A stretch of 53,759 bases of DNA, filler included, from Squatina squatina (taxonomy: Eukaryota), in assembly GCA_031763465.1 (NCBI GenBank). It is 3 parts of 3 records of this genome, joined end to end, with 100 filler letters (N's around TTAATTAATTAA, not from the genome) between each part and the next. Parts side by side here need not be neighbours in the genome. Positions count along the whole stretch, not along the records: positions 13,473 to 38,325 come from JARFOE010000016.1; 2 more parts are not named here. One strand, 5' to 3'. Shown here in pieces: positions 1 through 53,759 of the stretch. Each line of letters begins with the position of its first letter. Within the stretch, counting starts at the first letter, position 1. The notes under the pieces are model-generated. The model saw only the letters and a list, made by a program, of their open reading frames with translations, did no database searches and was not told the DNA's origin. Both the position numbers and the translations under genes were made by a program.

Positions 1-103
1 CTAACCTAGTGACAACTGTGTTCTGCAATTTTGTTCATTTTTCCCTATAAAAACCATAAAAGTCAGTGACCGTACACATTTGAAAAGCTAAGCAGAAACT
101 CAC

Positions 104-244
104 CAATCTTCAGCACCTCTAGCCACTTCACACCATGAGCACCTGTAGCCACCAAACAGAATCCAATGGTAGCACCCACAATGCAGTGAGTACCAGATAT
201 AGGGAGCTTCAAAAATGAAGCCAGTAACTGCCAGACAGCAGAAC
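104..244 (-). CDS. SLC20A1: Internal exon of sodium-dependent phosphate transporter PiT-1
   Basis: 141-bp exon bounded by ctacAG (246-245) and GTGAGT (103-98). Reads (G)[46 protein letters not shown], a PiT-family signature. Splice phase matches the upstream exon. Confidence 0.93.
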
Positions 245-516
245 CTGTAGAGGACAGTCAATATTATCCCACAAATATAGCTCATCAATTACTTCATTTC
301 TAAAATATTGACCAACTGTAACACTAATCATCCAGTATACTTCTGGTGTAATTTAACAGTACTATGTTTCAACAATCAAGGTGGGTTTTTAAGAAAAAAA
401 AACTACGATCCTGTTCAAGGCTCTTTGGTTCAATCACCACCTATTGGTTTTTTAAAAAAAATATAAATACAAAATTACAGTGCTAGATAAATTCAAGTCC
501 ACCATTCGTTACTTAC

Positions 517-752
517 CAAACATGGCACTGACCGACCCAGCCATCAGCACTTGTTGACTCGTGTTGAACATCTCCACATCAACTATTCCTTTACGGATGG
601 TCTCACTGACCTTGGCACCCAGCAGCACAGAGCCCACCGTCTCAAAGATTGTTGCTAAGATGCAGGCTTTCCTGAGTGTCAGTACACCTGAACCAACCGC
701 CGTCCCAAATGAATTGGCCACATCATTGGCTCCCACCGAGAACGCCAGAATA
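517..752 (-). CDS. SLC20A1: Partial first coding exon of PiT-1 (5' end lies in a gap)
   Basis: [22 protein letters not shown]...[28 protein letters not shown]...[10 protein letters not shown], then a GTAAGT donor (516-511). The residues ETVG, KVSE, DVEM and GSVSAMFG match SLC20A1 rather than SLC20A2 as I recall them. Confidence 0.92.
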
Positions 753-1294
753 NNNNNNNNNNNNNNNNNNNNNNNNNNNNNNNNNNNNNNNNNNNNNNNN
801 NNNNNNNNNNNNNNNNNNNNTGTAATGCTTTAGAGGTACGAAGTTTTAAAAAAATACTATTGACTTAAATATACAAAATGAGGTAACAAAATATCTTGAT
901 ATGTAATAAATAACTGGATTAAATAGAATATGAAGATTAATGTGCACTACACTCAAGTATTGTGCAGCAGTAATTGCTATCCACTGTGTTTAATAGTCTG
1001 TCTTGCACAGTTTTTACAACAGTCAGCAATTAGAAGGATTGAAGCGAAATCCATTGTGGACACAGCAACAGATTTGGGCTGTTCTTCATCCTGTGGAAAA
1101 GCAAAGGGCACATATTATAAGCATGCAAAAATAATTTCATCATCACTCAACTTTTGCCAGAGTTCCATAGCCACTAGCTCAATAATGTGTCAATAAATCT
1201 CTTCAATCACATCATTTTCTTCCTATGCCCAAAATCACCATTTCAGATTCTGCACTATTAAGCAGAAGTGAAAGACTACTAGTGAAAGTGTAGT

Positions 1295-1342
1295 ACATAG
1301 AAACATAGAAAATAGGTGCAGGAGTAGGCCATTCGGCCCTTC
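1295..1342 (-). mobile_element. CR1-clade LINE (or partner SINE) 3' tail fragment
   Basis: acatagaaacatagaaaataggtgcaggagtaggccattcggccc, the same tail as the CR1 3' end at 4773-4820. Confidence 0.7.
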
Positions 1343-1559
1343 ATTTCAGTAGAAGATGATACAGCAAACATCCCATTAATATTAAATAATGCTGGGGAGG
1401 ACATAAATACCATCATCACTAGAGAAATAGTATTGGGCAAACTAATGGAGCTGATAAGTCCCTGGCCCAGATGGCTTGCATCCTAGGATCCTAAAAGAAG
1501 TGGCTACCGAGATCGTGGATGCATTGGTTGTAATCTTCCAAAAATCCTTAGATTCGAGA
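1343..1559 (+). mobile_element. CR1 LINE ORF2 fragment
   Basis: (DKSPGPDG)LHPRILKEVATEIVDALVVIFQKSLDS is typical CR1 ORF2 sequence preceding the RT domain. Confidence 0.85.
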
Positions 1560-1780
1560 NNNNNNNNNNNNNNNNNNNNNNNNNNNNNNNNNNNNNNNNN
1601 NNNNNNNNNNNNNNNNNNNNNNNNNNNNNNNNNNNNNNNNNNNNNNNNNNNNNNNNNNNTCTGTTTTTCTATTCTTCCTACTAAAGTGAATAATCTCCCA
1701 TTTCCTCACATTATACTCCATCTGCCACCTTCTTGCCCACTCACTGAACTGTGACGTGACTGACTGTTGTTTCTCTCTAG

Positions 1781-1864
1781 CCTCGATTGCCTGTACTCCT
1801 CAGTCGAATGAAAGAAGTGGGAAAGGTTTTCCTTGCTACCAACAGCGATTACTCCTACACAGAT
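1781..1864 (+). CDS. Exon of cytosolic purine 5'-nucleotidase family gene (NT5C2-like, probably NT5DC4)
   Basis: 84-bp phase-0 exon, ttctctctAG...GTAAGT. Reads [28 protein letters not shown], matching NT5C2 [30 protein letters not shown]5DC4 is favoured only because it neighbours SLC20A1 in human. Confidence 0.85.
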
Positions 1865-1885
1865 GTAAGTGTGCAATTTCATTTC

Positions 1886-1955
1886 ATTCTGTGCTTAATT
1901 CAACTACCTGGTGTGTTAAAGCAGGGAAATTCTGTGCTTAATTCAACTACCTGGT
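1886..1955 (+). repeat. Exact 27-bp direct repeat with 16-bp spacer
   Basis: attctgtgcttaattcaactacctggt at 1886-1912 and 1929-1955. Confidence 0.95.
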
Positions 1956-1967
1956 CACATTCAAGGA

Positions 1968-2128
1968 AATCGGAAATAAACAGGAAATGCTGGCTTACAG
2001 GGCAGGTCGAACAGCATCTGTAATGAGAAAAGACCGCTTAATGCTTTGGAGGTTACACCCAAAACACAATCATTTCTCGTTACAGACGCTGACCGACCCA
2101 CTGTGTATTCTCAGTTTTTATTTCAGAC
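1968..2128. mobile_element. Palindromic short repeat, probably derived from a Penelope-like element
   Basis: ggtcgaacagcatctgtaatgagaaa (2005-2030) is the inverse of tttctcgttacagacgctgaccgacc (2073-2098), with outer arms gaaataaa and tttatttc. The same family appears at 10161-10211 and 28554-28642. Confidence 0.6.
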
Positions 2129-2273
2129 ACAACGAGTTGTTGTGATCTGGAATACACTGCCTGAACAGTGTAGNNNNNNNNNNNNNNNNNNNNNNNNNNN
2201 NNNNNNNNNNNNNNNNNNNNNNNNNNNNNNNNNNNNNNNNNNNNNNNNNNNNNNNNNNNNNNNNNNNNNNNNN

Positions 2274-2400
2274 GACTTCAGTTTAACCTCTTATCTGAGA
2301 GACAGTACAGCACGCAGCCTAGATTTTTGGGCTCAAGTCTCTGGATTGGGTCTTGAACCCACAACCTTCTGATGCAGAGGCACAACTGGTATCCACTGCA
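2274..2400 (-). mobile_element. tRNA-derived SINE 5' part (DeuSINE/SacSINE1-like)
   Basis: Minus strand reads ...gaaggttgtgggttcaagacccaatccagagacttgagccca..., a B-box-like GGTTCAAGACCC followed by a Deu-like segment. A similar piece lies at 7929-7978. Confidence 0.7.
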
Positions 2401-2417
2401 ATGTATTACAGTCTTAA

Positions 2418-2615
2418 TTAATGGGTCGTGGCAAACAAGCACCTTCTAAACAATGGTGCACATTCTTCAATGCAGATGGGAATAAGAAAGACATGGAATT
2501 TAGGACATGTGACTTTGTCCCCTCCAACCTCCTTCACAGGAAGGTTAGTGTCACTCATGGCCTCCATCCATCTGCAGGCGGGCAATATGGCCATAATAAT
2601 AACGACAATACGCAT
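2418..2615 (-). other. Small ORF with signal-peptide-like N-terminus and partial WAP-like Cys spacing (unit B, possibly a pseudogene)
   Basis: MRIVVIIMAILPAC...DKVTCPKFHVFLIPICIEECAPLFRRC. The 5' end is homologous to unit A at 3048-3120. Confidence 0.35.
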
Positions 2616-2957
2616 TTCAAGAAAATATATACCGGAAAATTAGGTTAGTGTTTGTTACATTTATATTTGTCACTGTTTCCTTTATGTCAAATTAAAGGGT
2701 GTTAAGACTAAAATATCTCTTTACCTAATAATTAGGGTTCTTGCCACAGTTATGAAAGCGATACAAGCCTGGAGGAGGAAGAGAAATGAACAGATTTCAA
2801 TTTCTTGACTGTGCTGATTAATCAGTCCATTCGATTTTGGGAAACATTCCCTGATTCTCAGCAGTCTCTCCAACAACAGCAAATATACAGTGAGTTGGGA
2901 GGATGTTCCTGACCCGGTGGGAGCATTGATCCTCAACTTTGTTTACAGCCGATAAGC

Positions 2958-3089
2958 TCACTCTCTGTGACTCGGTGATCTTCTGAGAGTGTTCACATTA
3001 CAACCAGCCACTCGGGCTGACCAAGGTGGTGTTCCAGAAGCCCGCACACAGGCAATAATGGCCATAATAATAATAATGGCAATAAGCAT
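2958..3089 (-). other. Small ORF with signal-peptide-like N-terminus (unit A, possibly a frameshifted pseudogene)
   Basis: MLIAIIIIMAIIACVRASG..., with an acceptor-like tttttcAG 16 nt upstream of the ATG. A shifted frame downstream reads IGCKQS*...YICCCWRDC*. Confidence 0.3.
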
Positions 3090-4772
3090 TTCACAAAAAT
3101 GTTTACTGAAAAATTACAATCAGGATAGGGTTCTAATAATTGAGCAATTCTGCTGTATTCACAAACAGGCTTCACAACGTTCGNNNNNNNNNNNNNNNNN
3201 NNNNNNNNNNNNNNNNNNNNNNNNNNNNNNNNNNNNNNNNNNNNNNNNNNNNNNNNNNNNNNNNNNNNNNNNNNNNNNNNNNNCTTTAATTGACACCCCT
3301 CATTTCATTTGGAAGTTTCCCTCAGGGCTGTTTCATGTTTCAGTAATTTTCCTATAATAAAGGGGAAGGCTGCAAGAAGTTTTTCCCATTGAAATTTCCC
3401 TCTTTTTAAGATTTATTTGCTCAAGGAGGAAGAGGAGGAGGACTGCCAGGCAAACTCGGAAGCTAGACTCATAAGGTTACACCGCAGGAAATCTAGACTT
3501 CCAACAGATACCCAACCCCAAGGTGCATAGCACTGGAAGTTCATTCCTCAGTATGTCGATGGAGTTATACATCAGACAGCCTCTGTTCTGTGTGACATGT
3601 GCAGAAGTCTCTGCAGCTGTCCTCACTCCAGGATTCTTTGCATTGTAGAAACATCTTCTTTGATTGTGCCATACCGCCATACCTGCCATCGACTGTCCAC
3701 CTTTGCGAATCTTAAAGGTACATCATGCTCCACCTCCAACACCTCATCCTCTGACTTATGAATTGTGATTGACCCACGTCAATTCCTCATCTAGATTATC
3801 TGTATCACCTAACCTATCTAGGCTGGTGAGTACAAGTGACAGGCTTCATGACAGGATGGGTCAATTTCTGTAGGCAGTGCTAGATATTGAAGGTTCTGGT
3901 ATTGGTTTGTTCTCCCTCCGCAGCATTTGTCTTCTTTTCAGCAGCTGTAGATGCAAAAAGAAATATTATTTTCCTGCTGTCCATTTTGTTCTTTTGTTTT
4001 AGGCTAACAGAAGGATATCCTCAGGGTATGAGCCTAAAAAAAGAGAAACCATTTCTGATCTTTGACTATTAGCAGAGTCATTTGTGGGTGCAAGCTCTCC
4101 CATGTCTCCATCCCTTATAGCATTACTGAGTGAGTTCCTAAGATTTGCTTTGCCTTCTTCTGCTGCTGTACCTTATCCTGTGTCCTGTCCTTCACAAGAA
4201 TGTGCAATCTGTTTCTGTATGTCAAAAGAATGCTTGTTCTTGTCAGTCGCAGATTTTTGTATTTCCAGTGCCTAATTTCAGCTTGAATAATACATGACTG
4301 AAAAGTTCCAGGTTCTCTTCTCCCTGGTTCCTTTATAATCCCTGCTTTCAAACAGTAGGGGGTGGGTTATGACCCCTTGCCAATCACTGAGAGGTTGGCC
4401 AAATTTGTGTGCAGCTAAGAAGAATTGGGGGATATTTTGGATTGTGTGTAATATCAGCAGTGTGTCCACAGCACCTGCCCAATGCAGCAGTAGGGAGGCC
4501 AAACTACTTTCAGGTTGGGGCCACATTAACATTTTTTACTGAGCTGCTATCGCCAAACGGACACTCCATCTCTGTTCGTCGTTCTGTTCAGGCTGCTGCA
4601 CTCATTTGAGAGACACAAGAACAGACCAGTAGTGAGACAGAGGATTTTTGTGGTGCCTGGAGGAGCACTCCTGCCCCTGGACCCCACTGGGGGCCTCTGG
4701 TGGCCCCAAGATCCCTCACCTAAATTTTGCCTCTGGAGCCAAGTCAGCCAAATTTGGAGTTTGCGTTCACCC

Positions 4773-5207
4773 CATAGAAACATGGAAAATAGGAGCAGGA
4801 GTAGGCCGTTTGGCCCCTCGAGCCTGCTCCACCATTCAACAAGATCATGGCTGATCCTCTATCTCAACGCCATTTTCTTGCCCTATCCCCATATCCCTTG
4901 ATACCTTTAATAGCTAGAAATCTATCGATCTCTGTCTCGAATATACTCAACGACTGAGCCTCCACAGCCCTCTGGGGTAGAGAATTCCAACGATTCACAA
5001 CCCGCTGAGTGAAGAAATTTCTCCTCATCTCATTCCTAAATGGCCGACCCTTATCTTGAGACTGTGACACCTAGTTTTGGACTCTCTAGCCAAGGGAAAC
5101 AGCCTCTCAGCATCTACTTTGTCAACCCTCTTCAGAATCTCCTATGTTTCAAAGAGATCACCTCTCATTCTTCTAAACAAAGAGAGTATAGGCCCAGTCT
5201 ACTCAGT
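4773..5207 (-). mobile_element. CR1 LINE 3' end (ORF2 C-terminus, 3' UTR and tail)
   Basis: GRPFRNEMRRNFFTQRVVNRWNSLPQRAVEAQSLSIFETEIDRFLAIKGIKGYG, then the UTR ending in tttctatg. Confidence 0.93.
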
Positions 5208-5301
5208 GCTTGTTCTTGTCTAAAAGGATTGTTTCTATGCTTGTGCAATAAATGCTTATGGCTGATTTTCATTTTTTCCTGTCTTGTTTATCTTCGTACA
5301 G

Positions 5302-5432
5302 TACAGGGAGGAGCGATTCCGGCTGACGAGCGAAAGTACGAACCAACGCGTTCTGTGGTGGTCGATCGCGCAGACGATTATCCTGATCCTAACTGGAATC
5401 TGGCAAATGAAGCATCTGAAGAGCTTCTTTGA
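5302..5432 (+). CDS. Probable terminal coding exon of an unidentified gene
   Basis: Long pyrimidine tract and tandem acceptors (AG at 5300-5301 and 5305-5306). CpG-rich coding-like segment reading [43 protein letters not shown], followed by UTR-like sequence. Confidence 0.5.
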
Positions 5433-6358
5433 GGCTAAGAAACTGGTGTAGACGTCATCATTGCAAGAACACGACAAAACTCAAACCTCCCGTCCTCACT
5501 GACTCGCAATGTAATGTGACTTTGTACACGTGGTACTTGAAGCTCTTCTATAAATTAAAGGAAGCGACGGTGTGGTTACATATCTTATAATAACGGTAAC
5601 GTGAGTGGGAATGTGTGGAACAGTTAGTGCAGGGGTCTCTGGTATGTCTGCGAAAAAATGTTAGTTCATAGTTAACATGTGGTTGTTGATTGGCGGTGGG
5701 AACTTCCTTCTAAAGAGATTGTGTTCCTGTTTATCATGCATTTTGGATCTGTGAAAAGTCACAACAAATCTTTCTGTGGAACTTGACTATCTCAAATGGC
5801 ACTTTGCCTTTTACTTGCCAAATTTTCATAAAACGCAGTCTGTTAGGGTTCTGAAATGTGCAGGCTTATCCCAGGGTTCTGCGTAATTCGGATTGAGAGA
5901 TCAGACCATCCTGCCTCCTGCAGTTGGCCATTAGTGAGAACCCAGGTAGTTTTTCCCCCTTATTTCTCAGTGATTCCGGCTGAATTCTCATTGTTACTTG
6001 AAAACCAACAAAACTGCAGGAACAAAGATGACAGTTCCGACTGGTTTTAAAGAAACTGATGAAAAACTATTGAAGGGAGGAATTTTTCGGTCACTTCCTG
6101 TATTTGTTTACTCAGTAGGGGGACTCTAACCCTCCTCTATTGAGGATTCCTTGTCTCTAAGAAGGATTGCATGGTGAAGGCTTGGAATTGGTGATTAGCT
6201 CAGCTTATTTTGGGAACTGTGTGTGTATACGGAGTGATGAAGGAAATGGCAGAGAATGCAAATCTCAGTGTGTCTTCTCCCTCTTTAAGTGACCTTCCTT
6301 GTGTTGTCCAAGGGGCCTGTTTAATTTCTCTTCTGAGGATTGGAGAACAAAAATTAAA

Positions 6359-7006
6359 GGGCCCGATTTTAATTTCCGTGGGGACGGGGGCGGAGATGAA
6401 TGGCAAACCACCCGGGCCTCTGTAGCGGGGAGTCCCAGGAGATTTTAATACCCGGGCCTCAGCTGCACAGACCCTGTCAATCTCACGCCTGAGCCAGCCG
6501 GGAGCGCTAACTGACTGACTAGCAGGAGGCCGTCGCTGAGGACCCGAAGGAACAGTCCCCAACAATCGGGCTCGGGGGACGGGACGGGGTATCACGGTCA
6601 GGGGAGGGAGGGAACGCTGGGTGCAGGGGAGGCCCGTGGTTTACTGGTAGGGCTCAGAGGCCCACAAGGAAACAGCAAGGGCCTCTTCTAGTCCCGGCTC
6701 CTCTTCCCACCAGCTTGGCCTGTGCGGGAGCCTTGCCGTTGGTCTTGCCACAACAGGTTCCCCTGCCCGAGTCTAGGGTTAAAATAACAATCGGGCCCCA
6801 ATTACATCATCGGAGCCCGATCTGCATCTGTAAAGAAGGTCCTTGCTGCCTTCCCACGGTTGTCCCGCTCGCCTGCTTAAAAGAGCAGGTTAATATAGCA
6901 ACCTGTGGTGAAGGCAACGGGGTCGGTGTGGGTAAGACGCTGCGGCCAATTTTAACTGCCCGCTGGCTCGGTTTCCGCTGGGCGGGCAGGGGTTAAAATT
7001 GGCCCT
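6359..7006. mobile_element. GC-rich MITE-like element, probably PIF/Harbinger-derived
   Basis: Imperfect terminal inverted repeats gggcccgattttaa and ttaaaattggccct, with a sharp GC/CpG contrast against the flanks and no credible ORF. Confidence 0.7.
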
Positions 7007-8141
7007 TAGCAACCTTCTTAATTGCCATCTATCATATTTAAATAAGATCTACCCTGTGAATAATGTTGAGCAGTGATTGCTGTAAATTCTGCAGATTGCC
7101 AACAACCCCTCTCCAGCACTCGTCATGAGCTGTCTCCTGTCTAGATGCAGGTTATGTTATACGGAGCTCTGATGTTGCTATTATGTGATGGACTGTGTTA
7201 AGAATCTGTGGTATTAAATGTAACAGTTCCTGCATGGATGGAGGAAGCTGCTACACTGGAAATGTATTTCAGGCGTCATGTATCCTGAGAACTCGCTGCT
7301 GGTTTTAGTCGGTCCTGATTTGTCCCACCCCAACTGTTCCCCACACTGTGGCCGTTTGGGCACAGCTTATTGTATCATTGGAATAGGGGAAAGTTACCAA
7401 AATTTTAAATAAATTTCTTAAACAATATTGTTTTAAAACATGCCTGTGTGACGTTGCTTGACTAAGAAATACTTTTAGCTATGATTATTCATACCAAGAA
7501 CGTAGCCTCAAAATGACTGTTCGATATCAACAAATTTAACACACATGCATTTTTCAATCTATTTTAATGGTGGCGTGTATCTGTTTATTTTAAATGACAC
7601 ATGTCTCTGTTAATATAACAGACACATAACGTAGTCATCCGCTGATATCATCAATGACAGTTTCTAGGTTCATAAGAAAAGTCAAGAATGAGAAAAATCC
7701 ATTTGATTTTTTTTTCAAGTAAGATTGAGGAATTATTTTAAAATTGTGGTTTGATTTAGCAGACACTCCAGAAAAAGAGCAGAGCTGTTTCACTATACTG
7801 CATTCAGTGCATCCTCTAAAAATCAAAANNNNNNNNNNNNNNNNNNNNNNNNNNNNNNNNNNNNNNNNNNNNNNNNNNNNNNNNNNNNNNNNNNNNNNNN
7901 NNNNNNNNNNNNNNNNNNNNNNNNNNNNGTGCTCAAGTTGCTGGAGTGGGACTTGAACTCACAACCTACTGACTCCGCTGACCCCTTCTGTGTGGTGTTT
8001 ACCTTCAGTGAGGATATCTGAGTATCTGTTCCGCATGGTTTCCAGTTTTTATTTGCTTATGCTGCGTTGCCACTGCCTTTCAGTTTCTTCCTGAATATTG
8101 TCGTGTTTCAATCGTGTGTATTGAGTTTAATGGCCCTTTGT

Positions 8142-8165
8142 TCTCTCTCTCTCTCTCTCTCTCTC
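8142..8165 (+). repeat. (CT)n microsatellite forming the polypyrimidine tract of the astacin exon
   Basis: tctctctc... runs directly into the AG acceptor at 8166-8167. Confidence 0.9.
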
Positions 8166-8167
8166 AG

Positions 8168-8349
8168 GTGTTATTCCTCCGTGGGACGTGTTGGTGGGAT
8201 GCAGCTCATCTCGCTGAATCAGCAGTGCCTGAAGAAGGGGAAAGGAGTTGTTGAACATGAGATCATGCACTCACTGGGTTTCTGTCATGAGCATGCGAGG
8301 AGCGACCGAGACAAATACATCAAGATTGAGTGGAAGAACGTGTGGCCTG
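8168..8349 (+). CDS. ASTL: Astacin metalloprotease zinc-binding exon, ovastacin-like
   Basis: 182-bp AG/GT exon: [60 protein letters not shown]. Contains HExxHxxGxxHEH. The CLxKGxG spacing resembles human ASTL (CLQKGRGIVLHELMH). Confidence 0.8.
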
Positions 8350-8494
8350 GTAACATGTTTCCTTCCCTTTCATTTCGTGCCCCCCAAATATATCTGGATA
8401 ATCCCCCTGCCAGCAGACTGAACCTTAAGCCAGGCTAAGCGAGTCTCCGTGATGCCTTTGGGCTCTGTATAAAGTATTTACGGCACAGACTCTT

Positions 8495-8615
8495 CAATGC
8501 ATCTATGTTATTCGCCTCAACTACTCCGCAAGTCCACATTCTCCTCACTCTCTGGGCAAGAAGTTTCTCCTGAATTCCTATTGGACTTTAGTGACTATCT
8601 TCTATTTATGGCCCC
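8495..8615 (-). mobile_element. CR1 LINE 3' fragment
   Basis: ...ccacattctcctcactctctgggcaagaagtttctcctgaattcc is a decayed reverse complement of the RRNFFTQRVV coding segment seen at 4864-5070. Confidence 0.6.
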
Positions 8616-8616
8616 A

Positions 8617-8760
8617 AGAATGGTAGCATAGTGGTTATGTTGCTGGACTAATGATCTGGAGACATGAGTTCAAATCCCACTGCAGTAGCTGGGGAATTTA
8701 AATTCAGTCAATTAAATAAATCTGGAATAAAAAAGCTAGTAGCAGTAATGGTGTCCACGT
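8617..8760 (+). mobile_element. tRNA-derived SINE head
   Basis: A-box-like TGGTAGCATAGTGG and B-box GAGTTCAAATCCC followed by a non-tRNA body. Confidence 0.7.
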
Positions 8761-9666
8761 CTGTCAACCACATTTCTGTGGGTCTGGAATGACTGGGTAN
8801 NNNNNNNNNNNNNNNNNNNNNNNNNNNNNNNNNNNNNNNNNNNNNNNNNNNNNNNNNNNNNNNNNNNNNNNNNNNNNNNNNNNNNNNNNNNNNNNNNNNN
8901 NNNNNNNNNNNNNNNNNNNNNNNNNNNNNNNNNNNNNNNNNNNNNNNNNNNNNNNNNNNNNNNNNNNNNNNNNNNNNNNNNNNNNNNNNNNNNNNNNNNN
9001 NNNNNNNNNNNNNNNNNNNNNNNNNNNNNNNNNNNNNNNNNNNNNNNNNNNNNNNNNNNNNNNNNNNNNNNNNNNNNNNNNNNNNNNNNNNNNNNNNNNN
9101 NNNNNNNNNNNNNNNNNNNNNNNNNNNNNNNNNNNNNNNNNNNNNNNNNNNNNNNNNNNNNNNNNNNNNNNNNNNNNNNNNNNNNNNNNNNNNNNNNNNN
9201 NNNNNNNNNNNNNNNNNNNNNNNNNNNNNNNNNNNNNNNNNNNNNNNNNNNNNNNNNNNNNNNNNNNNNNNNNNNNNNNNNNNNNNNNNNNNNNNNNNNN
9301 NNNNNNNNNNNNNNNNNNNNNNNNNNNNNNNNNNNNNNNNNNNNNNNNNNNNNNNNNNNNNNNNNNNNNNNNNNNNNNNNNNNNNNNNNNNNNNNNNNNN
9401 NNNNNNNNNNNNNNNNNNNNNNNNNNNNNNNNNNNNNNNNNNNNNNNNNNNNNNNNNNNNNNNNNNNNNNNNNNNNNNNNNNNNNNNNNNNNNNNNNNNN
9501 NNNNNNNNNNNNNNNNNNNNNNNNNNNNNNNNNNNNNNNNNNNNNNNNNNNNNNNNNNNNNNNNNNNNNNNNNNNNNNNNNNNNNNNNNNNNNNNNNNNN
9601 NNNNNNNNNNNNNNNNNNNNNNNNNNNNNNNNNNNNNNNNNNNNNNNNNNNNNNNNNNNNNNNNNC

Positions 9667-9922
9667 CGATTTCAATCGCTCCACCACTGGTGGCTGTACC
9701 TTCTGCTGCCTGGGCCCGAAGCTCTGGAATTCCCTCCCTAAATCTCTCTACCTCTCTCTTCTTTTAAGACGCTCCTTAAAATCTACCTTTGACCAAGCTT
9801 TTGATCCTTGGTCCTAATATCTCCTTATGTGGTCGGTGTCAAATTTTCTTTGCTCCTGTGAAGTACCTTGGGGGACGTTTTACTATGTTAAAGGTGCTAT
9901 ATAAATACAAGCAGTTGTTGTC
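9667..9922 (+). mobile_element. L2-clade LINE 3' end
   Basis: STTGGCTFCCLGPKLWNSLP, then the tail ctcctgtgaagtaccttggg...aaaggtgctatataaatacaag...gttgttg. Nearly the same as 11140-11366. Confidence 0.85.
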
Positions 9923-9985
9923 GTCGAATTATTAAGGGTCATGACACCAGCCTTAATGTGCAATAAACTTCTTACCCAATTGTAG

Positions 9986-10146
9986 GTCTGCATTTTCCAA
10001 GAACGGACAGCCAACCCTGAGACCACTGCTGGATACGGATTCTGTGATTGGCCAGCGAATCCGCCTGAGTGAGATGGATTTGCTGAAGGTTAACCGGCTG
10101 TACAACTGCAGCGCGCATCTCAAAGATAAGGCGGACGTGATGAAAC
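9986..10146 (+). CDS. ASTL: Astacin domain C-terminal exon of the same ovastacin-like gene
   Basis: ttgtAG...GTAAGG exon reading SAFSKNGQPTLRPLLDTDSVIGQRIRLSEMDLLKVNRLYNC. The Met-turn (SxMHY) exon is expected in the sized gap 8800-9666. Confidence 0.8.
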
Positions 10147-10311
10147 GTAAGGGTTCGGGGAATACAAAAGCGAAATACTGCGGATGCTGGAATCCAGAAT
10201 ATAAACAAAAANNNNNNNNNNNNNNNNNNNNNNNNNNNNNNNNNNNNNNNNNNNNNNNNNNNNNNNNNNNNNNNNNNNNNNNNNNNNNNNNNNNNNNNNN
10301 NNNNNNNNNNN

Positions 10312-10410
10312 TTCTACACTCCTTGTTGAACCAGGGTTGGTCCCCTGGCTTGATAACGGTAGAGTGAGGGATATGACGGGCCACGAGGTGACAGATTGTG
10401 GCAGTATACA
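10312..10410 (-). mobile_element. Non-LTR retrotransposon ORF2 fragment
   Basis: ICHLVARHIPHSTVIKPGDQPWFNKECR, the PW-F motif region found between the endonuclease and RT domains of LINEs. Confidence 0.7.
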
Positions 10411-10463
10411 AGTCTGTGGTGATGAAGCTAGATTTTTTTTAAACCCATTTTGTCTCTCCTCAG

Positions 10464-10618
10464 TCAGTCTGTGAGCAAGCAGTGCGAGCCCTTGTGCTGG
10501 TTCCCACGAAGGAGCTGGGCCAGCAAGTGCAGCAGATGATCCGACAGCTCACCTCGTGTTGTGTGCGGGATGTTCGAGTGGCTGATGTGTCGGGGCAAGC
10601 AGATATATCTGCACAGAG
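10464..10618 (+). CDS. DDX56: DEAD-box helicase DDX56 exon (motif Ia)
   Basis: AG/GT exon reading SVCEQAVRALVLVPTKELGQQVQQMIRQLTSCCVRDVRVADVSGQADISAQR. Confidence 0.92.
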
Positions 10619-10707
10619 GTATAAAATATAGCAGCATGTTCTATGGCACTGTTCTCTTTCGGCTCTCATTGTGTGCACCTTCTCAGTACTGACTTTCTCT
10701 CATTCAG

Positions 10708-10878
10708 GCCCATATTAATGGAGAAGCCTGACATTGTAGTAGGCACGCCTTCCCGTATTTTGCTGCACTTGGAGCAGCACACCCTAAACCTGTGCACCTC
10801 CCTGGAGATGCTCGTGATCGATGAGGCGGATCTTCTCTTCTCATTCGGGTTTGAAAATGATCTGAAGAACTTGCTAGG
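10708..10878 (+). CDS. DDX56: DDX56 exon with DEAD motif
   Basis: 171-bp exon PILMEKPDIVVGTPSRIL...LVIDEADLLFSFGFENDLKNLL with a GTAAGT donor. An 89-bp intron separates it from the previous exon with matching phase. Confidence 0.93.
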
Positions 10879-10899
10879 GTAAGTACTTAATTCTTGAGC

Positions 10900-11366
10900 T
10901 TATCCAAAACTCTGCTGCCCGTGTCCTAACTCGCACAAAGTCCCATTCACCCCATCACCCCAGTGCTCGCTGATATTCATTGGCTCCTGGTTAAGCAACA
11001 CCTCGATTTTATACTTCTCATCCTTGTTTTCAAATCCCTCCATGGCCTCGCCCCTCCCTATCTCTGAAGCTTCCTCCAGCCCCACAACCCCCTGAGATCT
11101 CTGCGTTCCTCTAATTCTGGCCTCTTGAACATCCTTGATTATATCGTTCCACCATTGACGGCTGTGCCTTTAGCTGCCAAGACCCTAAGCTCTGAAAGTC
11201 CCTCCCTAAACCTCTCTACCTCTCTCTTCCTTTAACACACTCCTTAAAACTGTCATCTGCCCTAATATTTCCTTATGTGTCAAATTTTGTTTCATAACGC
11301 TCCTGTGAAGTACCTTGGGACGTTTTACTACATTAAAGGCACTACTCAAATACAAGGTGTTGTTGG
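10900..11366 (+). mobile_element. L2-clade LINE 3' portion
   Basis: IQNSAARVLTRTKSHSPITPVLADIHWLLVKQHLDFILLILVFKSLHGLAPPYL followed by the L2-type tail. Confidence 0.9.
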
Positions 11367-11728
11367 GTTTCCACCTGCCTTTGCATTTTGTTGAAGAGCT
11401 GTTTGCATGAAATTAGATTTTTGTCTTTTAGTTTGTCTATGTCCATTACTTTCTATGAACTTTTTGTTGACCCTGTTCCGGATGGGAGAGATCGCCTGAG
11501 AGGTGATCAGCACTTGAACTGTGAGTAACATAGCATAGTTATAGTATTCAGCTCATCTAAACATGGGTAGTGTCTGGAGAGGGAATTTCTCAAAGGAACT
11601 GCTGGTTGCTGGTGAGAACAATTAGAGGNNNNNNNNNNNNNNNNNNNNNNNNNNNNNNNNNNNNNNNNNNNNNNNNNNNNNNNNNNNNNNNNNNNNNNNN
11701 NNNNNNNNNNNNNNNNNNNNNNNNNNNN

Positions 11729-12224
11729 ATTTTTGTCCAGCAAGATCGTCAAACCAATATTACCCAGTCATGAAAATTGTGTTGATGAGGATGGTGAAGC
11801 CCAAGCAATAACCAGCTATGAAACTCTGCTCGATAATTTTGGCCATCGTTGCTCCTTGGAACAGATGATCACACATAGATTTGAGGCTGCTGACCAGCTT
11901 GAAACCAGAATAAAATATTCTGATAATTTTCTGGAAAATTCAGTACTCAAAAAGAAAAAGGTGAGGCGCAGTGCCCGGCTGTCTGGCTTTGTAAATATGG
12001 AAGGACTGAGCTGGATTGAAAAAAACAGCCCCGCACAGTCAGAGAAAAAGAACAAGAGCAATAGGAGAAGATCATTCAGGCTCACTGAATCAGGGGGACA
12101 ACTGTCTAGTACGGAAGAGGTTGAGAGCAAAATTGGGATCCTCCACCGAAGGTCGCTTTCATGTAACAGAAATATAGTCATTGAGTTGGAGGAACCTCCG
12201 CAGAAAAATATTATATTGGACTAA
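11729..12224 (+). CDS. CDCA2: 3' part of last coding exon of CDCA2 (Repo-Man)
   Basis: Open frame from the gap to TAA. KKVRRSARLSGFVNMEGLSWI resembles the amniote CDCA2 C-terminal motif as recalled (VRRSMRL...EGLxWI), followed by RRRSF and RRSL motifs. AATAAA at 12266-12271. Confidence 0.7.
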
Positions 12225-12879
12225 GGTTACCTTCAACAATACACAGGTATTCTAATTTAGCTGAAAATAAAGTTGTTTTGCTTGGATATTAGTGTGGCTT
12301 TTGTTAAGTGTGTGAAATTTTCATATTCTGCCCACTTGAACGTGGAAAAGCACCCAGCAGTACAATTATAGATTCTGCTCTTGAAAACTTTGGTCATGTC
12401 TAGTGACAGTATTTTGATGGACATAGGTTTGTCACTACTGGTGGGACCAAGTTAAGCGATGAATTTTGCACACTACACAAGCTGCATATTAGCTTGAAAG
12501 TGCTCTTCCACAGTTAGTGCAGATATGTAGTTGTTCTTTTGGCTACACCCCATAGTGTAAATCAACTAACTGACAGTCTCACTGATGCACAAGGAACACA
12601 AGTCTATGATTGTGCTAATAAATTAAAAGTAAAGTTATACTAAGTAAACTTTTTGGACTTCATATGAACAGCGTTGCAGGGACTGACTCCTTGATAGAGT
12701 GTGATAACTGGAAAGCAATGCATCGAGGTCACTCCTGAAATGGGTCAAAGGTCATGTTAGATATTTTATTGGTGGGGCAATTGGTTTTGTTTTATTTTTT
12801 TTCCAACTCCCCTAAAGGCAATGACTCTTTTTTGGAGTTCTATTAGTGCTGGGCACCCAATAGTACTGTAATCGAATAA

Positions 12880-13210
12880 CCATTCTGTATATGTGAGACA
12901 AATGTGTGTTTTGGCAGGTTATTCAGGGAAGGGGAATGCAATCCAAATTCACTTCTGGTCTCTCCCAACTTTCACATGCAATTTCAAACAGTGGACCCTG
13001 AATAACAATTTAGGAGCAAGAGCCATGGCTGAAAATTCCCCCTCTCTTTCCCCTCTGGGGTATTGAAGTCGCTTGCCGTAGCTGTACCTCCATACCAGCG
13101 GAGATCAACTAACTTGACATAGAACAGAAATTGAATCAGGCACCTTCTGATCTATATGGTTTAGTGCTGTACTGAGCCCTGGCTTTAGCCACAAGGCCAT
13201 TAGGGAGCTG
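12880..13210 (-). mobile_element. Old tRNA-derived SINE (AmnSINE2-like)
   Basis: Minus strand has a decayed head then tcaagttagttgatctccgctgg, resembling the ctgagttagctgatctcag core. Related copies at 32110-32330 (+) and 37360-37560 (+). Confidence 0.55.
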
Positions 13211-13372
13211 TAGGTTTTAAAGAATCATCTAACATTATTGTAAGATTTATTGTTGAGTCAAATAAAATTTTTTGGCTCTGTTAAGGAATTGAAGAAATGA
13301 AAGGATTATGTGTAACATAGACTATCCTGACAACGGTTTAAAGAAGATGAGTCATAATGAGACAACTGGAAG

Positions 13373-13472
13373 NNNNNNNNNNNNNNNNNNNNNNNNNNNN
13401 NNNNNNNNNNNNNNNNTTAATTAATTAANNNNNNNNNNNNNNNNNNNNNNNNNNNNNNNNNNNNNNNNNNNN
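13373..13472. other. Artificial scaffold-concatenation spacer
   Basis: 44 N, TTAATTAATTAA (13417-13428, stop codons in all six frames), 44 N. Confidence 0.97.
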
Positions 13473-13923
13473 TGGAAAGTGAATGGGTTAAAGCCACTCT
13501 TGTTCACAGCAGTTTCATTAGTAAATACAAGGACACTTTTGGCCTTCAAATATGTTGGGAGCAAAAGAATAACACACAGCTATTTCTGTGTGGGGTTCTG
13601 CTGATATAAAATAAGTAATTATCCAATCAACGAACACCTTTTCATTTGTGCATCCAGCCCAACTGCTTTACTGTGAATGTTGATGGGTAGTTTGTGTCAT
13701 TGTACAGTTTTAACCAATGTGTACAGCGTGGCCTAGCAAATGCTGCCCAGCAGTCCTCGAGCATGCTCAGTGCAGACTTGCAGCCTTGTAATAATTAAAG
13801 ACCTGTTGGCTCAAGTCACATTGGAATGTAGAAAGGAAGAAATTGTGTTCCCTGTATACCGCATGCCACATGACTTCATATTCTGACTGAGTAACAATAA
13901 TTACTTATTTTTCAAGTATCCAA

Positions 13924-15519
13924 TCAACTGACCAGCTTTGGCAGTACAGTCCTCTGAGTCATGTTGGGATTGGGATCATTATTTTGATTGGATCTCAGTT
14001 TGTTGGCAATGCTGGCAGAAGTAGGAGGTAGCTTAGCCACTGCGTCCATGAGAGCAGTCGGGCTTGTTGACATGCGTTTTACAAATGTTGTTTTGTCATT
14101 CGTTGGAGGCTTTGGCAGACGTCTTCGCAGCCAAGGGTGCCTTAAGGCCTGTGCTGGTGTCATGCGTAAGGCAGGATCCCATTCCAGGCAGTGTTTCAGG
14201 AAGTCAATGAAAGATTGGTCATCACAGCCCTTTAGAGCGCTGGTCCATTCCCGTTGACCAGGGGGACCTCGATTTTTTCCCCTCCGAGATCGTCCACCAT
14301 TTAAATGCACAGTCCCATCAGGAAGTGTTACAACTGAAGAATATCTAGGGTAACCCTTAGAGCTGATGAACATTTTGGCCCTGTGGGAACATTCCAGCAG
14401 TAGTTTAGATGGCAGTCCTAATAATTCCATCATGCAAGCGAGCTGATCTCCCTCATCTTCGCCTGGTAACAGTGGATGTCCAGTCAGCAGTTCAGCAAGA
14501 ATGCATCCCAAACTCCACATATCAATAGCCATCCCATAGCGTGCTCCTAGAATCACCTCAGGAGCTCGGTAAAAACGTGACTGAATGTATGTGTAAATTC
14601 TTTGATGGTCATAGCAACTGGACCCAAAGTCAATCACTTTAACTCCACTACGGCCCTGTTGCTTCAACAGGATGTTCTCAGGCTTCAAGTCACAATGGAT
14701 GATATGGCTCTTATGCAAAGCATCAAGGCACTGCAGGATGGAGTGTGCAAATTTACGGACCAGGGGCAGACTGAATCCTTGGAACTTATTCTTTTTGATG
14801 AGTTCATAGAGGTTCATGCTGAGTAGTTCAAAGGTCATACAGATGTGGTTACGGAAGGAAAAACTCTCATAGATATGGATGACATTCATGATGTTGTCCT
14901 TGTCTTGCTTCCTCAGATGCTCTAGTATCTTGATCTCCTCAGCCGCTTGCCTATGAAATCTTTTCTCATTCCGTACCATTTTCAAGGCAATGTACTGGTG
15001 GAGTTTGTGGTCATAAGCCTTCACCACCTGCCCAAAGCTGCCTTTCCCAATTACCTTGATGACTTCATATCGATAGGCTATATGATCATGTGGCACATAC
15101 AGATAAGAGCCCTGCTCATCATCATAGCTATTATTATTTGATGCTCCAATAATGCCTGGTCTCTTTTTAGAATTTGGTCCAACAAAATAGATTTCTGAAT
15201 AGCTAGCTATTTCCTGTTCCTCATACGGTGTAAGTCTGTGAAGATAATGTTTCTTTGCCTCCACTGCTGTCATTGGTTCCCCTTTTGGCCTAGTGGAGAC
15301 ATCATAGGATTTAATAGAACTGGAGCTGCCTTTCAGTTGGAAGGAGCTCTCCAGCTTGTGGGAAAGCAGGGAAGTCGTATCATTGGCACTGAGACTAATG
15401 TTTGATGTTGCACGTGCTGTCAACTTTGGCTCGGTTTCTTCATACAATTCTTGACCTTGGAAGTGCTGATCACCTCCAATGCAAAACTGATCATTCATGG
15501 CACTTGTATAGTCACTTTC
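13924..15519 (-). CDS. Large terminal exon of a class-2 DYRK kinase, DYRK2-like but divergent
   Basis: Acceptor ttttcttctgtttcAG (15521-15520), in-frame [10 protein letters not shown]..., DH-box [25 protein letters not shown], activation loop [13 protein letters not shown], and C-terminus RTVLPKLVS* as in DYRK2. Confidence 0.95.
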
Positions 15520-16129
15520 CTGAAACAGAAGAAAACCATATTCCTGTTGTGAGTGCTTGATGCAGTTATCTCAACAATGGTAAACCTGTAATGGAGATTT
15601 GTTATTAATGCCATTAAATAGCTTATTCCAAGTTAGGAAGGACATGTGATGCACAACTTTCTCTATGAAGCCCAACTCATACAAGACTTACATGATGCCT
15701 CCTCGAACTTCTCTCGTACTTCTCTCACACTCCTAGATAGACACAAGAAAACGTTTGTTGCCTGAAAGGCGATCCTTCTAATCAGTGACCTTTAGCACCA
15801 AGGTCTCCCCCTCACAATCATTCATGTTTTCCTGTTTCAACACTGCAATGGTAACTCTATCTCTAACCTTTATTTGTTTGTTGCTCCTAAGCTAAAAATA
15901 TGATACCTTACACACTTTGCATCCTCTGTACACCCTTAAGTCTTGAAATCAAGACTTTTTGCACCATCTCCAATTATAACTACTTGGACCTCAAAACTAA
16001 AGTCCTCAACTGCTGATCTCACTCTCATTTACTTTGGCTTCTTGCACGACAAATTATCACAGGATGTCTGCCTAAAGATTCTCATTAAACAGAAAGTTCC
16101 GACAATATTGTTGCACCACTACTGTGCAA

Positions 16130-16460
16130 AAAAGTGGCAAGGAAATTCATACCCATTGTCTTTTTATCTCAGGGACCTGGCTTTGAATCCGGTCAAAACT
16201 GATGAAGATGATGTGCGAGGCAGGATTTGAGAGGGAGAGTTTTTTTTCTCTTCTCTGCTATGTGTGTGTGTGCTTTTTTTTATAAATTGTCAGAAACTTT
16301 TGCCTTTGATGTGTTGGCTGTAAATCCACCAACATGAAATGAGTTTGAGGAGTCTCATCCCTGGACTTGAATTCATAGCACAAAGCTGCATTTACTCACA
16401 ATTTGGCACTAGTTCGCTAAGGGAGACCCTAAGGATGGCTCTTTTGGAAAGGGTGAGGTA
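16130..16460 (+). mobile_element. LF-SINE-like element
   Basis: Ordered motifs ctttttatctcagggacctggctttgaatcc, tgaaatgagtttgaggagtctcatcc and cacaatttggcactagtt resemble the LF-SINE consensus as recalled. Confidence 0.55.
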
Positions 16461-17420
16461 CAGGTGCTCTTCCAAGATTAGCATACATGCCAACTGCTAG
16501 TATTTAATATTGATGAAAATCCAAATCTGAGCCTTTAGAAAAGCTCTCTTGCTTAGAGCACATGCACACAAACACATACAATGCATTGGTATAGTTACAC
16601 CATTATATTCCCCTGCATAAATAAAAAATATACAAATAAGGANNNNNNNNNNNNNNNNNNNNNNNNNNNNNNNNNNNNNNNNNNNNNNNNNNNNNNNNNN
16701 NNNNNNNNNNNNNNNNNNNNNNNNNNNNNNNNNNNNNNNNNNCTGCCCCCTCATACTGGTGGATTTTGCCTCCAGGGAAAACCCAGGTGGTAGTATAATG
16801 AAGATTAGTATAATCAAGATAAGGTATCACAATTAGGTTACATCGTGAAAATCCAAATAACTCAGAATTAATACTGAGCTGGTCGATTATCTTGCCTTCT
16901 TCATTTTGGAGTTGTCTTTAGTGTCTATTCGTGTGGTGGGAGGCAGAGCTGTTCTGGCCAACATGTGTAGGAACACTGAAAGCATGTTTACAATTTCCAT
17001 GCAAGTACTCGCTCGTTGAGGTCCTCACTTACTTTGTCACAACAGCAATTATTTTCCCAATAATAAGCACTGACTGCATTTTCAGAGCTAAAATTACACA
17101 GGCATCAATCAAATCAGTTTCATTAGAAAAAGGGACTTATTTTAATCATATTTCTTCTCAGCACTGTTTATTGTATGTGCAGTTTCATTTTTGGGGGTGG
17201 GGACGTGAATCCGGAATTCTGTTAAAAATGCCATACATTGGGGTAAGAGTGGAAATATTTAAGACAACACCTAACATGGCATCGCTAAATGTCACTGAAC
17301 CTTTCAGTGCTATGTCACAAGCATTGCTAGGGAGTAGGATAATGATGTCATTGGACATATAAAATCATTTACTGGCCAGATATAGTGCGTTTTCATGAAC
17401 AAGGTGAAAAGCAGTGGGAC

Positions 17421-18981
17421 ATGGCATTTAAAGTGCTTCCTTTTGGACTAATTAATTCAGCCCATAAATACTTGACTGGAGAGGTCTTCAACTACAAAGT
17501 GANNNNNNNNNNNNNNNNNNNNNNNNNNNNNNNNNNNNNNNNNNNNNNNNNNNNNNNNNNNNNNNNNNNNNNNNNNNNNNNNNNNNNNNNNNNNNNNNNN
17601 NNCGCGACAGCTTCCTCACTGAAGAGGAGCCAGATATGGACAATTGTGTTCACCAGGGAGGACTCCCCTATGGTCCATATCAAGAGTTCCTTTAACAGAT
17701 ACATTGCTGCAGACAAAGATGGCAAGATCACCTGTGATCAGGAGGCTCCCACTCCAAATTGTGTCTTCCTCATGATGCTTCATCCGGATGGAAGAGTCTC
17801 CTTCCAGTCGGAGCCCTCCAAACGGTATTTAGGAGGAAACCAAGACAACATCACATGCTTTGCCCAGGTTATCTCAGACAGCGAGAAGTGGATGCCACAC
17901 CTGGTGATCCACCCCAGTGTCAACATGTTCAACCCTGGCAAGAAAAATTATCTCCGATTGAATGAGCAAAATGGAAGAATATACTGTGACAAGAACCTAC
18001 CCTGGGGCGCTGACTGTGTAATGACACTTTACTTTGACATCAAAGAGAAAAAATATGCTGTAAGGACTGGAAATGGTAACTTCATTGCTTGCAATGGGAA
18101 GGTTGAGACCGAAGTTACACACAGGACATTATATCGCCTCCTGATAAAGAATGGGATGATCTGTCTGAAGGATATGTATGGAAAGTTCCTATCTGTGAAG
18201 GACTGCAATGTTAAAACAATCAAAACTTTGAATNNNNNNNNNNGAACTTTTTGTCATAGACCCTTCTCCTGGGCAGATCAATATCATGTCCTTGGCTAAT
18301 GAGAAGTATATCACCAGTAAACCTGGTCCAGGTGTCTATTCAAATATTAGTGAGATAAATGACGCTGGAATCTTCCAAATTATGATGGATTCCACAACAA
18401 AGAAAGTCTGCTTCCAAAATATTTCAAACTGTTACCTTGCTATTGGTGCTAAAGGCTTCATTGAAGTCTGTAAGACTCTAGATTTTCACTGCTGGTTTCA
18501 AATTGTGTACAATGGGGAAAAGGCAGCTCTAAAGACATCAGATGCAAGATTTNNNNNNNNNNNNNNNNNNNNNNNNNNNNNNNNNNNNNNNNNNNNNNNN
18601 NNNNNNNNNNNNNNNNNNNNNNNNNNNNNNNNNNNNNNNNNNNNNNNNNNNNNNNNNNNNNNNNNNNNNNNNNNNNNNNNNNNNNNNNNNNAGCAGAGAT
18701 TGGTTTGCAACAGGCCTATGTCTGAGGCAAGCAAAATAACTTTAACTGATGGTGGCTTTTATCAGTTCAAACTAGTATCTCTGGACAAATACTGGGAGGT
18801 AGATGGAGAAGGCTTTATCACTGCCACAGGAGAAGTGCCTGTTAACTTCACTATCGAATTGATCACTTCAGACCAAATGATCCTGAAAGGACCCAATGGA
18901 AAATACATTGTAGCAGAATCTGATGGAAGCTTCAAAGCTGTAGGAGAAGGTGCCAAGTCTGCCACAACATTCCAATACTAA
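17421..18981 (+). CDS. Divergent fascin-family actin-bundling protein, apparently single-exon CDS interrupted by three N gaps
   Basis: FGLINSAHKYLTGEVFNYKV..ATASSLKRSQIWT, RYIAADKDG, CFAQVISDSEKW, PWGADCVMTL, ELF, KYWEV and ATTFQY* align colinearly with FSCN1 from start to stop. Confidence 0.9.
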
Positions 18982-19414
18982 GTAACTTTAGCAGATCAAA
19001 TCTTTGTGTGTGTGTATGAAAGTACCTCTTGACTCCAACTCAAGTTAGTCAGGATGAATAATAGGAACGAATAACATTAGTTCAAAAATATTAAACTATA
19101 TTCCTGCTGTCAACTGAGTTTCACAACATTTAATATTTAGGAAATAATTTAATACGAGTAAATGTAATTTGGAGTTGGTCCCTCTGGCAATGTGCAGCAC
19201 TAATATCAGAGTAGTGGACTGCAAGTCCTCCCTAATTTTCTACTGAGCGAATTACTAATCTCAGTGAGGGCATAGTGAGACAGAGATGAGGCAATTGCCC
19301 TGATGAAGGAGAGGAAGAAAGAAAAACCATTGGATAAATCAAAAAGTATTGTCCTTGTTCATCTCTTAAGGGATAATTCCAAAGTGGTGCTAACAGAGAC
19401 CCAGATCAGACTGC

Positions 19415-20023
19415 GGGCTAGAAATTCCTCTCATGTTGCGCCCCGTTAGTACCTCCGAGGGGCGATAGCGAGGCGAAACAGGACAAAATGACGCCGGGAG
19501 GCGACCACCTCGCCTGGCCAGCTGAATTCGGCAACAGGTCGGTGCGTGATGTCATAAAGGCGCACGCCAACCTGCACCACGCAGCCGCAACCCCTTAGCG
19601 GCCCGTTTGCGTTCCGCAGGCAGAATTCACTCGTGGGACACGGCTGCAGCACCGGGCGGTTGCAGTGACAGCAAAACCTGTCACAGCNNNNNNNNNNTGG
19701 CCGCCACGTTTAGATATCGGCCGACTTTGTTGTCGGCCAAATGATGGCGGTCCATGCCGGCATCCCTAGTGTCCCAGTGTCAGGGTGGCTGGTGGCCTTC
19801 CCCTTTAAGGGAAGCCTGGCAATACTGCTGACGTCAGCGTGCAGTACGCTGATGTCAACATGCAGCGCGCTGACGTGGTGCATCTGACGTCTCTGGCGTG
19901 GCGCTGAGGCCATGCCAGCAACGTTCCAGGCCAGCCGTCCCAGTTCTGCCCAAAAGCCCGGCCGAGACCACTGCGTCTTGCTCCCGCCCTCGAACTGCGA
20001 ATTCTGCGATGGCGGGGCGGGGC
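19415..20023. mobile_element. GC-rich non-autonomous DNA element (Harbinger-like), right end in gap
   Basis: Abrupt start gggctagaaattcc, CpG-rich body and an internal ccctttaaggg palindrome. The terminus resembles those at 6359 and 39410. Confidence 0.6.
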
Positions 20024-21193
20024 NNNNNNNNNNNNNNNNNNNNNNNNNNNNNNNNNNNNNNNNNNNNNNNNNNNNNNNNNNNNNNNNNNNNNNNNNNNNN
20101 NNNNNNNNNNNNNNNNNNNNNNNAGTGGAGACAGATTTTACGATTGAACGGCAAAAGACAAGAACAAATCTAGTTTGACTCCCTACAGTGATGTTCTGGG
20201 CATTTTACAGAGCACTGATTTCATCAGTCCTCACGCAGTTTCTCCAAGGAGTTAGCAGGCATTTCCAAGCAGATGGATTTGATGCTTGAATCTTTACACA
20301 GCGAACAAAGATTGCCTGGAACATTACAACATTCTGTCATAGTTGAGGTGAGGCATGGGGGTTCTGATGATGTCACAAACCCTCGCCAGTGTGCAGTCTT
20401 TCGGACTCATGGGTCTAGTTGCATAACAGTAGTGACAGTAGACACAGACCATAAAAAAAATCAGGAAATTGAGTAGCAGGCAACCTTTAACAGCTTTGAC
20501 ATTTTCTTGCAACCTATTTATTTCATTTCAAAGGAACAAATATTGAAGGTGTGTTAACATGACAACCTGTAGAAAAGAAATGTTACTAGGGGCACTAAAA
20601 AAAGAAAAAATGGAATAATTAATTGAATGCGCCTCTATGCTATGAAGTGAACATTTCCACAAAATCCCATGCAATTACTTGGAAATGAAAAATATTGAAC
20701 ACAATTTAGTGGGAAGCATCAATCGTGGGGCCACATATTAGCAAAGACGTTGCTGTCGGTATAAAACTTTATGTCTGCAGCAAGCATGTGATGATGGCCA
20801 GCAGTTTGGCAAGTCTGTTGCTGTGTGCGATAATCACCTTGGTTCTACTTGGCTCCAAATTACTGTCTAAATGTTATTGGCTGCTTGCACTACTAAACTA
20901 TAGCCTTGCATTGGTTTTCTTGTGCTCGCTGTTTCCTGGATAACTACCACAGTTATTCTCCCGTAACTTCTTCGCATTTCCCAGGGAGAGGTACATCAGT
21001 CCCATAAACTGCAGCTGTAAAGCCCAATTCTACAGAAGTTTTATTGAGTAAAATTAGCCTTTGCCTACTGTGCTATTTCAAGTGCTTTACTGGCTTGTCA
21101 TTATAGTTCACAGCTGATTTAGAGGATTAATTCTGCTCCCATTTCATTGGCTGGGACACTGTGTGGGAGAGAAAGATTTTAAACAGTAATATT

Positions 21194-21295
21194 ACATAGA
21201 ATTACATAGAATATACAGCACAGTAACAGGCCATTCGGCCCGACTAGTCTGTGCTGGTGTTTATAATCCACACGAGTCTCCTCCCATTCCATTTG
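21194..21295 (-). mobile_element. CR1-type 3' tail fragment
   Basis: tacatagaattacatagaatatacagcacagtaacaggccattcggccc, a short tandem tail plus the conserved tail motif. Confidence 0.65.
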
Positions 21296-21759
21296 CCTCA
21301 GCTCAGCCTTTCAAGCATNNNNNNNNNNGCTTTACTGAGCACGAATTGCAAGTCACAGCTGCTTAAGGGGATTAGTGATTTGTTATTTGCGCTGACTGGT
21401 CCACCATGTGGGAAATAGTGAGTAAACCAGAAGTAAATTCTCCTGGATTTCTATTAACCATTGCTAAACCCTGGTGAGCAACAAGAGCTTGTATTTATAT
21501 AGTGCCTTTAGCGTAGTAAAACAATCCCACAGGAGCGTTGTCAAGTAAAGTTTAACATTGAGNNNNNNNNNNNNNNNNNNNNNNNNNNNNNNNNNNNNNN
21601 NNNNNNNNNNNNNNNNNNNNNNNNNNNNNNNNNNNNNNNNNNNNNNNNNNNNNNNNNNNNNNTATATACATCAGTAGCCCGATAGGTGGTTCTAAACAAT
21701 TTACAAATTGGATAAAACAAATACACAAACAAAAGTAATCTTAATCCTGACTGAAATTG

Positions 21760-21930
21760 CCACTTTAGTGCCGTTTTGTGGCAGTTAAGCTGTGGGTTTA
21801 AGGTCTCTCGGAACTTTTTTTTTAAGTTAGCCAAACTCATTTCACCCAGCACCTTTACCGCCAACAGATAGTCTGGGCTGAATTCAAACCAGGTCGCAGG
21901 GTGTAAGGTCAGTGTCTAGCCCATTGCAAC
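21760..21930 (-). mobile_element. LF-SINE-like element
   Basis: Minus strand reads gacctggtttgaattcagcccagact...tgaaatgagtttggc...cacaaaacggcactaa, the same motif order as 16130-16460. Confidence 0.5.
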
Positions 21931-23343
21931 ACACTATAAAAGAAAACACTATAAAAAGACAGGTACCTTTGGGATAATTTCAAAGCATTAATCTAATCTC
22001 AGGGTTGAAATGGCAGTGCTGAATCATTCAAGCTTCACTTCTGCATCTTATGGCATTGGTTAAATCTCTCAATGAGATTGCTACCTTCTGTTCACTTCTA
22101 CTTTTCCATTATTCTCTATTTAATTATACATGCACTTCCTGAGCTACATATAGTGTATGAATATTGATTCATCTCTTTCCAGATTACTAAATACTATATA
22201 TTTGTCTAGCCACAATGAATGCTGTCTAATATGCAAAATACGCTAAACTCAATATTGCATTACAAATTACATCTAAAAAAAAGTACTTAATGTAATCCAT
22301 CCTCATTTTTCTAATATTGAAAAAACAAGGTGAAGGGCTAAGGCCTATAGTGTGCCAAGGCTGAAAAGGGTAAAAGTGAAGGCCAGGTAAATCAGGAAGC
22401 AGAGGTTGCTGCCGATCCTGGATCTTAAGAGCCTGAGGAAGGAATGACTGAGGGAGAAAAGGAAACGGGGCAGTGGGGAGTGGGGGAGATGAATTCTACA
22501 GCGCTTCTCCTGCTTGTTTGGTGTAACTTTGGTGGCAAAGCCTCAGAAATCCTGGAAAAATGCCCTTTTTTCCCCCATATGCTTTAGTAGCTGACTATAA
22601 CACAAAGCCATAAGATAGATGTGCTTCCCTTGCACACTCATACATATACATGCATTTAAGTGCCTTCCTCACTGCTGCATGAAGGCTTTTAGATTCCATT
22701 CTCCGAGCACATCTATTCACTCAGAAAACACAGCTCTAACCCAAAGAATATGATGGATNNNNNNNNNNNNNNNNNNNNNNNNNNNNNNNNNNNNNNNNNN
22801 NNNNNNNNNNNNNNNNNNNNNNNNNNNNNNNNNNNNNNNNNNNNNNNNNNNNNNNNNNCGATCTCCATTTGCACCGTTATTCAAGATCTGTTGTCCTGAA
22901 ACATGCTGCTCCTTCCAATTTTTGACTCAGAAAATATGTGCGTCGGTTAATCCAGCTTGCTAGCTCAATCAACCCAAAAGCAACAAGCCTTCACTTTGAA
23001 GAAGGAATAAGAGTAGTGAATTATTTACTGCTTCCATGTAAATTTCCTTCTGGTTGGTCACAATGTACATCTGAAGGTGCTTGTAAACAAATTTGCTCAG
23101 CAAACTGCATGGAGTTTTGTTTAGCAGCCTAACAATCAGGCTTTGAAGGATTTGCAGATGCCATTACCAGTGTCCCAAGTGCTGCTAATTATGGGAATTC
23201 CATCGGCTTGTTTTTTGATGCAGTTCTGTCTCCTTACCCTCAGTGTTGGATTGTTCTTCTAGTGCAGCAGTTCATGTCACTACAAGTCAGCAAAAATATT
23301 TCAACAAAAAAGCTCAATTATTAGATCAGATCAGCAGAGCCAG

Positions 23344-23469
23344 TTATTTGCAGAGTGTTTCAAACATTTCCAGAGTTCTTTTCACCTCACGGATCTGTTT
23401 AGACAGCACAAGAATGGGCTGCATAGATCTGTCCAGCTCTTCACAGCGGGCCATTAGTGTATACATGCC
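23344..23469 (-). CDS. BORCS6: Last coding exon of BORC subunit 6 (lyspersin)
   Basis: tttcAG then GMYTLMARCEELDRSMQPILVLSKQIREVKRTLEMFETLCK*, matching the human C-terminus GMYTLLARCEELERALQPV...LEALCK. Confidence 0.92.
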   Translation of the reverse strand, partial: GMYTLMARCEELDRSMQPILVLSKQIREVKRTLEMFETLCK

Positions 23470-24038
23470 CTGAAACATAATTAAAATTGCATTAGGCGAA
23501 TGGTGATGAAAAATAGTGCAGCAGCCTTCAATAATACAGATTACCTCCATTATAAAAAAGTCCTACTTAGGCAAAGGACCACCAACTACTGCTCAATGGA
23601 ATGTAGAAACAACGCATGACCAGGAACTTTAAGACTTAGCCGGATTAAATGTGCTTTATAATGGATAGGTGTCACCAGTAGCAGACATCCAGTCTTCCAA
23701 TCACTGAAAATATTGTAGGCAGCTCTGCACTTATAATTATATCCTGAAACTGGTGTTTCAAAGATCCCAACAGTAACTGTCTGATGAATACAAAATGCAG
23801 GGCACTTTCCTCGCTAATATTGTCAGTAGGTACCGAATGCAATGCTGGTAAAGTGAAAAAGCAGAGGGCCTCACTCGGAGGTCACACGTCTTTTAGCACT
23901 TCATGCTGGACAGTCTAGCATTCAAAATAACAAGCTGGNNNNNNNNNNNNNNNNNNNNNNNNNNNNNNNNNNNNNNNNNNNNNNNNNNNNNNNNNNNNNN
24001 NNNNNNNNNNNNNNNNNNNNNNNNNNNNNNNNNNNNNN

Positions 24039-24280
24039 TGGGCTTTTACTTTTCTGACTAGTCTGCCATGTTGGACCTTGTCAAATGCTTTACTAAAATC
24101 CATGTAGACAACATCCACCGCACTACTCTCATCAATCCTCCTGGTCACTTCCTCAAAAGTATTTAATCAAATTTGTATGGCATGACCTTCCCTTAACAAA
24201 TCCATGCTGACTATCCCTAATTAAACCATGGCTTTCTAAGCGACAGTTTATCCTATCTCTCAGAATTGATTCTAATAAAT
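24039..24280 (-). mobile_element. CR1 LINE reverse transcriptase fragment
   Basis: AVDVVYMDFSKAFDKVQHGRLVRKVKA. Confidence 0.9.
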
Positions 24281-24317
24281 TAAAAATATATTTATTAAAA
24301 AGTTTATAAGGTAAAAA

Positions 24318-24598
24318 AAGACTTGCATTTATTTGGCACCTTTTACAATCTTAAGACGTTTCATGGGGCTATACAGCCAATTTTAAGTACTTTTTTTTTG
24401 GAAGTGCAGTCACTGTGGTCATGCAGGAAAACACAGCAGCTACTTTGCACACATCAAGCTCCCACAAACAGCAATGTGATGACCAGATGTTGGTTGTCAG
24501 AACTGGAGAGCAATCCTGGGGGAGGCGGGAGAGAACACGAGCCATGGGATCTTTTAGATCTCATCCGAGAGACGGTACTTCCGACAGTGCAGTTACTG
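24318..24598 (-). mobile_element. DeuSINE/SacSINE1-like SINE with L2-type tail
   Basis: gccatgggatctttta...tcatccgagagacggtacttccgacagtgcag (Deu-like domain), ctcccacaaacagcaatgtga body and aaagacttgcatttat tail. A second copy lies at 31778-31995. Confidence 0.75.
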
Positions 24599-24802
24599 GG
24601 CCGTCCTTGGCAAGCTCCTAATGTTGCTAAGCCAACTAGAACTGGCACACGGGCTCGCAAAGCCAATTCGTGCGAGCTGGTGGCCCCATGGGGCGCTAAC
24701 TTGCTGCTGCAGCGTGCAATTCCCTCGGGGTGTTGTGCAAAAAAAAAATTGGAGGCATGCAACGCTCGGCCGAGGGTGCAGAGGCCCGTCCCCGGTACTC
24801 AC

Positions 24803-25111
24803 AGTCCAGGTCCAGGTCCTGCCTCGAACTCATCTTGATCTTGTGCTGCAGATTGTTCGCCACGTAGTGGGTGAGGTCGCCGTCGTGGCTGACCGTGCCC
24901 TCCAGCTCCAGCGCACTGGAGATAGTCGCCCTCCGCCCTTCCAGCTTGCCGTCCCGGCCTCGGAGGCCGCCCAGCACCTCGCTGATGCCGTCCAGGCTTT
25001 TGCTGTCCTGCAGGCGGCCGCACACCCGCTCGCGGGCCGCCGGGTTGACCGCCGGTCGGCTGCAGCTGCTGTTGCTGCTGCTGCTGAGGCGGCACGGACC
25101 GGGCGGCGGCA
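24803..25111 (-). CDS. BORCS6: Upstream coding exon (partial) of BORCS6
   Basis: DSKSLD...EGRRATISSALELEGTVSHDGDLTHYVANNLQHKIKMS matches BORCS6 RRATISSPLELEGTVSRHGDLTHFVANNLQLKI. GTGAGT donor at 24802-24797; CpG-rich region. Confidence 0.9.
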
Positions 25112-26965
25112 NNNNNNNNNNNNNNNNNNNNNNNNNNNNNNNNNNNNNNNNNNNNNNNNNNNNNNNNNNNNNNNNNNNNNNNNNNNNNNNNNNNNNNNNN
25201 NNNNNNNNNNNATATATAGGGGTGGCATCATAAAGCAGGAGAATGAAGCTCAAGCAGTCTTTCAATGTCATCTGAATCCCAAGATGTATTACAACTTTCA
25301 AGCAGACTTCTAAATATTTGATGTTCCTTATGAGTGATATAAAATAAGAACATTGACTTTCCAAAGGAATTTAGAAGTAATAGATAGATAAGTTAAAGAT
25401 ATTCAGATTCATTCAGGCTACACTTTTAAGTGTAACTCCTGAATCACACTATTATTACACTAGGCACCCCAAATTGTAGCAATTATGGTACCACATGACA
25501 CAAATTGCAGTGATATGAAGTTTTGTTTCACTGCGCTGTGTGTGTTGTGTAGCACAGGCTAGAATACATTACAAGGTCGTCAGACATTAAAGGCTTCAGA
25601 TGACACCTAAAACCTCAAGCAGTTTATTGCCTTCTGAAGTTCTCATTATATTATGATCTTGAACATGCTATTCTTTATGATACATATAAACGGGATATTG
25701 GTGGGGGTAGCAGTACTTTGTTTCAAATCACTTGATTTTCCACCATCAGGTGTCCTGGTGGCCATCGATGGATAACTAACTCAGGAGGTTGAATCAGGTG
25801 ATTTGCACCAATCAGCTATTATACCATGTGATTTGAACTGCAGTCATATCATATTTTAATTCACTGCATGTTACAGGGGAATAGTAGACTCTATATATAT
25901 TACTGGAGAATAACGCATTCTATTTATTTTCGAGTGCAATAGGTTAAAAAGTTATTTCCAAAGGAAAGCAAATTGTTTTTAATCCAATAAATTACTACAA
26001 TCTATTGCTCTTACCAAACCACAGTGCTTATTTTCTGCTGGCTTCAGCACTAATGCGATATAATTTCAGGAGCAAGAACAGGAGTCTGCTTTTGTGTCAT
26101 ATAAGCTCTATTTCCCTACGCCTTAATCCCTCCTCATAATGGAGAAAATAATGTTGCAGATCCACAGAGTTCCAACCGAAGTCACAAAATTTAAACAATT
26201 TGAAACAAAAGGGTATGAAGTGTTGAGCTCGTTCCAGGATTGTGGCATGGTGTTACTCTGCAATATTGCTTGAACAAGCTGTGCTGCAGAGTAGAGCTGA
26301 AATGTCTGTACCTGTCGCTTTCCAAATGGCAAGTTCCTGACATCAGCTGTGCCATCTGTTGAAGTGCTATAGGCACATCTAAGCATATCTCCAGAGCGAG
26401 GGGTGGAAAATTTGTGAATGAATGACCCCAAAGTGCTGTCATCTCCCTCTCTGTGTGGTCTCATGTTTGCCAAAGCCCTGAGATTAAACAGTTGGTATCA
26501 AGTAAACCTGGTATGCAGCATTGGACTTGAATATTTAAAACATCAAGATGTCTGGCATATTGCAAGTTGTCCTGTGCAGGTCTTTCCAGCATGCTGAAGT
26601 CAAATATGTGATGAGGAAATTCTAAAACGTAGGATGACAGTTACTTGCCGCTGGGTATCTGAACGTGTAGTGAACTAGGTTCAGTGCCTACTTTGATTGG
26701 GTTGTAAAGAGGTAGGTAGTTGCNNNNNNNNNNNNNNNNNNNNNNNNNNNNNNNNNNNNNNNNNNNNNNNNNNNNNNNNNNNNNNNNNNNNNNNNNNNNN
26801 NNNNNNNNNNNNNNNNNNNNNNNGATAGCCATTTCAAGTCACAAGAAAAGCTCTTTATCCGAATAAAGAACAAGTTCAAAATAATTTTTTCTTCGCACTG
26901 AGCTGCATAGTTTATAGTCTGAATAATGGTGGTAATTAAACTGAGACCTGTCTTCCATTTTACAG

Positions 26966-27362
26966 CGCAAGACCATACCAGAGTGATCATCTCGGTCAAC
27001 CTGATGCAAAGATTGAGACCCTCCGACAGACTATTCCCAATAATGAAAGTGCAAGAAGAATGCAGAATCAAGGTCGCTCTACACAGAACTTGCAACAAGA
27101 ACGGAGGACGACTCTCCAAGTTGACACAAGTACAAAAAGAGCAGAAAGATCGCATTCTGCATCCCCAGATAGAGGCAGTGCTCCAACATCCCCTTATTCA
27201 GTACCACAGATAGCGCCACTGCCCAGTAGTACTCTATGTCCTATTTGTGCAACTACCGAGCTGAATTCTTCTCCAAAACAGCCAAACTTCAATACTTGTA
27301 CTCAGTGTCGATCAGTAGTGTGCAAGCAGTGTGGATTTAACCCTAATCCTCACATTACAGAG
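26966..27362 (+). CDS. BSN: Bassoon-family exon (first zinc finger, N-terminal half)
   Basis: tttacAG...GTGAGT exon reading [34 protein letters not shown]...[25 protein letters not shown]. Confidence 0.88.
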
Positions 27363-28239
27363 GTGAGTTTTTATTCTTACTCTGAGCCTGTGTGGCTTTT
27401 ACAAGCAGATTTAATGTGCCTCGTATACAATGTTGATCAGAATACCTTTCTTCACTAGGGTTATTTAGACCTCAGTCATCTCAAACCACTTTCAGGCACT
27501 AACAGTGCTGGATGCCCTGTTTTTCCCTAGATTTTTACAAAAGGATTCAAAGTGATCAAGTCACATGAAAACCCAACTCTGGCTTAGTTACATATTTAGA
27601 CTACCATGTTGTTCAGGCAGAGCATTTAACAGTATTTAAAATTGAACTTTGTAAATATTTGAGAAGGGAGAATGTAAAGGGATGCAGGAAAAAGCAAGAA
27701 AATGGGATGAAAGTAGATGGGTCAAGTTGAAGAGCTAGCTTAGGTGCAAAGGACTTCTGTGCTGTGATTCTGCACTATGCAAGAAAAATATTTGTCTTGC
27801 TTCTGGTAGGAAGTAATGATCTCATTTACTTACCAATGAAAACCCTTGGACCATTGTTGCAATAATTACTTCTGATTGAAAAGAACTGTCAAATGAGTAA
27901 TGTAGAATTAACTAGCAAGATGCTTTGCATCAGGCTTGCCGAAGAAAGACTTATTCATGAGGTCAGGTTAGATAAATTATATAAGTGAAATTCCTCTGGC
28001 AAGTGTGTATCAACACGTCTCCCTCAACAAACACTGCCAAAATAATATAACTGATCATTTGTTCCATTGCTGTCGATAGGATTTTGGTGCATATTTGGTG
28101 TCATGTTTGCCTACATAATGGTGACTGCACTTTAAAGTAACTCATGTGAAGTGCTTTGGTATGTAATTGGGCGCTATATAATTGTAAATTGTTTTCTTTG
28201 AATGGAATGGAAAGACTACCTGCTCAATGCCTCTTCCAG

Positions 28240-28453
28240 TGTCATCAGTTTCATGAAAGAAAAGGATGGTAATTGCAATCATGGAGGAGGAGCGTGAAAT
28301 ACTAGATGAAATTAACATTGCAAGAGGAAATATTAAGGGGTTTAACATCTTCTGAAGGTGGATAAATCCCCAGGCTGTTAAGAGGAAAAAATAGCGAAGG
28401 CTCTGACCATCATTTTCCAATCCTCTCTGGCTACAGGTGTGGTGCCAGAGGAC
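28240..28453 (+). mobile_element. CR1 LINE ORF2 fragment, decayed
   Basis: aaggtggataaatccccagg...atagcgaaggctctgaccatcattttccaatcctctctggctacaggtgtggtgccagaggac reads KVDKSP...IAKALTIIFQSSLATGVVPED. Confidence 0.8.
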
Positions 28454-28553
28454 NNNNNNNNNNNNNNNNNNNNNNNNNNNNNNNNNNNNNNNNNNNNNNN
28501 NNNNNNNNNNNNNNNNNNNNNNNNNNNNNNNNNNNNNNNNNNNNNNNNNNNNN

Positions 28554-28642
28554 TCAATAAACTCTGTTTCTCTCTCCATAGATGTTGCCTTACCTGCTGA
28601 GTATTTCTCGCATTTTCTGTTTTTATTTCAGATTTCCAGCAT
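28554..28642 (+). mobile_element. Arm of the Penelope-like palindromic repeat family
   Basis: tttctctctccatagatgttgcc...cctgctgagtatttc...tttatttcagatttccagcatctgcagtattttgctttt. Homologous to 2073-2128 and to the reverse complement of 10161-10211. Confidence 0.6.
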
Positions 28643-29183
28643 CTGCAGTATTTTGCTTTTGTAAGCCAGTTCCTAATGACCTCGTGAACCGTGGAGTGCT
28701 AATTTAAAGCCTTGGAAAACAGAAATGTTGCATTGCATGTTTGGATGAAAGGACATTGTCTTCATGTACATTTTTGGAAAACATTTTTGTTTGCAAATGC
28801 ATTTTGGTATCGATATATAATTGCATCACTTGTGGATAAAATCCTGACTGAAATCTTGCAAGGAACTTTTTCTGAAGACAAAAACTGGCTGAACAAATGT
28901 ATTTTTAATAAAGGCAATGCTCAATAGCTCAGTATAAGGTGATTGTTGTATCTAATTTGGAGAGTTAAGTGCCTGATGCTAACAGGTATGCCAAAAGTGA
29001 AGGAAATTTTCCATTTTGTAGCACTTGCATTCACACTTTGAGACCAAAAATTAAACAAACTGTTTAAGTGGAGTAATACATTTTTATGGTAACCAGTGAT
29101 ATATTATGATTTGAGGTTGCAAAAAATGTTTAGCAACTCAAATTTCAGATGGTGTAACAATACTTTTTCTTTTTCTTTTGTAG

Positions 29184-30051
29184 GTAGAAGAATGGTTGTG
29201 CTTAAACTGTCAGATGCAGAGAGCTCTGGGAATGGACATGACGACTGCACCACGCTCCAAAAGTCAGCAGCAGTTACACTCCCCATCACACCAGCCCCAA
29301 ACAGAATCACAAGCAAAACCGCAGCAACAGCCTCNNNNNNNNNNCCCAACAGGGCAGGACTACACCAGTAAAAAGGGAGCTTCCCAAAGTGCCATCTGGT
29401 GCACAAAATAAACCCGAGACCAAGATGCAACCCAATCAACTTGAACAACAGGGGCCAACAGCTAATCAGTCTCAACCACAGCCTTTTACTCAGCCGAAGC
29501 CTGTCGTCCAATCTGAGGCAACCAAGCCTCAGAGTCAGCACACTCGGCCTTCTCCTGCAGAACAAAGGCGGACAGCAGATGGTTCACCATCAAGAACACA
29601 AGCAGGGCCTTCCAGTATATCCCAAGAGCAGGAGGGCATTACTGGGAAACTCTTTGGGTTTGGAACTTCCCTTTTGAACCAGGCCACTAGCCTTATTTCC
29701 AGTCAGCCGGAACAGACATCACAAAGCCAGCAATCACCTGCTAAAGGGTCTGCAGCTAAACAGGCTCCAAAAATAGTTTTCAGTGATCAAAGCACAGAAT
29801 TGAGCTCAAAATTGCAGGGTTCGACAGCAGGAATGCAAGTTAAAACTGGGGGTGTCTCTGCAGTTAAACAAGGAAAACCGGAGCCAGTCATTCAACAGAA
29901 AGAAGCCATCAAACCCAAAGTATTGTGCCCTCTATGTAAAACGGAACTGAATGTGGGATCAAGTCAGTCTCCCAACTTTAACAACTGCACTGAATGCAGA
30001 GTCCAAGTGTGCAACATGTGTGGCTTCAATCCAACTCCACATCTGGTAGAG
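29184..30051 (+). CDS. BSN: Bassoon-family exon (end of zinc finger 1 to first half of zinc finger 2), contains a 10-N gap
   Basis: [34 protein letters not shown]...EGITGKLFGFGTSLL...PKIVFSD...LCPLCKTELNVGS...CNMCGFNPTPHLVE, with AG/GT boundaries. Confidence 0.88.
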
Positions 30052-31777
30052 GTAGGACAGCTTCAAAGAGTTATAAATGCCATAACCTACTGATCTATGT
30101 TGTTATAAATCTCAATTGACTAGGAATGGAATGATGACAGGTAGAAGTGTGTCCCCAGATAGTTTTGGCCTTAAAACCTTCTGGATTGCTGCCAATTTAA
30201 GGAGTTAGAGATGATTTGATGAAGGTAGACTGCTGTGATTTCACATGCCCTGGTGATGAAGACTACTAACGTTGAGATGGAGATAGATTTTAGATGTTTC
30301 TAAAGCTGAGCAAAAATATGTGAGCATGTGGGGGAAAGGGTAAGGTAAAATAACTGGTGACCAAAAAATGATACATTTATGTTTTTGATGTATGATGTGG
30401 ATGTTTGGTAATCTGGCCACTTCTAAGTGATCTTGGCATCCAATATATTTATTGGCCAGATGATCTGGATGTTGGTCGGACAACTACAGAGCTTTGGGCT
30501 GAGAGATTATATAAATGCTCTTCAAAAGCTGTAGATGTATGATATTAAACCACAGTGTCTCTTTATTAAAAAATATGCATGGACGTTTGTGAAAAGAGTA
30601 AAGGTTGTTTGGCTACCTGTATATGCATTGTATATATTTTGTCCATATCCCTAAAAATGCTCTGTGGTTGAAGGTTGAGTGTCTGTTCAAGGCTGACGGA
30701 GCATGCCCTGCACAAGATTTCAGTAAACAGTAAAGCGCGATTGATATCATTGACTTACTGATTTGGAGCAGCATATTGGTCCATAAGGTCATTACAGAAT
30801 TGCCACAAGATGTAGTGTGTGCACTCGAACCTTCATTTCCACATTCAAACATTGCACTTAAATCCCTTGTACAATGTCTTTTTTTTAAATAAGGCAGCCC
30901 TTCCACTTTCACCTCTCTTGACAGCTCTTAACAAATGCACATTAATACAGAGAAGCACACATGTTTACAGGAGCTGTCTGTTAAGTGAATTCTCTATTAA
31001 AGTCCACAAATCAATAAGGTACAAATTCTATAAGTACCTTCTCACTAAAGAAGTAAGATAGAATAGTGGTAGAAGATGGACAATTTATCCTGGCCAATTG
31101 TGGTCTTGACTTTCAATCAAGCTGTCTAAGTTCAGTTGTCCAGAACAATTGCCCGTTTAAAATGTATAGCTTTTGGGACAATATCCATTGATATACTTAA
31201 AGAAAACATAATATTTAGTGTGATCGCTTGTCATATCTGTGCATACCATCCTAGTTTTGATGTGACTATCTGTTAAAGTAGCATATGTTTTTGGAGGATT
31301 GTATACAGAGATGTTTGTGTGAATCACCTATTGAAATGAAGTCTATAAAGTGATAATGGAACCAAAATTGGTTTATTTGTTCTTGATATAATGATTCCTG
31401 AGAAATTGTATGATTGTGATTTTTGATTAAACCAGCTATAATAATGTAATATCTGGTGTGTTTGCTTATTTCTTACATAAAAGGCAAGGGTAACCAGGTT
31501 GGCACATCTGTGGTGCTGTGATGCAGTGCTTGTACAGGTTAGGGACAACGCACCTCAATTGAAAGTGCTTCTGCATGTGCCAGAAGAATTAATTGTTGAA
31601 AACGAAATAGTTTGTACAGTATCCTGACCTCAACTTCAGTACCTAAAACTATAGGTTACTATTGACATGCAGTGTCTTGGTGATGCTGGTGTTCTTCATT
31701 TGTGAGGTAGTAGGGCACTCGGCCATAGCATCTTGAGTGAGTTACCTATCTAAACGAGAGTGTTGGAAGGAAGAAAA

Positions 31778-31995
31778 AATGAAAGACTTGCATTTATAAA
31801 GCGCCCTTTTATGACCTCAGGACATCCCAAAGTGCTTTATGGCCAATGAAATATTTTTGTAGTGTAGTCACTGTTATATGGGAAATGCATCAGCCAATTT
31901 GCACAGTGCAAGATCCCACAAACAGTAATGTGATAAAGACCAGATAATCTTTTTTTTCCAGTGATGTTGGTTGAGGAATAAATATTGGCCAGGAC
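31778..31995 (-). mobile_element. 3' half of DeuSINE/SacSINE1-like SINE
   Basis: aaagacttgcatttataaagcgcc...gtgtagtcactgtt...gatcccacaaacagtaatgtga, homologous to 24318-24500. Confidence 0.75.
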
Positions 31996-32109
31996 ATCAA
32001 ACATGAGTCATCAGACTGAAGATGAATATGATACTTGATGTGAATAAGCAATGATATTTTGCATTTCCTTGTGCTACATTAATGCTCAGCAGGATTTTTT
32101 GAAAAAATC

Positions 32110-32330
32110 ACGAGTCTGTGTTGAATTAGCTGATCTTAGTTGGGATTACAATTGGCCTCTGCTCCTTTAATTGAGAGAGGAGAAAATCAGCAATGATTCC
32201 TGATGGCTATCTATGCTTCCATGCTGGAAGTGCACATGTACAGCTGTTGGGTGAGGACAAGATTGGCTGTGCTGCACTGTTGGGTGAAATAGCTGAATCC
32301 ACTTGCTGTCAAAGCTCAAGTCTTCAGGAG
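32110..32330 (+). mobile_element. Old SINE (AmnSINE2-like)
   Basis: gtctgtgttgaattagctgatcttagttggg...gctggaagtgcacatgt...gtgaggacaagattgg. Confidence 0.55.
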
Positions 32331-35300
32331 GGGACAAAATTAATGGGGAAGAAAATACATATTTTGCCATCTATTTTTCACAGGCACATTAAAATAACAT
32401 AATTATTTAACTCATGGAATAATAGATAGTGAGTAATTGTATCTTGGTAGCAAATAAAATGACTAACAAGTATTCAAAGTATTATGAGGATAGGCTGAAG
32501 GAGATTGGGTTAGTCCCCTTGAAGCAAAGAAGGTATTATACAAGTAAGAGGAATTGAGAAAATGTAAATTTGTAAGTCCTTCACTCTGGCTATGTAGTGC
32601 AGACCAAAATGGCACTGTGACAAGATATAAAACGAAAGGCCCAGCAAGGAATTAAAGGAAAATTTCACCTCCGCCAGATAGTGAAAGAAATAAAGTACGT
32701 CAGAATATGATTAATACACTAACACAAAGCCTAGACATGTTGTCTTATTAAGCTTCTCATCTGTATGAATTGTCAACATATTATTGAATTTTAAGAAAAT
32801 CCCTTTTCAAGGATTCCAACACAATCAACATATTGAGATTGTTTATTTGGGGAAGAGCATTTATCCAAATGAGTTCAATCCTGCTTCATACAGTGGAAGG
32901 CAATGCCTTTCTATAAATTTACGTTACTATTTTGCGAAATTAATTTATAATTGGCTTTGGGAATAATGTAACCGGAGTTATCATGATTCCCAAGTATCAC
33001 ATTTCTAGGGACTACTATGCAAAGAGGAATTCGGTAATTAATTATGGTGTGCCGTGCCACAATCAATATGGTCTTTTTTTTGGCTCAATTCACTTTACTG
33101 ACAGCATTTAATCTATACGTGACTTCCCCAAATGTGGCTGAGTAAACATCAGCAGGACAGGAGCTACATTTTGTATTTATCACGGCCAACTAGTCACAAA
33201 TAAGAATGCAAGTAAGAGATCTGATCACTATCATAAAATGGACTGTGCATAGTGGAGCTTTCTGGGAAAGGCCTCTTCATATATGGTTTAAAGTAGGGGG
33301 GAGATCAGACTATCGTTGTAGATTGCAGGATAGAGCTGTTCATTCTTCTGATCCCAGCCAATATTCTCCCCAAATCTCATTTTGAATATGGTTTGGAATA
33401 AATATCCTATTTTTCTCATTCAGTAGAATTTTTTGCGTCCAAAGATATGAGTTATTGTACGTGCTGCATCCATCATTTCCATCAGTCNNNNNNNNNNNNN
33501 NNNNNNNNNNNNNNNNNNNNNNNNNNNNNNNNNNNNNNNNNNNNNNNNNNNNNNNNNNNNNNNNNNNNNNNNNNNNNNNNNNNNNNNTTTATTCACCAGT
33601 GCTTTAAAAAAAATTCTCTTCATGATCAGTACAGTACTATATAACAGCATCCAAAGAATTTGTGATTTAATAAAGCACTCTTTCACTACTTTACTTTGCG
33701 AGGGTGGGGGCTGGGGTAGAGGTTGTGAATGAGATGGAGAAGAGAATCTTATAAGCTTCTGTCTTGAAATATACAGTAAGAGGAACTGTGTTCTTGCAGC
33801 CCTGAGGTAATTTTTGCAAAGCAGATTGAGCTTTGTTTCACGGCTGATTTCTGTTGGCTGTCCTGGGGAAATCCTCACGTGCTGCAGTCCATATATATCA
33901 GATTTACCAGTTAATCCAGGCTTTAAAACATCAACACACAGTTGTCCCAGCTGTCAGCCCAAGCGTGTGTTCTCTCCTGTGCTCTCTTGCATAAGTCTCT
34001 CATTTTGCCATAATGCAACCTTGGAACCCAAATGTCTTTGAAGTCTTCAAAGGCAGCTGAATGCTCACAGCTAAGTATAAATGGGATGATGTACAATTGT
34101 AACATTCATACGTTAATTACTATGTATGAATGAAATCTGGGGTATGGTAGAGCAATACGTTATTAAATATGAAAGANNNNNNNNNNNNNNNNNNNNNNNN
34201 NNNNNNNNNNNNNNNNNNNNNNNNNNNNNNNNNNNNNNNNNNNNNNNNNNNNNNNNNNNNNNNNNNNNNNNNNNNNATTAAATATGAAAGATAATGCATG
34301 TGTGTGTGCCACAAACATTTATTACACACACTTGTTTGTTGTTTCCTCTCCTCTCCACTCAAAAAGAATGAATAAATTGTGTTTGAGGACTGAATGCCTA
34401 AAAGCTCAGATGTTTCAACTGAAAAAGTAATGTTCATGTGTTACGCAGTATACAGAATGGCAGCCAGTATTATTTGGTAGTTGCATGATACACTCACAGT
34501 CAGGTATCAACGGAATTCTGAAATATCCTTTGCCATTTTAAAAGTTGGTACTTTTTTAAAGTAATATTTAGATTTGAATAGACTTGAAAAGAATTTGAAA
34601 TATGCACTGGGGTGTAAAACATTTCTGAATGTACGGTATTCTCTGGATATACTTAACTGTAATTAGGCACAGGCAATAATGGATGTGTGGGAGTACAGTG
34701 GGTTGTAATTTAAGACAAGCAGATTGGTTGAAGGATGAAATTGCAGGTTCGGTCCTTCAATCACAATGCAGACCTCAGTTACAGATTGCTGTATGCCAAG
34801 AAGTTCATTACTGTGATTTAATTTTATAATATTTATAATATTTCAACATTCTATCTAAATTTGTTTTTTTTAATGTNNNNNNNNNNNNNNNNNNNNNNNN
34901 NNNNNNNNNNNNNNNNNNNNNNNNNNNNNNNNNNNNNNNNNNNNNNNNNNNNNNNNNNNNNNNNNNNNNNNNNNNNTTTTCCGTGACAGTTCAGATATGC
35001 ATATAGCTCAGACTTGCATACATGAACTGTGCACTACTGAAATGTGATATTTGTTATAAATATCTTCACAATGCAAGTAAAAACTCAATCGACATGGCTT
35101 CAGCTCCCATCCATACACCACAAAACGAGCAGCCATAGTGAAGACTGTGGGCTTCTTCGATTTCCAGCACAGATCAACTGCAAGCAAGACTTCAAGTACT
35201 CACAAACTTCCCAAATGCCATTAAATTTGAAACAGTTCTGATCAGAGGTACAGTTAACAGGCTGTGAAATAACACTCTGCCAACTGTTAATTCCAAATCC

Positions 35301-37359
35301 AAGAAACCCAGTATTCGTTAGACCAAGTTTAATTGAGAGTGTTCAGATCTGGTGGACCTTATGCAGGTTTACTTAATTAGCTGCACAAAGCCTATGATTT
35401 AATGTGCAAATTGCTGGTGGCAGGTTGTTTTCTGCGTCGAATTTGATTGTGTCTCGTTCTCAGTTATTTCTTTTAACACAGTATGCTGTCGAGGATATTA
35501 TACTGCAAGTCATTTTCATATGAATTGAAATCTGAGATAACTGTAACTTTAAGCATTTGAAATGTGACTGCTGACTGAAATGAGAGATTTTTCCCCTCCT
35601 ATTCAATTTGTGGTGTTTTAAAAAAAAACATAAAATATACTTGGAAATGATTGCTATATTGAAGGAAGATAGCTGAATGATCATATATGTGTCATTTGCA
35701 ACACATCTTATACTTGAGCATGGTGCAATGATGAGAGGAATCCTGACCAGGACTTCAGATCTCAGCTTTTGAATTCCGATTCCTTCCCCATCCAATGTCC
35801 CTTCATTGTGATCAGGTCCCAAAGAAGTATTCTGTTTGCGCAACATGCTGATGCAGCACAGGCTTGCAATTGTCAATCTCCACACCATTCTTAGTTGTAC
35901 CAGTGGTCAGAGATGTATATTGGAAATTGAGTAGTTCCACAAAGGGACAGAAAGAAAATTAACTTAAATGGACTCGAGTCTTTCTGGGCCAGCTTTACAT
36001 ACATCTAGTGCCCACCTGCAGTACAGTGAGATGGGACCCAAAGCCAGTAATAATTCTGAATATGGAATGGTGCGTGGCACTGAGGGACTTCAAACAGAGA
36101 ATAACTTGATAATGTTTTTCCCTTCCACTCCTGATGGCAATAAATGATGTTGGGCTATCGTTCTGCAGTTAGTNNNNNNNNNNNNNNNNNNNNNNNNNNN
36201 NNNNNNNNNNNNNNNNNNNNNNNNNNNNNNNNNNNNNNNNNNNNNNNNNNNNNNNNNNNNNNNNNNNNNNNNNTAGTTCAGAAATTGTTCTGGTTCAGTC
36301 ACTCAATAATTGACTGCTTATCAGAGCTGCAAAGTTTTGGTAAATACAACTGCCTAATTGGAATAAGCTGCTTGTGGAAGTGTTTATCTCATCTGATCTG
36401 TTCAGATACCGTTGTGGACATATAAAATACAACACATAAAACTGGACTTTTGTATATTTGTCCAGTAACTTGTGATAAATATAAAATACAATCATTCCCA
36501 AAATAGAAATAAAATTATTCAATAGATATTTCCATTATTTATTAATTGTACCTTTTGTGGCATTTCCTTCCAAATATTGATGACAGAAAAAATGTATTTA
36601 AATCTGTGAAATAATGTTCTGACCTTTCTTGATAAGAATTTTTTTGTTAACTACGTTTCAGTGGTGCTGGCTCAGTCTTCCTCGTTTCATCTTTACAAGG
36701 CCCCGGTTGTTTTATGTCTCTGAGCTGAGCAGCATTACAGTAAATGAGCACAGTAAAGATGCAGTACTTCAGAAATGGTTATTGCACACCATGTCCCTAA
36801 AACATGTTAAAATAACAGGATGGGGGAGGAGTACTGTCAGTTACATAAGGAGCATTAGCTGCTTGACTTGCAGGCCTAGCCATGGTATTGCCACAGCACT
36901 GCAGGGCTTAATTCATTTCTTTTTTCTCTCGAATTTCACTTACTGCTGTTATTCCAGATGTTGCCAGTGAAGCGGTCTTTCAAAAACTATTTTGGGAATG
37001 CAGGAAAAATGAAAACACGTGTATTTTGAAAGATGCCCTGAAGTATCTTCAATCATTCTTGAGTGAAGATTTGCTTGAGTACTACAGAATGAGCAGCTCT
37101 GTGATGCCAAATGATGTATAAAAGGGTTTGTAAATTAAGACCTTTTTGGCAACTATCTTTGTCTTTTTCACAGGAGTGCAAGGCCATTGTTTTGCTTAAC
37201 TCACTCTCAAAAGCTTACTGGAAACTAAATGGATACGTTTTGTTCTTTTTAAAAAAAAGTGGAAATGCAGCCTTGATGATTCCAATGGCTAAATGCAATG
37301 CACACTGTGGTGATGAGCTATCCTGCATGTGAAGGTCTCATGCCCGACACTTAGACTAT

Positions 37360-37560
37360 GCTATTATCTAATCTCAATCAGGGTAGCAGTGTGATGGAAT
37401 AGTTGGCTTCAAAGTCCCTTTGCTGAAGAGGAAGAAACTTCAGTCAGGATTTCCACTTCTGATTACCATCCAGAGACCTCTGCTGGGAAGTGCATTTGTG
37501 GACATGTCAAATGAGATGATGATCCAGCTTGGCTTAGTTAGACTTGCATATGAAGCATGC
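37360..37560 (+). mobile_element. Old SINE (same family as 32110-32330)
   Basis: ttatctaatctcaatcaggg...ctgctgggaagtgcatttgtggaca... Confidence 0.5.
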
Positions 37561-38119
37561 TCACTTGTGCAAGTTACTGAAAGTCTCCCACCATCCATTA
37601 AATTGTATCCAATCATGAGTCATCAGCTTCAGGAGGNNNNNNNNNNNNNNNNNNNNNNNNNNNNNNNNNNNNNNNNNNNNNNNNNNNNNNNNNNNNNNNN
37701 NNNNNNNNNNNNNNNNNNNNNNNNNNNNNNNNNNNNGGTAATTGGTTCAGTTGTTGCATTTCAAGTAAAATAAACCAATGATTTACAGTTGGTCCCCTCA
37801 AACTAGAGTGCATATTAGTCTACCTTGCAGAGGATGGAACAAATGTGTGGGCCATGTGCAAGATCACAGCATCCAGTTCAGGTAATGAGAGTCTTAGTGT
37901 GAACTGAGGTAGATAACAATAGCATGTCACTAACTATTGGGCACTGATGCAAGAGCTGCTTATGGGAATGACTGGTGACATTAAACCTTAGAGAATATCT
38001 AGTGCAGACATGAAAATAGTCACAGGTTCATTAAGTGGATGCCATAAAATTTATAGTTTATGAAAAAGTACAGATTTGTAATGCANNNNNNNNNNCCTTT
38101 GTTTTTCTTGCCCATATAG

Positions 38120-38325
38120 AAAAAAGAATGGCTTTGCCTGAATTGTCAGACCCAACGATTGATGTCTGGAAATTTGGGAGATGCGCCACTTCCTGTCCCA
38201 CCATCAGCATCAAAGCAACAGCCAACAATGTCACCACACCATCAAGGGCAAACGGGTGGCAGTGTGCAACAAAAGAAAGAGGTTAGCCAACAGCAGCAAG
38301 CTGGCCCTGTCCAGCAACAAAAGAT
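38120..38325 (+). CDS. BSN: Bassoon-family exon start (end of zinc finger 2), truncated by scaffold end
   Basis: catatAG then [28 protein letters not shown]..., phase 0, continuing from PHLVE at 30051. Confidence 0.85.
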
Positions 38326-38425
38326 NNNNNNNNNNNNNNNNNNNNNNNNNNNNNNNNNNNNNNNNNNNNTTAATTAATTAANNNNNNNNNNNNNNNNNNN
38401 NNNNNNNNNNNNNNNNNNNNNNNNN
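38326..38425. other. Artificial scaffold-concatenation spacer
   Basis: 44 N, TTAATTAATTAA (38370-38381), 44 N, identical to 13373-13472. Confidence 0.97.
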
Positions 38426-38590
38426 AGTGAGGCCCATTCTCTCATATGCCTCGGTGAATATGTCGACGGTGGTTTGGAGCTCAGTCTCCGAGTGTGCACA
38501 GATGCAGGCGTCGTCTGCATATTGCATGTCGGTGACGAAGATAGAGGAAACCTTGGATTTGGGCTGGAGATGACGGAGGTTGAATACCAC
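38426..38590 (-). mobile_element. RTE-clade LINE RT fragment
   Basis: FNLRHLQPKSKVSSIFVTDMQYADDACICAHSETELQTTVDIFTEAYERMGLT, with the catalytic YADD in an RTE/BovB-like context. Confidence 0.88.
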
Positions 38591-39409
38591 TAAACTGCTT
38601 TCTACTGCACATGAGTTAAAATTGCCAAATTAATAAATGGCTTGTCTCAAAAGAATTTTCAGTGTATTTGGAAAACCGACTTGGACTAAAAACCAGTTTA
38701 GCATTCCATGAAAACACTATCTTTAAAGTCTTCTGCAAAAGCCCATGTGTGTTGATTAAAACCAGAATGCAGGTAACAGTCCAGCGTGTGAGTTGATGTC
38801 TTTTGTTCAGGCTGTGATTGAATAGGAGCTATGTGGAAGCTGCTGCTGTTTCTATCTTAGTTTAAAACCTGGCCCTTTAGTGCAATCTTGTTTCTTGCAC
38901 AATGAATTTAGGCAGTATCCCAGAAACAGTGTTAAACAATTGTACTCTTGAACAGAGAACAGGTGCACAGCAGTAGAGTTCCAGTGTTCTCTCAGACATC
39001 TCAACCTCCTCACACAGAAAGATTCTGCAATTTTCATAATTTCTGTCTTCCAGCTAGAATTGCCTGGTGCCTTTGTTAACCTCTGACTGGCTAGATTATC
39101 ACTGCAACATAAACTGTTATTATTATTAGACAAACTCATGGACTTTGATGTTTCTGTTGCTGTAATCAATGGTAAGCTATTCTACGTATCATGAGTACTC
39201 CTGTTTACTCCCTCAGGACTTAGAGAAACCCTGCACAAATCCACCTTTAAACTAACAGTAAATTCATAGTTGTAATGTATTACTGTTATTTAGAATGCAA
39301 ATTTTTAAATGACCTGAACTCAGCATAATGGTAAATGAGAGCTTTGTTAAATAATGTACAGGAGTTTGTTATGCCAAGATTCCTTCTGTGCTTATTTAAT
39401 CAGGACCTT

Positions 39410-39884
39410 GGGGTCAAAATTCAGTAGCGCCGAAAAAAAAGGGTCAGTTTGCCCGGCGCCGACTTGCTTAATTGTGCAACATTGGGCTCTTCAAAGAAAA
39501 ATATGTGAGGGGCGATACAGTGTCAACTGGAGCCAATTTCACCTGACCTTCATTGGGAGTTAATCAGGTTCCAGGCCACTGCAGCCCTTAAAGGTAATGT
39601 GCTGCTTCTGTTCAGGTGCTCTCTCTGGTCATTTTTATTCCACCCCAGCACTGGAACGTTGATGATGGCTGCTCCAGGTCCTATCCATCGGTCCTGTCGA
39701 TTCTCAGACCCAGCTTTGGAAACCTTGGTGGCAGCGGTGGAGGCTTGGTGGGTGCAGCTCTTCCCACCAATGGGAAGAAGGACAGCACCTCCGGCTTTCC
39801 GGACACTGTGGGCTGAGATAGTCAGGGAGGTGTCGGCAATGAATGTCGTTGCCTGGACTACCGCTCAAAGCAGAAAAAAATTCA
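39410..39884 (+). mobile_element. PIF/Harbinger element left end with Myb/SANT-like ORF relic
   Basis: Terminus ggggtcaaaattc, then RFSDPALETLVAAVEAWWVQLFPPMGRR...LWAEIVREVSAMNVVAWTTAQSRKKF, a trihelix Myb/SANT pattern. Confidence 0.8.
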
Positions 39885-39984
39885 NNNNNNNNNNNNNNNN
39901 NNNNNNNNNNNNNNNNNNNNNNNNNNNNNNNNNNNNNNNNNNNNNNNNNNNNNNNNNNNNNNNNNNNNNNNNNNNNNNNNNNNN

Positions 39985-40235
39985 AGCCACTGGAAGGAGA
40001 CGGTTGAGGAGGATTCTTGCGATGACCTTCCCTGTGGCGGACAGCAGGGAGACCCCTCTGTCGTTTCCGCAATTGGACTTGTCTCCTTTCTTGAAGATGG
40101 TCGCGATTATGGCATCTCTGAGATCTCCTGGCATGTTCTCCTCCTCCCAGATGAGGGAGATGAGGTCATGGATTCGTGCCACGAGCACCTCTCTGCCGTA
40201 TTTTAGTATTTCTGCAGGTTTCTTAAGGTTCTCGT
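39985..40235 (-). mobile_element. RTE-clade LINE RT fragment
   Basis: PAEILKYG...LIWEEENMPGDLRDAIIATIFKKGDKSNCGNDRGVSLLSATGKVIARILLNRL. Confidence 0.9.
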
Positions 40236-43200
40236 AATTTGCTAATAAAGACAGTAAAAAAAAGACATGTGTGGTATCACAGATGTGTTTCACATGTTAT
40301 GCATCATCCTTTTATAATATTTGCATAAATAACTCCAAGCATTTCAGGACAATTCCTCTTCTTTTCCACGTTCAGTGTAAACCACCATTGCACTGCCAAC
40401 AACGCACTGAGGTACTTCTTGAAGCACTGGGAGGCTGCACTCTAAATCAATTCTCATATCTGTGGTCGTATTACCTGTCTTTAGGGTTTGCGATGTGATC
40501 CATCTGAAACCTTACTCATGTCTGTAAGAGTGGCAATAAGTGAAATTTGTAAGGCGGTTTAGCCTGAATTTCCATGAGGATTCATTGGAAGATGTTACAC
40601 AAAGAGAACAGTGCAAAAATCTAATGAATATGCAGCTTTAAATGTCAGCTTCTGTTTGTCAGGCTGAGTAGATGGAAATTTAATGAGTCTCAGCAGCAGA
40701 GCAACAGGGATCAATACCTCTCTGAGCTTTCCATGGGCTCATTTTTTTCCAGTGAGAATTCCTTCCAATGTGACTTTTTTTCCCTTTTTTAAAAAAAAAA
40801 CTAATACTACGTCCATGTCATAATAGGAAGGAAAAAGTGTATCTCAAAGCCTGTTTATCCATTTGCTATTGAATAACTGGGAAATGACAAGGTTATGGAT
40901 TAATGCAAGCCTGAACAAAATCTCAGGGGGCAGATGCAGATTGAGTAACCCAGACACATCAAGGTTACATGCACTGTTTAAAAGCACTTGCCTCATACCT
41001 AACTCATCAGTGATGCTGTGATAACAGCTACATATACCTACTCTCTGAATTGGCATTAGAATATGAGAAATTATGTATTTCTGCTGTCAGCAAGGTCTAT
41101 CTTTGAGTGTATCCCTATTGGCACAATGGACAGGAAGCTCTGTCAGTAGGAGCTTGGTGAACTGTAAGAAAATTGGCACATCAGTGTTGCCAATTAGACT
41201 TTGTACCTGCATATTATTGAGGGCATTCCTTAATGAGCTGCAGGCTACCTTGCTTCAGCATTTTCAGTGTGGAAAGGCAATATGTTATTCATGACAGGAT
41301 TGGGAGGGAGAGGGGAGAGGATTCCTGCTGTTTCTTCCTTCAAATCCTAATCATTGAATATATTAAATAACAGTACTCCGCCAGATTCCCTGAAGTGAAT
41401 CTAGCCAGTAAAATTCAAGGAATGGTACAGAGCAAAATCACCATTTTAAAATTTGACTATCAATAAAATATGACAATGTTAACTTCCTGTTTTGAGAAAA
41501 ATGTAATTGTGTTTGAAAGTTTATTTAATAGAACCTGCAAGATTCCATTATTTCTGGCAACAACACTCAAGTTAGAGTCAGGACATTTATAATATTGTTT
41601 TGCAACCATTTACTTCATAAATATGGCCACACTAATCACAACTTATAACTATTTTGACAACAAAATCTCTCAAATATAATGTAGATTTAAATAGGTGCAG
41701 CATATCCTTCTACAGATTATTAAACCCTTGTGTATGGCATGCACCTCTTGTTCACAAATCTTACTTATTGTAATATTTGTATGCCAACATTTATAATGGA
41801 AACTGGCTATGTAAATATTTATAATGGGCAATCCTATGTAAACATTTTACCATCATACTTTGTTGATAAACCAATTGAATCACACAAATCCTTTTTGAAG
41901 ATCTTCACACTTGCCATTTTTTCCTCAGTAACTGACATTTCTAATGGCCAAAATAAGGTTTTAAACAATTACTTAAAAATAAATTATATATTGTACAAAA
42001 ACATGATTACATTTATCCATCAAATTTTATTTGACGCGCTAAAAAACCCCAAAAGTCAGTACTTCAACTTGATATTTTTGCCGAAAAGTGGTGGCNNNNN
42101 NNNNNNNNNNNNNNNNNNNNNNNNNNNNNNNNNNNNNNNNNNNNNNNNNNNNNNNNNNNNNNNNNNNNNNNNNNNNNNNNNNNNNNNNNNNNNNNCCTTC
42201 TCGCATAATTTCACGATCATCAACACCAAAATCACCTTTACATCGGGTGAAAATTCCACATTAGTAACACATTTTTATATCTTGCAGACACCAAACAAAT
42301 TGGAAAATTACTTCAATCATTCAAACCAATAAAGAGATTCTGAAGCTAAAGCAGACATTCAGACTTCTGTGTTCAATTTTTAATGGATCAAGGGAGTCAA
42401 TATTTTAAAGTTGGCACAGTGCCACGTGCAGCCCCAGATACATCTGAGGGACAGCATTTACACGTGCTAGTGACATGTACCAACCATTATTCATTACATT
42501 AACAGGCTACCCAATTTTGACACTACTGATAACGTGTGCAATTGCGAAATCAAACCATCTCTGCTTGACATGCATCAGTAGATCTCTAGCAACTTTGCTG
42601 TACATTTAAAAATGAAGGTAGAGGCCAAGCTTTTTTGTTCCCCCAAAAGAAAAACATTCAATTTTGCTATTGACCGATAATCTTCCAAGAATGGTTGAAA
42701 GAGCAAAGATTCTTATGCAGATTCAAGCTTTTAATAATGATCAAAAGGAAATTCTAAGCATTTCTAGAACCACAAAAATCAATGGCACTTTATGGCTCAT
42801 TATATTGTACAGATTTATACTTCTTAGCTCCCTGCAACTGGATCATTGCGAGACATTTGCAAAACTTGCATTTTAAATCAGGGGAAATAAAATTGCAACT
42901 CTCACTGATTTAAAATAAAAATGTAAATTGAACTACTATATCACAATATCTCATACCTGGTTGCCTGAAGCACAACAGGTATGTCACTCGCTATACATTA
43001 AAAAAACATACAAGATATTTCACAATAACAACCTTATTCACTTGATAGTGTCTTTAAGTAAACAGGCTGTATTGTTGCAGATGTTCAATTATTTGGTTTA
43101 AGTAAGGTTTTTGAGGACAACCGTGGTACTTTGACATCAAAATTATAACATATCACAATTCCTTTGTGTGTGAAACAAAGTGACTTCTGTAGTGCGCTGG

Positions 43201-43474
43201 TAGTTCGCAATTCTCTGCCAAAAGTTCTAAAGGTCACAATCGGAGCTCGGTAGAAGATCAATTGTTGGGATCAGATGGGTTGTTTACAGTTTGTACTGAT
43301 GCTATTTTTTTGTTTAATTTTCCCCTCCCCCAGGCGTTATGTGAAGCGGTCATCAATAAACTCCTGCCTTAGATTCATCCTGTCTGAAAGTGAGATTTTG
43401 TATGCATGCCCTCAGTCTGTGGATCAGTGCCCTTCATATAGTGATTGCAGAATTAATTAGCATAAATTGGAAAA

Positions 43475-44050
43475 ATCATGATTGCTACTGGGGTAGCAGA
43501 TATTGATGTGTATTGCTTCTGGCCCCGTGGCCATAGACAGATGAACATTAATGAGCAATAGTTCTTTTACGAAAGGTGGGGGCAGGGGAATTGGGGACTG
43601 GAGCCCATGTGGCTACATGTGTACAATTCTCCGCACACTGGGGAAACCTAGCACAGAGAAAAAGTGCAGTATTCTCTTGTGTTGCTGCCTGGTTTCCATG
43701 GGGAAAATGATGGAGGAATTTGCTCTTGCAAATAAAGCTTCTGTCGCCCTGCTTGCTGCATCGGTGCACTGCTGGTTGTAAGATTTGGAAGTTGTCCCCT
43801 GCTGTTGCTTGGAGGGAATTGTCAAAGTGAAAGTTGGAATACTGTAGCCACCATCGATAGCCACTGGCAAAGCCGCCTCCATCCTGGTATTAGTCAAAAG
43901 ATCTGGCTCTGGGAGACTGTGTATTTCTGTCACTGCTTTGCTCGTGAAATCAGAACTTCCTAAGGCAGATCTGTGACATGTCAAGCAATGTTCCCCGTAA
44001 TTATTTTTGGTGCCATGCAGCCCCTTTAAAGTGAAAAGCCGGCAAGAATA
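43475..44050 (-). mobile_element. Decayed Harbinger (HARBI1-type DDE) transposase
   Basis: Across frameshifts: AVTEIHSLPEPDL...ALPVA, TEALFARANSSIIFPM, GFP, CTHVATWAP and INV...NICYPSSNHD. These correspond to the GFP..IDCTHV, S.NVQ and YPGS.HD motifs. Confidence 0.8.
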
Positions 44051-46239
44051 CTGCACGGGTTCCCTGGAATGTCGCGTGGCCACACAGATTAAAGGGAACA
44101 TTAATGACAAGGTAGGTGTATCATGGTCTGTACACATAGGTGGGTGGGAAAGGGTATAGCATGATTGCCTAAAGTGTAAATGCATCGTTCTCTTAAGTCT
44201 CCTCAGTCTCTCCTTCTCCTCCACCAGGACCAACAAATATAAATGGTACTCGCAGCTGCATACCCGTGTTTAAAATGATAATACTACTGCATTAAATAGC
44301 ATTGGCCAAACGCCCACACTGGGTAGATGTGGCCCCAGGGCAAATGGGCAAAATTAGTACAGTTGGGCAAAAACAACATGCAAAACATGTGCCAAATAAG
44401 AGGGGCAGAAAACCATCAATAATCACCACAGTAGGCTTAGGCCTGCACGGCCAATAATGCACACCCCATTCACCTGATCGATGGCAGCACTGCTAGTCGA
44501 CAGTAATGTGTGGTAGCAACAATAGGATAAACTTATTGAGCCCTTGCATCTGGCAGGAGTCTTTCTTGATAGACGGACTAATAGTCAGGCACCCGAATGA
44601 GGGTGTTCCCGATTTTCCAGTTTTTACAACACAATGAGTATGACCCTGCATTGGGCCCACTGACCTCCATGCCCAGTTCTCCAATCACTGCTTCCATTGA
44701 GCAAGACACCCTCTGCATAGTCCTGCAAAATTTACCTACGTGATCAAGTCACCTGATTCATGTGTTTTCATGATATCCATTCTTCCACAGGTCCGGTGTG
44801 TTGCTTGGACTTTTGGTAATCTGAAATGTTGTTACATCCTAATCTCTAAATACAAATCCGCTACTTCGGTGCTGAGTAATGGTTTCTGAAAATTACACCA
44901 TCAATCTAATACATGGGTAAGAGAAAGCGATGGTACAGCAAAGTTAAGGATGTAATCGTAACTGCTTTAGTATTTGCTGAGACAAATGAAATGAAATATA
45001 GAATTCACACTGGGAGCCTTACTCTGTGTCTGACTCATGCTGCACTTGACCTGGGAGCACTTGGTTCTGTCACGGGGAGACCAAGGAGTGGAAATGTATT
45101 CCTGTCCCCATCACTGACATTCCGCACTTGGCTGAGCACCAAAATAACATACTGCCTGTAAGACGGATCAATGTTTGAACTTGGAAGCTCATCCTCATTT
45201 CTGGCTCTCTGACTCTAACCCAAGTTTCCAAATAGTTTCCACTTACTGCAGCGTTTGCTATATTTTGGCTCTGATAACTGATAGCAGTTATTACAGAANN
45301 NNNNNNNNNNNNNNNNNNNNNNNNNNNNNNNNNNNNNNNNNNNNNNNNNNNNNNNNNNNNNNNNNNNNNNNNNNNNNNNNNNNNNNNNNNNNNNNNNNTT
45401 ATTACTTAATTATTCCTTCATAAAGGATGCTACCAGAATACAATGACGAATTGGTAATGCTTTCACAGGGCAATTAGAAAGTAAAAATCCCTTTCCATAC
45501 ACAAAATTAGATTTGTCTGCTTAAGCAGGAAAATAGATGTGCTCATTTAGAATCTGTGGCAGTGTTATTTGAGTACAAGCTAACAGTGTCCATCAAACGT
45601 TCAATAATGTATTCCTGTATAAATAAAGAGCCTTCCTATTAGGCGGAGGTGATTTAAAGAATAATAATATCGGGACAAGTATTATTTCTTACAGCAGAAT
45701 TAAGGGCTGATCCCGCAATCACAAGCAGTACACACTATTGGACTGTGCGATCACAGAATCTTCCTTTGAGAGAGAATAGTTCCACATGAATTAAACCCAT
45801 ACAAGACCCTGATTTTAGTGAATAAACGCTTTTTTCTATTGTGTGCTTGCACTGTGGTGCCTGTTTAAGGCCATCTTCTGGAAAGAAAAGAACTGTGTGG
45901 CAGGTTTTATGAATTAGCACCAATGGCAAAGAGCTTCGGGCAATGAAAACGCACATCAGGAATTCAATTTTCCACCCATTCTGCGACAAATTTCTCATGC
46001 ATATCCCTGTTGCACAATGCTTGTCAGGAGTAAAATCCACCCCAGTATGCATAGCTTGAGATAGAAGTTTACAGAGAAGGTTGCACAACATTCTATATAT
46101 TGTCAAGCCTAGCTGAATGAAGTATGCAATATCTTCCGAACAAAATATTTAAAAGAAGAGCAAGTACGTTTATGTAGGCAGTTCAATCTGTGCAGAAGGG
46201 TAAAGCCCACCACTGTCATTTTTTACCCCTGCAAAAAAC

Positions 46240-46990
46240 TACCCCAAGTCACTTTGAATCAACCTCTTGAATTCTGTCCTCCCCTTGCTCTGGCTCATGA
46301 GGATCAACATCTCTGTCAATGTTTTCCACATCTCCATCAAACGTCTCCATAACTGTCCATATGCCTTTTTCCTGGAGAGTTTCCCACCCCCACTGCTCCT
46401 CATGTTACAAAGCCTCGAATCCACAGATGTGAACTTGAACACATTTATTGACCAACCAGCTGGGTTGTCTGTTGCCAGATCTGGCTCGACCACCTGGAGT
46501 GTACCAATGCTCCCTCTTGTTGGCCCTAACTGTTTACTTCTCCAAGACCATCCTGGAGAGTCGAAACAACTCCAAACTCCTCCTCTCAGCCACATAGCAC
46601 CAACTCAGACCTCCCTCCTGCACCCTTGGACTGAAAATGTGAGGAACTTAGTCCAAAATTGAGGTGAGATGCATAGCTGCCACTGCTTCCTCTGACTGGC
46701 CCTAAATTTCTCCCCCGCCCCACTACACTCAATAAGCCCTTCATCCATTCTATCTGCTGTAGTTTTTCCCTCTACTCCCTCCTAGCATACTTATACCATT
46801 AATGAATCCCACCACTTGCTCCCTCAATCTCTCCTATTCCATCTCCAATGTTCCCTGAAATCATCAACCTGTCTCTTTTCTCTGGCAGTGCCTCCATTTC
46901 CTTCAAGACCAGCATTACCTTCCCTCTCCTCAAGAAACTCAACCTTACCTCCTTAATTTTCTCCAACCTTCCCTTGCTTTCTTTTATGTA
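46240..46990 (+). mobile_element. Decayed L2-clade LINE ORF2 fragments
   Basis: Pyrimidine-rich plus strand; 46856-46980 reads EIINLSLFSG...FKTSITFPLLKKLNL...SNLP, the RT start motif. Confidence 0.65.
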
Positions 46991-48184
46991 TCGCATGCAG
47001 GGTGGAGCTGGAATAACTTAGTTGACACAGTGCTTAACACAACTCTCTGTNNNNNNNNNNNNNNNNNNNNNNNNNNNNNNNNNNNNNNNNNNNNNNNNNN
47101 NNNNNNNNNNNNNNNNNNNNNNNNNNNNNNNNNNNNNNNNNNNNNNNNNNTGTGTGGGGGTAGAACGAGCTCAGAGCTCCAGTAGCTGAAGTAATTTGTA
47201 ACTGATGAAAACCAACCAGCTTTTACCAGAATAGCTAAAGAGCAAAGGGTAGTAACCAGCTCATTACAGCAGCATTTCTCTGTGAGCTCCAGCTGTATAT
47301 AATCAACCTTCCACGCAGTGTAAATCTTTGCACCGTTTCCTCCGCTGATCAGAAAGCGCCACCTGAGGAACGCAGTGACTCAGTGTGAATAAACCTGATG
47401 AGAGATGAAGTAGTTGGAGTAACCTATCTGCTCAGAAAATCCATTTCTCGTTGCAATTTCCTCTCATAGCATACCTAGTTTAATAAAATCGCAGGATCAA
47501 TGGTCCTACTGAGTAACTGAATTGAGATTCAACTGGTTGATAATGAAAAAATATGGTTCACTTGCTAAAGTTTATTGAGATGGGAAGACACAAAATGAAA
47601 AATGTTCCATCTGTCTGTTCAGTGAATCACTCAGCTTTTCTCGGAGGCAGTGATCATGACCCCTTTAACACGCTGTTCCTTTTCTTCAGATTCCCCAGTG
47701 AGAAAGCATTTCCCAGGCAATTTCAGTGATGTCAAAATAATCGGATCAAAATTGAGAAAAGGCCTCGCAGTAACTCTCTCAGTGGGTTCGTTTCATGAAG
47801 CAAAAAGAAGCAATTACGTTTCAAACGTTTTTAATTTTAGAGAGCCTTTTAATGCACACCTTAAATATGCTTGTCGGATCTGTGCCGACATCGAATTATA
47901 GCAAACATCCAAACCCAACATCACTCTGCCATTGATATTGTTTAGCATCTATCATGTTCTATGATTGTCGGAAATGGATGGGGAATTCATCTGTTTTTGA
48001 AGTTGAAATTTTGTGCCAATCAAGACGAGGAACAGAATATTTTTCACTTAATATCAGCATCAAGAACTCCTGGGGTCCCTGGTGGGGCGAAGCAGGATGT
48101 GAGAAAGGAATATTCTCAGACAGTGACCCCTCATAAAAAAAAAATCTCCTTTTGCCACACATCTACAGCCTCCCAAGGTAATAG

Positions 48185-48392
48185 ATTTCAATTAGTGCTG
48201 AATTGTGCCCAGTGTTGTGGGCTTGCTAGGAAATAGATTGCGAGTGCACAGACTCATTTCACTTAGGACCTTTGCCAGCTGTGAGAGAGAGAGAGAGAGA
48301 GAGGAGCCATTCACCTCATCAATCTGGACGAGACTCAAACTCAGAGCTGACAGGTGAAAGCACCAATCTGACCTGCCGTGTCATCCAGCTCC
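48185..48392 (-). mobile_element. LF-SINE-like element with internal (GA)n tract
   Basis: Minus strand reads ggagctggatgac...gctttcacctgtcag...cctaagtgaaatgagtc...ttcctag...cacaattcagcactaatt. (GA)n at about 48283-48303. Confidence 0.55.
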
Positions 48393-48784
48393 TATTGTGC
48401 ATGCAAATGTTAATATATTAATGCATGATGTCCTCTCAGTCATGCCTTAAGTGACAGGGCTGTTGCTCAAAATATTCATAAGGTGTTTATTTTGCTGAGG
48501 TTCACAGTTTTTAAATTTACTTCCCTGAGTAATTATAATGATCCCATTTGTAGTTACTATAACTCGTAGACAGACAAAGTCTAGAAAGTAAATTAATTAC
48601 GATTGCTGCAGCCAGCAAGGTCAGTCAGGGTAAAGAAGGTTGAATGTGTTTCTATTAAGTCTTTGGTCCTTTGTAATCCTTTACNNNNNNNNNNNNNNNN
48701 NNNNNNNNNNNNNNNNNNNNNNNNNNNNNNNNNNNNNNNNNNNNNNNNNNNNNNNNNNNNNNNNNNNNNNNNNNNNNNNNNNNN

Positions 48785-48932
48785 TAGATTTCTAGATATT
48801 AAAGGCATCAAGGGATATGGGGATAGTGCAGGAAAATGGCGTTGAGGTAGATCAGCCATGATCTTGTTGAATGGCAGAGCAGACTCAAGGGGCCAAATAA
48901 CCTACTCCTGCTCCTATTTCTTACGGTCTTAT
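48785..48932 (+). mobile_element. CR1 LINE 3' end
   Basis: RFLDIKGIKGYGDSAGKWR* plus a UTR of the same family as 4773-4930. Confidence 0.9.
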
Positions 48933-49479
48933 TTATTTTTTCTGAACAGGTTGAAAATTTGACCCCAAAGCTTCTCTTGTCTACAACCTGGAGGAGGCTC
49001 GCTAATGTTTTACTGAGCTAACAGAACCAACTGGGCAAATTGAAGGATAATGACTATTAATTATTTCTAATGCACTATAAGCATAGCAGTAGCATGGTAC
49101 TTTGTGTAATGACCATTTTGAGTATTTGAGCTATGACGGAAGGTCTATTTTGTAATCAACCTAATCGACAAATGCAAATTAGATATACTCAGTGAAGTTC
49201 GTTAATGTGCTCTCTCATTAAGCCTAGCAATTATACCTTCTATTACACATATATCATGCATCTCCAAAGTGAAATGTAAAATTCAGATTGCTACTTATTG
49301 TAACTATCCTCCAATTCATGCAGCAGATGCTTCCTGAATGACATTCTACCATGGTCTAAAATTATTTCAAATTAAAATTGCAGAGGGACTGGATCAAAAG
49401 ATCCTGCAGTAAGCTATTCCAAATCCAAATGCCAAATGCCCAACATTTTCTGGCCCAATGCTCTGACTATGGCCTTTTT

Positions 49480-49665
49480 TAGATCTCCACCATTGGCGGC
49501 AGAGCCTTCAGCATTCCCCAGCCCTACCCTCCTGAAACTTCTCCGCCTTTTTAATTCTCTCCCCCTCCATTAAGAGGCTCCTGAAATCTTTTTGACCATC
49601 TCTTCCCCAACTGCTCAGCATCTGCTTCTCTTCAGCAAAGCACCGTGGGACATTTTGGACATTAA
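49480..49665 (+). mobile_element. L2 3' end fragment
   Basis: ctccaccattggcggcagagccttcagc...aaagcaccgtgggacatttt. Confidence 0.65.
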
Positions 49666-49802
49666 ACTGAGGCCCCCGTCTGCTCTCTCAGGTGGACGTA
49701 ACNNNNNNNNNNNNNNNNNNNNNNNNNNNNNNNNNNNNNNNNNNNNNNNNNNNNNNNNNNNNNNNNNNNNNNNNNNNNNNNNNNNNNNNNNNNNNNNNNN
49801 NN

Positions 49803-50043
49803 GCACAGCCTTCAGCGGTCTTGGTGCCACACTCACTGGAACTTCCCCCCTAAACCCTCCACCTCTCATCTTTCTCTCTATAAAAGCCCTCGTAAAACCA
49901 ATCCGTTCTCGCCAAAGTCAAGCCTCCAAACTCTCCCACCATGGCTCAGCATTGTTCCTTTCTATTTTTATACCTGCACACTACCTTGCGGGCCTTTTCT
50001 ACGTCAAAGGCTCCGTATAATTGCAAATCGTTGCTATTGTTGT
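49803..50043 (+). mobile_element. L2 3' end fragment
   Basis: gccttcagc...ctggaacttcccccctaaacc...ttttctacgtcaaaggctccgtataattgcaaatcgttgctattgttg. Confidence 0.7.
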
Positions 50044-51054
50044 CCCTCCAGTTTGACAGTGGTGGCCTGTCATGTCTGCCTCACCCTCTGGTTATTTGTA
50101 GATTGAGATGCTGCATGAATTAATCATTTAAAGAACACAATTAAAATATATACTGAAGCTTTCCTTCCACAAACTGTATCCAGGTATTAACCTTACAATC
50201 TGAAGGAAGGAGATTATAAGAAGTCATTATACCACCAGTATCCTCCTTTACATATTAAAGAATTTTAAAGACTTATTAAGAACTTGAGTTTCCCTGTTTC
50301 CGAGTCAGTTCTGTTTCTTTTTGTTCAATTTAATTGAATTCATTGATGACCAGGAGAATTATTGAGCATGACAGTGTGAGCGAGATTAACCAGGATCAGT
50401 AGAAATACAATTATTCATGCAGCAATCTCATTTTAAGTGTATATGGTAATTTTACCCCCAACACCCTGCTGTATGAGAAATGTTTGAAGCTATCTTAGCT
50501 AATTACAAATTGAACAAGCAAAATTTTTTTTTTAAAAAAGGAAAACTTACCAGCTAAGATCTTTTTGAATATTTAAGGCAGTGACAGCTGCTCGCTGGTT
50601 GATACACTTTTTATAAAACAATGACANNNNNNNNNNNNNNNNNNNNNNNNTTATAGGTAACAGCGACAGGAATGATTGCTCAGTGATAATCAACACCCTT
50701 CAGTACACATTTGCGGTGTGGAGTGTTGTTTACTGGAATAATTAGTAAAGACGCTGTTTTTGCATCTGTAATTTTGCTTGCTTAGCAAACACAGAGCAAG
50801 GTTTGGCTTTAACGGTGTCATTCCATTATATAGTCAAATGGAAAAGGCAATATTTTAACTTCTTCAATTCAGTGATCTGTACACATTACAAACTTCTATT
50901 AGTCATACAGTAATTTGGTAACTAAATACAGTTAAAGTGCAATTTCGTGTTAGTCTAGCGATAGGCATTAAGAAAATATTTGGATTAATTTTACAATTTA
51001 ACTCTCCTAATGCAGAGCTTTGTTTGATGGGAACATATTGGGAATATTTCACAT

Positions 51055-51161
51055 GGTGGGTGACGCAGTGGCCTTGGAAAAGGTTCAGAAGATAGCTACA
51101 AGAATGATCCCTAGCTTAAAGAACCTGAGTTACTCAGTTAGGCTTAATGAACTGGGTTTAT
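51055..51161 (+). mobile_element. CR1 LINE ORF2 fragment
   Basis: DAVALEKVQKIATRMIPSLKNLSYSVRLNELGL. Confidence 0.8.
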
Positions 51162-51519
51162 NNNNNNNNNNNNNNNNNNNNNNNNNNNNNNNNNNNNNNN
51201 NNNNNNNNNNNNNNNNNNNNNNNNNNNNNNNNNNNNNNNNNNNNNNNNNNNNNNNNNNNNNTGGGAGAAATTTCCACCGGCTATTGTGTGTCTAGTCCCA
51301 CACTATCATCACACAGCAAGCAGGCCTCAGTCTGTCTGAGCACAGAGGTCAACCTGACCAGCGGGGTCAAAAGCTTTGTTGAAACTGCAGCTGTACAATC
51401 AGATTTGTTCCAAATTTGCAGCTGTTTACAATCAAAATGCCCCCTTGTAAATTGTAGAAATTAGCTTCTGATGGGAGCTTAGGAGTAAAACTTTCCACCT
51501 CTCTGATCCCCTCAATGGA

Positions 51520-52010
51520 TGTCCCATGTTTTCACTCTCTATTGCATTGCAAAACATTTACTCCCTTTTGAACAAAGACCTCCCTACACATTACCTTATT
51601 TGGGATGAATACATCACTATCCTCAACCTGAGTGAAATCTAGCTCATTAACAGTGACTCTTGTCCACTCACTGAGGCCCCATCACTTTCCCTGCTCAAAC
51701 TGCCATGGCCCTCATTTGGAGGTTCCATTCAACCTCTTAGCTTAATCCTCAGATGAGCATCTCACTTTGTACCACCCCTCTTTTCCCGTTCATCAAAGTT
51801 CACATTTACTACTACCCTCCCAAACCTTTGGTGGCTTCCTTGCTGAAATATTTTACCTATTCTCCTCACTTTGGCACCAATGAATCTTCATTCTCAGTGA
51901 TTTGAACCTTCAGCCAAATTTCTCTTGCCTTGTCTTCTCTGACTTCTCCACCAGCCTGTCCTCACACAAACTCACTCTATTTATGAAGTCCCACACTCAC
52001 TCTTGAGGTA
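51520..52010 (+). mobile_element. Heavily decayed L2 ORF2 endonuclease region
   Basis: LQNIYSLLNK...ITILNLSEI*L resembles the N.RSL.NK...LTETWL motif, and ttcattctcagtgatttgaacc resembles ILGDFN. The strand is pyrimidine-rich. Confidence 0.55.
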
Positions 52011-53759
52011 NNNNNNNNNNNNNNNNNNNNNNNNNNNNNNNNNNNNNNNNNNNNNNNNNNNNNNNNNNNNNNNNNNNNNNNNNNNNNNNNNNNNNNNNNN
52101 NNNNNNNNNNGTCCTTCGCTGTGAAACTTGTGTAGCTAAGAGACAGAACCCTTTTATTGCTCAACGTTGGTTACATTTTTTTTTAAAGCTATTATTACAA
52201 GACTCTTTTCTTTAACATACTCCAGAACTGTCATAGCGTTGTATGTAACCGCTGCAGACAACGTGACTGTAGGCCACAGAAGTAACGCAGTCATCTTTGG
52301 AGAAGGCCACAGCCAATCACATTGTAGCAATTCAACAGAATTGTTAAAAGAAATTAAAGTGAATGTTAGACAGCTGGAGTATTTCACTTTGGTTTACACA
52401 GAAGAATGTGTTTTTTTTTTAAAGTTTTGAATCAGAATCTAGGTTCATCGGGAAAAATAGTTTGTCTCTTTAAAAATGGCAACAGTCAATGATGCCTAAA
52501 GCATCTAATAAAGCTTCATAGTTAGAGAAAGAGAATCCTCTTGTACTCAGTGACATTAAACAATTACTTATTGCAATATTGAGGAGAAATGCACATTTAC
52601 AAAATTACATTTGGAACTACAAGAGAATTTTCTTTTTTTTGATCCATCAACTCTACTGCAGGTTACATGAAAAGTGACACAGTTCTTAGGTCTGGATTTC
52701 AGATACTGCATAGACACAGTGCCCTATATATAAAAAAATCCAACAAGGAAAAGTAGATCTTTGGATATAGACACATCATTTACCTTTGTATACCGCCTTG
52801 ACTACTAATACTATGGGATGACACTAATCTGAAAGACAAGTGCTAAACTGACTATTACTATAATTCTGATCTGCGCTATAAAGAGCAGGGTGCAGCTAAC
52901 CAGAAGTAGTACTCAGTAGTTAGTACTAAGGATCTTTCATTGAGCCGATACAAGGACATAATTCAAACATTAAAACCTTTTGGATTTGGATAGAGCAAAG
53001 AACTGGCTTATAACTAATTTTGGACTTCAAAAGATTGGATATCTATTTATATAATTCATTTTTTTTCTATAATAGCCCTTGGGTGTTTTCACATCAATAT
53101 AGTTAGTTCCCCAAATCAGTTTTCCAATTACACTAGTGTAATATTGTACTGGAAAATCAATTTCTATTCAAACACATACAAGTCACTACTTCTGATTGAT
53201 TAGTAACTATCATAAAATTAAGAGTTAACAGTTAAAAATTAAATGGCCCAAAAAAATCCTACAGGAAAAAAAAGTTTATGTACATTTTCTTTGGTAAGCT
53301 CGTTTTAAAATAGTTTTTGATATATCGGCGTCGCATAGGTGTGAACATTTACTGGCACATATTTCTAGAGATCTGTTCTTACTCTTAAAAGCTACACAGT
53401 AACTATTTTAAAATCAAAAATTCAAACAAGATACCCTGTCAGTACACCACTCATTTCAGCGTGGCAGTTCAAATGTAACCATTGTTTGATCCCTGATGTT
53501 AGATAAAGAATAACACTCAAATAGTTTTTTTTTATAAGAGGTAGTATCAAACAACTCCTGCAACCTTCAGCCCCACCTTTACACCATCCATGCTTGCTTT
53601 TCTCCTGCCTGTCCTGTTGCATTTGCTTCTGGCTCCACTTACCTTCAGGCTCTTCGATATTTCTATTTCTCAGGGTCTGGGGTGGGGGTTTGCTGAAAAC
53701 ATCCCACCTTCTCCCTGAGGGCTTTGGGAGAGAGTATGTGCAGTTCCCCTGCCTTTTTT

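What the first reader, a model, noticed from the sequence alone, without database searches (positions are those of the whole stretch)
17421..18981. Intronless, highly divergent fascin gene: candidate undescribed retrogene or extra fascin
Seen: a start-to-stop fascin with all four beta-trefoil regions and no stop codons in sequenced parts. It reads straight through positions where FSCN1, as I recall, has introns (TSKPG/PGVYSN, EVCKT/LDFHCWF, YQFK/LVSLDKYW). The remaining junction falls in a 139-N gap that roughly equals the ~47 missing codons, leaving no room for an intron. The PKC-site serine context is kept (ASSLKRS versus ASSLKKK) while much of the rest is strongly substituted. Known: vertebrate FSCN1, FSCN2 and FSCN3 are multi-exon. 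Inference: an old, ORF-preserved retrocopy that may provide a lineage-specific actin-bundling function, for example in testis. This is the strongest novelty candidate in the window.
Basis: partly seen in the sequence, partly recalled or inferred. Interest (0 to 1): 0.72.

Follow-up and report, generated by a model that had tools for sequence, protein, structure and literature searches.

The report
Shark retrogene of a fourth fascin
This shark gene is an intron-free copy, likely made from messenger RNA before sharks and chimaeras split, of a fourth vertebrate fascin (actin-bundling family) that databases list only as 'fascin-like'; 21 shark, ray and chimaera species keep it whole, and it probably binds actin more weakly or under different control than its parent, likely in sperm-forming cells.

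Summary
In detail: 17421-18981 encodes a four-trefoil fascin. Relatives' contigs close all three N gaps without an intron. It is neither an FSCN1 retrocopy nor FSCN3 (AU p about 1e-4 each). Its sister is a six-exon 'fascin-like' gene elsewhere in this genome, and it lacks all five introns of that gene. Both belong to an unnamed fourth jawed-vertebrate fascin clade (coelacanth, sturgeons, frogs, reptiles; no bird, mammal or teleost member found), best placed beside FSCN3. Orthologues are exactly 487 aa in 21 of 21 species examined, including a chimaera, and are about as conserved as the parent; one relative's copy looks disrupted. Copy and parent split the actin-site motif: the copy keeps the PKC serine (S39) and loses K43, the parent the reverse. 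Expression, tissue and bundling are untested. Retroposition is likely (about 0.8); a DNA duplicate that lost its introns is the rival, since about 120 upstream bases weakly match the parent.

The parts
17421..18981 (+). Single-exon fascin coding sequence, 487 codons once the gaps are sized
17503..17602 (.). 100-N placeholder gap; 1 base in relatives' contigs
   Evidence: tables 5, 5c
18234..18243 (.). 10-N gap; 12 bases in relatives, which removes the apparent frame change
   Evidence: table 4
18553..18691 (.). 139-N gap (about codons 346-392); same length in relatives; covers the parent's intron-4 position (codon 362) and the K358 and R398 equivalents
17616..17618 (+). Ser33 = human fascin-1 S39 (PKC site); Ser in 21 of 21 orthologues, 0 of 18 species-matched parents
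17628..17630 (+). Ser37 in place of human K43; S/N in 21 of 21 orthologues, K in 18 of 18 parents
18030..18061 (+). Reads through the parent's intron 1 (codon 176, phase 1)
18313..18344 (+). Reads through the parent's intron 2 (codon 270/271, phase 1; also an FSCN1/2-type position)
18430..18461 (+). Reads through the parent's intron 3 (codon 309/310, phase 0; same column as in the FSCN3-like gene)
18757..18788 (+). Reads through the parent's intron 5 (codon 418/419; inferred from Narcine and Latimeria gene models)
17289..17408 (+). Upstream stretch colinear with the parent's upstream DNA: TGTCA at 17290, 17313, 17346 and TATAAAA at 17358; weak significance
   Evidence: 38 of 2000 shuffles reach the score; none beyond -150
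13924..15520 (-). Neighbour: large exon of a DYRK2/DYRK3-type kinase (context only)
24799..25111 (-). Neighbour: BORCS6-like reading frame (name recalled; no Pfam or Atlas hit; context only)
26940..30093 (+). Neighbour: piccolo/bassoon-family zinc-finger exons (bassoon assignment recalled; context only)

Best explanation
The gene is an intact, intron-free copy of a six-exon fourth vertebrate fascin, likely made by retroposition of the parent's mRNA before chimaeras and elasmobranchs split, and its protein is predicted to fold as a four-trefoil fascin that likely binds actin filaments with weaker, PKC-switchable cross-linking, probably in male germ cells. Shown: no introns, sister relation to the multi-exon gene, different neighbours, constant 487-aa length, purifying selection, residue pattern. 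Inferred: an mRNA intermediate (about 0.8); insertion beside the DYRK2/3-type gene, carrying the parent's 5' leader and its TGTCA/TATA-like motifs (about 0.5); division of labour in which the parent lost the inhibitory S39 site but kept K43 and K358, while the copy kept S39 and lost both lysines (pattern shown, consequence about 0.5); germ-cell expression, from kinship to testis FSCN3 and the general testis bias of retrogenes (recalled; about 0.5).
For: Gaps closed without introns in three related organisms. The own-genome paralogue on C73 has GT donors at codons 176 and 271, and an unplaced contig holds a further exon, codons 310-362, with AG/GT ends. Isoform and partial models of shark, ray, coelacanth and squamate relatives break at the same five places, so the introns predate the copy. 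Tree: copy clade 100/100, sister to the chondrichthyan parent 97/99, inside a fourth clade 100/100 (same groups under a mixture model, quick tree, 88 for copy+parent). 21 of 21 species have 487 aa; mean pairwise identity in 18 matched species is 80.7% for the copy and 86.3% for the parent. The window differs at 4 of 182 invariant sites against 43 of 253 others. dN/dS against the parent is about 0.24 (dN 0.33, dS 1.36). Neighbours differ: DYRK2/3, zf-piccolo and an LRR gene on C16; DDB1-type, bestrophin and peroxidase genes on C73. AlphaFold2 of the Heptranchias orthologue gives pLDDT 93 and TM 0.92 to fascin-1.
Against: No expression data. No poly-A remnant or target-site duplication is visible (expected at this age). 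About 120 bases upstream match the parent, which a DNA duplicate would also explain. A pre-gnathostome age of the copy is not rejected (AU p 0.19). In organism D (run X10, depth about 3) the gene appears interrupted just after the start codon and is frame-broken, so it is dispensable in at least one lineage or that contig is faulty. One Callorhinchus model (P0064, 319 aa) ends early where the RefSeq model is whole. Intronlessness was shown in this genome and three relatives only, not in the 21 named species. The parent's exons 3, 5 and 6 were not found in this assembly. Of five contacts called critical for bundling, E27 and F29 are kept, R149 is K here and S in 8 of 21, and K43 and R398 are lost, so bundling itself is uncertain.
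Confidence: 0.75

Rival explanations
1. A DNA-level duplicate (segmental or from genome doubling) of the fourth fascin that kept its promoter and later lost all five introns by recombination with its own cDNA.
For: Upstream about 120 bases are colinear with the parent, including three TGTCA motifs and a TATA-like box at similar spacing. An age older than the jawed-vertebrate split is not rejected.
Against: The similarity is weak (38 of 2000 shuffles) and stops at about -150 (285 of 600 shuffles reach the score further up), as expected for an mRNA leader. No neighbour family is shared in the 240 kb on C73 and about 225 kb on C16 that were read, both gap-rich. The best tree makes it chondrichthyan-specific.
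Confidence: 0.14
2. A formerly functional retrogene that is a pseudogene in this species, with the lesion hidden in the gaps.
For: About 152 coding bases are unseen and the assembly is out of frame across one gap. A relative's copy looks disrupted.
Against: 435 sequenced codons have no stop. Only 4 of 182 invariant sites differ, three conservatively. The end branch (0.068) is like its sisters'. Organisms A and C keep frame across all gaps.
Confidence: 0.06
3. The protein has the fascin fold but no longer cross-links actin; it binds one filament or another partner and acts as a competitor or scaffold.
For: K43, K358 and R398 equivalents are lost in 21 of 21, the trefoil-4 contacts H474/A475/V477 align to S/D/S, and R149 is S in 8 of 9 rays. 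K43 is K/R in 19 of 21 invertebrate-type fascins.
Against: E27, F29, S39, K41, K74, D75 and F122 are kept in the window protein. R398 also varies in FSCN3 (0 of 4), lamprey/amphioxus (1 of 3) and invertebrate-type fascins, so its loss is not diagnostic. This rival concerns function only and is compatible with the retrogene origin.
Confidence: 0.3
4. It is the shark FSCN3 orthologue, or a retrocopy of FSCN1.
For: The Callorhinchus parent protein is labelled 'fascin-3' in one record. In two catsharks the copy and fascin-3-like are on records of equal length, probably one chromosome.
Against: AU tests reject both groupings (p 9.9e-5 and 7.9e-5). Separate FSCN3-like and FSCN1/2-like exons exist in this genome. 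Identity of the orthologue is 27% to coelacanth fascin-3, 33-35% to FSCN1-type proteins and 58% to the parent.
Confidence: 0.02

Closest known systems
Fascin-1 (FSCN1; PDB 1dfc, 3p53, 8vo5)
   Same: Four beta-trefoils, TM 0.92 for the orthologue model; E27, F29, S39, K74, D75, F122 kept; intron positions 271, 362 and 419 shared with the parent gene.
   Different: 33-34% identity; K43, K358, R398 and the trefoil-4 contacts replaced; separate clade; no introns.
Fascin-3 (FSCN3, testis fascin)
   Same: Best-tree sister of the fourth clade (96/97); shares a phase-0 intron at the same column with the parent gene.
   Different: About 26-27% identity; own clade with shark, coelacanth and marsupial members; grouping with the copy rejected. 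The sister relation is not firm: fourth clade plus FSCN1/2 is not rejected (p 0.07-0.12).
NCBI 'fascin-like' multi-exon gene of sharks, rays, chimaera, coelacanth, sturgeons, frogs and reptiles (e.g. XP_067849595.1, H3A7Q2, XP_006264658.2): the parent, here called the fourth fascin
   Same: 487 aa, colinear without gaps, 52-58% identical within a species; similar upstream motifs.
   Different: Five introns; another contig with other neighbours; lacks S39 and keeps K43 and K358 in chondrichthyans. Database entries only; no description found in print.
Old conserved vertebrate retrogenes with the parent retained (e.g. makorin family, PMC3022923, seen as search listing and abstract start only)
   Same: Intron-free copy at a new place, parent kept, long-term retention.
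   Different: Here the parent itself is an undescribed paralogue, and retention spans sharks, rays and a chimaera; 95.7% of cartilaginous-fish retrocopies are reported as species-specific (bioRxiv 10.64898/2026.06.26.734816, passages).

Membership tests
Fascin family (Pfam PF06268) | Four tandem beta-trefoil domains in the fascin arrangement | tested here: met
   Four Pfam stretches in the window pieces, one below the curated cut-off because it is cut by a gap; orthologue model pLDDT 93, TM 0.92 to fascin-1.
Fascin family (Pfam PF06268) | Actin-contact residues of both binding sites | tested here: inconclusive
   E27, F29, S39, K74, D75, F122 kept; K43, R398, K358, H474/A475/V477 replaced; R149 K or S.
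Fascin family (Pfam PF06268) | Bundles F-actin as a monomer | not testable with these tools
   Needs purified protein.
FSCN3 orthologues | Falls in the FSCN3 clade | tested here: not met
   AU p 9.9e-5; separate FSCN3-like exons in this genome.
FSCN1 retrocopy | Nearest multi-exon relative is FSCN1 | tested here: not met
   AU p 7.9e-5; nearest is the C73 gene.
Fourth gnathostome fascin clade (unnamed) | One supported clade apart from FSCN1, 2 and 3, in species that also have FSCN3 | tested here: met
   100/100, 100; Latimeria and Scyliorhinus hold both this clade and fascin-3.
Functional retrogene | Precise absence of all introns of an identifiable parent | tested here: met
   5 of 5: four read through in the window, one sized by relatives' contigs. 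Parent intron 5 is inferred from other species' models.
Functional retrogene | Different genomic place, no shared neighbours with the parent | tested here: met
   C16 against C73, different neighbour families in gap-rich flanks.
Functional retrogene | Poly-A remnant and target-site duplication | tested here: inconclusive
   None seen by eye in 320 bases downstream; not expected to survive dS above 1.
Functional retrogene | Parent's promoter not carried along | tested here: inconclusive
   About 120 upstream bases weakly match the parent, nothing beyond -150; transcription starts unknown.
Functional retrogene | Intact ORF under purifying selection | tested here: met
   487 aa in 21 of 21 species; 4 of 182 invariant sites changed in the window; dN/dS 0.24 to parent. 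Exception: organism D looks disrupted.
Functional retrogene | Transcribed | not tested
   No RNA evidence obtained; open.

The most novel reading that the evidence does not exclude
Jawed vertebrates began with four fascin genes, not three; the fourth survives in cartilaginous fishes, coelacanth, sturgeons, some frogs and reptiles but not in mammals, birds or teleosts. Cartilaginous fishes have a fifth, a retrogene over 400 million years old that split the ancestral actin site with its parent: an unregulated bundler (no S39, K43 kept) and a PKC-switchable weak or non-bundling partner (S39 kept, K43/K358 lost) that together shape germ-cell actin.
Probability: 0.3. Interest if true: 0.72.

Novelty: new member of a known kind. 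Interest (0 to 1): 0.52.

Why it matters
Reviews state that vertebrates have three fascins (PMC7698196, passages). A fourth lineage, plus a long-kept retrocopy, changes the family's history and may explain where the odd testis FSCN3 came from. The parent/copy pair is a natural experiment on the S39-K43 actin site, with reciprocal changes fixed across 18 species, and can be tested directly in a bundling assay. It also corrects annotation: these genes are filed as 'fascin', 'fascin-like' or 'fascin-3'. Retrogenes and lost paralogues are known kinds of event, and this scan has noted other old shark retrogenes, so the principle is not new.

Tried and rejected
FSCN3 orthology and FSCN1 parentage: rejected. 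Frameshift at the 10-N gap and intron in the 100-N gap: rejected by relatives' contigs. Sequencing-run search: no RNA holder listed; this is no evidence on expression. Cross-species dN/dS: not possible, only proteins of other species were available. Parent exons 3, 5 and 6: not found in this gap-rich assembly. Whether the gene lies in an intron of the DYRK2/3-type gene: not resolved. ESM Atlas gave no usable hit for the BORCS6-like frame. Supplements of PMC11979771 and PMC3466250, which may give tissue expression, could not be read; their main texts hold no 'fascin'. Yang 2013 and Sedeh 2010 are not held. Literature searches for a description of either gene found none; the library lacks most subscription papers, including older fascin reviews. 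Scan notes by sequence and by place gave nothing; the 8 of 22 'fascin' notes shown were unrelated. No complex prediction was run: a filament partner is outside that tool's useful range. The careful mixture-model tree did not finish; AU tests use LG+G4.

Full report
Observation. The frame runs from ATG 17421 to TAA 18981 on the + strand in four sequenced pieces with no stop. Pfam finds Fascin domains, and the only solved relatives found by sequence are fascin-1 chains. The assembly changes frame across the 10-N gap, and the 100-N gap looked like a placeholder. Contigs of four public runs from three related organisms, about 5-7% different from the window, settle this: 1 base, 12 bases and a same-length stretch fill the three gaps. 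In organisms A (X1, X2) and C (X7) the frame is kept; X2 and X7 each span start to stop in one contig that runs on into flanking DNA. In organism D (X10, depth about 3) the contigs break just after the start codon with repeat-like loose ends, and the coding contig is 4 bases short in one part and about 8 in another: still intronless, but apparently disrupted. The tool marks the kind of these runs as guessed or unknown.

Parent. A search of the own genome found a closer paralogue than FSCN1 on contig C73. It has GT donors at codon 176 and codon 271. An unplaced contig holds a further exon, codons 310-362, with AG and GT ends and 81% identity to the Heptranchias parent. Exon-skipping or partial models from Narcine, Chiloscyllium, Cetorhinus, Callorhinchus, Latimeria and squamates break at the same places and at codon 419, so the parent lineage has five introns that are older than the copy. 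The window reads through four and the fifth lies in the sized gap. Parent exons 3, 5 and 6 were not found in this assembly.

Distribution and selection. The first protein search gave 15 hits among 424 candidates, 8 of them at 79-92% identity. Cluster look-ups raised the copy's clade to 21 named species, including the chimaera Callorhinchus. I used one protein per species and left out a second Pristiophorus entry, an unnamed entry and a 319-aa alternative Callorhinchus model. All 21 are 487 aa. In 18 species with both genes, mean pairwise identity is 80.7% for the copy and 86.3% for the parent, and against Callorhinchus 68-79% and 68-74%. The window differs at 4 of 182 invariant sequenced sites, and from Heptranchias at 43 of 253 others. 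Against its own parent, over 261 codons, dN is 0.33 and dS 1.36 (near saturation, so rough). The chimaera-elasmobranch split at roughly 420 million years is recalled, not from a call.

Phylogeny. In a careful LG+G4 tree of 28 rows the window sits with sharks in the copy clade (100/100), sister to the chondrichthyan parent (97/99), inside a clade with coelacanth, sturgeon, frog and reptile proteins (100/100). FSCN3 of shark, coelacanth and marsupial forms another clade (100/100). A 57-row quick tree under a mixture model shows the same groups. AU tests reject copy+FSCN3 (p 9.9e-5) and copy+FSCN1 (p 7.9e-5) but not an origin before the jawed-vertebrate split (p 0.19). The fourth clade is best placed beside FSCN3 (96/97), and the parent shares a phase-0 intron column with the FSCN3-like gene of this genome. 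Both clades are long branches, and placing the fourth clade with FSCN1/2 is not rejected (p 0.07-0.12). FSCN1 and FSCN2 are thinly sampled (fish and chicken). A search seeded with bony-vertebrate members gave 49 hits among the 7,994 candidates scored: squamates, turtles, alligator and chondrichthyans, and one teleost at 35% identity, the FSCN1 level; no bird or mammal. That is absence from a word-limited search, not proof of loss.

Place. On C16 the neighbours are a DYRK2/3-type kinase, piccolo-type zinc-finger exons and an LRR gene; the names LRRN1, BORCS6 and bassoon are recalled. On C73 they are DDB1-type, bestrophin, peroxidase, armadillo and Na/H-exchanger frames; the match to the human 11q12 block is recalled. 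No family is shared, though both flanks are gap-rich. The 150 bases upstream of the two start codons align colinearly over about 120 bases, with three TGTCA motifs and a TATA-like box; 38 of 2000 shuffles reach the score, and nothing matches further up. I noticed the motif before testing it. This fits an mRNA leader carried along, or a kept promoter.

Function. AlphaFold2 on the Heptranchias orthologue (89% identical to the window) gives pLDDT 93 and TM 0.92 to fascin-1. Mapped by the alignment to the contacts in the cryo-EM study (bioRxiv 10.1101/2024.01.03.574123, passages), E27, F29, S39, K74, D75 and F122 are kept. K43 is S/N, K358 is N and R398 is M/L/I in 21 of 21; R149 is K in the window, R in 13 and S in 8. 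The parent shows the reverse at the first site: no Ser at S39 in 18 of 18 and Lys at K43 in 18 of 18. R398 varies widely among other fascins, K43 much less. I infer weaker, phosphorylation-controlled cross-linking by the copy. A germ-cell role rests on kinship to testis FSCN3 (PMC10046292 and PMC7698196, passages) and on the recalled testis bias of retrogenes; no expression data were obtained.

Novelty. Both genes exist as automatic 'fascin-like' entries. Eight searches found no paper describing a fourth vertebrate fascin or this copy. The two hits concern choanoflagellate paralogues (PMC3748353, passages) and a cancer review (listing only). A survey of vertebrate retrocopies does not mention fascin in its main text. 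Unreadable supplements and subscription papers may bear on this. Verdict: a real, old, conserved retrogene of an undescribed paralogue; a new member of known kinds; interest 0.52.

Noticed in passing
window 17426-18821 as laid with run X10 (organism D): Repeat-like insertion just after the start codon and frame-breaking deletions: the gene looks pseudogenised in this relative; low depth.
   Followed up: partly
G000:C73:5799029-5802038 (L016, L019) and C1082863 (L011): The multi-exon fourth fascin itself, apparently undescribed; it lacks the PKC serine in all 18 chondrichthyans compared.
   Followed up: yes
L014, L023, L028, L033 (small contigs and C121): FSCN3-like exons in this shark genome; with catshark and coelacanth entries this shows FSCN3 is as old as jawed vertebrates.
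   Followed up: partly
P0016/P0120 and P0018/P0237: In both Scyliorhinus species the intronless fascin and fascin-3-like lie on records of identical length, probably one chromosome.
   Followed up: no
P0077, P0309, P0310, P0312, P0078: Many turtle models of the fourth fascin cover only 66-76% of the protein, which may mean decay in turtles or faulty models.
   Followed up: no
window 13924-15520 (-): DYRK2/DYRK3-type kinase beside a bassoon-like gene; by recalled synteny possibly a further paralogue absent from mammals. Its upstream exons were not located, so the fascin may lie in its intron.
   Followed up: partly
P0006, P0007, P0008, P0024, P0025, P0027-P0029: 8 of 9 rays replace the R149-K150 basic patch of the copy with S-D, a further lineage-specific change of the second actin site.
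   Followed up: partly
window 496-752 (-), 8168-8349 (+), 10463-10878 (+): First stretch of the pack holds exons resembling a phosphate transporter (SLC20), an astacin-type protease and a DEAD-box helicase; names by eye and recall only.
   Followed up: no
L070:2819-4573 (-), on C16 about 9.258 Mb: Long open frames made of a degenerate tandem repeat; probably satellite DNA.
   Followed up: no
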